Virus record (IMG/VR): IMGVR_UViG_3300050120_000361
Span: 144,539 to 208,538 of that record
Direction: 5' to 3' (one strand)
DNA: 64,000 bases
This document shows, piece after piece, positions 1-64,000 of the stretch (position 1 is the first letter of the stretch; the number at the start of each line of letters is the position of its first letter). The notes below the pieces were generated by a model. The model made no database searches. It was not told the origin of the DNA and saw only the letters and a list, made by a program, of their open reading frames with translations. Position numbers and translations under genes: made by a program.

Positions 1-4
1 AAAC

Positions 5-589
5 TTGGCCATATGGAAGACGGGGCCTGCCGGCGCGCTTACGCCGAAGCTGCACGCGCTCAACAGGTTCCACGGGCCCTACCTGCCCTACCTGCGCAAG
101 CTCGACAATGAGCTTCAGTTCCAGTCTGAAGTTTCGACAAAGCCGCAGTCATCCATACTCAACATATGGGACCCGAACTTCGGAGGCTTGGGCGTGAGCG
201 CCACGGGCCTCTGGGCTGAGGTTGAGGGCAACGTGGTGAGTTCGCTGTTCTGCATGGACAAGACGCTCGTTGTCACGGAGGCGTTCGGCACCCAGTTCGA
301 TATGCGCCAGCTTCTCGGCACACTGATAACGATAGACGAGGCGATAATAGTGAACGACAACGCGGCGTATATAAGCAGGATAAACGCGAATGTGGACCAG
401 TACATAGTGTCTTCATACATCGATTGGCTGCTGCTCAACATGTACGGTCTCGGCACGGTAACCAATGAATTGGGCCAAAAGGTCGCCTTTACCGTGTCCA
501 CCACAAACGCGTATATAATAAACTTCCAACCGGCAAATACATACCAGACAAGGTTTAATATGCTGGTATTCAACTTCATAAGGAAATAA
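5..589 (+). CDS. hypothetical virion/baseplate-associated protein (probably 5'-truncated by window edge)
   Basis: Open frame from the window edge with phage-typical codon usage; ends 6 nt before the tail fibre gene. Confidence 0.6.
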   Translation: MAIWKTGPAGALTPKLHALNRFHGPYLPYLRKLDNELQFQSEVSTKPQSSILNIWDPNFGGLGVSATGLWAEVEGNVVSSLFCMDKTLVVTEAFGTQFDMRQLLGTLITIDEAIIVNDNAAYISRINANVDQYIVSSYIDWLLLNMYGLGTVTNELGQKVAFTVSTTNAYIINFQPANTYQTRFNMLVFNFIRK

Positions 590-595
590 CAGGAA

Positions 596-3500
596 ATGGG
601 ACAGAACATAGACACTCTCAAAAAGATAACGTACACCACAATGGACACGTTCCTCGAGGACCTTAACAGGAACTTCGCGGTAATACAGAATTCCCCATTG
701 TATAAGGGCGTTCCCGGACAGGGTGGTCCAGAAGGCGACGACGGTACCGCCGGCACGCGCGGCTCTTCCTTCATTTTCGTTTCACTTCAGTCCTTCCAGG
801 CGATATTCCCGAATGAGCTGCAGGCCGGAAGCGACATATCGCTGATATACCTGAACTCAAAGCTCGGAACGTTTGAGAACCAGCAGCTGCTGATGCAGGC
901 CCTCGGGGTTACGCAGCTCGTGGACAAGGACATCGTGGTGCTGACTAACACCGAGATGCTCTCGTACTCTTACGGGGCAAACACGTTTTCGGACACTGGA
1001 ATAGCCTTCAACCAGCAGACTTCCCTGGCGGCATCTATAGAGCAGGAGATTGAGACGTATGTGGCTTACTACGTGCAGAACAGTTCGGTAATCAACAGCA
1101 TAAAGAACATATTCTCCGATTTCCAGTCGCTTGGCAAGAACTACCCGGACACCAACAACACATTCACCACCACATCCATAACGGGCTCAACGGTGTACTC
1201 GCCGTACATACCCGGGTACAACAGCCAGATAGGCGTTCCGATAACTAACCACAAGTACTTCGGCTTCCAGGACAATGAGTTCCCTGTCAACAATGCAGGC
1301 ACTACTGTCTTCGGCTCGATAAAGCAGTACTACAACATGCTGATGGCAACCGTCTCAACGGACGGCAACAACACGCTGAACTCGGCATACGCTCCCGGCG
1401 TCAACAACATACCATCCGCCATATTCCTGCAGGACACCTACAACAACGGGCTGCTGGTCGGCTACAAGGGAAAGGCGAACCTGCGGAACTTCGGCTCCAT
1501 ATACAAGAATGAGGTAGACGAGTTCGTGATACAGTCGGACGCCGGCTCGCAGGACTCCGAGTACAGCAAGCTCCTGCTGCACGCAACCTACATGAAGTAC
1601 GCCAAGATCGTGTATTTCATGAACGACCTGCAGGTTAGCAGGGACCTGACGGTTGGGGGCGACCTGGACACCAAGGCGGTAAACACCGGAAAGTACACTG
1701 CTGGCGCCAGTTCCGGCAACAGCTTCAACAGCGGGGTTTCCGAATTCGGCGTACAGGAGAGCGGCTCGGTGAACAAGTCCGTAGCTACAACCGAGCAATG
1801 GCCCAACTACCCGAGCGCCGTCCTCGTGGCGGACAGCGTTGGCAACATACTGAAGAGCTACGGCATTGAGACAGCCGCTGAGAATGGGGCTGACCTCGTG
1901 GACCTGGCGCCAATAACCGTAATACCGAACAGCTCGCACAGCATACTGACTTCGAACTATTTCTCGTTCCTTGCCCAGAAGATAAACGCCGTTACGACCT
2001 ACGCCGCAAACAACTACTGGCGCAAGAACCAGTTCAATACCGGTGAAATATCGGACATTACGACATCGGATTCGCTGAACACCACCGGCAATACCAACCT
2101 CAGCGCGATGCTCACGCTCGTAAAGAATACGGGAATAGCTACGCTTACGGCCAACCAGTTCATTGACAATTCAGTGGCGAAGAAGTACGGCTTCTTCAAG
2201 GGAAACGTGTTCGTTACGGACGCTAACGGCAACCTGTCGCAGTCATACTTTTTGGACACCATCTACCCGCCAGACAGCGAGATAACCTCACCCGCCGACC
2301 TGCCGATATACTCCACGTCATCGCAGACGCTTATATCCACGTACCATTACGCGCACCTCGCGCAGAAGATAAACGCCAACAACAGCAATTTGGCCGCCAA
2401 CTACTGGTCCAAGGCTCAGTTCAGCACCTTCGCGATACCCAACCTGGCTCTCAGCGGCGACCTTTCCGCAAGGGGCAGCGTGGACTTCTCGCCGAACGGT
2501 GGCTCAAGCGTTTTCCACATAGACAATACCGCTGGCTCGATGACAATCGGCTCGACCACCTCACAGGTAGTTGTGCAGACGAACTCGTTAAAGCTGCAGC
2601 AGTTTCCAAGCAATGTGATAGTCACCGACGGTGCGGGAAACGTGGTGAACACCTACTCCATTGAGACCAACCAGTTCGCTTCGGGGGACCAGGCCGACGC
2701 CAACCCAATAACGGTGAACGTCACATCGGGCAGCAAGATACCCACTTCGGCCAATGTCGGATGGCTCGCCACAAAGCTCAACAATTTCATGGCGTGGGTT
2801 CAGGCCAATTACTGGAACAGGACCCAATTGTCCAATGGCTCCGTAAGCGACATAAGGGCGACCAACTCAATAAAATCCGACAACATACTCCAGGCGGGCA
2901 ACTCCTCGGACACTACGTTTTCCGCTAACGGTTCTACGGCCGTTCTTGGCAAGTCAAACGGCTCTACCACGATACGCGGCTCGGTCATAAACTTCGCCAA
3001 CCAGCCTTCAATAGTTCTGACAACAGACGCGTCAGGCAACCTCACGGGAAGCTACACCATTGAAACCGCAAAGCCTGTGTACACTTCTCAGTCGGACATT
3101 ACCAACAACTACTGGGCCACAGGAGCGAGCGCATTCGACACGGTTGCCTCATCTGCTGGCGGCGTTGTAACATCGGATATGTTCCTGTTCATAATGCGGA
3201 ACTTCAACTCCGTAAGGCAGCTCCTGTTCAACAGGCCGACCTATGCGGAGCTGAACAGCGTGCTGCCATCTGGTTCGATAATCATGTGGACTAACAAGAC
3301 CGGCTCGGTTCCATCCAACTTCACCATATGCGACGGCAGGGCCCTCGGCGGAAGCGGCGGCCTGATATTCACCGACAACCTGATAGACAAGTTCATTAAG
3401 GGCTCTCTTACCCCTGCGGTCGATGGCGGAAACGCGGGCCACCAACAGGTCCTTGTAACAGCCAACCTTGCGGCACACGGGCACAATGTGACAGTGGATG

Positions 3501-3787
3501 CGGGCGGCCTGCACACCCACAACGTAGAAGTAGGAGGAGGCCACACGCACACCCTGGCTCTTACGAGATCGCCGTACCACACATACGGTTCAGGGTCTGA
3601 CACGCCATACATATCTGGTCCTGGTGCTCAAGACATTCTTGGAACAAGCAACCAGGGAAGTCACAGCCACGTCATAGACTATGACGGAACCCATTCGCAC
3701 ACGGCCACAGCCGACGCCGCGGGAAGCGGCACAGCTTTCAGCGTGGAGCCACAGAGCTACACCGCCATATTCATCATGAAGAACTAA
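596..3787 (+). CDS. tail fibre protein with collar domain and HxH metal-binding tip
   Basis: N-terminal collagen-like GxxGxx run; repeated 'V.D..GN...Y.IET...NYW' units; collar motif 'LPSGSIIMW...PSNFTICDG'; AHGH/LHTH/GHTH/SHSH/THSH motifs; ends 'YTAIFIMKN'. Confidence 0.85.
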   Translation: MGQNIDTLKKITYTTMDTFLEDLNRNFAVIQNSPLYKGVPGQGGPEGDDGTAGTRGSSFIFVSLQSFQAIFPNELQAGSDISLIYLNSKLGTFENQQLLMQALGVTQLVDKDIVVLTNTEMLSYSYGANTFSDTGIAFNQQTSLAASIEQEIETYVAYYVQNSSVINSIKNIFSDFQSLGKNYPDTNNTFTTTSITGSTVYSPYIPGYNSQIGVPITNHKYFGFQDNEFPVNNAGTTVFGSIKQYYNMLMATVSTDGNNTLNSAYAPGVNNIPSAIFLQDTYNNGLLVGYKGKANLRNFGSIYKNEVDEFVIQSDAGSQDSEYSKLLLHATYMKYAKIVYFMNDLQVSRDLTVGGDLDTKAVNTGKYTAGASSGNSFNSGVSEFGVQESGSVNKSVATTEQWPNYPSAVLVADSVGNILKSYGIETAAENGADLVDLAPITVIPNSSHSILTSNYFSFLAQKINAVTTYAANNYWRKNQFNTGEISDITTSDSLNTTGNTNLSAMLTLVKNTGIATLTANQFIDNSVAKKYGFFKGNVFVTDANGNLSQSYFLDTIYPPDSEITSPADLPIYSTSSQTLISTYHYAHLAQKINANNSNLAANYWSKAQFSTFAIPNLALSGDLSARGSVDFSPNGGSSVFHIDNTAGSMTIGSTTSQVVVQTNSLKLQQFPSNVIVTDGAGNVVNTYSIETNQFASGDQADANPITVNVTSGSKIPTSANVGWLATKLNNFMAWVQANYWNRTQLSNGSVSDIRATNSIKSDNILQAGNSSDTTFSANGSTAVLGKSNGSTTIRGSVINFANQPSIVLTTDASGNLTGSYTIETAKPVYTSQSDITNNYWATGASAFDTVASSAGGVVTSDMFLFIMRNFNSVRQLLFNRPTYAELNSVLPSGSIIMWTNKTGSVPSNFTICDGRALGGSGGLIFTDNLIDKFIKGSLTPAVDGGNAGHQQVLVTANLAAHGHNVTVDAGGLHTHNVEVGGGHTHTLALTRSPYHTYGSGSDTPYISGPGAQDILGTSNQGSHSHVIDYDGTHSHTATADAAGSGTAFSVEPQSYTAIFIMKN

Positions 3788-3788
3788 T

Positions 3789-5573
3789 ATGTCAGAAAGC
3801 CAGGACATAGGGATATTTGAGGACGGCAACGACGGCTTCGCGAGCTATCAGGGAATGATTTTCTGGGAGAACGCGGTGCTGTACGTGGTCCAAAAATTCA
3901 CCAAATTCGACATTGACAAGCTTTCGCTTGCGGTAGACCAGCAGGACCTTTTCGACATAAAGGCTGCCTACTCCTACGACAACAGGAACTGGAGCGAGCC
4001 GAAGCCGCTTGATGATTGGCAGGCAGAGAACGAGTACCTGCAGGCCAATGCTGAGTATCCGGACCTGCAGTACGTTTGGATAAGCCTCTGGTTCATGAAG
4101 CGCGAGCCAAGCGACAGGGTTACGGACACGCTCTACATCAGGCAGAACACCGACAAGAACCTTTACATCTGCAGGGTTGCGGAAATATCATACAACGGTT
4201 CGTCTTTGGACTTCAACGACGAGGACGTGATACACGTGCGGCCGTTCCACAACGTAATAGACAGGTACCCCAAATGGAACTTCTACGACAACCAGCAGGT
4301 GAACATACGCAGGTGGAAGGACATGTGCAGGTCCACGTTGTACAGTCATGGGCACGTTGCCGTTTGGTTTAAGACGCTGCCGGTTGAGTCCGCCACGCAA
4401 AACACCTTCGCTAACCATGTGATGAGGAACGTGGTTTCTATTAAGAAGCTGTTGGTGATTTCACCGAACAACGAGATACCTTCAGAGAAGCAGGTCTACA
4501 CCGAGTGGGACATGCCTCTGATGGACGATTTCGTTATCCACGTGGTTGACGAGCTCTTCAAGAACGCGTTCGGAGAGGACACGGTTCCCCTCCAGAAGGA
4601 CTACCTGTACATACCAATGCTTGACAGGCTTTTCAAGGTGAGCAATGTGCAGCCCTCAGACAAGCGCTTCATGGGCAAGGTCGGTTGGTGGGAGTGTTAC
4701 CTAGCAAAATACGAGGAGGACGCCACTGTGGGCATGAAGCCCGGTCTCCGTGAGGAAATGGAGCAATTCGATGGTATGGACGAAGCTCTTGAAGGCTTCA
4801 ACGTCATTGAGGAGCTTGAGGACATGCGGGAAGATGCGGTGCTTGACGCCGAAAAGATCTCACACCTAACGGCTGATGAGAAGAAGGCCGTCAACCAGAA
4901 CTATTCTAACAAGCTAGTGGACAGCACCAATTTCGTTGACCTGAAGGACACTGAGAGCCAGCGCTCCCTTTACTCGAAGCGTCTCGACATAATTTCAGTA
5001 AACCCCGACGGCAATTCGCTCTTTCCGGTGACAATGTACAACTGCGCCGCGATAGGCTCAAGGGAGGTTGCGCTGACATACGACCTGAAGGACTACACGG
5101 CCACGAGCGGCAACAGGCTGACTGTCGGCGGGACTCTTTCATTCTCTTTTGATTTCGTTCTGCAGTCCAAATTCAACGGTGAACTGTTCGACCTGTCTCC
5201 CGCAATGACGCTCGTAATGTCGAGAGCGTGCAAGCTGTCCATAGTGCTAAACTCCACGCAGGTTACCCAAAAGGCGGACTATGCCTTCGTTGCCGGCGAG
5301 TACTACAAGATTGAACTGGATTGGACCAAGTCAATAAACCAACTGGCTCTCAGGATATTTCTGCTGGCTGACGGGGCAAAAACCATAGCCTATCAGAACA
5401 TATACATAGTGAATGGCGGACTCAATACCGACCCATTCGGCTCAACACCGCAGCAGCTGATAATGTACGGCGGAAACTGGCTGTGCGGGCAGACAAAACT
5501 CGACATCGACGAAAAATCGATAATAGCCGACGCGGTTAACCCGATACTTGTTCTGAACAAGTTCGGCCTATAA
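3789..5573 (+). CDS. neck/head-completion protein, T4 gp14-like core with extra domains
   Basis: 'DFVIHVVDELFKNAFGEDTVPLQKDYLYIPMLDRLFKVSNV' resembles the gp14 'P.EGDLIYFP....LFEI..V' motif; position before the sheath gene. Confidence 0.55.
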   Translation: MSESQDIGIFEDGNDGFASYQGMIFWENAVLYVVQKFTKFDIDKLSLAVDQQDLFDIKAAYSYDNRNWSEPKPLDDWQAENEYLQANAEYPDLQYVWISLWFMKREPSDRVTDTLYIRQNTDKNLYICRVAEISYNGSSLDFNDEDVIHVRPFHNVIDRYPKWNFYDNQQVNIRRWKDMCRSTLYSHGHVAVWFKTLPVESATQNTFANHVMRNVVSIKKLLVISPNNEIPSEKQVYTEWDMPLMDDFVIHVVDELFKNAFGEDTVPLQKDYLYIPMLDRLFKVSNVQPSDKRFMGKVGWWECYLAKYEEDATVGMKPGLREEMEQFDGMDEALEGFNVIEELEDMREDAVLDAEKISHLTADEKKAVNQNYSNKLVDSTNFVDLKDTESQRSLYSKRLDIISVNPDGNSLFPVTMYNCAAIGSREVALTYDLKDYTATSGNRLTVGGTLSFSFDFVLQSKFNGELFDLSPAMTLVMSRACKLSIVLNSTQVTQKADYAFVAGEYYKIELDWTKSINQLALRIFLLADGAKTIAYQNIYIVNGGLNTDPFGSTPQQLIMYGGNWLCGQTKLDIDEKSIIADAVNPILVLNKFGL

Positions 5574-5599
5574 CAAATACCATAACAGGATAACAAAGG

Positions 5600-6358
5600 A
5601 TGGAAAACAGCGAAGAAACATACCATCAGTATGAAGAAGAGGTAAACAGATACGCTCAGGAAAACCCCGAACCGGACGATGATTTGGATGACTTCGAGCA
5701 GATGGAGGACCCGGGAACGGACTACTTTGCTTCGATAGACGAGCTGCCCACGGACGATGATGTCCTGAAGCTTACGGAATACGACGGCAATCTGGGCCTT
5801 CAGCCCACTAACGGCGTTGTTGCCGAGTACCGCGACATCGACATAGAGAAGGTCGACAAGAAGCACGAGATACAGGCGAAAAACTTCGTAACGCGAGTGA
5901 CGAAGTTCATAATCGACTTCAAGGACGTAGAGCTTTCGGACAAGCACCAGCTGTACATCAAGGATGTGGCCAAGTTCCAGTTGGAGAACCTTGTCGACAT
6001 GATGTCGCTGGTATCGGTCAATAAGGAAATGCTGGCCAACATAGTGCGCAGAGTCAACAGCACACAGGCCGAGGACTACGCAATGATTGGCACATACAAC
6101 AACCTTGTGACGCTTCACCTCAAATTGATGAAGGAGCTCCAGAACAGCTACAAGTCGCTTCCGAGCGTGCTCAAGAAAATGCGCACAGAGGTGCTTTGTA
6201 ACCAGGAACTCGGTGACGCCACAGGACCGGAGCCCGGAGACGAGAAGGAGCCCATCACCGAGCAGTACGGAAGCCTGCAGTTCAACAACACTAAGCATCT
6301 GCTCAAGACATTGCGGGCGAAAAACGACGAGAAAACCGCCAATGCGCCTCAGCAATAG
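5600..6358 (+). CDS. helical protein, possible terminase small subunit (gp16-like)
   Basis: Acidic N-terminus, long amphipathic helices, position between neck and sheath genes; no decisive motif. Confidence 0.35.
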   Translation: MENSEETYHQYEEEVNRYAQENPEPDDDLDDFEQMEDPGTDYFASIDELPTDDDVLKLTEYDGNLGLQPTNGVVAEYRDIDIEKVDKKHEIQAKNFVTRVTKFIIDFKDVELSDKHQLYIKDVAKFQLENLVDMMSLVSVNKEMLANIVRRVNSTQAEDYAMIGTYNNLVTLHLKLMKELQNSYKSLPSVLKKMRTEVLCNQELGDATGPEPGDEKEPITEQYGSLQFNNTKHLLKTLRAKNDEKTANAPQQ

Positions 6359-6409
6359 ATAAAACAATAATAGTAAAAATATTCATAAACAAAAATAAAG
6401 CAAAAAATC

Positions 6410-9130
6410 ATGGACCCAAGGTTATTAGCAATTGCAGCCAAAGCTGCAGGAACTTACTTTATCGTGACGGACAATTCGCTTGTTCAAACGACTGCAGTAC
6501 CGCCTAACCTACGGATAATTTTTGTGAATGTACCGGCCGGTCCTGTTAATACGGTGGTGGTATTTCAGCAAGGAGACACCGCAGGCCTGGCCTCAATATT
6601 CGGAACCGCTTCCCGCACGCAGGAGAAGAAGGGCAACTACTCACTTAGGACGTGCAACGACGCGCTTGTCGGCGGACCGATAGGAGTGATAAACCTGCGC
6701 GTCTTCGCTTCAGAAGACCTTGTGGGAGTCGCCGGCATATCACCTAACAGCACCTTTTTGGAGGACAAGACCACGGCTTACGCCAACGTCTTCAACACCA
6801 ATGGCTTCTGGACGGCCCAGGCCAAAAACATAGCTCCGCTGATGTCCCGCGCCAACTACCTGAACTTCGCAAACGTCGGAGCTTCGAACGTCAGCATATT
6901 CGTCACCTCGGCAATACCGGCCAACTACCAGTCGCTTACCAGCCAGTACGGCAACACGCTTACGGCTATGAGCCTGAGCGTTGACGACTATCCTGGTTTG
7001 GACATGGGCATCAAGCTGGCCGACACATTCGTTGACGTTTACGTTTTCGCGAACACTTTCGACCCGCAGACGGTTTCAACCAACCGCTACTACGGCCAGC
7101 TGTTCAACAGCGACGGGAGCATCAACTACGAGAACCTCCCTGCCCTTTCGCTCATACCTGAGTCCGGCTTCATACGCACAATCACTGGCTCACTGCTGCC
7201 AAACCTCCTGAGCGAAAGCGCGGCCGATTTGTCAATAGACACGCTGATGAACACGCTGTACCCTCAAACGGGCGTGATAGCGCACATCAATGATGATTTG
7301 CTGGAAACCGATTTGACCGAGCCGCCCGTGCTCAACGTTAACGCCACGGACGTGTACAACGCCGACGGCACGCTTAACCAGCTCACAGGTTCGAGCATCA
7401 GCATACTGTCGCACATGTTCAAGGAAATCGACGGAATGCCTACGGTTGACCTGGATGAGGTTCACGACGCTGACGTTGTGGGCATGAACACCCACCTGTT
7501 GCTTTCGGTTACTGGCACTATCTTCCAGGACGGCCAGGAAAACGGGAACAAGATACTCTCAATCTACGAGCAGGGCACGCGCATTGGCGACGAGATCGTT
7601 TTCGAGGATTTGGACACCGAGGACACCAAAACGGTTGTCGTTACTGGCCTTTCCATCATTGAGCAGAACGTCGCTACGGACCCAATAACGCTTGCGGCCC
7701 TTGCCAAGACCGTACTCACTATACCACAGCCCACAGACACCATTTCAGTTGTGTTGGATTGGACGGCGGTTACGCACGCGGACACTTACAGCGTGTACCG
7801 CAAGAAATCTACCGACTCGGCTTGGGTACTCCTGCAGGGCGCGATTTCAGCGCTTACCTACACTGACACGACTGTTCAGCCTTCATTCACATACCAATAC
7901 TACGTGTTGGCAGTGAACGCCGCGGCGGCCTACGTGTCCAGCATATCAATAGCCAAGCAGATAACCACCATTGCGGTTAACGGCGACCCAACCACAATTG
8001 GCGCTTCAACTGCGTCCAACAACCAACCGGCCGACCTTCCAACAACAATAGCTGGAACAAAGACCTATTCGGTTGCCCTGCTTACCTGCTCTGGACCGGT
8101 TAACGCCGCGTCATACACCCGCAAGAAGCCATTCAAGACAATCGCCGGCATAGCCACCATGCCTTTCGGTCTTGTCGCTTACACGCCGCGTACGGCCCAA
8201 TTCACCGACGGCACCTCGGCCACCCAGTCCGCGATACTCGACGTGATGAACACGCCGGGACTCGTTAAGGGCATAGCCGCTCTCGGCACGGCGCGCTACG
8301 TAGTGGACGCTTTCAAGTCCTTCGTTGAAGGGAGCTACAAGTACCAGTACGGCCAGTTGGCGTACACGCTCGACGCTAAGAACACTTTCGTCCGTAACAT
8401 CATCAACGAGCCGTTCCTGCAGGACCTGCAGAAGTCCACCAACCCGCTGTTCTCGCAAGGGCCTGGCTTCCCATTCGACCCAAGCTACCTCGCGCAGGGC
8501 GGCAATCCGGACTTCTCCACAGTCCTGCTCTCCAAGTTCGGACAAGGCTCTGAGATGAGCTTCTTCTTCGGCTCCGGTAACGTTGACGCTAAGGGCAATG
8601 TGTCTCCGGTTGCGGGAATAGTGTCAAACGTGTTCATTAACAAGCAGTTCCCTTACGACGTTGCTGCCAATGCGAGCGGCTACCTGACAGGCATAACAGG
8701 CCTTGAGGACAGCCCCAACGGTTCCGACGACCGCCTGCCATATGAGCAGTTCCTCTGGAACCCGATAATAGCGCAGAAGGGAAGCTTCACGATATACGGC
8801 AACTTTACCGGCCAGAAAATCAACACCTCCCTTCAGGCCATACACAACTCTGAGCTGCTCGCCTACGTTAAGGGCACCCTGCTAGCGATGACCATTGACG
8901 ACCCGTTCAAGAAGGGCCTGTACAACGAGTACCTCGCAACGCAGACCGAGGTCAACACTTTCATCCAGAGCCTCGTGCTCGCGGGCGCGATACAGCCGAA
9001 CCCTATCGTGATATGCGACGCCACCAACAACACCGTTGACGTGTCAAAGGCTAAAATCAAGCTGATACACGTAGAGTACACCGGCGTTGACTGCCTTGAC
9101 AAGACTGTGTTTGATTTGAACCTGGACTAA
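6410..9130 (+). CDS. contractile tail sheath protein with inserted FN3-like domain
   Basis: C-terminal 'WNPII...FTIYGNFT...SLQAIHNSELL' and 'VICDATNNT..V' typical of gp18 sheaths; FN3-like 'VVLDW...YSVYR...YTDT...YQYYVLAVN' at about 7710-7960. Confidence 0.88.
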   Translation: MDPRLLAIAAKAAGTYFIVTDNSLVQTTAVPPNLRIIFVNVPAGPVNTVVVFQQGDTAGLASIFGTASRTQEKKGNYSLRTCNDALVGGPIGVINLRVFASEDLVGVAGISPNSTFLEDKTTAYANVFNTNGFWTAQAKNIAPLMSRANYLNFANVGASNVSIFVTSAIPANYQSLTSQYGNTLTAMSLSVDDYPGLDMGIKLADTFVDVYVFANTFDPQTVSTNRYYGQLFNSDGSINYENLPALSLIPESGFIRTITGSLLPNLLSESAADLSIDTLMNTLYPQTGVIAHINDDLLETDLTEPPVLNVNATDVYNADGTLNQLTGSSISILSHMFKEIDGMPTVDLDEVHDADVVGMNTHLLLSVTGTIFQDGQENGNKILSIYEQGTRIGDEIVFEDLDTEDTKTVVVTGLSIIEQNVATDPITLAALAKTVLTIPQPTDTISVVLDWTAVTHADTYSVYRKKSTDSAWVLLQGAISALTYTDTTVQPSFTYQYYVLAVNAAAAYVSSISIAKQITTIAVNGDPTTIGASTASNNQPADLPTTIAGTKTYSVALLTCSGPVNAASYTRKKPFKTIAGIATMPFGLVAYTPRTAQFTDGTSATQSAILDVMNTPGLVKGIAALGTARYVVDAFKSFVEGSYKYQYGQLAYTLDAKNTFVRNIINEPFLQDLQKSTNPLFSQGPGFPFDPSYLAQGGNPDFSTVLLSKFGQGSEMSFFFGSGNVDAKGNVSPVAGIVSNVFINKQFPYDVAANASGYLTGITGLEDSPNGSDDRLPYEQFLWNPIIAQKGSFTIYGNFTGQKINTSLQAIHNSELLAYVKGTLLAMTIDDPFKKGLYNEYLATQTEVNTFIQSLVLAGAIQPNPIVICDATNNTVDVSKAKIKLIHVEYTGVDCLDKTVFDLNLD

Positions 9131-9155
9131 CCGGGCGGACAAGGAAACAAAAAAC

Positions 9156-9184
9156 AGGGAAAACGGCGAAAATCCGTTTTCCCT
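9156..9184 (+). terminator. stem-loop after sheath gene
   Basis: AGGGAAAACGG-N7-CCGTTTTCCCT perfect 11-bp stem. Confidence 0.65.
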
Positions 9185-9213
9185 AAATAACTTACTTATA
9201 AAACAAATAGGAT

Positions 9214-10476
9214 ATGAGAAACTTTTCTGAGCAGGACCCGGAACAGCTTATGCGGACTGACAGAGACTCATCCATTGAGAGGATATGCGAGAGCACCGGC
9301 CTTCCTATGGAAAACGTCGAAAAGATGTACGAGTCCATGAAGGCCGAAAAACTATCCGACACTGCCATAGTTGAACATTTCGAAAAGGCCGCAAAGCCTA
9401 AGCAAATGGTGAGCTGCTCAGAGTTCTTCGGCTCTATGGTGGCCGGCATAAGCGGCGTCGAGGGAGACATGGACGACGTCAAGAGAACCGGCATAACCCG
9501 CGGAATACTCAGGGCGCTTGACGCGATGTCCACCGGCGTTGACGGCCAAATGCTCGACTCAACGGAAATGCTCGCAGTGGTCAAGGGGCTTATAGAGATT
9601 AAGGACCCAAAGGCCAAGGGACTGCTGTCGACCGACGAGGAGGACAAACTGCTCATAGAGCCAGTAAGGCACGACTTTTCAAAGCTGAACGAGGCCACGA
9701 CGCTTTCAATGCCTGAGGATGACGCCATGAATACAGTGGAACTGTTCGAGGGGCTTAAGCACATACTGGGCAAGAACACCCGCCGATGGGGAAACGCCTA
9801 CAGGCTCACGAACTCATACGAGGCGATAATGAACTACATAGACGAGCAGACCAAGCAGATACAGCTTGAGGCCTCGATAACGAGCGTGGACGACGGGTTC
9901 CACATCGAGCTCCTGAACGACCTTCTGACCGGCAACGTCAACCCCATATACAAGTCGATAAACGGGGTTAGGCAGCTGATACCGGACGGGCAGACGCTGC
10001 TGTTCGATATGATACTGCTGGTGAACTCTTTCATGCAGCAGAACGACTACGCACTGCAGTACATAAGCAGGCAGAACGTGCTCGAGTACAAGACGGCCGC
10101 AAGGAACCTTCTGGCATCAATCTCGTCCTCGCGCCACCGCAGCAAGATTGTCTATGACAGCATGCGCAAGAATAACTACGACGAGGGCTCCGCGGAAGGC
10201 TATGACAACAACTTAAAGTGCGGCGGCCCAAGCGGCTATGCAAGTCAGAACTTCCTTGAGGAGTACACTGGCAGCATAGACAGCGGAAAGCTGCAGAACT
10301 ACGGCTGGAACCTTCCGCTCAAGGCTGTTGTGGACATGCTGAACCTAAGCAAGTCGATGTCTACGGACTTCAACCTGAAGATACGCCCGCTAATACGCAA
10401 CTTCGTGACCAAGGCCTACGGGCTGACTGGGCGCGTAGAGCGCGCGAAGAGGGAAGTGGCAATGTTCAAGATATAG
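9214..10476 (+). CDS. hypothetical protein, probable head-internal protein
   Basis: 420 aa with ICES/MYES/LNEA/LFEG putative prohead-protease motifs in the N-terminal half. Confidence 0.6.
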   Translation: MRNFSEQDPEQLMRTDRDSSIERICESTGLPMENVEKMYESMKAEKLSDTAIVEHFEKAAKPKQMVSCSEFFGSMVAGISGVEGDMDDVKRTGITRGILRALDAMSTGVDGQMLDSTEMLAVVKGLIEIKDPKAKGLLSTDEEDKLLIEPVRHDFSKLNEATTLSMPEDDAMNTVELFEGLKHILGKNTRRWGNAYRLTNSYEAIMNYIDEQTKQIQLEASITSVDDGFHIELLNDLLTGNVNPIYKSINGVRQLIPDGQTLLFDMILLVNSFMQQNDYALQYISRQNVLEYKTAARNLLASISSSRHRSKIVYDSMRKNNYDEGSAEGYDNNLKCGGPSGYASQNFLEEYTGSIDSGKLQNYGWNLPLKAVVDMLNLSKSMSTDFNLKIRPLIRNFVTKAYGLTGRVERAKREVAMFKI

Positions 10477-10528
10477 CCAAGGCAATAGATAACAAACAGA
10501 AACAAGAACAATTTAAAAATCAAAAGAT

Positions 10529-11116
10529 ATGTCAAATTTGATTCAATTCCCGCACACCACTAATTCAACAGCGGCTGTGCAACGCTACGAGCCCGTTATC
10601 AGCAGCAACTACAATGCGCACTTCGTGCTCATGGGCAACCTGAAAACCAAGCTCGGAGACTACGGCTTCCTTTCGGAGTACATCAAGTCCGTTACGGGCC
10701 TGTTCGTTGAGAAGGCCGGCGGCTCAATCGAGGGCGGGTACAAATGGATAAAGTTCCGTTACGACTCAAACGAGAAGGAGACGGTGTACGATGTGGTGGT
10801 TCAGTTCCACAACTTCCTGGACACCAACTCACGTATGTTCGTGTACAACGCGATAGTGGCCTGGTCACGCTTCAAGTACAACCCACTCACCGGCGAGAAG
10901 ACGCTGAAGGCGGACTACGCCAACGCAGCCATCGTCGGCGAGAAGTTCAACCGCGACGGCACCCTGTACTGGAGAAGGACCGGCCTGAACTGCTTTCCAA
11001 TGTCGGAAATTGAGGACATGGCCATGGACTACGGCAACCACGAGGCCGGCGAATTGAGCTGCACCTTCTCAGTGGATTACGTGCAGGACATCACCAACGA
11101 CCCGCGCCTCGCGTAA
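10529..11116 (+). CDS. tail tube protein (gp19-like)
   Basis: 195 aa downstream of sheath; 'FNRDG...NCFP..I....MDY......CTFSVDY' matches the gp19-type pattern. Confidence 0.8.
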   Translation: MSNLIQFPHTTNSTAAVQRYEPVISSNYNAHFVLMGNLKTKLGDYGFLSEYIKSVTGLFVEKAGGSIEGGYKWIKFRYDSNEKETVYDVVVQFHNFLDTNSRMFVYNAIVAWSRFKYNPLTGEKTLKADYANAAIVGEKFNRDGTLYWRRTGLNCFPMSEIEDMAMDYGNHEAGELSCTFSVDYVQDITNDPRLA

Positions 11117-11125
11117 ACTTAAGGG

Positions 11126-11170
11126 ATTTGACATATCTTTCATTTGGTTTCAGTCTCTTGCCTGAAACCA
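11126..11170 (+). promoter_or_regulatory. 3'-UTR element complementary to the tube gene's own start region, followed by a stem-loop
   Basis: ATTTGACATATCTTT (11126-11140) is the exact reverse complement of AAAGATATGTCAAAT (10523-10537); hairpin TGGTTTCAG-N8-CTGAAACCA at 11145-11170. Confidence 0.65.
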
Positions 11171-11187
11171 TTAAACATATACGGTAA

Positions 11188-12864
11188 ATGGCAAAATTCG
11201 GCTACGACGACCACAACTCGTCATTGAATACAAACACTCTGAAGCTCTCGAACGTCTACACGAACTGGGGATACCTTTTCCTGAACGCGGATGAGGAGTG
11301 CCGGGCCCTGATGCAGGAGCTCGTTGACGAGGAGCACGGCGGCTTCGTGCTCGTCAAGCCCCAGGACTTCGCCCTGCACATGCTAGACCTGTTCTTCAAC
11401 CTGTCGCCTGAGATACAGCCGCTTTTCGACGGCTACGACGCCATGCAGATAGCAGGAATGGAGCAGGTCTACAGGACCAATCCAAAGTCTATGGTAATGC
11501 GCCTGGCCGATGACCTAAGGGAGAACGAGTTCAACGGTTCGGGTCAGCGGTTCGCGGCTAACATTTACCCAATGACGCCTGAGGGCTTCTCTCAATGGCC
11601 GTCCGACTGGGCTTTTCCAATATACGTTGACGACAACATGCCAGGCGAAAATGCCGTGCATATCATAAACGAGGTGATGGAGTCCTCAGACCCTGAAGAG
11701 TACGAGGAGTACTACTGCTACGGCGGAGACTTTTTCTACAAGCGCAAGGACAGTCCTAAGTACTGGATGGACGAGGACGACGAGGCAGACGTGTCATTCG
11801 ATACAATCGAGGAGATGAAGCAGTACATCAACAACGGAGGGTGGGAGGGCACCCATGCGCCCGAACCGACCCCAGAGGTAGAGGAGGTTGCGAGCGACGT
11901 GGACGAGCTGCCGGAAGGTGAAAATGAAAGCATTTGGAGTGAAAAGCGTAAAGCATTTATTAAGATAGCCCGGAATGGAGAACCTGGAGTTTGGGATGAC
12001 GATCTAAATGTTTTTGTATTGACCGAAGAGTCAAAAAATGATACTGAGCCTGTTACAGCGGGAATAGTTGACAAGGCCTCTGAGGCCCAGCCTGAAATAA
12101 ACTGGTCCGACACAAAGACGGGGATTTCCGAAAAGGAGGAGTACAGCGCTCTTGTCAAGAAATTGGCTTTCGCCCAGCACAAGCTCGCCAAAACCAAGAA
12201 TTCCTACCGCAAGCCTACTCTTGGAGCGCCGCGGAAGGCCCCTGTGAAAATGGAGCAGTGGAAGAAGGACGCTTTGAAGCGCCTTGAAGGAGAGGTGTCC
12301 AAGGCGCTTAAGGCCATAGACCGCTTTAAGTTCAATCACGCCGGTTTGCGTCAGGTCATGAGACAGCTAAACATACCAGCAGCCTCTTGGAACGGAAGCG
12401 GGATGGTCAAGGAATGGGGCAATTGGACACAAGGCTACAAAATAAATGATGGCGGATGGTCGCCTGAGAAGGTTGACCTTTACCAGATAGGCAAGGAAAA
12501 ATTCCTGAACCTTATAAAGACGCTTGAGGCCAAGGGCTTTGAAATCGACGTTGTAAGCGAACCGAGCAAGGCTATAAACGGAGACAGTGTGGCATACTTC
12601 ACCATAGAGCAGTACCATACTGATGAGGATTTGAAGGGAAACACAAAATTGAATGAGGACGCGCCTGTAAGCCCTTGGGCTTTGGCGGTCGGTCCAGCAG
12701 TAGTGCTTTCTGTAGTGGTAGCCTCAGTGATAAGAGAGTACAAGAAAGGCAAGGCTAAGGCAGAGGCTGGAGGCGTTAAGATGGACGGGGCCACCCGCAA
12801 GAAGGTGCTAGTCAACGCGCTTCAAAAGGCGATACTCGAGGTGCAGAAGGCGCACAACTCATAA
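11188..12864 (+). CDS. KLSN-domain family protein 1 (mosaic, C-terminal TM helix)
   Basis: 'LKLSNVYTNW...LFDGYD' N-domain; module shared with 12870 gene; hydrophobic 'PWALAVGPAVVLSVVVASVI'. Confidence 0.7.
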   Translation: MAKFGYDDHNSSLNTNTLKLSNVYTNWGYLFLNADEECRALMQELVDEEHGGFVLVKPQDFALHMLDLFFNLSPEIQPLFDGYDAMQIAGMEQVYRTNPKSMVMRLADDLRENEFNGSGQRFAANIYPMTPEGFSQWPSDWAFPIYVDDNMPGENAVHIINEVMESSDPEEYEEYYCYGGDFFYKRKDSPKYWMDEDDEADVSFDTIEEMKQYINNGGWEGTHAPEPTPEVEEVASDVDELPEGENESIWSEKRKAFIKIARNGEPGVWDDDLNVFVLTEESKNDTEPVTAGIVDKASEAQPEINWSDTKTGISEKEEYSALVKKLAFAQHKLAKTKNSYRKPTLGAPRKAPVKMEQWKKDALKRLEGEVSKALKAIDRFKFNHAGLRQVMRQLNIPAASWNGSGMVKEWGNWTQGYKINDGGWSPEKVDLYQIGKEKFLNLIKTLEAKGFEIDVVSEPSKAINGDSVAYFTIEQYHTDEDLKGNTKLNEDAPVSPWALAVGPAVVLSVVVASVIREYKKGKAKAEAGGVKMDGATRKKVLVNALQKAILEVQKAHNS

Positions 12865-12869
12865 GCATT

Positions 12870-13727
12870 ATGGAAAGACTCAAACTAAGTAATTTCTGGG
12901 AAGTATGGCCCGAGCTATGCGCCACAGAACCCAAGTTCAAGCCTTTTGAAATGCTCGCGAACGTGTTCTCGACTTCGGACGGCAGGGCGATGCGGGCACA
13001 GCCGAAGGAGTGCACGGACTACCTGATGCGCATGTTCTCGAACTCGCAGCTTTTCAGGGGAATGTTCGGCGGCTACACGGAGCGGGAGGCCGACACCATT
13101 GCCGCAATGGTCGCGGAGAACGGGGACGGCTTCAAAGCGCTTTCAGAAAGGCTCGCCAAAACCTATGAGGCATGGACCGCGCTGGACGGGCCCAAGCGCA
13201 CTACGGACGAGGACTTCAAGAAGTACCTGATACTGGTGAATGAAACCAATATGGCGCAGGAGGCTTTTGACAGGATTAACGCCAAGGCGACCAATGAAAA
13301 GCTTCGCAAGGACCACGTGTTCGCATCCAAGTGGCGAGCCGCAAGGGCCGAAATCAACAAGGCAGAACGCAAAACGCGCCAATTCATTCACAACACCCTG
13401 AACATCGTTAAAGGCGTAAGGTCATTAGGCCTGGAGGCATCCAAGTCGGAAACCACAGCCGTAAAGGGCTGGCACACAATTACCGACGGTTACTCTATAT
13501 CCGAGGGCGATATAGAGCTGTACGGCGGCACGGGCGTGGAGAAGTATTCGGCTATACTGGCCTGGCTTAAGTCCAACGGATACGAGATAGAGTCGACTGA
13601 AAAGCCGTGGCGCTCAGGCAAGGGCATGCGCGCCAACATAAGAGTTAAGCCATGGCACGACGAGGACGCGCTGAAGGAGCGGCACAGGAAAACCGCGGAG
13701 AACATTGACAGATACATAAACGGTTAA
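12870..13727 (+). CDS. KLSN-domain family protein 2
   Basis: 'LKLSNFWEVW...MFGGYT' N-domain. Confidence 0.7.
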   Translation: MERLKLSNFWEVWPELCATEPKFKPFEMLANVFSTSDGRAMRAQPKECTDYLMRMFSNSQLFRGMFGGYTEREADTIAAMVAENGDGFKALSERLAKTYEAWTALDGPKRTTDEDFKKYLILVNETNMAQEAFDRINAKATNEKLRKDHVFASKWRAARAEINKAERKTRQFIHNTLNIVKGVRSLGLEASKSETTAVKGWHTITDGYSISEGDIELYGGTGVEKYSAILAWLKSNGYEIESTEKPWRSGKGMRANIRVKPWHDEDALKERHRKTAENIDRYING

Positions 13728-13755
13728 GGAACACGATACAACCAAAAACACAACA

Positions 13756-15348
13756 ATGGCATTCAAACTTACCAACATATGGCAGCAGTGGTCCCAGTTC
13801 TGGGCGGCAGCCGAAAAGGAGGCGCCCACAGACTTCGAGAGACTTTCCAATTATTGGCAGCCTGACGGCACATACATGACCGAGGAGCCTAAGGAGGCTG
13901 TTGAGGGCCTGCTAAAGCTGCTCGCCGCGAGCGGAAGGCTCATAAACGTATTTGACGGCTACGACCAGAAGGAAAAGGGCGGAATACTCGGCGCCTGGGC
14001 TGTCGAGGCCAACAGGCCCAAATTCATTGACGCCATATGCAAGTCTTTCGCCGATTACGTCCATATTAAGGGCAAGTCAATAGTAGACTACAGCCACGCT
14101 TTCGCCAACGGGTTCGCAGACGATTACGCGCAGTTCCCTGAGAACGTTACAGAAACCACAACTGGAGCGGATGACGGGAAGCGGTGCTTCACCGTTACAG
14201 GTCTTCCAGGCCTGACCTTCGAATTCGAGCAGAATGGTGAGCTCATAACCATAGTAGATGAGGTCGGTGACGATTTGGGGGACGCCTACGACAATGAGCT
14301 ATTCAACACGATAGCCGCCCTGCGCAGGGCGGTACACCCAGAGGACAATGATACGGGGAACCCTGAACTACTTAAGGAACTGAACGCAATACACGCGCAG
14401 CAGAAGCCGGTTCCGGTTCCGCCAAGCGCCGTGCCTGACAAGTCGTCATCGGCCGATAAGGTTGCTGACTACCTAGGAACGGCAATGGCCAAGCACAAGA
14501 ACTGCTACTTCGCCAAAATGAGCAAAGGCGTTCCACTGCCGGAAAGTTCGAGAATACCGGAAAGGATGCTCAAATGGGCGCTGTCCTGCTCGCTCCCTGA
14601 AAAGGGGGTTGATGACTTCAAAAAGGCTCTTAAGGCTATGGCGATACCCGGACTGCGCGTCAGCAAGGGGCCTTCCCGCGGGAAGAACGCTCCGGCGTAC
14701 TACGTTGTTCAGTGCCCGATTGAGGAGACCAAGGTTGAGGCGAAGACCGACGTGATACACCTGGCGTCATACTCTGAGGGTTGGAGCAGCCTCGGCGAAC
14801 AGGACATTGAATACTTCATGGACATATGCAGCCAGTTCCTCGCCGCCCCGGACAAAACAACTTTCTGGGACAGCCTGCGCTTCCAGATAACCAAGCTATT
14901 GCCGGGCGACGCTGAGGACATTGACCAGGCAGACATTGGTGAACGCATGGCCACAGTGAAGACCCTGCTCCAGTACCTCAAGAAGGACCTGGCCTGGGAC
15001 AAGAAGAACACCCGCGAGTACAACTCCAGGGCCAAGGCGATAGCTGACGGCAGCAAGGCCATATCCAAAATATCCGATGATGACATAGAGTACTTGGGAG
15101 ACGCCGACAGGCCGATACTTGTCAAGATACTTACCGACTACCACCTCGGAAACCTCATAGGCAAGGTGAAGCCGAAGTCGAAAATAGTGATAGAGGCCCG
15201 CGACTACACCGAAACCGACAACTCAAACAACAGGTACACGTTCACCAAGACATACGTTGACGGCTACGTGTCAATAGACGGTTCGGAGACTGAATTCGAA
15301 AGAATACAGATTGGCTCGAGCGGCTTCGACCACTTCCCCGAGAGCTGA
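13756..15348 (+). CDS. KLSN-domain family protein 3
   Basis: 'FKLTNIWQQW...VFDGYDQKEKGGI' N-domain. Confidence 0.7.
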   Translation: MAFKLTNIWQQWSQFWAAAEKEAPTDFERLSNYWQPDGTYMTEEPKEAVEGLLKLLAASGRLINVFDGYDQKEKGGILGAWAVEANRPKFIDAICKSFADYVHIKGKSIVDYSHAFANGFADDYAQFPENVTETTTGADDGKRCFTVTGLPGLTFEFEQNGELITIVDEVGDDLGDAYDNELFNTIAALRRAVHPEDNDTGNPELLKELNAIHAQQKPVPVPPSAVPDKSSSADKVADYLGTAMAKHKNCYFAKMSKGVPLPESSRIPERMLKWALSCSLPEKGVDDFKKALKAMAIPGLRVSKGPSRGKNAPAYYVVQCPIEETKVEAKTDVIHLASYSEGWSSLGEQDIEYFMDICSQFLAAPDKTTFWDSLRFQITKLLPGDAEDIDQADIGERMATVKTLLQYLKKDLAWDKKNTREYNSRAKAIADGSKAISKISDDDIEYLGDADRPILVKILTDYHLGNLIGKVKPKSKIVIEARDYTETDNSNNRYTFTKTYVDGYVSIDGSETEFERIQIGSSGFDHFPES

Positions 15349-15409
15349 TAGCGGAAAAAACGCAAAAGACAAAAACGCATAGATAGTTCATTACGCCGAA
15401 CAGACGACA

Positions 15410-15820
15410 ATGGCGATAAGGATAAGAGACAAGACACAAAAACCCGTTGATGCTGGGGTTAGCAGAAAAGACGACCGCAATGGCCAGTCGCAACCCACCA
15501 AAGAAACCAACAAGGACGCACCTATTCCGGATGTCCGTAGCTTCAGAGAACAGGCCATACTGGTCATTAACACACTCGAGTCGGAGGGCATAGACCTGTA
15601 CGACAAAGCAAGAACTCCAGGAATGTATTTGAAAAGGAGGGGGACCGCAATGGTGCCTGACCAACTAATTCAGAAAATTCTATCTGGGAACGACGACCAA
15701 GCATCGACTTTGAACGCGAAGCAGCCAACATCAACGGGAAACAATAGCGAGGCAAAGGCCGGCGGAGAGCAACTCCCGCCCGGCCTTGTCGCATTTCTGA
15801 CAAAGAACAAGAAACCATAA
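15410..15820 (+). CDS. hypothetical protein
   Basis: 136-aa ORF with ATAGATA motif 25 nt upstream. Confidence 0.6.
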   Translation: MAIRIRDKTQKPVDAGVSRKDDRNGQSQPTKETNKDAPIPDVRSFREQAILVINTLESEGIDLYDKARTPGMYLKRRGTAMVPDQLIQKILSGNDDQASTLNAKQPTSTGNNSEAKAGGEQLPPGLVAFLTKNKKP

Positions 15821-15833
15821 ATAACAGCATAAC

Positions 15834-16835
15834 ATGTCAACAGAGAAAGACGAAATCAAGAAGCAAAAACTGGCCGAGCTCGAACAGCTTGAAAGCACCG
15901 CCAAAGGAACCGAACCGGAAGCAGCGCCAATCGAAACCGAGACTCAGCCCGAGGACGAGGACGACAACATAGTGCGCATGGACGCTCCAAAAATGATTGA
16001 CGGCTACCGCATACTCGCAAGGCCGAACATGCCATTCGGCGGCGCGCTGTACCCGCCGTCTTGGACCTTCGCCTACAAGTGCCCAATTTCCAAGCAGATC
16101 GCGAACTTCTCCACGCTCAACGAGCAGGACCAGCCCGCGATAGTGGCTGCCATCGAGGAACTGGTTAAGGCCTGCTTCGTGATACTGGACGAGAACAACG
16201 GACAGACAATAGACACTGGCGAACTGAACGACGGCGACAGGCTGTTCTTCTTCCTGCTCCTGCGCGAATTTTACCTGCACGACAAGCCCATCACGTACAC
16301 CACAATAAGCCAGAACTGGCAGGAGCCCGTACAGGTAGAGCTGCTCGCCTCCAGGCTGAAGTACAAGACACTCAGCGCCGGCCTTCTCGCGTGCTTTGAC
16401 GGCCGCATATTCACGATACCGGTTAACGAAGAGTCCGAGCCGATAGTGTTCCGCGTCCCTACTTTCAAGGCTTCTGGCAAGGTGTTCCGGCACATAGTCA
16501 AGGTGTACCGAGACAGCCAGAACGCGGACGAGACAGAGAGCAAGAAGATGCTTGACGACGAGTCGTTCAACAAGCAGTTCCTGCTGGTGGCGCCGTTCCT
16601 TTTCGTTACCGGCAACGAGACAATAGACGCCCTCAAGACCAAGTTCAAGAAGATACAGTACAATGAGGACCTACTCAACAGCTACCTCACGGTGATAAAC
16701 AAGCTCAAACTGGACAACATGGAGCGCATCGCCTACACGTACAAGGGCTCTGAGGAGGAGACCCTGATGCGATTTCCCGGAGGATGGAAGAACATGTTTA
16801 TCGATAACCAGGCTTTCGGAGGAATATTCGACTAA
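15834..16835 (+). CDS. baseplate hub/tail assembly chaperone (T4 gp26-like)
   Basis: 'GELNDGDRLFFFLLLRE' resembles the gp26-family 'L...D..Y.FL.LR' motif; 'IVFRVPT'. Confidence 0.65.
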   Translation: MSTEKDEIKKQKLAELEQLESTAKGTEPEAAPIETETQPEDEDDNIVRMDAPKMIDGYRILARPNMPFGGALYPPSWTFAYKCPISKQIANFSTLNEQDQPAIVAAIEELVKACFVILDENNGQTIDTGELNDGDRLFFFLLLREFYLHDKPITYTTISQNWQEPVQVELLASRLKYKTLSAGLLACFDGRIFTIPVNEESEPIVFRVPTFKASGKVFRHIVKVYRDSQNADETESKKMLDDESFNKQFLLVAPFLFVTGNETIDALKTKFKKIQYNEDLLNSYLTVINKLKLDNMERIAYTYKGSEEETLMRFPGGWKNMFIDNQAFGGIFD

Positions 16836-16836
16836 G

Positions 16837-17187
16837 ATATGGGGGCCGAAGGAGGAAAAGAAGACAGCATTCCCTACCTGGTCTGAACTCTACTCGGCGA
16901 GCAAAATCGACTGGAACAGCTACTACGAGTCGGCTATAATACTGTCCGTAAAGAGCCACAACAGCTTTGAGCAGATAGAGAACCTGGAGTTCTTTAAGTT
17001 CAATTTGCTGATGAAGTACCTGAATATATACATAGAGAACGAGAACAAACAGCAACAAAGCCCCGAAGACGCCGAAAACAAGAAGGACGAACTAATGCAG
17101 CAGTCCGCCAAGCACATGGCGGAAGCCAAGAAGAATATGCCGAAAGCGCCTAAGATGCCGACAATAAAAGCACCAAAACTGAAGTAA
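16837..17187 (+). CDS. gp51-like tail/baseplate assembly protein; start uncertain (non-canonical start or frameshift)
   Basis: Frame open from 16768; 'IDWNSYYESAIILSVKSHNSFEQIENLEFFKFNLLMKYLNIYIENENK' resembles T4-like gp51 'DL.NYY..NF.L..HHKYS..EIENM'; this similarity begins well upstream of the first TTG/ATG (17005/17011). Confidence 0.6.
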   Translation: MWGPKEEKKTAFPTWSELYSASKIDWNSYYESAIILSVKSHNSFEQIENLEFFKFNLLMKYLNIYIENENKQQQSPEDAENKKDELMQQSAKHMAEAKKNMPKAPKMPTIKAPKLK

Positions 17188-17197
17188 AAACACGGAA

Positions 17198-19027
17198 ATG
17201 AGCAGACTGAACAACCTCAACGAAGCGGTAATAGACACCACCAAATTCACAGGAAATGGCGGCGGTGACTTGAACATCAGACTCGCTAAGAAAGGCGCTG
17301 GAAAGTCCCTGCTTGACGACATTGAGGACGAGGACGCCGGCGCATTTGCGCCCCTTTTGCCTAACGACATTGTAGACACAAAGACAATAGCGCAGAGGCT
17401 CGCTGAAAAGAATGAGCAGTTGGCAGCCCAAACAGTTAAGGACACGAACAGGGCCGCCGAGCTTAAGGCGCTGATGCAGCTCAGGCAGAAGAAGCGCCCC
17501 GAGATAAGGCACCAGAAAACCGAGAAACAGGACCTGAACGCACAACTGCTCGACAGAACCGATGCCGAGGAAATGCAGCTGCAGCTGCAGAACAGGCAGT
17601 TGATACAGGACTACACCGAGGCAACCGGCAACCGGCTCCCTGAAGACACTGAAATGGTGGAGACCGTGGAGCAGATTGAGGAGGCGCTTGACGAGATACC
17701 GACAGGCGACAAGGAGGTCACGCTCGCGGACTTCGACATCGTTCCGACACCAATCCGCAAGGACAAGACGGGCTACACAAAGACCCTCGTAACCATAAAG
17801 AAGGGCTCCGTTCCACAGGAGATGAGCGCGCTCGCCACTGAGGTTAAGAAGCTGTCCAAGGGCGTGATAAGGCACCGCATAATGGACATGCGCACCATAG
17901 CGAACACCAACAAGACGCAGCTGCGCGGGTCTGATTTAAAGCTCGGCCTCGTGTCAATAAACTTCAAGCCCGACGGCGAGAGCCGCGTCAACAAGGGCAC
18001 CAGGTTCATAGTGTCCGTTCCGGAGGACTTCCAATCCTCACGGGACGTTGTCGTGTACATACAGGAAAGCCGCGACAAGACGATACTGGTCCTGAAAGGG
18101 AACACTTTCTCCAACTGGCCGACAATGCAGGAATTCCTTGCCGAGGCCATAGCGAATTACTACCAGTACGGGTTCGCTTCAACCAAGACCATGCTCAAAT
18201 CCAACGGCATAAGCAATCCGCTCCTTGCCGTGGTTAAGTCGGTTTCATCCTCTGGGAGATACACGGTCGAGCCGAAGACGGACGCCGAAGGGCGCATCGA
18301 GCAGCTAACCATAGAGAGCAAGGGCACTGACAACCAGTGGCTTCGCGTCGTGGTGCTCGAGGGGCAGCTTGCTGCGACATACAAGGTCAAGTGCCGTTCC
18401 GAGATTGACACCAATTGGTCAGTGGACATAAACAACCCAAAAGGGCATCCTCTCACCATACTGGACCTGAACGGGGACAAGTTCATAGGCATACTTGACA
18501 AGCTTTACGCGAAACAGGACTGGGGAATGGACTCTGGTGGAAGCAGGGAATACTACATGCTTGCCAAGCTGACCTACCGTGCGCTGAGGGACGCGTTCGT
18601 CAGGATGTGGACTATAGTGGATGAGCCGGAGACCAACGCAATAGGCCTGGTCATTGGCGGCACGCTTTCGCAGAAGGACACCGCAAAGGACATACCAGGC
18701 TCGTACGCCGCGGAGGGCATTATAGGCAAGACCAGCCATTTCGACTACTTCATACTGACCTACCTTGCGGTGCAGGAACTGGGCGGCGACAAGCGCAATC
18801 CGCAGGAGTACATCACCACGGACGAGTACCATGAAAAGTACAACATAGCCAACAGGGGCAGGTACCAGGACAGACCCGCTACCATTCTCAAGAAAGAGGG
18901 CGAAAAGCGCAACTACCACGCAAGGGTGTACAAGTTCCAGCTCGAATACGAAATAGCCGGCAGCAAGCACAAGCTTGTCAACAGCTCATTGGATGCCATA
19001 CTCGAAGAGAGCGGCCTGCTCAAATAA
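17198..19027 (+). CDS. hypothetical protein (likely virion-associated)
   Basis: 609-aa ORF; N-terminal LNEA motif and coiled coil. Confidence 0.65.
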   Translation: MSRLNNLNEAVIDTTKFTGNGGGDLNIRLAKKGAGKSLLDDIEDEDAGAFAPLLPNDIVDTKTIAQRLAEKNEQLAAQTVKDTNRAAELKALMQLRQKKRPEIRHQKTEKQDLNAQLLDRTDAEEMQLQLQNRQLIQDYTEATGNRLPEDTEMVETVEQIEEALDEIPTGDKEVTLADFDIVPTPIRKDKTGYTKTLVTIKKGSVPQEMSALATEVKKLSKGVIRHRIMDMRTIANTNKTQLRGSDLKLGLVSINFKPDGESRVNKGTRFIVSVPEDFQSSRDVVVYIQESRDKTILVLKGNTFSNWPTMQEFLAEAIANYYQYGFASTKTMLKSNGISNPLLAVVKSVSSSGRYTVEPKTDAEGRIEQLTIESKGTDNQWLRVVVLEGQLAATYKVKCRSEIDTNWSVDINNPKGHPLTILDLNGDKFIGILDKLYAKQDWGMDSGGSREYYMLAKLTYRALRDAFVRMWTIVDEPETNAIGLVIGGTLSQKDTAKDIPGSYAAEGIIGKTSHFDYFILTYLAVQELGGDKRNPQEYITTDEYHEKYNIANRGRYQDRPATILKKEGEKRNYHARVYKFQLEYEIAGSKHKLVNSSLDAILEESGLLK

Positions 19028-19037
19028 ACAAAATCAG

Positions 19038-19355
19038 ATGAAGATAGAGAACATATCCCAGGACCGTCAGACCAAACTGATGATGGCCATTGAGGCTAAC
19101 GCATCAAGCGTTAGGCGCAGAAACGTTTCCTATACGATATACTGCTATTCTGATTTCATGGGAGTAATAACCCTTACCGTGTCCGGCAAAAGAGGAAGCG
19201 TGACAAAGGCAATTGCTGTGAACTTTGACTTGCTGCTTGAGCGTTGGACTGTTTTCTCAGATGGCAAGAAGTACACGCTAGACCAGTTGTCCGAACTTCA
19301 GGCAATTATGAAGAGCATTGTGGCCAAGGAAACTACGAACGCGGGCAAGATATAG
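19038..19355 (+). CDS. hypothetical protein
   Basis: ATG after A-rich leader at 19038 preferred over the track's overlapping start at 18975. Confidence 0.6.
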   Translation: MKIENISQDRQTKLMMAIEANASSVRRRNVSYTIYCYSDFMGVITLTVSGKRGSVTKAIAVNFDLLLERWTVFSDGKKYTLDQLSELQAIMKSIVAKETTNAGKI

Positions 19356-19550
19356 CGGGTACGCCCCGCGTTTTGCCCCAAAAACGGCCAGTTTAATTAT
19401 GGAGAAAAAACGTTAACTCAGTAGAAGAATATATAGCTGTGTGGAAATAAACGAACCAAATCTGGTTAATTTTCCCACAAACCAATCGAAAATGAGGTAT
19501 TTGGGTCCTACGGTCAGCATAGAAGAAAATTTCAATCAAATCGGCACTTT

Positions 19551-22500
19551 ATGAAATCAGCCGCCCTTGAGCAACCAACGCAAGTAGACATGGGCTTCTC
19601 GTCCATGGTTAACATGCTTGCTCAAATGGGCAAGGAGGAGAGGCAGCAGAGCGGAGTGCTTGGTTCAATACTTGAACGCGCCACGGAAATCAAGGTTTCC
19701 GTAACGGATGCGTTCAAGTCTTTCTCATTCGACAGGACTCAAAAATTCAACGTTTACCAAAACATTCAGACAGCCCAGCACAAGACAAACAACTGGCTTG
19801 AGGCGCTCTTCATAGAATTGCTTTCGATACGCAAGCACGTCGTTGGCATAGAGTCCGGACAGGAGGGCATGAAGCCCAAGGCAGAAAAGATGCAGAGCGG
19901 CAGACCCCTCGACTACACCGAAACCTTCAAGAAATCAAACGACCATCTCTCGGCAATATCCGCAAACACCAAGTCAGCGCTCAAATTCCTTGAGGGAATA
20001 GCCAATGGCAAAAAGGTCGAGGCTCCCAAGGCCGGACACAAGGTTGGGGAGGAAGAGGATGAGGGCTTCCACGACACCAAAAAGAAGGTGAAGGGTTTCT
20101 TCAATGTGGCCGAGTTCGCCAAATCAATTGCGATACTGAACGCGAACATAACCAAGAAAATGATAAGCGGGCTCGGAGCGTTCGAAAAGGCCTACGCGAG
20201 CCTTCTGGAAATGCCTGAAAAGAAGATGAAGACATTCACTGATGGGACTACCAAGTTCGGTTCAGTAATGGAGAAACTCTCCAAACAGATAAAGCCCGCC
20301 GCGATAACAATAGGCGTGCTTTCCGCTGCGTTTGTAGCTTTGAGCCTGTCTGTGACCAATCCGATATTCATTGTCGGTATGGCAACAATAGGCCTGTTCG
20401 TCACGCTCGTAAAAAGGTACGGCGGCGACAAGGACGCGGACAGGGGAATGCTGAAATTCGCTGAAGGCATAGGGATACTAACGCTTGCAATGGGCCTGAT
20501 GCGCTTTGTGCAATGGGAGTCCGGTGCCAAGATGCTGGTATTCATTGCTGGACTCGGTCTGGCTATGAAGCTCTACATGAAACCCGCGGAGACTTCGGGA
20601 ATGTTCAAGTTCGCGATGGGTATAGGCATCCTTACGGTTGCCATGGCCCTGATGAATTTCGTGGACTGGTCCTCAGGGGCCAAGATGCTGATATTCATTG
20701 GCGGTCTCGGACTGGCTTTGCGGACCTTCAGCGGTTCCGGCGCGAACGGCGGGCTCGGCAAGCAGTTGCTAGCTTTCGGTGAGGGGCTCGGCATAATGGT
20801 TCTCGCGCTCGTTGCTTTCAACTACATAAACTTCACTTCGGTCCTGAAGATGATAACCTTCGTGGCGGGGCTCGGACTCGCCCTCAAGCTGTTCGGAGAA
20901 GACAAGGGCGGCCTAAAATCCCCACTGCTCTCGTTTGCGTTCGGCATTGGATTGATGGTTCTTGGGCTGCTCGCGTTCGCTGAGATACCGCTCACGGCCA
21001 TAATGAAGATGCTTACGTTCATTGGCCTATTGGGCCTTGAGCTCAAGCTTTTCTCCAACGGGGACGGCAAGTCGCCGATGCTTCAATTCGCAATGGGTTT
21101 GGGCATAATGGTTCTCGCCATGTATGCCATGAATGAGCTTCCGTGGGAGGCTCTCGGAAAGACTTTGCTGTTCCTGGGCGGTCTCGGACTGGTTATGAAG
21201 CTGTTCGAAGGCGGCTCGGGCGCCGATTTCCTTATGATGGCAGGCGGCATACTGGTAATAGCCGGAGCCCTTTGGGTCTTCAAGAAGATAGGCTGGACCA
21301 TGGCGGACGCCCTGATACTTGGCGGCACGATAACCATACTCGGAGTGATAGTGGCCGCTGCAGGAGCCCTAGCTGAGGTGATAGTCCCTGGAGCCATTTC
21401 AATGGTGGCTATGGGTGTTTCACTCGCGCTGTTCGCGCTCAGCCTGTGGGCAATATCCAAGCTTACGATAGACTACGAGTCTATAGCCAAATTCGGGGTG
21501 GCCGCTCTCGGCCTTACCACGATGATGGCCCTGATAGCTCCGCTAGCCGCTTTGGGCGCGATAGGCGCTGTCCTGTTCCTGCCGATAGCCGCCGCAGCCC
21601 TTCTGGGTGCCGGCTCACTTATGCTAATATCCAAAGTACGGAATTATGATACGAAAAACTTTGCAGACGCGGTATTCGACCTCACATGGGGCTTTACCAA
21701 AATTGCTCCATTCGCTGCTCTTGGTGTCATTGGGGCTACTCTTTTTCTACCAATTGCAGCAAGCGCTCTCCTTGGAGCGGCAGCGCTCAAAGCAATATCG
21801 CTACTCGCTTTCGACCAAAAGGCAATCACAGCCTACGGGGTTGGCGTCAACTCACTGATCGGAGCCCTGGACAACCTGGGCATAATACAGGTCACTCGGA
21901 CCGCGGCCAAGTCGGTGCTGCTGCTGCCAATATTCGCCGCGGCGACATTGGGAGCGCTCGCGCTTAAGGCAATGTCTGAAATGGACCTGAATGAGGGAAA
22001 GGTGAACCTGGCGGCCAAGCTAATAGACAGCTTCTCATCATCGATGATTTACACCATACTCAGGAACAAGGACAGGTTCGAGAAGGCGATGCCGGGAATA
22101 AACGCATTGGCCAAGCTTATGGGAATATCCTCGGACGTCGCCAAGGCGATAGGCATGATGGCCAACATGGAGTTCGTTGAGCATGGGGTCAGGAACGGGA
22201 AGCTGTACATCAAGTCCGTGCGCAAGCTGAACCCCGCGGACATGAAGCGGGTGGGGGAGAACCTGGCCGTAATGCTCCAATGCCTTATCGAGCCTTTGAC
22301 CATTCTCGGCTCTGACACGGCAACGTTCAACATAGGCGGCAGGAAGATAGCCAACCCGTTCAAGAACCCAAGCGCGCTAAAGGGGATAGACATGCTGTCC
22401 AGGGTTGGCGGTGCTTTCAAGCCATTAATGGACTCAATATCCGAGTACGCGAACCTGCCGCTCGCGTCAGACCCTAAGAAGCTTCAGCTGTTCACACAAA

Positions 22501-23165
22501 GTCTGATGTCGGTCATAAATACCATTATATGGGCGATAGACCGCGCGGCTACGATTAAGCAGGACATAGCTTCCAAGTCCATAACAACAATATCCAGGTT
22601 CGTAAGCTCAATGAAGGACCTTAACGTGGACAGGTTCAACGGCATAAACTCTGCGGTTGAGAAGTTCCTTGGCAACCTTGCGGATGACGTCAAGTGGAAG
22701 AAGATAGCCAGCAACATGAACATGCTCCAGCAGCAGTTCAAGGGTATAGCGTCCTCGATAAACTCCATAGACATGGGCAAGGCCACAATGTTCGAGAAGA
22801 ACGTGCGCAACCTGCTGGACAAGAACGCAGGCGAGAACCTCACCCTTGTGGTTCAGGAGCTCAAGGAGTTGTTCGGACTTGTTTCGGGGCAGTACAAGGC
22901 CCAGGCCGATGCTGCCCAGGCGCCAGCCAGAGACGACAAGAAGGACAATTCAATATCCTTCGGCTTCAACAACGGCCCACAGGACAAGAAGGCCGCTAAG
23001 GCCGTAGGGAAGCCCACTGAGCACGAGGAGATGACAGAGCTTATGAACCAAATAGGGATGGCGCTCGCGGCCATAGTTCAGCAGCTGACCGGCGTCAACG
23101 ACAAACTCGCTGGCAAGTTGAAGGTTGTGACCACAACTGGAACGGCCAACAGCTTTTTACCGTAA
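19551..23165 (+). CDS. tape measure protein
   Basis: 1204 aa, helical, central hydrophobic ~52-aa repeats ('M.KFA.G.GI...AM......W.S..KML.FI.GLGLA.K.F'); downstream of tube and chaperone genes. Confidence 0.8.
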   Translation: MKSAALEQPTQVDMGFSSMVNMLAQMGKEERQQSGVLGSILERATEIKVSVTDAFKSFSFDRTQKFNVYQNIQTAQHKTNNWLEALFIELLSIRKHVVGIESGQEGMKPKAEKMQSGRPLDYTETFKKSNDHLSAISANTKSALKFLEGIANGKKVEAPKAGHKVGEEEDEGFHDTKKKVKGFFNVAEFAKSIAILNANITKKMISGLGAFEKAYASLLEMPEKKMKTFTDGTTKFGSVMEKLSKQIKPAAITIGVLSAAFVALSLSVTNPIFIVGMATIGLFVTLVKRYGGDKDADRGMLKFAEGIGILTLAMGLMRFVQWESGAKMLVFIAGLGLAMKLYMKPAETSGMFKFAMGIGILTVAMALMNFVDWSSGAKMLIFIGGLGLALRTFSGSGANGGLGKQLLAFGEGLGIMVLALVAFNYINFTSVLKMITFVAGLGLALKLFGEDKGGLKSPLLSFAFGIGLMVLGLLAFAEIPLTAIMKMLTFIGLLGLELKLFSNGDGKSPMLQFAMGLGIMVLAMYAMNELPWEALGKTLLFLGGLGLVMKLFEGGSGADFLMMAGGILVIAGALWVFKKIGWTMADALILGGTITILGVIVAAAGALAEVIVPGAISMVAMGVSLALFALSLWAISKLTIDYESIAKFGVAALGLTTMMALIAPLAALGAIGAVLFLPIAAAALLGAGSLMLISKVRNYDTKNFADAVFDLTWGFTKIAPFAALGVIGATLFLPIAASALLGAAALKAISLLAFDQKAITAYGVGVNSLIGALDNLGIIQVTRTAAKSVLLLPIFAAATLGALALKAMSEMDLNEGKVNLAAKLIDSFSSSMIYTILRNKDRFEKAMPGINALAKLMGISSDVAKAIGMMANMEFVEHGVRNGKLYIKSVRKLNPADMKRVGENLAVMLQCLIEPLTILGSDTATFNIGGRKIANPFKNPSALKGIDMLSRVGGAFKPLMDSISEYANLPLASDPKKLQLFTQSLMSVINTIIWAIDRAATIKQDIASKSITTISRFVSSMKDLNVDRFNGINSAVEKFLGNLADDVKWKKIASNMNMLQQQFKGIASSINSIDMGKATMFEKNVRNLLDKNAGENLTLVVQELKELFGLVSGQYKAQADAAQAPARDDKKDNSISFGFNNGPQDKKAAKAVGKPTEHEEMTELMNQIGMALAAIVQQLTGVNDKLAGKLKVVTTTGTANSFLP

Positions 23166-23177
23166 CACTGTCGCGGG

Positions 23178-23420
23178 GTAAATACAATCAAGGGTATCGC
23201 AAAATGCCAATATATCAAGTTAAAATGAACAAAGCCATGTAAGCATGACGTACCTTGCCACAAGCGAATAGCAGTCAGTTGTAGCTACCTGTTGCATATC
23301 GTATTTGGGCATAAGTTCGAGGAATAGAGACGGCCTGTAAGCCATTGAACCTGGGAACGAGAAGTCATCATTGGAGTGCGTGCATTACTGCAGTTATTAA
23401 CAATTTAACCCATTAACCAA
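23178..23420 (+). ncRNA. candidate structured RNA / long 5' leader
   Basis: One of the longest + strand gaps; starts at a GTAAATA promoter-like motif; several nested stems (GGTAT/ATGCC, CATG/CATG, GCAGTCAG/CTGTTGC, GTTCGA/TTGAAC, GGC/GCC). Confidence 0.35.
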
Positions 23421-24914
23421 ATGGCAATTACAAGAAAAGACTACGTCCTCAAAGTGACGGAGCAAATGGCCGAGAACGCTAAGGCGGTTCTTTCCGGACA
23501 CGGACTGAAATCGCAGTTCATCAACCTTATTAGCAAGCGCCCGGACATCATCGCCAAATTGGCCGTGTTGGCCTGGTCATCAAAGACCGCGTCTAAAGGC
23601 GGCAAGGCTCTTCAGAAGAAGAACAACTTCAAAATCACGGCTTACGCCAACTTCGCGAACTTCAACTTCGGCGCGCGCCAGGACGTTGAAAAATTCATGG
23701 AGAAACTCACGCCGGCCGACCAGGCTTCATTCAGCAATGATGAGAACATTTTGACCATTCTCGCAATGGGCGACACCCCTGTGGGCATTGATTTGGAGGC
23801 GGACATCGTTAACGGCAAATCCGTTGCGCTGCCTTTCGCCAAGTCTGTTATGAAACAGTACAAATTCGGTACTGGGGCTTACATCGTGGTTATGTTCGGC
23901 GACTCTTGGCTCCAGCCAAAAGAGGAGAAAACGGCGAAATCAAAAGCAAAGGTTAACAGCCGCCTACAGGCCCGCCGTTCACCCGCCAAGGTTCGCGCCG
24001 AACTCGTTAGCAAGGCGAACGCCAAAAAGGCCGATTTGAAGAGCGATGCCATCAAATTGAAGAACGCCGCCGCCAAGCACGAAGGCGCCCTGCAGCAGTT
24101 CAACAACCTCGCGGCAACTGTTGGCGCTCCTGAAGGCGCCTCAGCAAAAGAGGCATTGGCAGCAATCAAGGCCTACAACACGACAAACAAGAAATTGATT
24201 GCCGGTCTGAGCTCTGACAATCTTCGCCAATACAACAAGGCTGCACGCCTCTACATGGGCGGCGAGAAAGCGAAAGCCAATTCGATACTTGCGAAAATCG
24301 GCATTCCCGAGCTTACTGACCTGGTTCGCGGCGGAAACAACGTAAGCACAGACAAAATCGTTGCTGCCCGCAAGAAGGCATTGACCGCCAAAATCAAGGA
24401 AATTAGCGCCGCAAATGAGGAGCTGCTTGTTAAGGTTGCTGAGTCAACCAACAGCAAGTACAAGGCGGACACCAACTTCAAGATCCGTGCCAATGTGGCA
24501 AAGATTAAGGAGCTTCGCGCGCGCATTGCATCTTTCAGCGAATTGACAACAATCGGCGCCGTTAAGAACAAGGCTTCATTGCTCTCTAAGGCGAACGCGC
24601 TTATTGCTGCTAATTTGAAGGCCGGACAGTCTGTGCAGGCAGCGCTGCAGAACGCGCTTTCTAAACTTCCGGTTGACGACGACACTAAGGAGCAGATACG
24701 CCAGCAGGTCATTGAGGGCGTTGCCCAGCAAGTGCCCATGCAGTACGCGGTCCAGCAGGCGATACAGAACGTTGACCTACAGGCCGACGATGAGGTGGAA
24801 GCGGCCGAGGAGGAAATGGAAGATGATTTGGGATTGGATGACGATCTTGAACTGTCTGACGACACCTCACTGGCAGGCAGCAAGTCTATTCAGGACATTC
24901 TTGCAAACCTCTAA
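23421..24914 (+). CDS. Lys/Ala-rich basic protein with acidic C-tail, probably highly expressed (putative nucleic-acid binding)
   Basis: Capsid-like codon bias (ATC/ATT, CGC rather than ATA/AGG); tail 'EEEMEDDLGLDDDL...IQDILANL'. Confidence 0.7.
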   Translation: MAITRKDYVLKVTEQMAENAKAVLSGHGLKSQFINLISKRPDIIAKLAVLAWSSKTASKGGKALQKKNNFKITAYANFANFNFGARQDVEKFMEKLTPADQASFSNDENILTILAMGDTPVGIDLEADIVNGKSVALPFAKSVMKQYKFGTGAYIVVMFGDSWLQPKEEKTAKSKAKVNSRLQARRSPAKVRAELVSKANAKKADLKSDAIKLKNAAAKHEGALQQFNNLAATVGAPEGASAKEALAAIKAYNTTNKKLIAGLSSDNLRQYNKAARLYMGGEKAKANSILAKIGIPELTDLVRGGNNVSTDKIVAARKKALTAKIKEISAANEELLVKVAESTNSKYKADTNFKIRANVAKIKELRARIASFSELTTIGAVKNKASLLSKANALIAANLKAGQSVQAALQNALSKLPVDDDTKEQIRQQVIEGVAQQVPMQYAVQQAIQNVDLQADDEVEAAEEEMEDDLGLDDDLELSDDTSLAGSKSIQDILANL

Positions 24915-24944
24915 CGGCATTAAATTGGTTTAGTTTAATTAGTT

Positions 24945-24992
24945 CCAGCATTCAGAATGCCCCGTCGCCGAAAGGTGTCGGGGCTTTGCTGG
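24945..24992 (+). terminator. long GAAA-tetraloop stem-loop
   Basis: CCAGCA..GCCCCGTCGCC-GAAA-GGTGTCGGGGC..TGCTGG; no classical U-tract. Confidence 0.55.
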
Positions 24993-25009
24993 TAAAAAGC
25001 GGTTTCTAA

Positions 25010-25861
25010 ATGGCGATAAAACTTAGCAATGTATGGGAAAACCTCGACTCGTTAATAATGTGGATGGTCGACGATGCGCAGAAGGCCCGGTACAAAAAGA
25101 TATATGATACCAAGACCGGTAAGCTGCTCATAAGCGAGATAGACTTTCTGAAGACAGTTTGTCAGGACTTCGTTGATGTTGTAACCTTCAGGTTCCTGTT
25201 CGACTACCCAACGAACGTTAAGAAGGGAATACTTGAAGCCATAAGGTCTGACATGGACCTTGTGGTTAACAAGCTAATGGTTGACCTGTACGGCCAGCTG
25301 AACGTGCACGACGTTAAGTTCCAGGGCGCCGATGAGGTTGAGGACATTGAAAGGTACCGTGAGCTTGACGGGCGCATAAGCGCCAACAGTTCCGCGCAGG
25401 AGGACATGCGGTGGATTAGGGATTGGGTCTTCGCCAGCATGGACGAAACCGACAAGCCCGACATAAACGCGCTTGAGGCCATTTACCGCAAATGGCTAAG
25501 AGTGACCGGGTACAGCAACGACTACGCCATGGTATCGCCCGGCGAAATGCTGCTTGAGCTCGAGCAGGCCAATGAGCCCATAGTGTCGCTTCAGGACCAG
25601 GTAGAGCGCGCCGTCAACAAGAGCCAGGAAAAGTACAAGTGGCTTGAGGAGCAGATACCGCAGCTTAACGGATACACTGACGCGGAGGCCCTGTGGCTCA
25701 TGCAGCTAAAGGGTGAAATGTCCCAGGCCAACGAGGCCGAGCGGCGCGAACTTGACAGGATATGGGGCGCTTTCCTCGAAGATACGGACTACGTAAATAC
25801 AGCACAGAACCTGAGCATTGACGAGCTAATCGCCGTGCTCTCAACCAACGAAAAACAATGA
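25010..25861 (+). CDS. KLSN-domain family protein 4
   Basis: 'IKLSNVWENL...FLFDYPTNVKKGI'. Confidence 0.7.
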   Translation: MAIKLSNVWENLDSLIMWMVDDAQKARYKKIYDTKTGKLLISEIDFLKTVCQDFVDVVTFRFLFDYPTNVKKGILEAIRSDMDLVVNKLMVDLYGQLNVHDVKFQGADEVEDIERYRELDGRISANSSAQEDMRWIRDWVFASMDETDKPDINALEAIYRKWLRVTGYSNDYAMVSPGEMLLELEQANEPIVSLQDQVERAVNKSQEKYKWLEEQIPQLNGYTDAEALWLMQLKGEMSQANEAERRELDRIWGAFLEDTDYVNTAQNLSIDELIAVLSTNEKQ

Positions 25862-26526
25862 GCTTACAGCCAGGAACATCATCCCTTACGGCGCCGCAGC
25901 CGCAGGTTGCCCAATTGGAGCTAACCTTCGCGGGCCCGCTCGTAAAGGACTCGTACGTTTCCACCAAGAACGACCTCCCAAACCTTCCAGTGGCCACGAG
26001 CTATGAGCAGAAGATGGTATGGGTGAAGGCCGATAAGTCATGGTACTACATATCGAGCGGCGACGGTTCGCTGCTATCGCACTGGACGCTTCTCGTTGGC
26101 AGGATGACCATAGAGGCTTACGACCCCGCAAACTCCCAGGGGTATGCGGCGGGCGACACCGTATACCAGAACGGAATAATCTACAAGGCCGTACAGGACG
26201 CGCCGCAGGGCATTGCCCCGCAGAACGGCGCATACTGGCTGATAATAGCGGGCGACGGCGTGGCGTACCGCTTCGTGTTCCAGAACGTGTCGTCCTTCGC
26301 CGTGGTTACGCCCGTAAAGAACCCGCTGTTCGAGACTATAATAGGCGACATACAGATGTCCGGTTCAGACTTCGTGATAGGCGACGACGGAATGGTGGAG
26401 ATACTCAACCAGGAGATAGTGCAGGCATTCGTGCAGAAGGACGACTCTGAAACCGGAAAGTACAACGTGTACTTCGAGACTAACGGAACGCCATTCGCTA
26501 TGAGCGGCGCCATCAATGTGAAATAA
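25858..26526 (+). CDS. virion protein with CBM5/12-like carbohydrate-binding module
   Basis: 'YAAGDTVYQNGIIYKA...APQNGAYW' is a typical CBM5/12-like pattern; N-domain similar to that of the 28347 gene. Confidence 0.6.
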   Translation: MSLQPGTSSLTAPQPQVAQLELTFAGPLVKDSYVSTKNDLPNLPVATSYEQKMVWVKADKSWYYISSGDGSLLSHWTLLVGRMTIEAYDPANSQGYAAGDTVYQNGIIYKAVQDAPQGIAPQNGAYWLIIAGDGVAYRFVFQNVSSFAVVTPVKNPLFETIIGDIQMSGSDFVIGDDGMVEILNQEIVQAFVQKDDSETGKYNVYFETNGTPFAMSGAINVK

Positions 26527-26601
26527 TACGGCACGTCCTAACATTGCCGCTGTTTCAGGATATAGATAACATCGATAACACACCAATAACAGATAGATGA
26601 C

Positions 26602-27312
26602 ATGGGCGTAAAAGCACAACCACCACAGACGGGCACTCTCAAACTCTCCAATATATGGCAGAACCTCAGGCAGCTGATAACAGCGGCCAAGAAGACCGAT
26701 GTCAAGATGCACTTAAAGCTGCTTGACGGCGCCACGTTCGATAACATGAAGCGTCCCGAGTACCAGGCATTCGTGCTGAATACCGCGATTGACCTTTTCA
26801 TGCTCAGGCCGGGACTGTTCGGATACACGCTGAACGAGATTGAGATTGTCACCGCTGGCGTAAGGGCCAACAGGCCCAAAACAGTTGCCGACATGAAGCG
26901 AAGGCTCGACGGCCAGTACAACGACAATGGGGTGTTCTTCGGCGAGCAGCCGAAGTTCACGTGGAGGCGCGGCCCAAGGATAGCCGACCAGTCAGCGAGC
27001 TTTCCGCCCGAGCGCAGGCCGTACAACTGCTACATAGAGAGCCTGCCCGGATACCACTTCACCAAGGACGGCTTCATAGGCGGGTTGTTAAACCACGGCT
27101 GGGGCTTCACGAACGTGGGGAACGAGTGGTACAGCTCCATAGACGCATCGCCAAAGAGCATATCGTTCGCCAGGATGTTCGAGTTCGGTGACGACAAGGA
27201 AGCCCGGAAGAACTTTGAAAAGCTCTTCGTGAGCATAATATACGGCTGGAAGTTCCCAGAGTTCAGGGAACAGATAATGGCCAAAAAATCACTAATATCA
27301 TTGAAACTGTAA
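26602..27312 (+). CDS. KLSN-domain family protein 5
   Basis: 'LKLSNIWQNL...GLFGYTLNE...ANRPK'; TATAGATA upstream. Confidence 0.7.
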   Translation: MGVKAQPPQTGTLKLSNIWQNLRQLITAAKKTDVKMHLKLLDGATFDNMKRPEYQAFVLNTAIDLFMLRPGLFGYTLNEIEIVTAGVRANRPKTVADMKRRLDGQYNDNGVFFGEQPKFTWRRGPRIADQSASFPPERRPYNCYIESLPGYHFTKDGFIGGLLNHGWGFTNVGNEWYSSIDASPKSISFARMFEFGDDKEARKNFEKLFVSIIYGWKFPEFREQIMAKKSLISLKL

Positions 27313-27316
27313 GGAT

Positions 27317-28342
27317 ATGAATTTAAGGAAATGGCTCCACGGCTTTAACATGATGGGCAACAAAATATCCAATGTGACTGTGGACGAGCCGACAATAGCC
27401 GCCCACCCCGTACCATTGGACTACCTGCAGGAGTCCCAGAACTACGACACTGCAGCGGCTATTGCACAGGGCGACTCGCCAGTTATGCCTTGGGCTAAGG
27501 GTCTTGGAAACCAGAGCCTTAAACCGCTTCTCGACAAGGTGCTGTTTCCCGTGGTGAACCCGGTATGGACCGAGCCGGTGTTCACGAGCGTTAAGCTTAC
27601 GGTTCTCGGCGAGTACTACACGCAATCGGACAAGCACCTTCTGATGACCTCGGTACAGAAGAGCATGCGCCTGGACTACACCATGGCCGTGAACGACAGG
27701 GTGTCGGGCGTTGTTGCGGTCCTCGTGGTCACAAAGGTTGGTGGCGCGCAGCAGTCATTCAACAGTACGACAACCAGCGACAGTAACGGAACGGTGAACT
27801 TCACGTTCGATTTCGAGAACATTCAGTCCATAGCGCTTACTAAGGTATGGCAGGCTTCATCCGCCGTGAAGAACGACAACTACGGGAACCCGTACAAGCC
27901 AGTGGAGTACAACTCTCCGTACACGTTGAGCTATGACGTCTGGGAGCTGATACAGGACAGGAATGTAGTAACGCCTCCGGTCATATACCTGAACATAGGC
28001 AACTCCGAGACAGGCTACGATACCGGCCTGTCATCGACCACGAACTACACCGACCTGCTATCATGGGCCAAGGACAAGCGCTTCTTCCTGCAGCCCGGAG
28101 ACTCCAACGCCTACACCATACTGATACCCACCGCCCTCCTGTCGAGCACGAAGCTTTACGGCATATTCAACGGGGAGAACATAGAGATAGGCGACGACAT
28201 GCTGGTGCCGGCGGCAAGCGGCCTGAAGACATTGACACTGAGCTACTTCGGCGCCCAAGTCCCATACACGGTATGCACGCTGGACTTTGGCTACTTCGCG
28301 GCGCAGACAAACCTTGACTTTCAATTCGTAGCATTAGGATAA
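27317..28342 (+). CDS. putative tail/fibre structural protein
   Basis: Beta-rich T/S/V composition; 'MMGNKISNV..P....HPV...Y' resembles fibre N-terminal motifs. Confidence 0.55.
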   Translation: MNLRKWLHGFNMMGNKISNVTVDEPTIAAHPVPLDYLQESQNYDTAAAIAQGDSPVMPWAKGLGNQSLKPLLDKVLFPVVNPVWTEPVFTSVKLTVLGEYYTQSDKHLLMTSVQKSMRLDYTMAVNDRVSGVVAVLVVTKVGGAQQSFNSTTTSDSNGTVNFTFDFENIQSIALTKVWQASSAVKNDNYGNPYKPVEYNSPYTLSYDVWELIQDRNVVTPPVIYLNIGNSETGYDTGLSSTTNYTDLLSWAKDKRFFLQPGDSNAYTILIPTALLSSTKLYGIFNGENIEIGDDMLVPAASGLKTLTLSYFGAQVPYTVCTLDFGYFAAQTNLDFQFVALG

Positions 28343-28346
28343 GACA

Positions 28347-29171
28347 ATGATAAAGAAGCAGACCAGAATAGTGTTCAGCAATATAAGGCTGAACCAGAAC
28401 AGGCCATACGACGACAGGGAGACAATCTCAAGCCTTGCAAACATAGCCACGGAGCTCCCGCTCGCAGAGAGGTATTCAGGACTGATGTTTTGGGTTACGG
28501 ACATATCGCAGCTATATTGGTTCGAGGCGGATGTCACAACACCCGTTAACTTCTTCGCATCGGCGACCTCCACGGTAATACTCGAAGTCACCCAGTCCGA
28601 CCAGGACTATTCGGGACTGGTTGCCGCCCTGAACTCAACGGGTCCGGAGACCGGAACAGTAATAAACGTTTACCCACTCGGCGTTGCCTTCGCCTTTGAC
28701 GGCACGAACTGGCAGTACGCCTACGGCACCTACACCGCCGACACCGATGCTGAAATACTAACGGTGCCTTCAGCGCTGCTTAGGCCTAACACCCGCGCCG
28801 TTTCCGGGGGAGCCGCCAAGGTTATAAACGACGCTCTCGGAATAAGCCCCATAGTGACCGTTACGGGCTCCGTTCCAGGCTCCTTCAACAGCGGTTACTA
28901 TCTGGTAAACGGCTCGCTTTACAGGGCAGTCGGAGGCTCCATATACCGCATAAACAACAAGACCTACATAAACGGCGCGTTTTCGGCGGGTGCCGGTATA
29001 ACGAATATTGCCCATAACCTCAACACACCCTATGTTCGCGGGATTATGTGGATAAGTACACTAAATGAACTCGTGCCGATTTCCCTGAAGTACGTGGACG
29101 CGAACACGTCCGCTCTCGACACGAGGGTAGCCGTTTCAGGCGTGACAGTAATAATTTTCGCGGAAAACTAA
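28347..29171 (+). CDS. putative virion structural protein
   Basis: 'PYDDRETI..L......RYSGLMFWV' N-domain; C-terminal 'IAHNLNT..V' motif common in phage tail/collar proteins. Confidence 0.55.
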   Translation: MIKKQTRIVFSNIRLNQNRPYDDRETISSLANIATELPLAERYSGLMFWVTDISQLYWFEADVTTPVNFFASATSTVILEVTQSDQDYSGLVAALNSTGPETGTVINVYPLGVAFAFDGTNWQYAYGTYTADTDAEILTVPSALLRPNTRAVSGGAAKVINDALGISPIVTVTGSVPGSFNSGYYLVNGSLYRAVGGSIYRINNKTYINGAFSAGAGITNIAHNLNTPYVRGIMWISTLNELVPISLKYVDANTSALDTRVAVSGVTVIIFAEN

Positions 29172-29187
29172 CTTAAAAACAGAAGCC

Positions 29188-29328
29188 ATGAGCAACGAAG
29201 AAAACAAAAACCAGCCGGAAGAGAAAGAAGAGATTGTGTCCCTCAACGAGGACAGCAAGTCCCACCAGCACGACGCAGCCTCCTACGAGAAGCTGATGAA
29301 TGAGCAGAAAGCCGAGCAGGCTAAATAA
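29188..29328 (+). CDS. small acidic protein, 46 aa (not in ORF track)
   Basis: MSNEENKNQPEEKEEIVSLNEDSKSHQHDAASYEKLMNEQKAEQAK; A-rich leader, followed by a terminator; LNED/MNEQ motifs. Confidence 0.6.
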   Translation: MSNEENKNQPEEKEEIVSLNEDSKSHQHDAASYEKLMNEQKAEQAK

Positions 29329-29354
29329 GGCAAACCCACCCCAATAAATCCAGG

Positions 29355-29382
29355 AAGGCGCCGCAGTGATGCGTCGCCTTTT
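29355..29382 (+). terminator. rho-independent terminator
   Basis: AAGGCG.CCGCA-GTGA-TGCG.TCGCCTT followed by TT. Confidence 0.55.
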
Positions 29383-29403
29383 GATGGTTAAAAACACCGC
29401 TGA

Positions 29404-30936
29404 ATGCTGATAGACTACACCCAAAAGAAGGATAGCATTGAAATCTCCTACGTCAATGAGGCTAAGAACATTGTGGTGGAGAACCTCCCGCTCAAGAAGG
29501 GCTATTACAGGTACGTGGCCTGTGAGGATTGGGACAGGGACAGGATTGAGGGGCTTCGCTCATTCAAGGCTAACAGCGCCATAAAGAGGGAGCCGGCCAA
29601 GTACTTCCAGAACCACAACATAAACGAGTTCTTCACAAGGGACCTGCGCGACGACTACCCAGAGGTGTACGAGCGCACCTCGCAGCTGAACGTTCCGAAC
29701 CCGTACTCGGTCGACATAGAGACGGAGATAACCGACAAGTACGGGTACTCCACGCCGGAACGGGCCGAAAACCGCATACTGTCCATAGCCATAACCGACA
29801 TCAACCTTAACTCCATACTCTTCATACTCAAGAACCCGAACCAGCCGACATTCGGCGAAAGCGACAGGCTTGAGATAAGGGGGGTTATAATGAACGCGCT
29901 CGGCGCGAGCTTCGCCAACAAGTACGACTACGAGTTCGACATTAGGGTGTTCGACACGGAGGGGGAGATGCTCAGCGTATTCGCGGAGTGCGTCAACAAG
30001 TACTTCCACAGCATGATAGGCTGGAACATTGAGCTTTTCGATTGGGTTTGGATAATCAACAGGATGGAGAAGAACGGAATAGACCTGCGCAAGATGTCGC
30101 CAACCTTTAGGAAGATAACCAAGCGCTTCAAGCGCAAGGACGGAACAGAGGTGAAGGTAGACTTTCCGGCGCACAGGCCGGTCATAGACTATATGGACCA
30201 GTTCAAGGGAAGTCTCATCTACAACAACCTCGGCTCCTACTCGCTGGACTTCGTTTCAGAGCTGATACTCAAGCTGAAGAAGGTGATGTACGACGGCAAC
30301 CTGCGCAAGCTGTACAACGAGCAGTACAACAGGTTCTGCGGTTACGCCTTCATGGACACCATACTCGTTATGCTGAACCACAAGGCCACCAACCTATACA
30401 ACGTGGACTTCTTCGAGTCTTACTTCAACAACATACCGTACGCGAAGATAAGCCAGAACGCCATATCCGAAGCACTCGTTTACAATGAGCTGCGCCCAGA
30501 GGGGATATTCCTTCTCTCGTCCGAATTCAATACGCCAGTGAAGCGCAAGTACAAGGGCGGTTACGTGAAGACGCCTACAAAGAAGCAGATACTCGCCGGG
30601 GCGGGGCTCGACTTCAGCGGGCTCTACCCGAACAGCATGATTTCCATGTACCTGTCCCCGGACGGAAAGGTGGACTCCATAGAGATAGACGAGGACACGT
30701 GGGAGCCGCTCAACGACCGAGAGATGCAGAAGTGGCTGAAGTACAAGGAAATGGGCTACACGCTGACTCCAATGGGCAGGATATACGACGGCACCACCGA
30801 CAAGCTCTTCGTGCGCATTGAGAAGAAGCTCATAGCCCAGCGCAAGATATTCAAGGGGCACGCCGAGGACATCTACCTGAACATAACTCCCAAGCTCGAG
30901 AAGCTCATAGCCAAGAAGAAATTGGAACTCGCATAA
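29404..30936 (+). CDS. DNA polymerase family B, N-terminal subunit (3'-5' exonuclease + motif A)
   Basis: ExoI 'SVDIETE', ExoII 'GWNIELFDW', ExoIII 'YAFMDT', 'YKGGYVK', motif A 'DFSGLYPNSM'; ends after the first fingers helix. Confidence 0.92.
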   Translation: MLIDYTQKKDSIEISYVNEAKNIVVENLPLKKGYYRYVACEDWDRDRIEGLRSFKANSAIKREPAKYFQNHNINEFFTRDLRDDYPEVYERTSQLNVPNPYSVDIETEITDKYGYSTPERAENRILSIAITDINLNSILFILKNPNQPTFGESDRLEIRGVIMNALGASFANKYDYEFDIRVFDTEGEMLSVFAECVNKYFHSMIGWNIELFDWVWIINRMEKNGIDLRKMSPTFRKITKRFKRKDGTEVKVDFPAHRPVIDYMDQFKGSLIYNNLGSYSLDFVSELILKLKKVMYDGNLRKLYNEQYNRFCGYAFMDTILVMLNHKATNLYNVDFFESYFNNIPYAKISQNAISEALVYNELRPEGIFLLSSEFNTPVKRKYKGGYVKTPTKKQILAGAGLDFSGLYPNSMISMYLSPDGKVDSIEIDEDTWEPLNDREMQKWLKYKEMGYTLTPMGRIYDGTTDKLFVRIEKKLIAQRKIFKGHAEDIYLNITPKLEKLIAKKKLELA

Positions 30937-30975
30937 ACAAACAAATCATTCAAACCATAAAAGCAAAAATTCATC

Positions 30976-31839
30976 ATGTCACAGGAACAGACAACACCAG
31001 AACAAACAGCAGGAGCGCAGCCAGCGGCTCCGGAACAGACATCAAACATCCAGGAAAGCGTAGACAAGACCTTCCAGCAAATGGGCGCAGTTACCGACGA
31101 CGTGCTCGGCACGGCGGAGGCCGACATAGCGTCGCAGAACCAACAGCCTCCTGCGCCGGAACCAGCCGCAGAGAATGCCGCTGCGGAACCAACGCCTGAG
31201 CCAGCTTCGGAAACTATAACTGAGCCTGCTCCTGAGCCAGCACCGGAAACTATAACTGAGCCTGCGCCTGCACCGGAACCAGCGCCTGAAACTATAACTG
31301 AGCCTGCGCCTGAAACTATAACTGAGCCAGCGCCTGAAACTATAACTGAGCCTGCGCCTGAGCCTGAAACCCAGCCAGGTGATGACGCAAACGACTTAGG
31401 CGGAGACAATTCGGGTAATGAAGCCGGTGAAGACGTTGATGCCGACACCGACCCGGGCAGTTCAAATACGGCCGCTCCTGAAACCAACCTTCCGCCCGCC
31501 ACAACAGGAGACGAAGATGAAGACCAAACCCGAGACGAAAGCCTTATCGAGCGCGCAGAGGATTGGGTTGAGGACAAGTTCGAAAAGCTTAAGGAGGAAG
31601 GCGAGGAGTTCTACGCGAAGGTTAAGGCAATCGTGGAAGAAAACCACTTCTTCTCTAATCTGTCATGCGGCGCCTGGTTCAAGAAGGCAGAGATAACCGT
31701 TGAGGACCTTCTCGGCTTCCACAAGGAATTCTCAGCCGAGGGCGCGCAGAACGAGAACCATCAAATACTCCTTGACACAATAGCTACCAAAGCCCCTGCG
31801 CCTGACGCCGAGACTGAAGAGGACGACGCCACCAAATAA
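30976..31839 (+). CDS. acidic Pro/Glu/Ala/Thr-rich repeat protein
   Basis: PAPETITE repeats; predicted largely disordered. Confidence 0.75.
   Translation: MSQEQTTPEQTAGAQPAAPEQTSNIQESVDKTFQQMGAVTDDVLGTAEADIASQNQQPPAPEPAAENAAAEPTPEPASETITEPAPEPAPETITEPAPAPEPAPETITEPAPETITEPAPETITEPAPEPETQPGDDANDLGGDNSGNEAGEDVDADTDPGSSNTAAPETNLPPATTGDEDEDQTRDESLIERAEDWVEDKFEKLKEEGEEFYAKVKAIVEENHFFSNLSCGAWFKKAEITVEDLLGFHKEFSAEGAQNENHQILLDTIATKAPAPDAETEEDDATK
31195..31370 (+). repeat. coding tandem repeat (core GAAACTATAACTGAGCC, five copies)
   Basis: Repeated units of 24-42 bp encoding (PAPE)nTITE. Confidence 0.85.
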
Positions 31840-31863
31840 CATTCACCACCATACAATAACCTT

Positions 31864-31896
31864 ACAAGGCGCGGGCAGGTACCGCGCCTTGTTTTT
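31864..31896 (+). terminator. rho-independent terminator
   Basis: ACAAGGCGCGG-N7-CCGCGCCTTGT followed by TTTT. Confidence 0.8.
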
Positions 31897-31927
31897 CCAA
31901 AGAACAGTGTAAACGTACCGCAACCGT

Positions 31928-32905
31928 ATGGATAACAATAACATAATAATAAAGAACTTCAACCTCTCGCAATTCTCAAGGCTTCTCAACCAGTCCCTGC
32001 AGGTTACAAACCAGATAATGATGGAGTTCCGCGACGGCCTTCTCAAGTCCTGCTCGTTCTCTTCAACCAAGTCATTCGTCAAGCTTTGGACCATACCCAT
32101 GGAGACGCTGATAGTGGTGGACGAGGCCCAGAAGGAGATGTTCGACGTTGAGGCCGCCAAGCGTGAATTCGCCGAACTGAACTTCAACTTCTACATACTC
32201 AAGGGGGACCTTTTCAAGAAGTTCATAAGCGTGCACAATCAGGAGAACGTTGACATAGAGTTCACGATAGCAATAGTGGAGGGCAAGAAGCAGGCGAGCT
32301 CCCTGACAATATCGGGAAAGAGCGAGCAGGGCTCGGCGCTTAAGACTACTTTCATCCTGACCACGGAGGAGCTAATACTAAACAAGGTGTCCGACTATCA
32401 GTCGATACTCCAGCAGTGCTCCCCAGACCCCGACATGATGGAGATAATGTTCGTTGACGAGCAGATACAGGAGATAAAGGGCCTCATACGCAAGCTGCAC
32501 AAATCGGTGAGCGACAACTCCAAGTACCTAACATTCACTGTGGACCACAAGTGCATTCGCGTAAATGACAAGGTTTTCAATGTGGAGTACCCGCTAAACA
32601 AGGAAATGATTGAGAAGAACACCATTAAGGGCAAGCTGCTCAGGGAGGGTGAGACTCTTTCATTCAATATACTGAAGGGCGACTTCATCATAACAGGCGA
32701 CCACACCTTCAACTTCTTCACATCCCACGACAGCGAGAAGGTAATAATACTCGGCAAGTACGGCAAGGCGATAATCCTGTGCCTGACAACAAAGGTCAGC
32801 GAGACACGCGACAGTTTGTCCTCCGCATCCGACGACATGCTCGGCGATTTGGACCTGAACGAGTACGGCTTCGATATACTCGAGGACAACCAGAGCTACG
32901 CCTGA
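31928..32905 (+). CDS. probable DNA sliding clamp (gp45/PCNA-like)
   Basis: Two-repeat beta-alpha-beta pattern, about 300 aa, acidic tail, located between the two polymerase halves. Confidence 0.5.
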   Translation: MDNNNIIIKNFNLSQFSRLLNQSLQVTNQIMMEFRDGLLKSCSFSSTKSFVKLWTIPMETLIVVDEAQKEMFDVEAAKREFAELNFNFYILKGDLFKKFISVHNQENVDIEFTIAIVEGKKQASSLTISGKSEQGSALKTTFILTTEELILNKVSDYQSILQQCSPDPDMMEIMFVDEQIQEIKGLIRKLHKSVSDNSKYLTFTVDHKCIRVNDKVFNVEYPLNKEMIEKNTIKGKLLREGETLSFNILKGDFIITGDHTFNFFTSHDSEKVIILGKYGKAIILCLTTKVSETRDSLSSASDDMLGDLDLNEYGFDILEDNQSYA

Positions 32906-32947
32906 TAGGGCTGGCGGATAACACTGATAACAACACAATAATGGAAA

Positions 32948-34219
32948 ATGTCGCAAAACCAATTCTCACAAAGATACCTTGAACTCAAAAAACTCACAGA
33001 TGATGATGAATACCTCGACAGGCTGAGCGTTGACGAGCTTACCAAACTGTTGGCCGAAACGGAGGCCACCAGACAAGAGTACAAGAACTTGGAGCTTATA
33101 GTGAAGCGTGACGCGAACTCGCTCTACGGCACTGCGGCTTCCATATACTTCTCCTTGGGTGACTTCGACCTGGCAGAGGACATCACAACGGTTGGGAGCT
33201 GGCACTACACCCGCCTTGTGGACAGGGCCATAAACAACTTCTTCAAGGCCTGGGGCGAAGAGGAGCTCGCGAAGGTTCAGGAATTCTACCCGCAGGTAAG
33301 CGAGCTTAAGAGGTTCACCCAATACGTGCCTGACAGCGTGAACGACATATGCGTCTACGGCGACACGGACTCGAGGTACATGGACATAGGCATGGTTTAC
33401 CAGCTTATGGGTATTGAGCTCCCCAGGTACGATGCCGAAGGCGACAGGGAACTTTCGGATTTTGTGCTGTTCCTGATGGATAATTTCATAAACGCCCTGA
33501 TAAAGAAAACCATAGGCGACGACATAGATAAGCGGAACGGAAATCCGGGCTATTTGAAGATGACGCACGAACGTACCACGAGAAAGGGCGTTTTCCAGGC
33601 CAAAAAGAAATACGTGCTCGCTGACATATACAAGGACGGTAAGTTCCTTGACAAGCCGACCCTTAAGGAGGTTGGCGTCGAGCTGCGTAAGGGCGAGCTC
33701 AATGGAAGAATAAAGAAAATCATACGCACATTAATTGAGAAGTTCATGCTCAAGGGCTATGATGTGGTCATGCTCCGCAACGAAACGGTGAAGATAATCG
33801 ACTACATCAAGATGCGCAAGGAGAAGGACTGCATCTACAGGATAACGGCTGTCAGCGGCCTGCAGGGCGTAGTCAAAAACGAGAAGAACGTTTGGGTGTG
33901 CCCGAACAAGAGCCATTTCCAGATTAAGGTGGCCCTCTCCTGGTACAACTTCGTAGAGAAGAACAACCTGTGGGACGAGTACAAGCCGCCTTTCGAGGGC
34001 CAGAAGATGAACTTCTACTACGGCAGGGACGCGCAGGTGATAGCTGTTCCGGACGATATAGACATAACTAAGGTTCCTTTCCTGCCCGAACCGGACTGGA
34101 ACCTAATGCTAAACGCGATTTTAATCAAACCGCTCCTAAGATACATATACGAGGACAAAAAAGTGTCCGTGGAGGACATAGAGAATTTCCTACTCAACAT
34201 AAAGCAATTGAAATTTTAA
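32948..34219 (+). CDS. DNA polymerase family B, C-terminal subunit (motifs B, C, thumb)
   Basis: Motif B 'KRDANSLYG', motif C 'YGDTDS', 'KKKY', 'VGVELRKGE'. Confidence 0.92.
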   Translation: MSQNQFSQRYLELKKLTDDDEYLDRLSVDELTKLLAETEATRQEYKNLELIVKRDANSLYGTAASIYFSLGDFDLAEDITTVGSWHYTRLVDRAINNFFKAWGEEELAKVQEFYPQVSELKRFTQYVPDSVNDICVYGDTDSRYMDIGMVYQLMGIELPRYDAEGDRELSDFVLFLMDNFINALIKKTIGDDIDKRNGNPGYLKMTHERTTRKGVFQAKKKYVLADIYKDGKFLDKPTLKEVGVELRKGELNGRIKKIIRTLIEKFMLKGYDVVMLRNETVKIIDYIKMRKEKDCIYRITAVSGLQGVVKNEKNVWVCPNKSHFQIKVALSWYNFVEKNNLWDEYKPPFEGQKMNFYYGRDAQVIAVPDDIDITKVPFLPEPDWNLMLNAILIKPLLRYIYEDKKVSVEDIENFLLNIKQLKF

Positions 34220-34231
34220 GAAACAACATAA

Positions 34232-36052
34232 ATGAAACAGAACCTTAATACCGCTTTTTTGGGCCCAAACAGCTATCCTGCAGTGGTAGGCTCAATTTAC
34301 GACGCTCTTAACGAGGCCGTATGCGACACCACAGCAGGAAACGAATTGGTCAGAGAGGCCATTCAGAAAATGAATGAGTCCACTACCCCGGTATTGGACC
34401 TTAAGGATTTCACAACAAACGCCGAAAAGGTAGCACCGAACGACACCAAGCTAATGGACGTAATCGACTTCGCCCGCAAGCAGGTGAAGGGGGGAGACCT
34501 GAACTGCCTGATAAACATAGCCAAGGAGGAGCACATCCAGGAGCAGAGCCGCACCGGCATGCCAACCCCGGAGGCTACAATAAAGAACTGGGAAGAGATA
34601 ATGAACAAGCCATCGAGCGTAATCGAGGAGGGCATAAAGAACGGCCTGTTCAAGGGCCTTGACTCCAAGCTTTACATGGAGCTTGAGAACATAATCTCCG
34701 AAGACGGAAAGAACAAGTCGAAGAACAAGGTGGTAGCCCCGCAGGACCACCACGAAGGCAACGTGCTGAACGAGTCCGCCACGCTGCTGTCACCTACCGG
34801 CAATATAGCAATATACGCCCCAATTGGCGTTAGGATGGAGGACCCCAAAAACAACAGAATACTGATGCTTACTGAGAACGCCGTGCTCACGTACGACCGC
34901 GAGAATGAGACGTTCTTCTCCCTGAACGAGAGTGAGTACAAGGACCTTAACATCCCTGACCGCCACCGCAGGCTGATGACCGCCCTGCAGACTCTTCCGT
35001 TCGACGCCGAGAAGCAGGTGTTCTCGCTTAACGAGTCATGGGATTTCGGCCTGTCCCTCAACGACAACGGAGGAGTGGTACTTTCAAGGAACGGCAAGTC
35101 AACTGAGATGAAAAGCGAGGATGTTCCAAACTTCCTAATGGAGTCCATAGACATATACGCCGGAGAGAACAGCAACAAGAAATTCGACAGGGTGCGCTTC
35201 GCCGCGGATGCGGACAATTTCGTAATGCTAATGGAAAACCACGACAGGCTGCAGCGCCTTGACAAGCTCCGCACCATACGCAACCTCGAGGACGGCAAGT
35301 ACATCATGGTTGACACCCGCACCGAAATGGTCCCAGTGTTCATAACCTCCTCAGAGGGTCCGAAACTGTTCGAGTCGTACGAGGAGCTTACGCGCGAGGG
35401 CATGTCTGTGCTTAACGAGTCCGTTGAGGCGATATTCACGCCGCACCTTCAGCGAGAGCACGCGTTCTACAAGAACCAAAAGGAAATCATACGCACCCTG
35501 AACGAGTCGCAGCACGAGATAAACCACCTGATAAAGAAGACCACCAAGCTCCGCGACATGGCCGATGAGGACAGTCCGGCTATGGACCTCCTGAACGAGC
35601 AGGACGCCAAGCTGCGCGGCGGACTTGAAAAGAATATGAAGGCCCTTGACCGCGTGGTGAACATGGCCACCCCATACGGGATGTCGCTTAACGAGGCCGT
35701 GCAGTCAATAACCGTTACCGACTTTTCAGAGTACATTTCCACCACTCCGCTCACTCCCATAAAGGACGTGCTGACTGGGACAAAAATAGCGGAATTCGTT
35801 GCACGTCTGGGCAACACCGGAATGGTGCACGCGCTCGTGTCCGACGACATGAGCAACTACCTGCTGTGCTACCAGGACGCGAACACCGCGAATTGGGTAA
35901 TAGACCTTTGGACGCCAATAGACGGCTATTCAGAGGAGTTCCAACAGAACAACTTCGCCGGCAGGGAAGAGGCATTGGGCTACGTTGAGAACATAAGCGA
36001 AGGAGTCGCAGCGGCGCTCAAGTCCGAACAGGCCCTCGCCAAAGCGGCTTAG
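34232..36052 (+). CDS. probable prohead core/internal protein with many LNES-type motifs
   Basis: About 11 (L/M)-x-E-(S/A/Q) motifs dispersed over 606 aa. Confidence 0.6.
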   Translation: MKQNLNTAFLGPNSYPAVVGSIYDALNEAVCDTTAGNELVREAIQKMNESTTPVLDLKDFTTNAEKVAPNDTKLMDVIDFARKQVKGGDLNCLINIAKEEHIQEQSRTGMPTPEATIKNWEEIMNKPSSVIEEGIKNGLFKGLDSKLYMELENIISEDGKNKSKNKVVAPQDHHEGNVLNESATLLSPTGNIAIYAPIGVRMEDPKNNRILMLTENAVLTYDRENETFFSLNESEYKDLNIPDRHRRLMTALQTLPFDAEKQVFSLNESWDFGLSLNDNGGVVLSRNGKSTEMKSEDVPNFLMESIDIYAGENSNKKFDRVRFAADADNFVMLMENHDRLQRLDKLRTIRNLEDGKYIMVDTRTEMVPVFITSSEGPKLFESYEELTREGMSVLNESVEAIFTPHLQREHAFYKNQKEIIRTLNESQHEINHLIKKTTKLRDMADEDSPAMDLLNEQDAKLRGGLEKNMKALDRVVNMATPYGMSLNEAVQSITVTDFSEYISTTPLTPIKDVLTGTKIAEFVARLGNTGMVHALVSDDMSNYLLCYQDANTANWVIDLWTPIDGYSEEFQQNNFAGREEALGYVENISEGVAAALKSEQALAKAA

Positions 36053-36100
36053 GATTTTACACAAGAGGCCTTAGGGTCCGATAACAGATGATGACCAGAG

Positions 36101-36466
36101 ATGCCCCCTAAACCCGCAAAATCCAAGTCAAAATACTACATACCACCAGAGGAATTCCATGCAGAGTACAGGCTCTCCCAGGAAAAGGGAGAGCCCACGC
36201 GGAAACTGCTTCTGATGTTCGAAAAGATCGCCAAGCGGTACTCTACCAAGTTCAAGTGCGTAAACAAGCTAGACACGGACAGCTGCGTAAACTACGCGCT
36301 TACGGAGGCCTGGCTGAAGTGGGACAAGTACGACGAGACGCGCTCGAAGAACATATTCTCATTCTTCACGGAAGTTATAAGCAACGACCTCGCGTACCAC
36401 CACAACAAGATTACCAAGTACAAGGACCATATAAGCATTGACGTGCTTTTCGCAAACCACCAGTAA
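36101..36466 (+). CDS. late-transcription sigma factor, T4 gp55-like
   Basis: 'YYIPPEEF...MFEKIAKRYSTKF...WDKYDETRSKNIFSFFTEVISN' parallels gp55 'HYVNNKEL...IAEGLS.RF...NFDETKYKNPHAYITQ'. Confidence 0.75.
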   Translation: MPPKPAKSKSKYYIPPEEFHAEYRLSQEKGEPTRKLLLMFEKIAKRYSTKFKCVNKLDTDSCVNYALTEAWLKWDKYDETRSKNIFSFFTEVISNDLAYHHNKITKYKDHISIDVLFANHQ

Positions 36467-36478
36467 TACTGACACGCA

Positions 36479-37129
36479 ATGATGCTCAACCCGGCCACCG
36501 ACAAGTTTTTGTTGGAATTCTCGTCCGACTTCTTCCCGACCTCGCTAACGCAGAAGTACGACAACTACATGTTCCACATGAACGGTCCTGTCAAGTACCT
36601 GCAGGCGCACATCATGGAGACCATCCAGAGCGTGAACATACCCGGATGGAACGTGCAGACCACGGAGACTAAGGGGCTGAACAACCTACGCAACGTCCCT
36701 GGGGCCGGCATGGGGAACAGGCCTGGGCAGTTCCCATCCAATACGGTTAATAGAACCTTTGCGGGTTCGGCTCCGATAAACGAGATCGTGGACGGCAACA
36801 TTGTGAACATCACCTTCAGGAACTCCATACTCAATTGGATGTACCTGTGGGAATGCCTCAGGGGCTACTACGACAGGACGCGTTCGCTTAACGAGTTCAG
36901 GATAACAATGACTATAATGGACGCTGCCGAGATACCGCTGCTTCAGTTCATTTTCTCCGACTGCTTCGTGGCTGTGATGCCCGGTCTCGAGTTCTCCTTC
37001 GCGCAGTCCTTCCGCGAGGCCAAGACCATAGACGCCGGCTTCATCTTCAACAAGATTGACGTGAACTTCATGATACCCGGCTTCAAGCTGTCAAACGCCC
37101 AGTACCCAATCAACCAGCCGCAGCAATGA
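36479..37129 (+). CDS. tail-tube-fold protein (gp3/gp54-like tail completion/initiator)
   Basis: 'IQSVNIPG', 'ITFRNS..NW..LWE', 'FIFSDCF..MPGLEF' tube-fold pattern. Confidence 0.6.
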   Translation: MMLNPATDKFLLEFSSDFFPTSLTQKYDNYMFHMNGPVKYLQAHIMETIQSVNIPGWNVQTTETKGLNNLRNVPGAGMGNRPGQFPSNTVNRTFAGSAPINEIVDGNIVNITFRNSILNWMYLWECLRGYYDRTRSLNEFRITMTIMDAAEIPLLQFIFSDCFVAVMPGLEFSFAQSFREAKTIDAGFIFNKIDVNFMIPGFKLSNAQYPINQPQQ

Positions 37130-37572
37130 CCAATCAGACGTACATGGACATTGAGAACATGTTCATCGATAACATTGAGGACGTTCCAATCATAGACATT
37201 GTCAGGTACTCTCCGGACATGCCAATGGACGCGCTGATGTACAGGTACTACGGGGGCAACCCGATAGACGCGAACGGAGTTGACCAGACAATGCAGTACC
37301 TGCCGCTAGTCCTAACCTTCAACAACAGGCCGGACATTTCAAGGATAAACTACGGGGACCTGATAAAGTTCCCGGACATTGCGGCTCTCATAGTCTCGAT
37401 ACTTACGCTGGACCTTGAGACCTCGCTTCCCGGCGTGGTGACCACGCAGCAGAACGCCGCGGTCACCCAAAACAGGACAAGCTCTGGAAACTCCACCACG
37501 GCCATGCCTAAGATAGGCGTCACGCTTCCGCAGGTTAACTACGACCAGACCACAGGCATAATAACATTCTAA
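37126..37572 (+). CDS. baseplate wedge protein, gp53/LysM-like
   Basis: 'MDALMYRYYG...VLTFNN.PDISRINYGDLIKFPD' LysM-like pattern. Confidence 0.65.
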   Translation: MTNQTYMDIENMFIDNIEDVPIIDIVRYSPDMPMDALMYRYYGGNPIDANGVDQTMQYLPLVLTFNNRPDISRINYGDLIKFPDIAALIVSILTLDLETSLPGVVTTQQNAAVTQNRTSSGNSTTAMPKIGVTLPQVNYDQTTGIITF

Positions 37573-37578
37573 CCGGAA

Positions 37579-38772
37579 ATGGCGATAATAGTAAAACCGA
37601 CCATAGCCGTTGGAAACATACAGATACAAGCGGACCCAAACGCCGCCGAGTCTGTGCAGAACATTCTCGACAATTGGGGCGCAAGCATGCCTGTTGTCAA
37701 GATAAATGATTATCCGCTCGCCGCCGGCGAGCTTTTATCGTTTAGGCTGGACGTCAAGTTCGGCACCATACCGTCCTTCGGCATGGAGGTGTACGACTCG
37801 AACTACACGGTGCGGAAGGCGCTCAATGACACCATAATAGATACGGGCGTTGTGTTCATTGGGTACAGGAACTGGTACATCAAATTCAACGCTCTTTTCA
37901 CGGTTTCGGTTTCTGACGCCGGGGACACCAACATAAACATTGACGGCATCGTGTGGGCGCCCGCGCTTCACGACAATTTCCAGGCGGGCTACACCAACAG
38001 GACCGTTCAGGACATACTCGCCGACATTTGCGGCAGAACCGGAACTGGCCTGTTTACGGTCAACGGCCCAAAGCTGTCGCAATCGCTGGATAACTGCCTT
38101 AATGCGAGCTGGAAGGGACTGAATTTCCTGAACTTCGTAGTCAACAAGTACACCAATTGCCTTTGGGCAATGGACCCAATGTACACGTTCCACGTGGTGG
38201 ATTGGGAGCAGCTCCAGAGCCAGCCTCTTGACCAGTACACTCTCGGCGAAAAGGGCGCTATTGTTCCGGCAACGGACATGGTGCTCACCACGCACCTCTG
38301 GCCGGACGACACGGACTCTGGAAAGCTGATGGTAAAGTGGTTCACGATAAACACCAATTTCGGCAAGGCTAACATAGACACGCCGCTTTCCATGGCCACG
38401 TACTTTGAGGGAGGGCAGAACGGAACGGACGAGGTAGACGAGGACACCACGGACCAGTTCGGCACATCGGCGGCGAAGGCCAACTCGTTCTACGGCTTCA
38501 AGGCGCAGCACCACCCGTTCCACAATGAAATGGCCGCCAAGCTGATAGCTGGTAAGAGCATAACCTGCGAGATGGAGAACATAATATACGAGATAACGCC
38601 GTTCTCTCAGGTGAATTTTGAGGCTTGGCTGCCGCAAAGGAACGACACACCTACGGTGATGGACACCGAGAACTCGGGGCGCAAGACCGTTATAGGCTAC
38701 GCGTTCCACTTCAACAGGAAAACCGACACTACGCTGTATCCGATAGTGCGCCAGACAATTGATTTGGTCTGA
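37579..38772 (+). CDS. baseplate hub protein (gp27/GpD-like)
   Basis: 'TVQDILADICGRTG.G' hub-family motif; position after the gp53-like gene. Confidence 0.55.
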   Translation: MAIIVKPTIAVGNIQIQADPNAAESVQNILDNWGASMPVVKINDYPLAAGELLSFRLDVKFGTIPSFGMEVYDSNYTVRKALNDTIIDTGVVFIGYRNWYIKFNALFTVSVSDAGDTNINIDGIVWAPALHDNFQAGYTNRTVQDILADICGRTGTGLFTVNGPKLSQSLDNCLNASWKGLNFLNFVVNKYTNCLWAMDPMYTFHVVDWEQLQSQPLDQYTLGEKGAIVPATDMVLTTHLWPDDTDSGKLMVKWFTINTNFGKANIDTPLSMATYFEGGQNGTDEVDEDTTDQFGTSAAKANSFYGFKAQHHPFHNEMAAKLIAGKSITCEMENIIYEITPFSQVNFEAWLPQRNDTPTVMDTENSGRKTVIGYAFHFNRKTDTTLYPIVRQTIDLV

Positions 38773-38831
38773 CGGGACAGGAAAACAACAATATACCGTA
38801 AGCGGTAAATATACTTAATAAGAATTTCAAC

Positions 38832-39977
38832 ATGGAACAGAACCTACTATTGGTAATTGAGGGCTATAATCAGGTAATCGCCTCTTTCAAGAACAGAACG
38901 GACGTGCTTAACGGGCTTGCTTTGGCTTGGACCGGCGGCAATGACCGAGCATTGCCCGAGAACACGCCAGTAGGAATTGGCGACGGGCTCGGAACCACCG
39001 GCTACTGCGTGTCAGCGTCAGAATGCCTGCTCAACGACGAGATATTCAAAATGTACCTTGAGTTCCGCAAGGCCAAGGCCAAGCTCATATCCATCGACAT
39101 CAAGGAACAGTACTACGGGTACTGCTACAACGGCTCGCAGAACAAGTGGCATACGGCCATACTCGTAGAGGAAAGCGGCATAAACCTGATTGTGGACGTA
39201 ACGTGCAGGCAGTTCGGCGACCAGTTCATAGACAAGGACGTTTGGGACTTCCCTTCATGGGAATTGGCGCTCCGCAGCCCCAACTGCAAACACGCCATAA
39301 GCGACAGGATTGACTATCCGGGCGGAATAGTGCCGATACACAAGGCCGCTTCAAGGGTTTCAGACCTCGACAGGATAGACCTGCTTGACGCCATGCACGA
39401 CATAACCAACATAGACTCTGATGACCGCCAGGTGCTTTCCGGGTTCCTTCTCGGCAAAATGGGCGTGCTTAACGCGCGCATGCTGGTTGGCAACATAACG
39501 GTTGAGGACTACCGGTACATAGACAACTTGGGCAAGCTGCTGCAGAAGATGCCCTTCGACACCATAAACGAGGGCTATTCGGTGCTTTCCTTCGAGACCA
39601 AGGCCGCCGCCAAGGCGTGGCTTAAGCTGTTCCTTGAGGGCCGCGGCAAGCTGCCGACCTACATTCTCGTTTCGCAGTCGGTTGAGGCCTCTTGCCAGCT
39701 GAACGGCTACGACGAGTGGGACGTTAACATCGCTTACAAGTCGGCCGCCAGCGCGAATAGGACCTATTTGGTGTTCCGCTTCGGCGAGCTCTACGGCATC
39801 AAAACGGCTTGGCTCAGGAACTCAAAAATACTCGTCCCTTTCGGCATACAGCTGCCTTTCAAGCCTGAAAACATAATGAACGGAGGCGCCGCCATAGACG
39901 GCAACAAGCGGGCGGATGGAACCCTCGACCGCGAGACGAACGCGATATTCGTGACACTGGAGAACAAGACTTATTAG
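38832..39977 (+). CDS. putative papain-fold Cys-His-Asp enzyme
   Basis: 'GYCVSAS...KWHTAILV...IVDVTCRQFG'. Confidence 0.5.
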   Translation: MEQNLLLVIEGYNQVIASFKNRTDVLNGLALAWTGGNDRALPENTPVGIGDGLGTTGYCVSASECLLNDEIFKMYLEFRKAKAKLISIDIKEQYYGYCYNGSQNKWHTAILVEESGINLIVDVTCRQFGDQFIDKDVWDFPSWELALRSPNCKHAISDRIDYPGGIVPIHKAASRVSDLDRIDLLDAMHDITNIDSDDRQVLSGFLLGKMGVLNARMLVGNITVEDYRYIDNLGKLLQKMPFDTINEGYSVLSFETKAAAKAWLKLFLEGRGKLPTYILVSQSVEASCQLNGYDEWDVNIAYKSAASANRTYLVFRFGELYGIKTAWLRNSKILVPFGIQLPFKPENIMNGGAAIDGNKRADGTLDRETNAIFVTLENKTY

Positions 39978-39980
39978 GGC

Positions 39981-40472
39981 ATGGATAGGAGGATATTGCG
40001 AAGACTGTCCAATGTCCATAAGTCTAAACCACAGCAGAAGACAAGGGGCTTTGTGACAGGCGACTTCGCCAAATTCAATCCAAAGAAGTATGTCGGGCAA
40101 TTGCCAATAACCTACCGTTCAAGCTACGAGCTCGCTTTCATGTTCAAGATGGAAGCCAACAGCAATGTTAAGGCTTGGGCTGCTGAACAGGTGATAATAC
40201 CATACCTTCTAAAGGAAAAGCGGGGAAACGAATTCGTTGACGTCAGACACAACTACATAACGGACGCCACCGTTTGGCTGATTAACGATGAAAAGTACAT
40301 CTGCGAGATAAAGCCGCTGGCGTTCACGCCGCTCAACGAGTCGCAGCTGCGGAACAGCTACGTGCACTACAAGAACGGACAGAAATGGAAATACGCCATG
40401 CTTTGGTGCAAACAGAACGGCTACACCTTCAAGCTAATAACTGAAGAGACGCTGAAAACCAAAATATTCTAA
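39981..40472 (+). CDS. head completion nuclease, T4 gp4-like (TnsA-like fold)
   Basis: 'NPKKYVG...ITYRSSYE...W..E...IPY...HNYITD...EIKP...N..KW..A..WC'. Confidence 0.9.
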   Translation: MDRRILRRLSNVHKSKPQQKTRGFVTGDFAKFNPKKYVGQLPITYRSSYELAFMFKMEANSNVKAWAAEQVIIPYLLKEKRGNEFVDVRHNYITDATVWLINDEKYICEIKPLAFTPLNESQLRNSYVHYKNGQKWKYAMLWCKQNGYTFKLITEETLKTKIF

Positions 40473-40494
40473 CAACCACAACAATCATAATTAT

Positions 40495-41025
40495 ATGAAA
40501 ATAGCCAAAAAATCAGGAAATGTCGTACTGACCCACCTGACGCAGAATGAGGTTTACGGACTGCTTAAGTGCCAGATACCAATTCACCTTATATTCATGG
40601 ACCTTAACGGCACCTTCGTGCAGGAGAAGACCATGAGCCTTTCAGACAGGTTGTTCGATGGCGTTCAAAAGATACTCGTCAACGAAGAGGAGTGGGAGTA
40701 CAAGGCGCTTATCGCGGAAATAGGCCAGGTAATGCACTCGGGCCTGAGCCTCGGAGTGATGCTGACAATACAGGACTTCAAGGACCACGAACCGCTCATA
40801 TCCATTGTTGGCTCATTGAAGCAAGACGTGGTCAATTCCGCAGTGCGCATAGAGTACGGCAAGGAGGTGTTCTGCGTGACCAACAGGCCGTTCGCCAACG
40901 GAGACTCCGATAAACTTTTTTATTACGCGGGCAACGACAGCATACTCGCCTTTGTCGAGGAGGGGCCTGTGCTCATAACCGACAACGTGCACGTCACTTC
41001 CGTTCAGGACGTGCTGTGCGATTAG
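40495..41025 (+). CDS. hypothetical protein
   Basis: ORF in operon with A-rich leader. Confidence 0.6.
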   Translation: MKIAKKSGNVVLTHLTQNEVYGLLKCQIPIHLIFMDLNGTFVQEKTMSLSDRLFDGVQKILVNEEEWEYKALIAEIGQVMHSGLSLGVMLTIQDFKDHEPLISIVGSLKQDVVNSAVRIEYGKEVFCVTNRPFANGDSDKLFYYAGNDSILAFVEEGPVLITDNVHVTSVQDVLCD

Positions 41026-41062
41026 TCAATTATTTTAAGGAAACAAACAAAAACATACGGAA

Positions 41063-41479
41063 ATGAACAAGAAGAACATCAGCGAGCTGGAGGTAATGGT
41101 CCAGCTGGGCATACCAACCGGCCCGACAAACCCGACAACCCCGAAGGCGAACCAGATAGACGGCGTGAACCGCGCCTACCTGTTCTACAACAAGACCCTG
41201 GGAGGTCTGCAGATTTGGAACGGCACGGCATGGGTTAGCTTCGCGGGAACCGTAACTTCGGGAAACACGGTGAAGGCCGTGAAGTCAACAACCGCTGCCG
41301 ACGGAACCGCAACGGCGTTCGCGTTCCCGGACAACATACTCGCGGGTACCGAGGAGATTTATGTCGCGGGCCTATTGAAGGACCGCACAACGGACTACGC
41401 GGTTGCCACCAACACAGTGACATTCACTGTGGCTCCGACAAACGGCCAAAAAGTGCTCGGGAGCTACCAGAAGGCGTAA
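41063..41479 (+). CDS. small virion protein with beta-sandwich decoration repeat
   Basis: 'ADGTATAFAF...IYVAGLL....DY....VTFTVAPTNGQKV..SY' repeat type common in phage virion proteins. Confidence 0.6.
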   Translation: MNKKNISELEVMVQLGIPTGPTNPTTPKANQIDGVNRAYLFYNKTLGGLQIWNGTAWVSFAGTVTSGNTVKAVKSTTAADGTATAFAFPDNILAGTEEIYVAGLLKDRTTDYAVATNTVTFTVAPTNGQKVLGSYQKA

Positions 41480-41495
41480 TCACAAAATATAGCTG

Positions 41496-42323
41496 GTGCG
41501 TTCCAAAAAGAAACCAATAACGCTTGAGGAATACATCAAGCAGCAGGCCAAAAAGGAAAAGGCTGGAAAGGCCGCAGGGACAAGGGCGGACTTCTTCAAG
41601 GAGAAGTACGCCCAATCCATTAAAGACGCGAGCGGCAACGAAAACCTTGAGAAGCTCATCGATGACTACGACATCAAGGTCGGAAAGTACTCGTTGCGCA
41701 CGAAGATAAGGAACAACCCATGGGTGAAGGCGGGCAGGCCCGCGTCCAAGGCCCTTGAGTGGCTCTTCAAAACGGTGTTCAAGAACCCGGAAACCTACAG
41801 GTACAAGCAGAACCTGCTCGCACAGGGGCAATTGTTCTTCTTCGAGTACAAGAACCCTAAGTACAAGAACACTGCCAAGCTACCCTGGTTTGACAAGTAC
41901 CCTCTGGTGCTTTCGCTCGGTCCGGTTGTGACCAAGCTCGGGGTCAGGAACATAGGCTTCAACCTCCACCTGCTTCCGCCAAAGGTGCGCATAGTCGTGC
42001 TGTGCCACATATTCGAACTCTACAAGCGCTTCTACAGGTACCAGATATTCTACAAGAAGCAGGGCGCCGTGCAGATAAAGTACCAGTACATCATAAAGTC
42101 ACTGGACAAGTTCGGCGCGGGCTTCGCGGTAAGGATGTACATCCCTGCGCGTCAGAACGTAATCGTTGTCTTTCCCTTCAGGGAGTGGCACAAGGCCATA
42201 TTCCTGCCGAGTCGCGGTTACGATTCGATAAAGGCCGCCAAGCTTATACAGCTTTGGCTGAAGTACGTTAGGGCCCGCAAGTTCAGCACGAGTCCGAACA
42301 TCAACTGGAACACTAACATATAG
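41496..42323 (+). CDS. DNA end protector protein, T4 gp2-like
   Basis: 'LFFFEY..PKYK...LPWFDKYPLV...GFNLHLLPPK.R...W.KAIFLP'. Confidence 0.88.
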   Translation: MRSKKKPITLEEYIKQQAKKEKAGKAAGTRADFFKEKYAQSIKDASGNENLEKLIDDYDIKVGKYSLRTKIRNNPWVKAGRPASKALEWLFKTVFKNPETYRYKQNLLAQGQLFFFEYKNPKYKNTAKLPWFDKYPLVLSLGPVVTKLGVRNIGFNLHLLPPKVRIVVLCHIFELYKRFYRYQIFYKKQGAVQIKYQYIIKSLDKFGAGFAVRMYIPARQNVIVVFPFREWHKAIFLPSRGYDSIKAAKLIQLWLKYVRARKFSTSPNINWNTNI

Positions 42324-42335
42324 CAAAGACAATTC

Positions 42336-42980
42336 ATGGACAAACCATACCAAGACAAGATTAAGTGCTTCCTTCTCGTACCGAACGGGGTTGAGGTGCG
42401 CTCGCTTCGCAGATACGCGTCTCTTCCAGAGGGTCAACAGTGCCCACTGAACCCAGGCAAGTACAGCTACCACAACAGCCATGTACAGGTCGGGGTCTGC
42501 AGATGCGACGGCGACAAGTGGCGGCTCGGCCCGCGCGACAAGTACGACGCGATGTGGCCCACCCACTGCGAATGCGGCTTCGAGTACACGGACTCCAACA
42601 GCAACAAGCAGCTTTTCACTGATGAGGTCTACGTATCAGTAGACAGGCCTGGCGAGGAGTTCTCCATTAAGGCGGCACCAGTTGGTGCTATGTGGGAGGT
42701 TCCGTGGTATCATGACCTTAAGGACATGTGCGGCCCTGACGGCATGGCGTACATAGTGGTAACCCCGGGCGGTCAATGGCACATAGACGGCAGGGCGAGC
42801 AATTGCGGTTCCCCATTGGACAGCATCCACAAATGCTGGGTGCGCCACGGCACCGCGCCAAACCTCACCGTAGACAAGAACGGCTTGACATGCAGTGCCG
42901 GGGCTGGTTCGATACAGGCAGGTGATTACCATGGATTTCTGAAAAACGGGCACTTAGTGACCAACTTAAGTTTGGTATAA
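42336..42980 (+). CDS. Cys/His-rich protein with DUF6527-like C-terminus
   Basis: 'HKCW.RHG..PNLTV...SIQ.GDYHGFLKNGHL'; additional HCEC motif. Confidence 0.5.
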   Translation: MDKPYQDKIKCFLLVPNGVEVRSLRRYASLPEGQQCPLNPGKYSYHNSHVQVGVCRCDGDKWRLGPRDKYDAMWPTHCECGFEYTDSNSNKQLFTDEVYVSVDRPGEEFSIKAAPVGAMWEVPWYHDLKDMCGPDGMAYIVVTPGGQWHIDGRASNCGSPLDSIHKCWVRHGTAPNLTVDKNGLTCSAGAGSIQAGDYHGFLKNGHLVTNLSLV

Positions 42981-42998
42981 CGCGCAGGATACGAAAGT

Positions 42999-43352
42999 AT
43001 GGGCAATTCAAGCAATAGCGCAGTAAACGCCAACAACGGGAACCAGATAGTATATCCTTCGACAATACCGAAGAATATAGTGCCTGCCATAGACAATGTT
43101 GTGCGGTTCGCCGCGTACACCGACCTGGAGCAGCAGATGTTCTACGCGCTTAGGCAGGGGTTTCTCGTAATGATGCCATACGTGGACGCTGACAACAAGA
43201 CCTACGAGCTCATAGCGATACAGCAGGCCGAACTCATAGCCTTCACCATTGTGGACTCATGGCCTACCGCGCTTAAGATAATACAGGTGGAGGACGACGG
43301 AACGGTCAACAATTCCACAAGCAACATACTCACAACCAAGACAAACAACTAA
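42999..43352 (+). CDS. hypothetical protein
   Basis: 117-aa ORF in operon. Confidence 0.6.
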   Translation: MGNSSNSAVNANNGNQIVYPSTIPKNIVPAIDNVVRFAAYTDLEQQMFYALRQGFLVMMPYVDADNKTYELIAIQQAELIAFTIVDSWPTALKIIQVEDDGTVNNSTSNILTTKTNN

Positions 43353-43355
43353 CAG

Positions 43356-43502
43356 ATGAAGAAAGTGCAGCTCTTCTTTTCCAGGCTTTTTCCAAAAATG
43401 ATACTCGGCAACAAGGTTGTGGCAACGATAGTCCACAACACCGGCATACGCTTTGGGCAGATGAAGGAAGAAGTTGACATTTTAACGAATACCGACATAT
43501 AA
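43356..43502 (+). CDS. small hypothetical protein, 48 aa (not in ORF track)
   Basis: MKKVQLFFSRLFPKMILGNKVVATIVHNTGIRFGQMKEEVDILTNTDI fills the gap between neighbours. Confidence 0.45.
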   Translation: MKKVQLFFSRLFPKMILGNKVVATIVHNTGIRFGQMKEEVDILTNTDI

Positions 43503-43508
43503 TAGATA
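43474..43508 (+). promoter_or_regulatory. sigma70-consensus promoter overlapping a late-type motif
   Basis: TTGACA (43474-79)-N18-TATAAT (43498-503); ATAGATA at 43502-508. Confidence 0.45.
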
Positions 43509-43512
43509 ACAG

Positions 43513-44454
43513 ATGGCCAAGGGAAACAATATCGGAAAGCCGAGCATAGAGTACATGGAAAGACACCTGGTCGAAACGGCTTTGGTGTGTTCCCGTACGG
43601 TGTCCGAGCTGAAGACAGCCGGCATAGTGCAGAAAACCAAGTTCTTCGAGACCGCGAGCCATTACACGCTCGGGCTGACCAAGCTCTTTGAGGCCATAAC
43701 CGGTGTAAGGTTCGACGGAAAGTTCCAGTCTGACGTTCCTACAGTCAAGGACTTCAGGGGGAACCGATACGCTTACTTTGGAAAGGTGCTTACTATGCTT
43801 AACGAGCATGATGAGCTGCAGTCCGAGAGCATGCAGATGCTGAACGAGTCAATAGTCAACTTCGGAGAGAAAACCAACAGGTACGATTTCCAGGCCTTCA
43901 AGGATGAACTGGCGGACTGCATCAAGGAATTGGAGTCGGTTGACGACTTCGCTCGGCTCGACACGGTTCCGCAGGAGATAATGAAGATCAAGCTGCTTGC
44001 CCGCAAGCCGATGTACGTTTACGGGTTTGACGTTGTGAACAGCCCGGTCCTTCGCCAGGAGCTGAAGGAGAAGATGCGGATTGACATCGAACAGGCCTTT
44101 GCTATACTTTGGGATAGGACCAACAAACAGCTACTGTTCCCTTTCAAGTCAAGACTCATAGCGTACGACGTTGCGGGAAACAGGCTCGGAGACTTCAACG
44201 AGGTGAACGCCGACAGGGTAGCCGACGACTTCACAGGCGAAAAACTTCAGGTCAGGTCTGTAACCAAAATGGATCTCGCGAACTACAAGGACATCATAGC
44301 CCATGAGAACAACGGCAATTTCGTGACTCTTTGGACCAACGTGCCGATGCTCGGGTTCAAGTACACAGACAACCTCTACGGTGACGCAGCAAGGGCCGAG
44401 TGGCTCAAGAAGAACGGGGTGCTCAAGGGCGGCAACATGCTGGTTAAATCGTAA
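43513..44454 (+). CDS. hypothetical protein (LFEA/LNEH/LNES motifs; possible head protein)
   Basis: 313-aa ORF. Confidence 0.6.
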   Translation: MAKGNNIGKPSIEYMERHLVETALVCSRTVSELKTAGIVQKTKFFETASHYTLGLTKLFEAITGVRFDGKFQSDVPTVKDFRGNRYAYFGKVLTMLNEHDELQSESMQMLNESIVNFGEKTNRYDFQAFKDELADCIKELESVDDFARLDTVPQEIMKIKLLARKPMYVYGFDVVNSPVLRQELKEKMRIDIEQAFAILWDRTNKQLLFPFKSRLIAYDVAGNRLGDFNEVNADRVADDFTGEKLQVRSVTKMDLANYKDIIAHENNGNFVTLWTNVPMLGFKYTDNLYGDAARAEWLKKNGVLKGGNMLVKS

Positions 44455-44471
44455 AATAATATAACAAATAA

Positions 44472-45107
44472 ATGAACAATAGACCAAACCTTATACCTAA
44501 TATTTTCGAAAGAGGATATAGAGGAGATGGTAAGTATTTGACAAGAAATGGTGCTAAAGATACCAAAGAATATAAGACTTGGTATGGAATGCTTGAGCGG
44601 TGTTATAGCGGAAATAAGCAAAAAAGTTCACCAACATATATAGGTTGTAAGGTATGCGATGAATGGCTTAATTTTCAGGTATTTGCTGAATGGTACAACA
44701 GTCAACCATATTCACACAAACAGGACATTAAATTCGACCTTGATAAGGATTTGCTTATTGATGGTAATAAAATATATTCACCAGAAACCTGTATTTTAAT
44801 ACCATCTATAATAAACATGCAATTTGCAAATATCGGTAAAGGTATTCATTTACCCGGAGCCAATTGGTTGCCTGACAGGAATAAATTTATGGCGCGTGGC
44901 CCAAGAATTGAAGATGGAAAACAGTCTACTCTTGGATATTTTTCCTTAGAAGAGGAAGCACACAAAGCCTACATAAATGCTAAAGAAAATTATATTCAAA
45001 AGCTTGCTGAATTATATTCCAATGTTCTTGATATTCGTATTTATCAAAAATTATCAAATTATAGTTTCAATTTAGATTTGTACAGCAAATCCAATTTTAT
45101 TAACTAA
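44472..45107 (+). mobile_element. free-standing HNH homing endonuclease gene with AP2-like C-terminus
   Basis: Abruptly AT-rich; 'YKTWYGMLERCY...VCDEWLNFQVFAEW...LDKDLL..GNKIYSPETC..IP..IN', 'LGYFSLEEEAH.AY..AK'. Confidence 0.88.
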
Positions 45108-45197
45108 TTTAGGAGGAACCAAACTATCAAACTCACCATTGGAGTAAGCCTCCTATCCACAAGAAACGTAGAGAAGGGCCTCAGTAAGAAGATACTG

Positions 45198-46838
45198 ATG
45201 GCCAACACCTCCGACAAGGTGAACACGCACAAGCTCGGCAAGGGCGTGCCTTCTGACCCTATATACTTCTCCAACTCCAGTAGGGCGCAGTACTTCAACA
45301 ACGACATACGCTACCGCAGCAATTACGGGTACTCCCCGCTCACATCTATAGACGGGCGTAACGCCCTTCTGCTCTTCGCGGAGAACACTGAGATAAAGAA
45401 GGCCGTGAAGGCCATATGCAACGAGCTCATAGTCGCGTCTTTGCGCGACAAGAAATACGCCCTGTACCCGGTGATAAATCTCACCAACGTACTTGAGGAA
45501 AAGCTAGATACCGCCAAGGCTATCCAGTCCTACCTTGACGAAATATTCTATCCTAAGCTTTACCAGATGGTAGGCTTCAAAAAGGATGGATTGATGGAGA
45601 TTTGCAAGGAGTTTTTGATAACTGGCAAATGGGCTGGTGAGATTGTTTACGACTCGCTCAAGAACCCCAAGGAGATTGTCAACATAGTGCCGATTGACCC
45701 ATCCACCCTGCAGAAGTTCAAGCAGGACAACTACGTGTACTACGTACAAAGGCCCATGGGCGACAGCGTGCGCGAGCGGATACTGCATGAGAATCAGGTG
45801 ATACTCGTGGAATGGAACAAGTTCGATTTCGGCTACATCTCATACGTTGACCAGCTGCGCAGGCCGTTCAATATAATGCGCTCCATGCAGACCGCCAAGA
45901 TACTCTGGTTTGCCGTTAAGTCTCAGGTCCGCATGCACATCAAATTGAACCTCGGAGACGTTTCGCGCCAGGACGCCATACAGAAGCTGAGCGTGGCCAA
46001 GAACGACTACACCAACACCTTTGACTTCAATGACGAGGACGGTACGGTTAAGTTCAACGGGGAGCCGAACTCTTCAGGCTATCAGGAGTTCTTCACAGCT
46101 GAGACCGCCGCCTCAGGCTCACCAGAGATTGAGGAGATAAACACCCAGGGCCCGGATTTGACAGAGGTCGACTCGCTCCAGTACTGGGAAAAATCCTACT
46201 GGAAAGAGACCGAGATACCATTCGACCGCATAGACCCGAACAGCTCCGAGGTATTCAACTTTGTGGACGTCACGAACATGCGCAAAATCGAGATAAACTT
46301 CAGCAAGTTCGTGACCGGCATACGCAAGATGCTTCAGGAGATAATTCTCAAGCCGATACTAATACAGCTGACTATCAAAGAAATTGAGATAGGCATAGAC
46401 TTGAACCTGCTCGACAGCATACTAATCGAGTGGGTGGCCTTCAATGAGTACGACAAGCTCGCCGAGACCGAGCTTCTGCAGAAGAAGGTCGAAATGGTCA
46501 CGGCTCTCGCGCAGTTCGGCGTTCAGACCGACGCTTCAGGCGTAGAGAGGAACTACCTGCCACTCAGCTGGCTTGTCGACAACTACCTGGACTTCACCCC
46601 TGAGCAGAAGGTTGCCATGGAGGTCGCGCGCAGGCAGGAGGCCATAGCGCTTGGCTTCACAGACAAGGACGGAAACCCAATACCTCACGGGGACGACGCG
46701 CCGGACGAGAGCGACGACGGCGGCGGCGGCGAAATGGACATGAACGAGGACCCTGACGATGACGGCCTGGCGGACGAGGACGAAGACGAGAGCGCCGAGG
46801 ACATAGCCGGCGTTGACGACGATGGATTTAACGCTTGA
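45198..46838 (+). CDS. portal protein (T4 gp20-like)
   Basis: 'EIKKAV..I.NE.IV', 'ISYVD.L.RPFN.MR.M', 'IPFDR', 'EI.FSKFV..IR', 'F.EY.KL.E.ELL.KK'; acidic tail. Confidence 0.9.
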   Translation: MANTSDKVNTHKLGKGVPSDPIYFSNSSRAQYFNNDIRYRSNYGYSPLTSIDGRNALLLFAENTEIKKAVKAICNELIVASLRDKKYALYPVINLTNVLEEKLDTAKAIQSYLDEIFYPKLYQMVGFKKDGLMEICKEFLITGKWAGEIVYDSLKNPKEIVNIVPIDPSTLQKFKQDNYVYYVQRPMGDSVRERILHENQVILVEWNKFDFGYISYVDQLRRPFNIMRSMQTAKILWFAVKSQVRMHIKLNLGDVSRQDAIQKLSVAKNDYTNTFDFNDEDGTVKFNGEPNSSGYQEFFTAETAASGSPEIEEINTQGPDLTEVDSLQYWEKSYWKETEIPFDRIDPNSSEVFNFVDVTNMRKIEINFSKFVTGIRKMLQEIILKPILIQLTIKEIEIGIDLNLLDSILIEWVAFNEYDKLAETELLQKKVEMVTALAQFGVQTDASGVERNYLPLSWLVDNYLDFTPEQKVAMEVARRQEAIALGFTDKDGNPIPHGDDAPDESDDGGGGEMDMNEDPDDDGLADEDEDESAEDIAGVDDDGFNA

Positions 46839-46854
46839 TGATAACAACCTGAAA

Positions 46855-47073
46855 ATGCTCGAATACCTTTGGTTCCTGCTCGTGGGCGTGCTGATAGGAG
46901 GGTGCGCCATAGGCTTCACGCTCGCCGTGCTTCACAAGGAGCTGTGGCAGTGGTGCTGCAGAAGGGCAGTAAGGATACTCAGGAGGCGGAACAGGAAAAT
47001 AGCCGACCTAACGCTCGCCAATAGGAAATTGGCGAAAGAAAACAACAAATTGAAAAAGAACCTCCCTATATAA
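46855..47073 (+). CDS. small membrane protein (N-terminal TM helix + basic coiled coil)
   Basis: 'YLWFLLVGVLIGGCAIGFTLAVL'; ATG 46855 chosen to avoid overlap with the portal gene. Confidence 0.55.
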   Translation: MLEYLWFLLVGVLIGGCAIGFTLAVLHKELWQWCCRRAVRILRRRNRKIADLTLANRKLAKENNKLKKNLPI

Positions 47074-47076
47074 ATA
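47069..47076 (+). promoter_or_regulatory. T4-type late promoter TATAAATA
   Basis: Exact T4 late consensus 26 nt upstream of the protease ATG. Confidence 0.7.
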
Positions 47077-47102
47077 CCCAATACAGGATAAAACAGAATA
47101 GT

Positions 47103-48791
47103 ATGTCAGCACAACCACAATCAAACATAGACCAGCTTCACGAGGCGGTAGAGGAACGCAATTTCCTGTACCTCGAAACTGCGGACAGCCCGCTTTCCAG
47201 GGTGGATAATGCAGACATACTTAAGAACATCATCGACCCCACCACGGGACAGCCCTATGAGGGCGGAATTGTGATGGAGGGCGAGTTCGCCAGTCTCGGC
47301 GTTCTCAACAACAATAACCGCATCTACACTGAAAAGGAGTACATTGAGCTCGTTGAGGTAATCAAGAAGAAGATACACTCCAAAAAGGGCGTTTACGGCG
47401 AGCTTGAGCACCCTAAGGGTTACGCTACCGACTACAACAATGTAAGCCATAAGATACTTGACATTTGGTACGACCCAATGAAGAAGAAAGTCTTCGGGGT
47501 GATACTGATACTCAAGACGCCAAAAGGCCTTATAGCCCAGGAGATTGTCAAATCCGGCGGCACGCTGGGCATTTCGGCCCGAGCCGGCGGCAAGGAGACC
47601 AAGAACCATGACGGAACCATTACGGCAGTAATCCGCATGATGGTAACTTTCGACATCGTATACCATCCAGGCTTCACGACTGCAGAGCAGGAGTATACGA
47701 CCCTTAACGAGAACCATGCAATTGACGCGAAGTCCAAGACATTCACCATATACGAGACAAACCTCGGCAAACTGGACGAGCTCTACGAGTCGTACATAGC
47801 CGAGGAGGACCGCAGCATGAACTTCATACAGTGGGTCGACCACAACAAGCTGTTCGAAAGCGCCGGGCCCCACATAGACACCCAACAGGAAATCGGTGAG
47901 CAGAAGCTGCAGACCGGTGAGACAAACAACCAGCAGCAGGTTGAGCAGCAGCTAAGCGACGCTGTTGACCAGCAACTGAACGAAAGCCAGGTGCGCCTGA
48001 ACGAGAGCCAGGGCAAGTTCTACGAGGAAATGCAGAACGCTCAGCTGAGCCTTGGACGCAAGATGCGTTCAACCGCTAAGCAGCAGAAGCTGAACGAGGC
48101 TCAGAAGATAAACGCGGCGAAGGCTGTAGGCAGGTACAAGAAGCAGGGAAACTCGCTGTACGACGGCTCCGCAGGCTTCGCGCAGCCGACCGGAGGCATA
48201 TCAGGAGTGGACACAATGTCGCAGTCTCAGGACAATCCTGACGAGGCCTACGACCCTTACGGCCTGGCCGAGGGGGATATGAGTGAGGATTTCGGTTCGG
48301 TAACGGACAATGACGGCCTGATGGAAACTGAGGGAGACGGCTACGGAACGCCTGACGAGGAGGACATGAAGGGCTTCATGGAAGAGCAGGACGACCTTTC
48401 CGAAAACGGAGAGGACGCAAGTCCGGACCCTGACATGCTCGGACTGCTGTACGAGGACAATGAGTATGGATTGGAGCCAGATTTCGAGTCCCTCATGCAG
48501 AACGGCGAGAACGGAGACAATATCGGATTGTATCAGGAGATACAGCAAAAGACCCAGGAACGACAGAAAATGTACGAGCGCCAGTTCGATACGGCCCAGC
48601 GCAAGAAGCTGGCCAAAGAGGGCAAGGCGCTTCCTGACGGCTCATTCCCAATAGTCAACAAGGAGGATTTGAAGAACGCCATCGTTACGCACGGGCTCGC
48701 AAAGAACAAGAGGCTCGCCAAGGCATGGATAATGTCCAGGGCGGCTGCGCTGGGTCAGGGCGGACTTTTGCCCAAGTCGTGGAAAGAATAA
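47103..48791 (+). CDS. prohead core protease (T4 gp21-like) with long acidic extension and C-terminal 'ALPDGSFPI' domain
   Basis: 'N.NNRIY', 'YGELEHP', 'VSHKI', 'TPKG.I', 'GISARAGG' (catalytic Ser region), 'TFDIV..PGF'. Confidence 0.9.
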   Translation: MSAQPQSNIDQLHEAVEERNFLYLETADSPLSRVDNADILKNIIDPTTGQPYEGGIVMEGEFASLGVLNNNNRIYTEKEYIELVEVIKKKIHSKKGVYGELEHPKGYATDYNNVSHKILDIWYDPMKKKVFGVILILKTPKGLIAQEIVKSGGTLGISARAGGKETKNHDGTITAVIRMMVTFDIVYHPGFTTAEQEYTTLNENHAIDAKSKTFTIYETNLGKLDELYESYIAEEDRSMNFIQWVDHNKLFESAGPHIDTQQEIGEQKLQTGETNNQQQVEQQLSDAVDQQLNESQVRLNESQGKFYEEMQNAQLSLGRKMRSTAKQQKLNEAQKINAAKAVGRYKKQGNSLYDGSAGFAQPTGGISGVDTMSQSQDNPDEAYDPYGLAEGDMSEDFGSVTDNDGLMETEGDGYGTPDEEDMKGFMEEQDDLSENGEDASPDPDMLGLLYEDNEYGLEPDFESLMQNGENGDNIGLYQEIQQKTQERQKMYERQFDTAQRKKLAKEGKALPDGSFPIVNKEDLKNAIVTHGLAKNKRLAKAWIMSRAAALGQGGLLPKSWKE

Positions 48792-48875
48792 ATAGAACAG
48801 AAACCCCAGTAAAACGCCTCGCGAACGCGCGGCGGCAATCAACATAATTAACAAAATACTTTAAACGAAAATTTT

Positions 48876-50291
48876 ATGACCGGAATGGTAAACTATCTCC
48901 TTGGCAGCATCGACGCTACCGAAAGGGAGATGAGAGCGCAGGAGGCTGAAATTGATAATGACGACTTAGATATGGATAATCTCGATGAGTCAGAGCAATT
49001 CCCTCTTGACGACGACAACAAGAACTTATCACAGGACAGTGATGAGGACCTTCTGAATTACAACCCGCTTCTCGAAGACGATGAGGACTTAGACCTTGAT
49101 TTGGACGTTGACGCTGACGACCTCGGCATCGATGACGATGATTTGGGCCTTGAGGACGATGACCTCGGCTTGGACGGGGACGATGATTTGGACCTTGACG
49201 ATGACGGCTCGCTTGACATCGACATGGACGGCGACGACCTTGGCTTTGACGACCTGGACGAAGATGAGGGTTGGGACGACCTGGACCTTGGCATAGACGA
49301 GAACACGGACTTCTCTCAGTTGACTGAAGGCGATGACGTTGACGATGAGGACTTCGGCTTTGAGCAGGACCCTGCGGTCCCTAATGACAGTGACCTTGAT
49401 GATGACCAGCTCTTTGAGGCTGAGCAGCAGAAAGAGCACGACCAGCAGATGAAGCAGCAGCAGGCGCAGCAGCAAAAGCAGAAAAAGAACCTTCAGCAGA
49501 AGCACCAGCAGGAGCAGAAGGATTTGAAAGAGGCCCAGCAGAAGCAGCAGAAGCAAGCCCAGGAAAAGAAATGGCCGGCCGATAAGCAAAAGCAGTTGAA
49601 GCAGCAGCAGCAGCAGAAGCAGCAGGAGCTAAACCAGCAGCAAAAAGCCGAACAGCAGAAGCAGCAACAGAACCAGCAGAAAAAGCAGGAGCAGTTGAAG
49701 CAGCAGCAAGAAGCCGAAAAGGCCGAGCAAAAGCAAAAGCCCGAGGAGGCCAAGCAGCAGCAGCTTAAGCAGGCTCAGCAGCAGAAAAAGCAGCAGAAAG
49801 AGCAGCAGGAGCTTAAGCAGCAGCAGGCCAAGGAGCAGCAGGAGCAGAAAGCCCAGCAGGAAAAGCAAAAGCAGAACCTTCAGCAAAAGCACCAAAAGGA
49901 GCAGCAGGAGCTTAAGCAGCAGCAGCAAGCCCAGCAAAAGAAGGAACAGCAAAAACCGGCCGCGCAGCAGAAGCAGCAGCAACTGAAGCAACAGCAGCAG
50001 AAGCAGCAGCAGGAGCTTAAGCAGAAGCAGGAAGCCGAGCAGAAGAAGCAGCAGCAAAACCAGCAGAAGAAGCAGCAACAGCTGAAAGAAGCTCAGGACG
50101 CCCAGCAGAAGGAGCAGAAAACCCAGCAGGAAGCCGAAACTAAGAAGCAGGACACTGAGAAGCAGAAGGCCCAAAAGGCCCAGGACAAACAGAAACAGGA
50201 GCAGCTTAAGCAGCAACAGCAAAAACAGCAGGAAAAGCAGCAGCAGCTCAATGAGTCTGTTCGCGAGAAGTACCTGAATGGCCTGATTTAG
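48876..50291 (+). CDS. probable prohead scaffold/core protein (Asp/Leu-rich N-half, Gln/Lys-rich C-half)
   Basis: Between protease and capsid genes (gp22 position); LFEA and LNES motifs flank the Q/K block. Confidence 0.65.
   Translation: MTGMVNYLLGSIDATEREMRAQEAEIDNDDLDMDNLDESEQFPLDDDNKNLSQDSDEDLLNYNPLLEDDEDLDLDLDVDADDLGIDDDDLGLEDDDLGLDGDDDLDLDDDGSLDIDMDGDDLGFDDLDEDEGWDDLDLGIDENTDFSQLTEGDDVDDEDFGFEQDPAVPNDSDLDDDQLFEAEQQKEHDQQMKQQQAQQQKQKKNLQQKHQQEQKDLKEAQQKQQKQAQEKKWPADKQKQLKQQQQQKQQELNQQQKAEQQKQQQNQQKKQEQLKQQQEAEKAEQKQKPEEAKQQQLKQAQQQKKQQKEQQELKQQQAKEQQEQKAQQEKQKQNLQQKHQKEQQELKQQQQAQQKKEQQKPAAQQKQQQLKQQQQKQQQELKQKQEAEQKKQQQNQQKKQQQLKEAQDAQQKEQKTQQEAETKKQDTEKQKAQKAQDKQKQEQLKQQQQKQQEKQQQLNESVREKYLNGLI
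49415..50250 (+). repeat. low-complexity CAG/AAG coding repeat with internal ~130-aa duplication
   Basis: 'KQK.NLQQKHQ.EQ..LK' and 'QQQNQQKKQ.QLK' each occur twice. Confidence 0.8.
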
Positions 50292-50367
50292 GTTCGGACC
50301 GCAGCTGACCCCAGCAACGGAAAAGACTTAACAGAAATTATCAACCAAAAATACAAAATCTAACGAT

Positions 50368-52242
50368 ATGTTTAATACTAAAGTTACCAACGAGCCTATC
50401 TACAAACACACTCAGTTGGACCCACGCTTAGTGGAGAAAATCACACCGCTCATGGAGAGCGCGTTCGGCGCTGACCTGAACAACTACGAGGACGGCAAGG
50501 ACCCCCGCAGAAAGGTTATCCGCGACGAGAAGATCAAATTCCTTTCAGAGCAGTACGCAAACCGCGTGCGTATAGCAAACGTGATGGGCGTTCACCCATT
50601 GAATGAAGACGCGAACATCTTCGGCGCCATCCCTAACATGAACAAATTGTTCGAAAGCGTTGACAGCCCGGGAAGCATCATCGGTATGGGCGAGGTTCGC
50701 AACGCGGACAACGGAAACCAATACAATGGCGGTTACTGGAACCCTGCTTACAAGGCTGGTTCAGGCGACATCCCGTCATACGTGTTCGGTCTTCAGGCCC
50801 ACATCGCGATGTACTGTATAGGTTTCGACCTGCTGCCTACCATCTCGGTTGACACGCCTAAGGTTATGGTGTCATTCGTTGATACCGTTTACGGTGGCGG
50901 TACTTTTGATGACGCTGAGAACATGCCTTCTTTCATCGAGATTTCGAACTCCATATTCACTTCGGCCCTCATCGACACCACAGCCAAATTGAAACGCGCC
51001 ACCTCTGTGGTTACTTTCCGCGCCGCCGCTGGCGCTGGCGCTTTGGCGATGCAGTGTCTGTTCATGCTGAAAAGCACCGTTAAGCCTGCCATCACTGTAC
51101 AGGTTATATCTACCGGTACTTTGGACGGCTCGAACGTTTACACCGCTGACAACGCAAACTCGGTTGCCACCATCATCAGCACTATCAATGCCGCCGCCGC
51201 CGGTGTCGCTAAGTTCCAATACCTTAACCCATCTGACGGCACTACGGTTGTTCCGGTTTCATTGACCGCCGCGTCTACCGTTGTTGGTTATGCGTCTGCA
51301 ACTCGTACTAACATCGCTGAAGCTGTTTCAAACAACAACAGCCTTGGCGGCATGTCACGTGCTCAGCAGGAAAAAGGCCCGGTTAACAAGTTGAACGTTA
51401 TCGCCATGGACAAGCAATTGGAAATGGTTGGTATCGAAATCGAGGCCGACACCTCCAACATCCAGATCAAGGATATGGCGGCAATGGGCATCAACGTTAT
51501 CGCGCGTCTCTACAACGGTGTTCAAAACGCCTTGGTTCAAACCCTTGACGAGGTTATCCTTACCCACCTTTACCGTATGGGCGTGCAGCACATGTACAAC
51601 ACTTACCTGGCTAATGGAACGAACTACTCACTGTACATCGGAGCGCCTTCAAACGCTAACATCGCATTCAGCGCTGTTAACAGCGGCAACTTCGTCTACA
51701 ACGACATGCTCGGCGTTGACCAGAGAACTGCCATGGGCAATATCGTTAACTCGATACAGTCTTCGGGCTATGAGAACCAGATGACGCACAACGACCGCCT
51801 ATTGGCTCGTATCCTGTTGGTTGCTGAGTTCGTTGGCCAGAACAACCGTATCGCTCCGCCGGATTGGTTGGTGCTTTCGGGCGGTCTTGCCGCTGCTATC
51901 AAGAAGCACAGCAAGTACATCCAGTCACCTGTCGCCAACACGTTGAGCTCGGCCCCAGAGCTTCACTACTCGGGCACGTTGTTTGAGACCATGAGCGTTT
52001 ACAAGACGCCGCGTATCGACTTCAATGACCCGCGTATCCTGATGGGCCGCCGCGGCAATGACACCGACCCTGGTTCTAAGTTCCTGGCGTATGACTTGGC
52101 CGCGAGCCGTCAGACCCTGAACCCGGACACCATGGCTGAGAAAATCAGAGTGTGGTCACGTTTCGCCATCGCGGACATCGGCTTCTACCCTGAACTGAAT
52201 TATGCGACCGTGGTAGTTCAAAATGACTACAATTGGGCATAA
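50368..52242 (+). CDS. major capsid protein (T4 gp23-like)
   Basis: Follows portal-protease-scaffold; strong codon bias; 'IGFDLLP', 'QIKDMAAMGIN', 'TM.EKI..WSRFA'; N-terminal LMES/LNED/LFES motifs; terminator follows. Confidence 0.9.
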   Translation: MFNTKVTNEPIYKHTQLDPRLVEKITPLMESAFGADLNNYEDGKDPRRKVIRDEKIKFLSEQYANRVRIANVMGVHPLNEDANIFGAIPNMNKLFESVDSPGSIIGMGEVRNADNGNQYNGGYWNPAYKAGSGDIPSYVFGLQAHIAMYCIGFDLLPTISVDTPKVMVSFVDTVYGGGTFDDAENMPSFIEISNSIFTSALIDTTAKLKRATSVVTFRAAAGAGALAMQCLFMLKSTVKPAITVQVISTGTLDGSNVYTADNANSVATIISTINAAAAGVAKFQYLNPSDGTTVVPVSLTAASTVVGYASATRTNIAEAVSNNNSLGGMSRAQQEKGPVNKLNVIAMDKQLEMVGIEIEADTSNIQIKDMAAMGINVIARLYNGVQNALVQTLDEVILTHLYRMGVQHMYNTYLANGTNYSLYIGAPSNANIAFSAVNSGNFVYNDMLGVDQRTAMGNIVNSIQSSGYENQMTHNDRLLARILLVAEFVGQNNRIAPPDWLVLSGGLAAAIKKHSKYIQSPVANTLSSAPELHYSGTLFETMSVYKTPRIDFNDPRILMGRRGNDTDPGSKFLAYDLAASRQTLNPDTMAEKIRVWSRFAIADIGFYPELNYATVVVQNDYNWA

Positions 52243-52263
52243 GTTGTTATTGATTAAGTTAAT

Positions 52264-52297
52264 GAAACCCAACATCGTAAAGTGTTGGGTTTCTTTC
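52264..52297 (+). terminator. rho-independent terminator after capsid gene
   Basis: GAAACCCAACA-N8-TGTTGGGTTTC followed by TTTC. Confidence 0.85.
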
Positions 52298-52322
52298 TAT
52301 TATTGAATTTAGAATTTGGGTA

Positions 52323-52349
52323 CATATCATACAAAACAAATATGATATG
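52323..52349 (+). promoter_or_regulatory. hairpin sequestering the HNH start codon
   Basis: CATATCATA-N9-TATGATATG, 9-bp perfect stem including ATG 52347. Confidence 0.6.
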
Positions 52350-53291
52350 GGACAAGTAAAAAACAGGATTGGAGAAAAATTCACGACAAGTAAAGGACTT
52401 GAAATAGAGATTGTTGAATATATTGGAGCTTCTAATGTTACGGTAAAATTTCTAAAAGATGGTGCAATAAGGACAGGTGTTTATATGACATCTATAAGAA
52501 ATGGAAACGTTCAGCATCCAAACAGAGTAGTACTTAAGAACCCTTTACGAGGAGTGAACAGATTAGGTGAAAAATGGAAAAGCAATGAAGGTAGTGAATT
52601 TGAAATAATCGAATATTTAGCTGCGGCCAATTGCACCATAAAATTTGAAGATGGAACAATTGTCAAAAACCAGCAATATGTAAACATTTCAAGTGGAAAA
52701 ATTTCAAATCCGAATCTGATATTAAAATCAGTTTATGGTGTGGGTTTCAATACAGGTGAAATACATTATCCATCTAATGATAATCCAATATATGCTTGTT
52801 GGCATGCAATGCTGCAAAGGTGCTATTCAGGAATATCTCAATTTTCACCAGCTTATGATAATTGTAGTGTAATTGAAGAATGGCAAAACTTGCAGAATTT
52901 CGCTAAATGGTATATAATAAATTATATTGATAAATATCAACTTGATAAGGATATTCTCATAAAAGGTAATAAAATTTATGGTCCAGATACTTGTTGTTTT
53001 GTGCCGCAAGATATAAATAAACTATTTACAAAAGTAAATAGCGCAAGAGGTCCATGGCCTATTGGTGTATCGCTTTATCCTAAAAATGGTATAAACAAGT
53101 ACGGTGCTTCGGCAAATAGGGATGGACAGCCAAGAACAATTGGATATTATGCAACGCCTGAAGAGGCTTTTGAAAAATACAAGGAAGCCAAGGAAGCATA
53201 TATAAAGGAAGTTGCAAACAGATGGAAAAATCATATTTCCGATAATGTATACCAAGCTCTGATGAGATACGAAGTCGAAATAACCGACTGA
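52347..53291 (+). mobile_element. free-standing HNH homing endonuclease gene (duplicated N-terminal repeats, AP2-like C-terminus)
   Basis: AT-rich; two 'R.GEK..S..G...EI.EY..A.N.T.KF.DG' repeats; 'WHAMLQRCY...EEWQNLQNFAKW...LDKDIL.KGNKIYGPDTCCFVP'. Confidence 0.88.
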
Positions 53292-53315
53292 TAACTGAAA
53301 TAACACCCGATAACC

Positions 53316-53693
53316 ATGTCCGCGATAACCCTTTCCCAGCAGGACACCCTTAAGCTGCTCGCTGCGGCCAGGAAGCTCTTCTGGTGGCGTAGGCGCGGCA
53401 CGTTCACCACAAAGTCCGAAGAGCGCTGCCTCTCGTGCAAGTGCGTGATATACGTTTCCTTCAAGCAGTTCGACAACGCGTCCGTTTTCTGCGATGACCC
53501 GCTGTGCAGGGCCAAGGCCAACCGCTCATCGATAGTGCAGTCCCAGTACATGCGAACCATAAAGGAGAGGCAGCTCAAGCTGATGGAGTCCGCTACCATG
53601 AAGATAATGGGCGAAATAACCGAAGGCATTGAGGAGTACAAGGAGGTTGCGGCGGGCCAAGTGGGGAAAACCGCCGCCGCAGGGCCCGCGTAG
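53316..53693 (+). CDS. small Cys-rich protein (possible Zn ribbon)
   Basis: 'CLSCKC...FCDDPLC'. Confidence 0.55.
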   Translation: MSAITLSQQDTLKLLAAARKLFWWRRRGTFTTKSEERCLSCKCVIYVSFKQFDNASVFCDDPLCRAKANRSSIVQSQYMRTIKERQLKLMESATMKIMGEITEGIEEYKEVAAGQVGKTAAAGPA

Positions 53694-53723
53694 ATATATC
53701 GGATAACTTTAAAATAACATACA

Positions 53724-54185
53724 ATGACAGAAGAAGAGCGCCCCGCCGTTACAGAGGCAAAGTCCAGGGAAATATTCAGGGACTACTCAGGCAAGATAAG
53801 CGAGAAGTTCCTTACCCAATGGGACATCGAGTCCGCGACCATACAGGACATAAACAACATGGTTGTGCTGATGAACTGGTGCTTCTGCCTGAAGAACAAC
53901 TTCTTCAGCAAGGAGTTCAACAGGCGCATACTGCGCAGCATAAGCGTGGCATACAACACCATAAAGTCCAATATACTCCTGAATTCGGAGGAGTGCACGG
54001 GGCTGTTCCACGGGGTCTCCATCGAGGGCCTGAAGACGCTAAAGTTCATACTAAACCAGTACACGGCCATATATGGGAGCATATCGGCCGACGGATACCA
54101 TAACGAATTATGTTCAAAGGTCTCAGAAGACTCGGTAGCGCGCTGCTGCGCCCTTATAAAGGCGGAGATAGCGTCAAAAGGCTAA
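53724..54185 (+). CDS. hypothetical protein
   Basis: 153-aa ORF; GTAGATA upstream. Confidence 0.6.
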   Translation: MTEEERPAVTEAKSREIFRDYSGKISEKFLTQWDIESATIQDINNMVVLMNWCFCLKNNFFSKEFNRRILRSISVAYNTIKSNILLNSEECTGLFHGVSIEGLKTLKFILNQYTAIYGSISADGYHNELCSKVSEDSVARCCALIKAEIASKG

Positions 54186-54235
54186 GTGAGGCTTTTACCG
54201 ACAATAACACGAATAACAAGTATAACTCAGAAAAA

Positions 54236-55249
54236 ATGTCAGAACAGGAAGAACCGGTGGTGCTCATAGTGGCGGGCCACTACAGGATGAAGTCGCACGG
54301 CGGCGAGGAGAGCAAGGAGATAGTCAGGGTTCTCGGGCCCTCGCCAAACCGCAAGGGCCATTGGAAGACTATGGAGGGCCGCGACATGTCGGAGTACGAA
54401 CTGATTGAGAACTGGGAGCCTCTCGTGACAGCGGTGAACCAGAACCAGCCAACCACAAACAGGCTGATGATGGGGCTGCTTCCTATAGCGGACGCTGAGA
54501 GACTCGCGCGCGGCGAAGCAGCAAATGTTGAGCCTGAAATAGAGGAAGAGCACGTCCTACCGGTAATAAGGACTCAATCGCAGCCAATTTATCCAGTTCT
54601 TGATGAAAGCAGATTTCTTGACATGGTGAAAGAACCCGATGGAAACAAAAAGCATAAGCTGACTATTGAAGAAAACGCACCGCATGCGCAGCAGCTACCA
54701 CAAACAATCGAGAACTCATTCATAGCCTCAATATTCAAGAAGCTCATTGAGACCACCAGCGATGACATCGAGCCGATAACCGTTACTTTCGAGCTTCCGC
54801 TGCCGTTCGACGTCGAAAGGCTTAAGGAGTCCATGTCCCTATTGGACCTTGACGCCAATGAGGTGGTTAAGCACGTGGTGGACAGGCTTCTCCAGAAGAG
54901 CAGGATTAACAACGCGATAAGCGCGAACCTGCACCAACTCCTGACTGAGCCTAAAAGGGGCAAAAGCGCCAAGCAGTTGCTGAATGAGCTGCGGCAGGAA
55001 AAGCCAAAAGAGCGCGAAATACCTTACGTTCCGATGGAGGACAGGACCCTTTTGGGGCCAATGGGAATTGACGCCAAGGCAGTGCTTGACAGGAATATGG
55101 AGGCTGAAATGCCCAAACCACTGACAGAAGAGCCCATTCAGCAGGCAATAGACGAAACGCTTGAAATTACTGACATAACCGAAATATCAGAGGAGATTTC
55201 CACTCTCGAGCAGAAGACTGCCCAGATACTCAAGAAATACATAGGCTGA
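54236..55249 (+). CDS. hypothetical protein
   Basis: ATG 54236 after A-rich leader preferred over the overlapping start at 54110. Confidence 0.6.
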   Translation: MSEQEEPVVLIVAGHYRMKSHGGEESKEIVRVLGPSPNRKGHWKTMEGRDMSEYELIENWEPLVTAVNQNQPTTNRLMMGLLPIADAERLARGEAANVEPEIEEEHVLPVIRTQSQPIYPVLDESRFLDMVKEPDGNKKHKLTIEENAPHAQQLPQTIENSFIASIFKKLIETTSDDIEPITVTFELPLPFDVERLKESMSLLDLDANEVVKHVVDRLLQKSRINNAISANLHQLLTEPKRGKSAKQLLNELRQEKPKEREIPYVPMEDRTLLGPMGIDAKAVLDRNMEAEMPKPLTEEPIQQAIDETLEITDITEISEEISTLEQKTAQILKKYIG

Positions 55250-55770
55250 TGCTGAGCGACAAGGATTTGGCCGCCGAGAGGAGCGCGGACAGGGGCTTCG
55301 GCTACGTGAACGACACGTACATAAACCTGTACAGGGACGACAATCCGATACTGGAGGAGGGCGACGAGTGCTGGTTCCTGTTCAATTCAGCGGACAACTA
55401 CCACATAATGTGCATAGGGCGCGGAACCGTTGTAAGGGACTGGTTCACTGACGGCCTCAACAAGCTGTACTGCATCAGGCTCGATGAGGTGTGCGAGACC
55501 CCGGCCTTCTGCGCCAGGTACGTGTGGGGCAGGGAGTACTTCATGGTTAACCGCCCAGACGACAAGGAAAAGAAGATACCCAGGCTGTACCACATAACTG
55601 AGAACACTTCAGAGGCGTTCCTCGCCGAGAACTTCTTCAAGGTGGAGTGCTTTTTCGTGCGGAAGACGGTCGAGGCCGTGCTGAAGCTGCGCAGGGAGTA
55701 CACCATAACCGTGTACGAGGACACGCGGCGCATGATGGCTGAAATGGAGGAAATCATAACCAACGAATAG
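55249..55770 (+). CDS. hypothetical protein
   Basis: Translationally coupled (TGATG overlap). Confidence 0.6.
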   Translation: MLSDKDLAAERSADRGFGYVNDTYINLYRDDNPILEEGDECWFLFNSADNYHIMCIGRGTVVRDWFTDGLNKLYCIRLDEVCETPAFCARYVWGREYFMVNRPDDKEKKIPRLYHITENTSEAFLAENFFKVECFFVRKTVEAVLKLRREYTITVYEDTRRMMAEMEEIITNE

Positions 55771-55781
55771 AATAGATAGGT

Positions 55782-57371
55782 ATGGCAAAGACAAGAGCGG
55801 ACAACGTCGAACAGGTGCCCTACGTCAAATCGACTGGGAACATAGCGGTGCCGAAGGGCGCGAACAAGGACCTGATAAACAAGGGGGACGTTTACGGGTC
55901 CCTTGCTAACAAGCTGCACCTGATAAAACTGGCCAACAATTACCCGGCCGCAGACACGGACTACAACAAGAACAATGACGAGCGCTTCGTGCCGAAGACG
56001 TTCACCGACCTGTGCCGCTCATCCGATGAGAACAAGGGCGCCGTGCAGTACGAGATTGACGACTTCCTGTACACCAAGAACCTCGGCTTCCCGATAAACA
56101 AGATGGTCACGCTGCGCCGGTTCCCTTACCCGTGCACGGACAACATATACGACAAGTTCAACCAGGCAGAGCCCGATATAGCGAGGATGGTCACGTACTT
56201 CGACCAGGACGTAAACAAGCTTGAGGACCTGCTGGCGTTCTCCTACAGCATGAAGTGGAAGGAGCTGACCGCGGACATGGAGCAGGGGAGCGCCATAGGC
56301 CCGCAGTCCGGGTTCACCGGCTGGATGGCCAAGACCATGGCGATAATAGACCCTTCTCTTTCGTCTCAGACCCTGAAGGGCGAGAACGCCATGAACTACG
56401 ACCCCAAGCACGACCAAAACAAGGTTTTCGGGCCGGTCGACTCTCTGAACATGACGCACATACGCGACGTGGGCCTGGAGTTCAACAAGGAATTCGACGT
56501 CACCTTCGAGTACGAGATGCGCTCAATAGGCGGCAGGACCGGCGAGTTCGCTTTCAAGGACATCATCGCCAACGTGCTCGCGGTCACATACAACAACGCC
56601 AAGTTCTGGCCCGGCTCGCGGTACTGGGTGGGCGAGCGCCCTTCCAAGTTCCTTGAGAAGTTCCGGTTCCTAAGCCCCGAGACGACCGACGACTTCCTGA
56701 CAAAGGGCTACGGGGAGCTGAAGAGCGCCCTCTCCGGCTTCAAGAACGGCGGTACGGCCATTGAGGCTCTAAAGTCCGCCATGCAGTCCGGACTCAACTT
56801 CGCGCTCGGCAAGCTCCTGGACAAGGTTGGGCGTCCATCCATACTGGTAATGAACTCGCTGCTCAGCGGCGAGCCCGTTGGCGGATGGCACCTAATGATA
56901 GGCAATCCGGACAACCCCATAATGTGCATAGGCAACCTCATATGCACCGGGACCGACATCAGCTTCCCGACCGACGCGCTCGGGTACGGCGACTTCCCAA
57001 CCAAGCTGATGGTAAAGGTGAAGCTCAAGCCCGGAATGCCCAAGGACAAGGCCGGCATTGAGACGATGTTCAATATGGGCAAGCAGCGGATATACTACAA
57101 CCCGCTCACGGTCAGCAAGCAGACCAACAGCACCAAAATAGCGACACACTCGCGCAAGTTCATGGGCTTTGACGACGCCTCAATAAAGGAGACCCTAAAG
57201 GAGACCTTCGACTTCGTTGCGCAGGACGTGCAGGTGGTTACGGACACGGTCGTGAACGGCGTGCAGTCACTTAGCGCTGCCGTGAGCATACCGCAACAGG
57301 ACAACAACACGGCGAACTACGACACCGCCGCCTCCAATGCGGTTCCACTCGGCTTCGGAAATGTGGCGTAA
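55782..57371 (+). CDS. probable baseplate tail-tube cap-like protein (gp48-type)
   Basis: 'R..GLEF.KEF.VTFEYE.R', 'IGNP.NPIM.IGNLIC....I.F...FPT.L.V.V.L' tube-fold pattern. Confidence 0.45.
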   Translation: MAKTRADNVEQVPYVKSTGNIAVPKGANKDLINKGDVYGSLANKLHLIKLANNYPAADTDYNKNNDERFVPKTFTDLCRSSDENKGAVQYEIDDFLYTKNLGFPINKMVTLRRFPYPCTDNIYDKFNQAEPDIARMVTYFDQDVNKLEDLLAFSYSMKWKELTADMEQGSAIGPQSGFTGWMAKTMAIIDPSLSSQTLKGENAMNYDPKHDQNKVFGPVDSLNMTHIRDVGLEFNKEFDVTFEYEMRSIGGRTGEFAFKDIIANVLAVTYNNAKFWPGSRYWVGERPSKFLEKFRFLSPETTDDFLTKGYGELKSALSGFKNGGTAIEALKSAMQSGLNFALGKLLDKVGRPSILVMNSLLSGEPVGGWHLMIGNPDNPIMCIGNLICTGTDISFPTDALGYGDFPTKLMVKVKLKPGMPKDKAGIETMFNMGKQRIYYNPLTVSKQTNSTKIATHSRKFMGFDDASIKETLKETFDFVAQDVQVVTDTVVNGVQSLSAAVSIPQQDNNTANYDTAASNAVPLGFGNVA

Positions 57372-57398
57372 TAGATACAGGACAGTACAGTAAAGGCA

Positions 57399-57536
57399 TT
57401 CATTTCAGGATTGGCAAGAAGCAATCCTATTGCAACATTTTCAAATAAATTGCATATTAAGCGGATTTTTGCCTATATTACAGTATAATAAATAAATGCT
57501 AACTAACACTTAAAAACAAACCAATCCTGAAATGAA
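57399..57536 (+). promoter_or_regulatory. 16-bp inverted repeat pairing with the sigma start codon, with a competing local hairpin
   Basis: TTCATTTCAGGATTGG (57399-414) / CCAATCCTGAAATGAA (57521-536, ATG at 57532); alternative AGGATTG/CAATCCT (57407-428). Confidence 0.7.
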
Positions 57537-59523
57537 CAACGTACCAACCCTGGAAGAGGAGCTCGCCCGGTCCGAAGCAAAAGAGGCCGCGGTGGCCCTG
57601 AGAAACAAGAAGAAAGACGAAGACGCCAAGGAAGCAGCTCGAGGCAAGCTGGACCCTGACCGAACGTCCGCAGACAGGCTCATGAGCGACGCCAACTCCA
57701 AGCTCAACTACTACATGAAGAAGGCGCCACAGTTCCAGATACTGCAAAGCCAGATAGAGACCATTAAGGCCGAGCGCGAACAGTACAAAAAGAGCGGCAA
57801 CAAGGAGGGGTTGGACAAATGCGAAACACTGCTTCTGGAACTATCGGAAAAGAGAACGCGCATACGCAGCATCTTCAAGACGGGCAACGACAGCGGCAAC
57901 GAGAAGAAGCGCGAGGAGCTCTATGAGAAGTTCAAGAACTCCGAAGAGCTTCAGGGACTGCTAAAGGAGCAGAAGGACCTCGTGGAGGAAATCAAGTCGA
58001 AGACACCCAACATCCTCGCGGCGCGCGTGACGCAGTTCCGCAAGGACATCGAGCTCCACAACGGAGTGGCCGGCACGGCAATAGAGGACCTTGACACGAT
58101 ACTGGACAGCAACAAGAAGCTCGTCATAGCCTCTGAGCTTGAGCAGGACTACTACGACTACTGCGGAAAGATAGGCGAGATAATCGACTGCCACGCCGGT
58201 GAGGTCATGGAGATGAACGCGAACAAGATACTTCAGGAGCTCAAGCGCGTTCTCGAGGACACCCAGCACCTCAAGGACAAGCTTTCGGAGAACAAGATGA
58301 AGGTGGCGTCCGTCCGCGAGAACATCGCTCAGGGAACGAACTTAACAGACCTGGTATTCGAGATATTCGATTTCGCCTCCCCAGACGAGGAGGGCGACGC
58401 TCCCCGCGAGATAATAGCATCAGCCAACATCCCGTTGGTAAAGTCAATCTGCTACAACCTGTGCAGCAAGCTCGGACAGCAGTCAAAGATGCCCGACGCG
58501 ATAAGCTACGGCCTGCTGGGGCTCACCGTGGCAATCAACAAATGGTATTCTATCCAGAAGATGTCTGACAGCGCCCTGTCATTCAAGGGGTTCGCGAACT
58601 CCTACATAGCGGGAGCGGTGCAGAGGGGCCTCCTTGAGCTTAAGGGGTCCGGCACCATTTCGGGGTCCAGCCTCGCGACAATGGACACCATGAACAAGAA
58701 GAAAATCGAGAACTTCGTCAAATACAACCCCGAGTTCGAGGACATGGACAAGAAGATACTGTCCGACATGCTCGCGGGCTACGACGACACCGTGCAGCCA
58801 TTGAACATGGTTTCAGAGTCCGACTACACCGCCACAGTTGGAGGCGAGGACGGCGACGGCGCGGACATCTGGGCTTCCGCGATAAAGGACAGCATGAAGG
58901 TAGACGACCACGTGGAGGCCAAGATCGAGTACGAGCGCCTTCTGTCTTCCATAAGCGAACTGCTCAACATGTTCGCCACCAAGAAGGATGCCAAGACCGG
59001 CATAAAATCGATAACCCAAAAGAAGCTTTTCGACAAGTACGACCGCAAACTGTTCATGATGTACTTCGGACTGGAGTACAAGCGCCAGAAGGTAGGCGTC
59101 ACCCCGGGCTCGGAAGCAAACAACGCGTACACCCAGGCCGAAATGGGCGAGGAGCTCGCGGCGATGTACGCCGCGGACGGCATACAGAAGACGTTCTCAC
59201 AGGCGTCCCTTTCAGGCAAGGACGGACGCATAGCGGTACTGCTGAACAAGATAAAGTGGGCCGTTCTCGAAAACCCAAAAATGAAGGCAGGCTTCGAGTT
59301 CCTTTACCACTACTGGAAGGACAACGGCGCCAAACTGAACGAATTCAGCAACAGCCGCGAGGAGATAGGGATGAAGCTGGACCGCGACGAGCTGCGCCAG
59401 ATATACCATGACAACGGCTCAGAGCTGAACAGGCAGCTCAGTGACGGCAAGCGACTGAGCGACGTGTTCGAGATTTCAAAGGACAACCCGCTGGACAAGG
59501 ACATCGCCGGACTGTTCAGGTAG
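57532..59523 (+). CDS. phage-encoded RpoD/sigma70-like factor with long coiled-coil N-terminus
   Basis: Region 2-like 'IIASANIPLVKSIC...DAISYGLLGLTVAINKW...SFKGFANSYI.GAVQR'; region 4-like 'DRKLFMMYFGL...YTQAEMGEEL'. Confidence 0.75.
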   Translation: MNNVPTLEEELARSEAKEAAVALRNKKKDEDAKEAARGKLDPDRTSADRLMSDANSKLNYYMKKAPQFQILQSQIETIKAEREQYKKSGNKEGLDKCETLLLELSEKRTRIRSIFKTGNDSGNEKKREELYEKFKNSEELQGLLKEQKDLVEEIKSKTPNILAARVTQFRKDIELHNGVAGTAIEDLDTILDSNKKLVIASELEQDYYDYCGKIGEIIDCHAGEVMEMNANKILQELKRVLEDTQHLKDKLSENKMKVASVRENIAQGTNLTDLVFEIFDFASPDEEGDAPREIIASANIPLVKSICYNLCSKLGQQSKMPDAISYGLLGLTVAINKWYSIQKMSDSALSFKGFANSYIAGAVQRGLLELKGSGTISGSSLATMDTMNKKKIENFVKYNPEFEDMDKKILSDMLAGYDDTVQPLNMVSESDYTATVGGEDGDGADIWASAIKDSMKVDDHVEAKIEYERLLSSISELLNMFATKKDAKTGIKSITQKKLFDKYDRKLFMMYFGLEYKRQKVGVTPGSEANNAYTQAEMGEELAAMYAADGIQKTFSQASLSGKDGRIAVLLNKIKWAVLENPKMKAGFEFLYHYWKDNGAKLNEFSNSREEIGMKLDRDELRQIYHDNGSELNRQLSDGKRLSDVFEISKDNPLDKDIAGLFR

Positions 59524-59544
59524 GAAAAAACGCACAATACAGGA

Positions 59545-59580
59545 CAGGGGTCGTTGGGTATATAAGCCTAACGGCCCCTG
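59545..59580 (+). terminator. stem-loop after sigma gene
   Basis: CAGGGGTCGTTGGG-TATATAAG-CCTAACGGCCCCTG (with G-U pairs). Confidence 0.55.
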
Positions 59581-59602
59581 ACCAATTTAACACGAACAAG
59601 AC

Positions 59603-60244
59603 ATGAATATAAGGAAATACGAAGAGCACCAGGACACGCAACTCTTTGAGAGCGAGGACTTCTCGCACCTGACCGAAAAGGATTTGAAGGACTTCCTTAA
59701 GAACTTCCCGGACAATGCGACATCATGGAAGGACGCTACCGGCGAGCCTGGCGAGATGCGCAAGTGGCTCTGCGAGACATTGGAGCTGGATTACAAGCCG
59801 ACACCCAACAGCAGCCCGTCCGTCCTGAACAAGGCCAATAAGAAGGGCATCATGGACATGTTCCCCAAGCTGGACGCTCAGCAGAAGAAGAACTTTTTCG
59901 AGCAGTACGGCCACTGGATGGAGGCTCCTCTCTTCGAGAGCGACGCGTCAATGGACAACCACGAAGAGGCCGCCATAGAGGACGTGCTTGACACCAAGGG
60001 CAAGCAGTTCGACTTCGAGAACGGCGCCGCCATGGCCAACCTGCTCTCAAGCGTGGACACGCAGTTCGGCCTGTTGTGGCATGACGCAAAGACACAGGAC
60101 TGGCCCGGATTTGTTGCGTCAGTGCGCGAGTTCCTCAGGACCGCGGAGATAGACATGACAGGGGCCGACGAGGCCGCCCTCGAGCTGCACTACAACAAGT
60201 ACAACTGGCGCGCGAAGCTTGCCAAACAGAAGCTGAAAAACTAA
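59603..60244 (+). CDS. hypothetical protein, probable head-internal (two LFES motifs)
   Basis: 'MNIRKYEE....LFES' start reminiscent of T4 internal-protein targeting N-termini. Confidence 0.55.
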   Translation: MNIRKYEEHQDTQLFESEDFSHLTEKDLKDFLKNFPDNATSWKDATGEPGEMRKWLCETLELDYKPTPNSSPSVLNKANKKGIMDMFPKLDAQQKKNFFEQYGHWMEAPLFESDASMDNHEEAAIEDVLDTKGKQFDFENGAAMANLLSSVDTQFGLLWHDAKTQDWPGFVASVREFLRTAEIDMTGADEAALELHYNKYNWRAKLAKQKLKN

Positions 60245-60245
60245 C

Positions 60246-60764
60246 ATGAGCAACGTAACAGTACCGCCAAAGACCCCCGAGGAAATCGAGGAGTTCCTCG
60301 AGCTTCCGGACATCACGGTAAACCCCTCGAAGAGCGCGCAGGCGTTCAAGACCAACCTGCTGCTGTTCGACGGCAATTTCACCGGCATAGTGGTGTTCCT
60401 GAACAACCTCACGTCATTCGTGAAGTACTTCTACACCCTGATAGACCTGTCCGCAATAGTGCAGCAGGTGATAGACGCGCTTGGCTCGAGCAAGGACACC
60501 ATACCGATACTGACCACTTCCAACATAGGGACCTTCACGCTGACCAACATCGGACAGAACATCTACAAGCTGATGCGCACGGACGCATACACGCTCGTGC
60601 TGACCAGGACAAACCAGCCGACATGGGACACCTCGAAGCTGATGTGCCAGGTCAAGCAGATTGACGGCACCTTCGTGTACCCGGTGATAAGGACGGCAAA
60701 CAACAACGTGACGATAAGCTTCGCGGACGCGATAGCCACAAACTACAACATATACCTACTGTAA
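60246..60764 (+). CDS. putative virion structural protein
   Basis: Beta-rich C-terminus 'YPVI...NNNVTISF......YNIYLL'. Confidence 0.5.
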   Translation: MSNVTVPPKTPEEIEEFLELPDITVNPSKSAQAFKTNLLLFDGNFTGIVVFLNNLTSFVKYFYTLIDLSAIVQQVIDALGSSKDTIPILTTSNIGTFTLTNIGQNIYKLMRTDAYTLVLTRTNQPTWDTSKLMCQVKQIDGTFVYPVIRTANNNVTISFADAIATNYNIYLL

Positions 60765-60775
60765 AAACAGAAATA

Positions 60776-61744
60776 ATGGAAAGTAACCAAGACCCAACAG
60801 TAATTAAACTTCTTCGGCGCTTAAGGTCGAATATACTCGTTGGAACCGAAAAGCACGGAACCGCCGCGAGAATATTCTTTGACGGGTGGGACCAGAAGGC
60901 AGCGTTTTCGCTGGCTGCCGACAGAAAGGATTACCTGACTTGCCTTTCTCTGCTTCTGATGCAGTTCGCAAGCAATCCAGGAATGGACATAACCAGCCTG
61001 TTCAACACTGATATTCAGGAACTTGCTGAGGCGTGCGGACACGTTGGTGTTCTGTACGATGTTACCGGCAAAAGGATGATAGCGCGCGTAATGTACGAAC
61101 CAGACTGCTTTGAACCGGGCAATCAGCCAAGCGGTCAGTGCGATAAGTTCGATTTGACCGGGTCAGTAACCACAAGCTGGTTCGGCGGGGCGGTGAACCC
61201 GAACGCAGAGGAACTGGAATACGAAGTGGGACAGAAATTCCACAACAATAGCAACGACAAAGAACTCGAAATACTTGAAATCAACGGTATTGACGACTAC
61301 GGTATAGGAACTGTTGGTGAGCCGAAGAACATCAAGACTTTTGGTTGGATGTCGGAAGAGGAGCTTCAACAGTGGGTGCGCCGCGGGGTGTACTCTCCAA
61401 TAACGGATGATGAGACTGAAGATGAAGGTCTGGACGGTTCCATTGAAGACAGGGGACCCGAGGCCAACGCAACACCTGCGGACTACGTATTCCTGTGCAA
61501 CGGATGGAACGTCAATGTGACGAAATCAACGCTTTTAAGGAACACCAAAAAGAAAATGTATTGGGACTTTACAGCATACGACGGACCGAACAGGACCATT
61601 GAAGGTACCGTAATAACCGAAGAGAATGTGCACAGTGGGGATTGGGAAATCGAGGATATTGACTTCAACTACGAGGATGAGCAACTGATATTGAACGCTG
61701 ATGGCGATATGTGGGAAACATTCGCCACTGGAATGGAACTGTAA
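60776..61744 (+). CDS. acidic hypothetical protein, possible divergent KLSN-family member
   Basis: 'RLRSNI...IFFDGWDQK' vs 'VFDGYDQK' in the 13756 gene. Confidence 0.55.
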   Translation: MESNQDPTVIKLLRRLRSNILVGTEKHGTAARIFFDGWDQKAAFSLAADRKDYLTCLSLLLMQFASNPGMDITSLFNTDIQELAEACGHVGVLYDVTGKRMIARVMYEPDCFEPGNQPSGQCDKFDLTGSVTTSWFGGAVNPNAEELEYEVGQKFHNNSNDKELEILEINGIDDYGIGTVGEPKNIKTFGWMSEEELQQWVRRGVYSPITDDETEDEGLDGSIEDRGPEANATPADYVFLCNGWNVNVTKSTLLRNTKKKMYWDFTAYDGPNRTIEGTVITEENVHSGDWEIEDIDFNYEDEQLILNADGDMWETFATGMEL

Positions 61745-61772
61745 AGATATTGATAAATGATGGTAATGATTA

Positions 61773-61802
61773 AAGGCCTGAAGCGAATTCGCTTCAGGCC
61801 TT
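61773..61802. terminator. perfect 30-bp palindrome at the convergence of the + and - gene blocks (probable bidirectional terminator)
   Basis: AAGGCCTGAAGCGAATTCGCTTCAGGCCTT. Confidence 0.75.
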
Positions 61803-61813
61803 ACTTGTTTTAC

Positions 61814-62083
61814 TTATCTGTCAACAAATGACCTGTTGACCCTTTCGAGCTGGAGTATTCTGAAGAGAATGTGGAAATCCCAAGTGGTCTTGTTTGCCCA
61901 GTCGTTCCTGTTGCTTAGCCCCAAAAGCGCCCTTGACTTGCCGTAGGATATGCTTGTTGTCCTGCTTATTCTCAGCGTTTCAATCTTAAGCAACCATATG
62001 CCTTCCGCTCTGAATGAAACGGAAAGCAGTGAAATCTTTGACAGGACGAGTCTGTACTGATGCTTCGGGTACCTACTGCTCAT
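61814..62083 (-). CDS. small hypothetical protein
   Basis: Part of a tightly packed minus-strand run. Confidence 0.45.
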   Translation of the reverse strand: MSSRYPKHQYRLVLSKISLLSVSFRAEGIWLLKIETLRISRTTSISYGKSRALLGLSNRNDWANKTTWDFHILFRILQLERVNRSFVDR

Positions 62084-62369
62084 GGAGGTAAAGGTTGATT
62101 ATCCTGACAATCATTATCACATCAGCAACATAAGCCTTGTCTTCGAATATCTGAAACATTTCGTTGCACATGTTTTCAAGCTCATCTTCGGTCCAAGTGC
62201 CCGCTGGACGCATTTCCTGGGTTTCCGTCCTGTGCTTCATGTGCCTCATGCCCTCGTAAACAGAGGCTACGGCTACAGCCAAATCAGCAGAGTCATTAAG
62301 CTCTTTAGATAAGTGGTCGCCAAGCAGACGTAGCTCCCGTTTCGGTGTGCCGTCGGCCATACTACTCAT
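62073..62369 (-). CDS. small hypothetical protein
   Basis: Overlapping run of minus-strand ORFs. Confidence 0.55.
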   Translation of the reverse strand: MSSMADGTPKRELRLLGDHLSKELNDSADLAVAVASVYEGMRHMKHRTETQEMRPAGTWTEDELENMCNEMFQIFEDKAYVADVIMIVRIINLYLHEQ

Positions 62370-62706
62370 CGCTACCGCCCTCCCCGTCTCTGCCGCTCGC
62401 GTCGCCCAATTGCATAAGCGCCTGGTGCAGCTTCGAGTTATGTATGGCGAATGAGTATATGTCCACGCCTATCACCTCCGACCCGTACTGCGAGAAGAAG
62501 GCGAAGGACTGCTTCATCAGAGTGTTGTATTGACCGCAGTCCTCATCGCTGAACGACTGCTCGCCTGTTTCGTTGTTTACGTAGTTCTCGAACCTCTCGT
62601 CGGGGTGCCAAGACACCATAGCGGTTTCCTCGAGCCACACGAAGAACTCCCGAATGTCCTCGAGGGTCATAATCTGTGTTTTGGCGAATTTCTGTTGTAT
62701 GTTCAT
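62362..62706 (-). CDS. small acidic hypothetical protein
   Basis: 'I.TLEDIREFF.WL....WHPDE.FENYVN'; A-rich leader. Confidence 0.65.
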   Translation of the reverse strand: MNIQQKFAKTQIMTLEDIREFFVWLEETAMVSWHPDERFENYVNNETGEQSFSDEDCGQYNTLMKQSFAFFSQYGSEVIGVDIYSFAIHNSKLHQALMQLGDASGRDGEGGSDE

Positions 62707-62724
62707 GTCTTTAGATTTGTTTAA

Positions 62725-63060
62725 CTATTGGTTGACGCACTCCCACTGCTTCATTATGCCATGGCAGTCGTAGTGGAGTATGGCGTTAATGGAAATAGGC
62801 TCGCGCCTGTCCTCAGTTCCGTTTCCGCTGTAGAAGACCACTGACATGCCACCGCCGAACCTACCGCGAACCCTGAACGGTTCCTCGTATTTGGCCCATT
62901 CCCTGTCAAGCAGTTCCATGAGGCGCATGGTCTCCGCGAACGTCAGCCATGGAACCACCGCCTCCTCTGACGGGTCGTGGTAGCCCCTGAACTGCGAAGC
63001 CTCCATGTCATCCCAATAGAATTGGTTTGGGCGCAGTTTTTTCAATTTTTCATTGTCCAT
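62725..63060 (-). CDS. small hypothetical protein
   Basis: 111-aa ORF with A-rich leader. Confidence 0.6.
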   Translation of the reverse strand: MDNEKLKKLRPNQFYWDDMEASQFRGYHDPSEEAVVPWLTFAETMRLMELLDREWAKYEEPFRVRGRFGGGMSVVFYSGNGTEDRREPISINAILHYDCHGIMKQWECVNQ

Positions 63061-63064
63061 TTGC

Positions 63065-63150
63065 TGATTGATTAATTCGTTTGTTTCTCAACTCGAAAAG
63101 GGCCGAACGCTTTCGCGAAGGCCCTAATCTTCAGAAACAAACCGCAATCA
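63065..63150 (-). promoter_or_regulatory. extended nested stem-loop (terminator-like core with GAAA loop) whose outer arms pair with the 63060 leader
   Basis: TGATTG/CAATCA, GTTTGTTTCT/AGAAACAAAC, AGGGCC/GGCCCT, CGC-GAAA-GCG. Confidence 0.55.
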
Positions 63151-63186
63151 TGAAATCGCGTGTCTTAATAAAATGAACTGTTATGG

Positions 63187-63504
63187 TTATCCAGCGGCCT
63201 GCGCCGTTATAGGCTTTCGCTTCCTGCTCGGCTTAACCCCCGCTATCGGTTCCTTGAGGCACTCTATGAAGTCCTCTACCTTCAGCATCAGCGCGACGCC
63301 CTCTTCCGATACCCTTACGTAGTTCTCGAAAAGTATCAGCTTAGGGTGCTCTATGGTTATCAGCCTGGCTCCTATCATGTCAAGGAAAGGCCTTTCGCCA
63401 ATGCGCTGCGAAACCTCGAATACTGTAGGGTATCCGTACCGCTGGTTCCTCTTCACCATTTCATACACTTCTATGAAGTTGGCGAGCTCTATCGGTCCCA
63501 TCAC
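63187..63504 (-). CDS. small hypothetical protein
   Basis: ORF coupled to upstream gene. Confidence 0.55.
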   Translation of the reverse strand: MMGPIELANFIEVYEMVKRNQRYGYPTVFEVSQRIGERPFLDMIGARLITIEHPKLILFENYVRVSEEGVALMLKVEDFIECLKEPIAGVKPSRKRKPITAQAAG

Positions 63505-63812
63505 TTTTCCTTAATCAGGGCCATTACATCGAATACGGTTTCAATGCCCTTCCACAGCATTCTCAATTCTCCCTTAGCTCCAGGCAGTACCGCGAACATC
63601 TTGTCGGTGTCTATCAATTCGTTAACGAGCGCCTCGTCGTGCAGGTTTATGAATTCCCCGTACGACGGGAGCGGTGCCGAACTGTTTTCCGACTGGTCGG
63701 TCCAGTCGGAAAGCGCGAGAAGTATCGCGAGCTTCTGCTTCCTGTTTCCTTCCATGGCTATTTGTACTTGAAGTTGTGGAAATTGTCCGCTATGTTGGTC
63801 AGCAGCCTGCAC
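63501..63812 (-). CDS. small hypothetical protein (true start possibly about 63755)
   Basis: ORF in minus-strand run. Confidence 0.5.
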   Translation of the reverse strand: MQAADQHSGQFPQLQVQIAMEGNRKQKLAILLALSDWTDQSENSSAPLPSYGEFINLHDEALVNELIDTDKMFAVLPGAKGELRMLWKGIETVFDVMALIKEK

Positions 63813-64000
63813 AGCATCTCGCCCTGGTGGGTTGGGGCCACGCGACTTTCATCATTGGATGTCAGCATGCCCTTTTCCTGCAGGTATACTATCGCTTCCG
63901 AGGTGTGCAGCATCTCCATGTCGGCTTGCGTGAACTTCTCCTTTGTTCCGTTCCAGTGCTGCCATATCGCCAAAAGGCATATAAGCTTTGTCGTTTCCAT
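63758..64000 (-). CDS. small hypothetical protein
   Basis: ORF reaching the window edge. Confidence 0.5.
   Translation of the reverse strand: METTKLICLLAIWQHWNGTKEKFTQADMEMLHTSEAIVYLQEKGMLTSNDESRVAPTHQGEMLCRLLTNIADNFHNFKYK

What the first reader, a model, noticed from the sequence alone, without database searches (positions are those of the whole stretch)
57371..57536. Two-state RNA switch over the start codon of the phage RpoD-like sigma
Seen: TTCATTTCAGGATTGG (57399-414) is the exact 16-bp reverse complement of CCAATCCTGAAATGAA (57521-536), which contains the sigma ATG. The same 5' arm can instead fold into a mutually exclusive local hairpin (AGGATTG 57407-13 / CAATCCT 57422-28). A late-type ATAGATA lies just upstream of the arm (57371-77). 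Proximal promoter candidates (TTGCAT-N18-TATATT 57450-79; ATAAATA 57488-94) lie between the arms. Inference: upstream or late transcripts carry the anti-start arm and are translationally silenced, or release a small hairpin RNA acting in trans, while proximally initiated mRNA is translated. This would be an RNA-based shut-off of one sigma by transcription driven by the other, the reverse of T4's hairpins that block early translation of late genes.
Basis: partly seen in the sequence, partly recalled or inferred. Interest (0 to 1): 0.85.

Follow-up and report, generated by a model that had tools for sequence, protein, structure and literature searches.

The report
Start-codon-masking helix before phage sigma gene
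In an uncultivated peat jumbo phage, a perfect 16-base complement lying upstream of a conserved promoter-like box can pair with the start codon of a sigma-factor-like gene, which probably silences read-through transcripts as in phage T4, but no related phage has it and no expression data exist.

Summary
The pair 57399-57414 / 57521-57536 is the longest perfect inverted repeat in the window. It is the only long-range one, and none of 300 composition-preserving shuffles reached 16 nt. Its 3' arm covers the ATG at 57532 of a 663-aa, remotely sigma-like protein. Among 50 gene starts in the window, this one is a lone outlier for upstream complementarity (z = -7.2).

A box between the arms (TGCCTATATT, 57470-79) has an invariant CTATATT core in the 11 closest homologous loci. 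An independent promoter inside the loop is therefore plausible. Folding predicts a fully paired AUG in RNAs that enter from upstream and a largely open AUG in RNAs that start after the box. This is the logic of T4 genes e, soc, 49 and I-TevI, not its reverse.

None of 18 homologous loci has a comparable pairing. The 3' arm is ancestral 5'-UTR sequence. The 5' arm lies in a variable hairpin after the upstream gene. The helix is therefore lineage-specific and could be a neutral product of a templated mutation. No RNA run and no strain variation were available.

The "two-state switch", "trans sRNA" and "sigma shuts off sigma" parts are unsupported. My verdict is a plausible new member of a known kind, and unproven.

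The parts
55782..57371 (+). Upstream 529-aa gene. It is probably a virion or tail structural (late) gene, and read-through from it would carry the 5' arm.
   Evidence: ORF. Synteny with the sigma-like gene is conserved in relatives. There are no Pfam or PHROG hits. The atlas gives leads to T4_tail_cap / CIS_tube only.
57371..57377 (+). It is a weak match to the recurrent ATAGATAAC motif.
   Evidence: Sequence. The ATAGATAAC motif is enriched on the + strand, 19 sites against 8.4 expected, but this copy has 2 mismatches and is not listed. It is not found at this place in relatives.
57399..57414 (+). 5' (anti-start) arm of the 16-bp long-range helix. It is lineage-specific.
   Evidence: It lies in a variable part of the spacer. 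Relatives keep 0-8 of the 16 pairs.
57407..57428 (+). Local 7-bp hairpin with an 8-nt loop (-8.1 kcal/mol). It shares its 5' strand with the long helix and sits where relatives have a post-gene hairpin.
   Evidence: Hairpins of different sequence occur at the same place in L014 (-22 kcal/mol), L015, L017 and L008. The terminator scan did not call it a canonical terminator.
57470..57479 (+). Conserved promoter-like box TGCCTATATT, located between the arms. The CTATATT core is invariant in 11 loci.
   Evidence: Alignment A2. It is the only exact copy in the window.
57484..57489 (+). TATAAT hexamer 4 nt downstream of the box. It is partly conserved and is an alternative -10 element.
   Evidence: Sequence. 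The A2 consensus reads '...CCTATATTAnnnTATAAT'.
57506..57531 (+). A-rich, Shine-Dalgarno-less 5' leader (AAAACAAACCAATCCTGAA). It is conserved in relatives and is therefore ancestral.
   Evidence: A2 columns 205-227.
57521..57536 (+). 3' arm of the long helix. It covers positions -11 to +5 around the ATG at 57532.
57532..59523 (+). 663-aa gene for a remotely sigma-70-like protein.
   Evidence: There are 28 homologues. The profile hits FliA region 2 at E = 4e-4. Sigma70_r2 matches 6 of 25 members below threshold. The AlphaFold2 model has pLDDT 64 and its top Foldseek hits are sigma chains.

Best explanation
I propose a lineage-specific, cis-acting translational mask.

Any RNA that enters the 160-nt spacer from upstream contains both arms. 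Such RNA would be read-through from the 529-aa structural gene, or possibly a start at the ATAGATA motif. It folds into a 16-bp helix that buries positions -11 to +5 of the sigma-like gene's start site. The leader has no Shine-Dalgarno sequence, so initiation should depend on an unstructured start region and the helix should block it.

RNAs that start at the conserved promoter-like box inside the loop (about 57486-57497) lack the 5' arm and are translatable. Synthesis of the sigma-like protein is thereby tied to its own promoter and insulated from transcription of the structural-gene block upstream.

Relatives achieve insulation, if they have it, with a hairpin of unrelated sequence after the upstream gene. 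Here that hairpin is weak, and its 5' strand has been extended into the anti-start arm.

Shown: the sequence anatomy, its statistical rarity, the predicted folding, the conservation of the box and leader, and the absence of the arm in relatives. Inferred: promoter activity, read-through, and the effect on translation.
For: - The 16-bp perfect helix is the longest inverted repeat in the window and was not reached in 300 shuffles.
- It is a unique outlier among 50 gene starts, z = -7.2.
- P(unpaired) of the AUG is 0 in long RNAs and 0.53-0.70 in short RNAs.
- The CTATATT core of the box TGCCTATATT between the arms is invariant in the 11 closest homologous loci, and the exact 11-mer TGCCTATATTA occurs once in the window.
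- The 3' arm is conserved leader sequence, so the 5' arm is the derived, matching part.
- The local hairpin's 3' strand AAGCAATCCT matches 9 of 10 positions of the leader AACCAATCCT. The two partners of the 5' arm are therefore near-copies, which would allow strand displacement (D3).
- The local hairpin is weak and lacks a proper U-tract, so read-through is likely.
- All genes of this block are on the + strand and upstream of the sigma-like gene; several match virion-structural families, most are of unknown function.
- There is experimental precedent for exactly this logic in T4 e, soc, 49 and I-TevI (PMC3014915, section 29).
Against: - None of 18 homologous loci (30-73% protein identity) shows comparable pairing. 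The best are L015 at -13.4 kcal/mol (p = 0.04, at another site) and L005 at p = 0.03, which is what 18 tests would give by chance.
- In aligned columns relatives keep 0-8 of 16 pairs.
- No compensatory change can be scored, because three further peat runs carry the identical sequence where they cover it, though none spans the whole spacer.
- No RNA run holds the locus, so there is no evidence for transcription start sites, read-through or translation.
- The block is sharply bounded and perfect, as a single templated mutation would leave it.
- A helix restricted to one lineage may be tolerated rather than selected.
Confidence: 0.45

Rival explanations
1. The helix is a neutral by-product. A template-switch (quasi-palindrome) replication error copied the complement of the leader and start sequence into the 5' side of the pre-existing post-gene hairpin. 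This created a perfect 16-nt inverted repeat in one step. It is tolerated because the sigma-like gene is expressed from its own promoter, and it has no selected function.
For: - The arm is absent from all 18 relatives.
- The block is perfect and sharply bounded, with no decayed similarity on either side.
- The 3' arm is ancestral leader sequence, so the direction of copying is clear.
- The 7-8 nt shared between the hairpin and the leader (AGGATTGG / CCAATCCT) could have nucleated a switch.
- One-step creation of perfect RNA stems by template switching is documented (PMC8794818).
Against: - It needs a second coincidence: a 9-of-10 direct copy of the leader (57419-28) placed exactly so that it pairs with the new arm.
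- The arm is positioned exactly over the AUG and exactly upstream of the conserved box, which is the functional geometry known from T4.
- Origin by template switching does not exclude later function.
Confidence: 0.3
2. A small RNA acts in trans. A start at or near the ATAGATA / ATACAGGACAG motifs (57371-85) and a stop at the local hairpin would give an RNA of about 50-60 nt. Its free 5' part (UUCAUUUCA) would seed pairing with the AUG region of promoter-proximal sigma mRNAs and shut off their translation late in infection.
For: - An ATAGATAAC-type motif is enriched near gene starts on the + strand.
- ATACAGGACAG recurs after the sigma gene, followed by a hairpin.
- The anti-start arm lies between this motif and the hairpin.
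Against: - The motif copy here is degenerate, with 2 of 9 mismatches, and is not conserved in relatives.
- The hairpin is a poor terminator: 7 bp, with the U-run 11 nt downstream, and it is not called by the scan.
- No RNA data exist and there is no Rfam family.
- The arm is not conserved.
Confidence: 0.07
3. The helix is an RNA processing site. The 16-bp helix, plus a few flanking pairs, would be cut by a double-strand-specific RNase (RNase III type) in read-through transcripts. Cutting would separate the structural-gene mRNA from the sigma cistron and destroy the latter's start site.
For: The long RNA is predicted to form a continuous 16-bp perfect duplex extended by outer pairs. Phage intergenic RNase III sites are well known from T7 (my own knowledge).
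Against: The helix is shorter than the roughly two helical turns typical of RNase III substrates (my own knowledge). It is not conserved. The host and its RNases are unknown.
Confidence: 0.06
4. The element acts at the DNA level. The two 16-bp arms would be recombination sites of a small invertible promoter segment (an inverton of 106 bp), or paired operator sites for a looping repressor around the sigma promoter.
For: The anatomy fits: perfect inverted repeats flank a short segment that holds the conserved promoter-like box.
Against: - No strand-changing joints appear in four runs, though these are assembler contigs only, so the test is weak.
- None of the 16 neighbouring proteins has a recombinase or any other Pfam domain.
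- The arms are not themselves palindromic, and the sequence occurs nowhere else in the window.
- The inner segment and 3' arm are orthologous to relatives that lack the 5' arm, so this is not an inserted element and there is no target-site duplication.
Confidence: 0.04

Closest known systems
T4 genes e (lysozyme), soc, 49 and I-TevI: translational occlusion of upstream-initiated transcripts, with the productive promoter inside the structure (PMC3014915, section 29)
   Same: The start site is sequestered by pairing with a sequence that lies upstream of a gene-proximal promoter. Long transcripts carry both strands and are predicted to be silent. Transcripts from the inner promoter lack the 5' strand and are open.
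   Different: - The helix here is long-range, with a 106-nt loop rather than a compact stem-loop.
- It masks the AUG of a leader with no Shine-Dalgarno sequence.
- The regulated gene is a sigma-like regulator rather than a lysis, decoration or homing gene.
- The temporal classes are unknown and may be opposite, with late read-through silenced.
- The T4 e structure is shared by its closest relatives though absent from more distant T4-type phages; this helix is found in one lineage only.
- Nothing has been tested experimentally.
Post-gene hairpins / intrinsic terminators that insulate a downstream promoter
   Same: The local hairpin at 57407-28 occupies the position of hairpins of unrelated sequence in L014, L015, L017 and L008, directly after the upstream gene and before the conserved box.
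   Different: The stem here is weak (7 bp, -8 kcal/mol). The U-run is short and displaced, and the consensus scan does not call it. Its 5' strand doubles as part of the anti-start arm.
Template-switch-generated RNA hairpins (PMC8794818)
   Same: A perfect, sharply bounded inverted copy of a nearby pre-existing sequence, absent from relatives.
   Different: The event cannot be reconstructed, because the nearest available outgroups are too diverged in this part of the spacer.
Promoter invertons (short inverted repeats flanking an invertible promoter)
   Same: 16-bp perfect inverted repeats flank a 106-bp segment containing a promoter-like box.
   Different: No invertase was found nearby and no second orientation was seen. 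The 3' repeat overlaps the start codon and the ancestral leader.

Membership tests
T4-type promoter-in-structure translational occlusion (e/soc/49/I-TevI) | The start codon and/or ribosome-binding site is sequestered in a helix in the long transcript. | tested here: met
   In silico only. The duplex is 16 bp at -23.5 kcal/mol, and P(unpaired) of the AUG is 0 in RNAs starting at 57200 or 57372.
T4-type promoter-in-structure translational occlusion (e/soc/49/I-TevI) | An active promoter lies between the two strands, so the shorter transcript lacks the 5' strand. | tested here: inconclusive
   The box TGCCTATATT lies between the arms and its CTATATT core is invariant in 11 loci. The sigma-70 consensus scan did not call it. 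No transcription-start data exist.
T4-type promoter-in-structure translational occlusion (e/soc/49/I-TevI) | Upstream-initiated transcripts actually extend through the region. | not testable with these tools
   No RNA run was listed. There is only indirect support: a co-oriented gene block and a weak hairpin.
T4-type promoter-in-structure translational occlusion (e/soc/49/I-TevI) | Translation from long transcripts is lower than from short ones. | not testable with these tools
   This needs reporter fusions or ribosome profiling.
T4-type promoter-in-structure translational occlusion (e/soc/49/I-TevI) | The structure is retained in related phages. | tested here: not met
   None of 18 homologous loci has comparable pairing, and relatives keep 0-8 of 16 aligned pairs. 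The nearest relatives with DNA are only 72-73% identical in protein.
Riboswitch / regulated two-state RNA switch | A conserved sensor (aptamer) domain and two structures of comparable stability. | tested here: not met
   No Rfam match was found. The local hairpin is -8.1 kcal/mol against -23.5 kcal/mol for the long helix. The 5' arm region is not conserved.
Intrinsic terminator (local hairpin 57407-28) | A G+C-rich stem immediately followed by a U-tract. | tested here: not met
   The scan did not call it. The stem has 3 G-C pairs of 7, and the UUUU run starts 11 nt after the stem.
Promoter inverton | Inverted repeats flank a promoter, both orientations are present in reads, and an invertase is present. 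| tested here: inconclusive
   The inverted repeats and the box are present. No strand-change joint was seen in contigs of 4 runs, which is a weak test. None of the 16 neighbouring proteins has a recombinase domain. The rest of the 208-kb genome was not examined.
Sigma-70 family (for the 663-aa protein) | Recognisable region 2 (core binding and -10 recognition) and region 4. | tested here: inconclusive
   - Region 2: the profile hits FliA (1rp3) residues 10-59 at E = 4e-4.
- Pfam Sigma70_r2 matches 6 of 25 family members, all below threshold, best E = 0.025.
- The top ~25 Foldseek hits are sigma chains at probability 0.7-0.98 but TM about 0.12-0.25, on a model of pLDDT 64.
- Region 4 was not identified.

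The most novel reading that the evidence does not exclude
The phage uses RNA pairing to switch off synthesis of its own sigma-like transcription factor once transcription of the structural-gene block begins. This would work in cis on read-through RNAs and/or through a short anti-start RNA released from the spacer. It would be an RNA-based temporal shut-off of a viral sigma factor, and it would have arisen recently in one lineage from a terminator hairpin.
Probability: 0.12. Interest if true: 0.6.

Novelty: new member of a known kind. Interest (0 to 1): 0.33.

Why it matters
If functional, this would extend the T4 paradigm, in which a promoter inside a translational mask gives transcript-specific translation. 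It would apply it to a very distant, uncultivated jumbo phage, to a regulatory (sigma-like) gene, and to a leader without a Shine-Dalgarno sequence.

It would also illustrate how such a mask can be built from a pre-existing post-gene hairpin, possibly in a single templated mutation.

If it is neutral, it is a clean natural example of a template-switch-type inverted copy. It would also be a warning that even highly non-random perfect helices over start codons need comparative or experimental support.

Tried and rejected
- **Chance:** rejected.
- **Conservation and covariation:** I fetched 18 homologous loci. Neither an alignment-free duplex test nor an aligned-column count shows the helix elsewhere.
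- **Closer relatives, all without success:**
  - No megablast match in GenBank phages.
  - IMG/VR holds only the source contig. A DNA pattern scan gave only chance hits plus the source itself.
  - A fragment search with the C-terminus of the upstream protein gave at best 64% identity.
  - P0004 (70%) had no retrievable DNA.
- **Strain variation:** three further peat runs carry the identical sequence where they cover it, with no variants and no strand-change joints. A roughly 82%-identical low-depth relative is visible in run X1, but its sequence could not be read.
- **RNA evidence:** no RNA run was listed.
- **Known RNA family:** none.
- **MITE-like or inserted element:** rejected. The inner segment (box and leader) is orthologous to relatives, and there is no target-site duplication.
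- **Second sigma paralogue in the window:** none.
- **Stop-codon recoding as an explanation for the large apparent gaps:** not supported. The gaps simply hold ORFs under 120 aa.
- **Formal count of structure pairs:** not done, to avoid typing a long dot-bracket string. The same count was made by script.

Full report
**1. What is there**

The window is the last 64 kb of a 208.5-kb IMG/VR contig, IMGVR_UViG_3300050120_000361. The DNA is found in peat metagenomes. The contig carries tail sheath, portal and prohead-protease genes, so it is a jumbo myovirus-like phage. All genes up to 61744 are on the + strand.

The finding lies in the 160-nt spacer between a 529-aa gene (55782-57371) and a 663-aa gene (57532-59523).
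- the 16-nt perfect inverted repeat 57399-57414 / 57521-57536, whose 3' arm holds the ATG at 57532;
- the local 7-bp hairpin 57407-13 / 57422-28;
- ATAGATA at 57371-77;
- TTGCAT-N18-TATATT at 57450-79;
- ATAAATA at 57488-94.

The start codon is secure. The ORF opens at 57514, the first ATG is at 57532, and the N-terminus MxNVxTLExEL is shared by homologues.

**2. Is it more than chance?**

Yes.
- It is the longest perfect inverted repeat with a loop of 300 nt or less in the window. It is the only one of 11 nt or more whose loop exceeds 20 nt. The other five are short-loop hairpins.
- In 300 shuffles that keep local composition, the longest repeat was 15 nt, reached twice, and never 16 nt.
- The 16-mer occurs nowhere else in the window.
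- For each of 50 gene starts I scored the best RNA duplex between -16..+8 and the 220 nt upstream. The sigma-like gene gives -25.1 kcal/mol (z = -7.2), and the next best z is -1.8.

**3. The gene**

The 663-aa protein has no Pfam or PHROG hit of its own. It has 28 homologues at 31-73% identity in metagenomes.
- A profile of 25 of them hits region 2 of FliA (1rp3) at E = 4e-4.
- Six members touch Pfam Sigma70_r2 below threshold.
- An AlphaFold2 model (pLDDT 64) has sigma-70/SigA chains of RNA polymerase holoenzymes as its top ~25 Foldseek hits, at probability 0.7-0.98 but low TM.

"Sigma-like" is therefore reasonable but remote. No paralogue is present in the window. The upstream 529-aa protein has only atlas leads to T4 tail-cap / CIS-tube proteins.

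**4. Comparative evidence**

I obtained DNA for 18 homologous loci. Synteny is conserved: a gene of about 520 aa, a spacer of 128-175 nt, then the sigma-like gene. Aligning the 11 closest spacers (A2) shows three things.

- *A conserved box between the arms.* TGCCTATATT (window 57470-79) has an invariant CTATATT core in all 11 loci, about 52 nt before the ATG. The exact 11-mer occurs once in the window. A TATAAT-like hexamer follows it. This is the best candidate for the gene's own promoter, and it lies between the two arms.
- *The 3' arm is ancestral.* The A-rich, Shine-Dalgarno-less leader AAAACAAAYCAATCCTGAAATG is conserved, so the 3' arm predates the helix.
- *The 5' arm region is variable.* In the window, L014, L015, L017 and L008 a hairpin follows the upstream gene. 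The stems have unrelated sequences, for example GCCGCUCCA / UGGAGCGGC at -22 kcal/mol in L014. The window's local hairpin is the weak counterpart of these (-8 to -9 kcal/mol). It has no adjacent U-tract and is not called by the terminator scan.

No relative has anything like the long helix.
- The alignment-free duplex test gives -4.5 to -13.4 kcal/mol. Two of 18 loci are nominally at p = 0.03-0.04, and both pair at other positions.
- In aligned columns 0-8 of the 16 pairs are standard pairs, and they are never contiguous.

The nearest relatives with DNA are 72-73% identical in protein.

I could not find closer relatives. Three other peat runs carry the identical sequence where they cover it (none spans the whole spacer), so no polymorphism is informative. 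A roughly 82%-identical relative is visible at low depth in run X1, but it could not be read.

**5. Folding**

- RNAs starting at 57200 or 57372 fold with the 16-bp helix in both the MFE and centroid structures, and P(unpaired) of the AUG is 0.
- RNAs starting at 57440 or 57486 leave 57521-57540 unpaired at 0.73-0.80 on average, and the AUG at 0.53-0.70.
- The long helix (-23.5 kcal/mol) far outweighs the local hairpin (-8.1 kcal/mol). The local hairpin can only be a co-transcriptional intermediate or a weak terminator.
- Its 3' strand AAGCAATCCT is a 9-of-10 copy of the leader AACCAATCCT (D3). The free UUCAUUUCA could therefore act as a toehold for displacement by the start region. This last step is inference.

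**6. Most likely mechanism**

The anatomy has four parts: the start site is masked by a strand lying upstream of a gene-proximal promoter, the mask is absent from promoter-proximal RNAs, the gene sits downstream of a co-oriented block that includes the virion genes, and the intervening terminator is weak. This is the logic established for T4 e, soc, 49 and I-TevI (PMC3014915, section 29).

I think this is the best reading, at about 0.45. Translation of the sigma-like protein would be tied to its own promoter and insulated from read-through. The leader has no Shine-Dalgarno sequence, so a 16-bp helix over the AUG should be strongly inhibitory. That is an inference from general knowledge of SD-independent initiation.

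**7. Rivals**

- *Neutral template-switch product (about 0.3).* The block is perfect, sharply bounded, a copy of ancestral sequence and lineage-specific. One-step creation of stems in this way is documented (PMC8794818). Origin and function are not mutually exclusive.
- *Trans-acting small RNA (about 0.07).* It would run from a start at ATAGATA / ATACAGGACAG to the local hairpin. The promoter motif here is degenerate, the terminator is poor, and there are no RNA data.
- *RNase III-type processing site (about 0.06).*
- *DNA-level element such as an inverton or operator pair (about 0.04).* The anatomy fits, but no second orientation was seen, no recombinase was found among 16 neighbouring proteins, and the inner segment is orthologous to relatives.
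- *MITE-like insertion.* Rejected for the same orthology reason.

**8. Verdict**

The cis-occlusion model is plausible and gains independent support from the conserved inner box. The arms are not conserved and nothing has been tested at the RNA level. The "two-state switch", the trans-acting RNA and "one sigma shutting off the other" are not supported by anything I could compute.

If real, it is a new member of a known kind. Interest is modest, at about 0.33.

Noticed in passing
window 59536-59579 (and 57374-57385): AATACAGGACAG follows the stop codon of the sigma-like gene, and a 1-mismatch copy, GATACAGGACAG, follows the stop of the 529-aa gene. After the sigma gene it runs into an 11-bp G+C-rich hairpin (59544-54 / 59569-79) whose 14-nt loop carries TATATAA (59558-64). 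A TATATAA-type box, reminiscent of the T4 late promoter, is found in the short spacer before the next gene in 7 of the 8 relatives examined (ATAAATA in L014).
   Followed up: partly
window, + strand, e.g. 10485, 26562, 43502, 32917, 36080: ATAGATAAC / GATAAC motifs are enriched, with 19 sites against 8.4 expected and 18 of 19 on the + strand. They cluster within about 2-45 nt of start codons of structural-block genes. This may be a phage-specific promoter or initiation signal.
   Followed up: partly
window 61773-61802: A perfect 30-nt palindrome (AAGGCCTGAAGCGAA / TTCGCTTCAGGCCTT) sits exactly between the + strand block and a convergent block of small - strand genes. It is probably a bidirectional terminator.
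   Followed up: no
run X1, laid on window 56790-57572: A co-occurring relative at about 4x depth and about 82% identity was seen as an 834-nt contig. Its alignment resumes at 57405, inside the 5' arm. It is the closest relative seen anywhere, but its sequence could not be retrieved.
   Followed up: partly
window 55782-57371: The conserved 529-aa neighbour of the sigma-like gene has no Pfam or PHROG hit. Its atlas look-alikes include T4_tail_cap and CIS_tube families. These are leads only, at TM below 0.5.
   Followed up: partly
homologous loci L022, L023, L007, L008 (spacer upstream of the sigma-like gene): A second conserved motif, ATTGTTAGTAACTTT, lies about 45-60 nt upstream of the CTATATT box in the more distant relatives. 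In the window the corresponding sequence is ATTGCAACATTTTC at 57429-42. It may be an upstream promoter element or a binding site.
   Followed up: no
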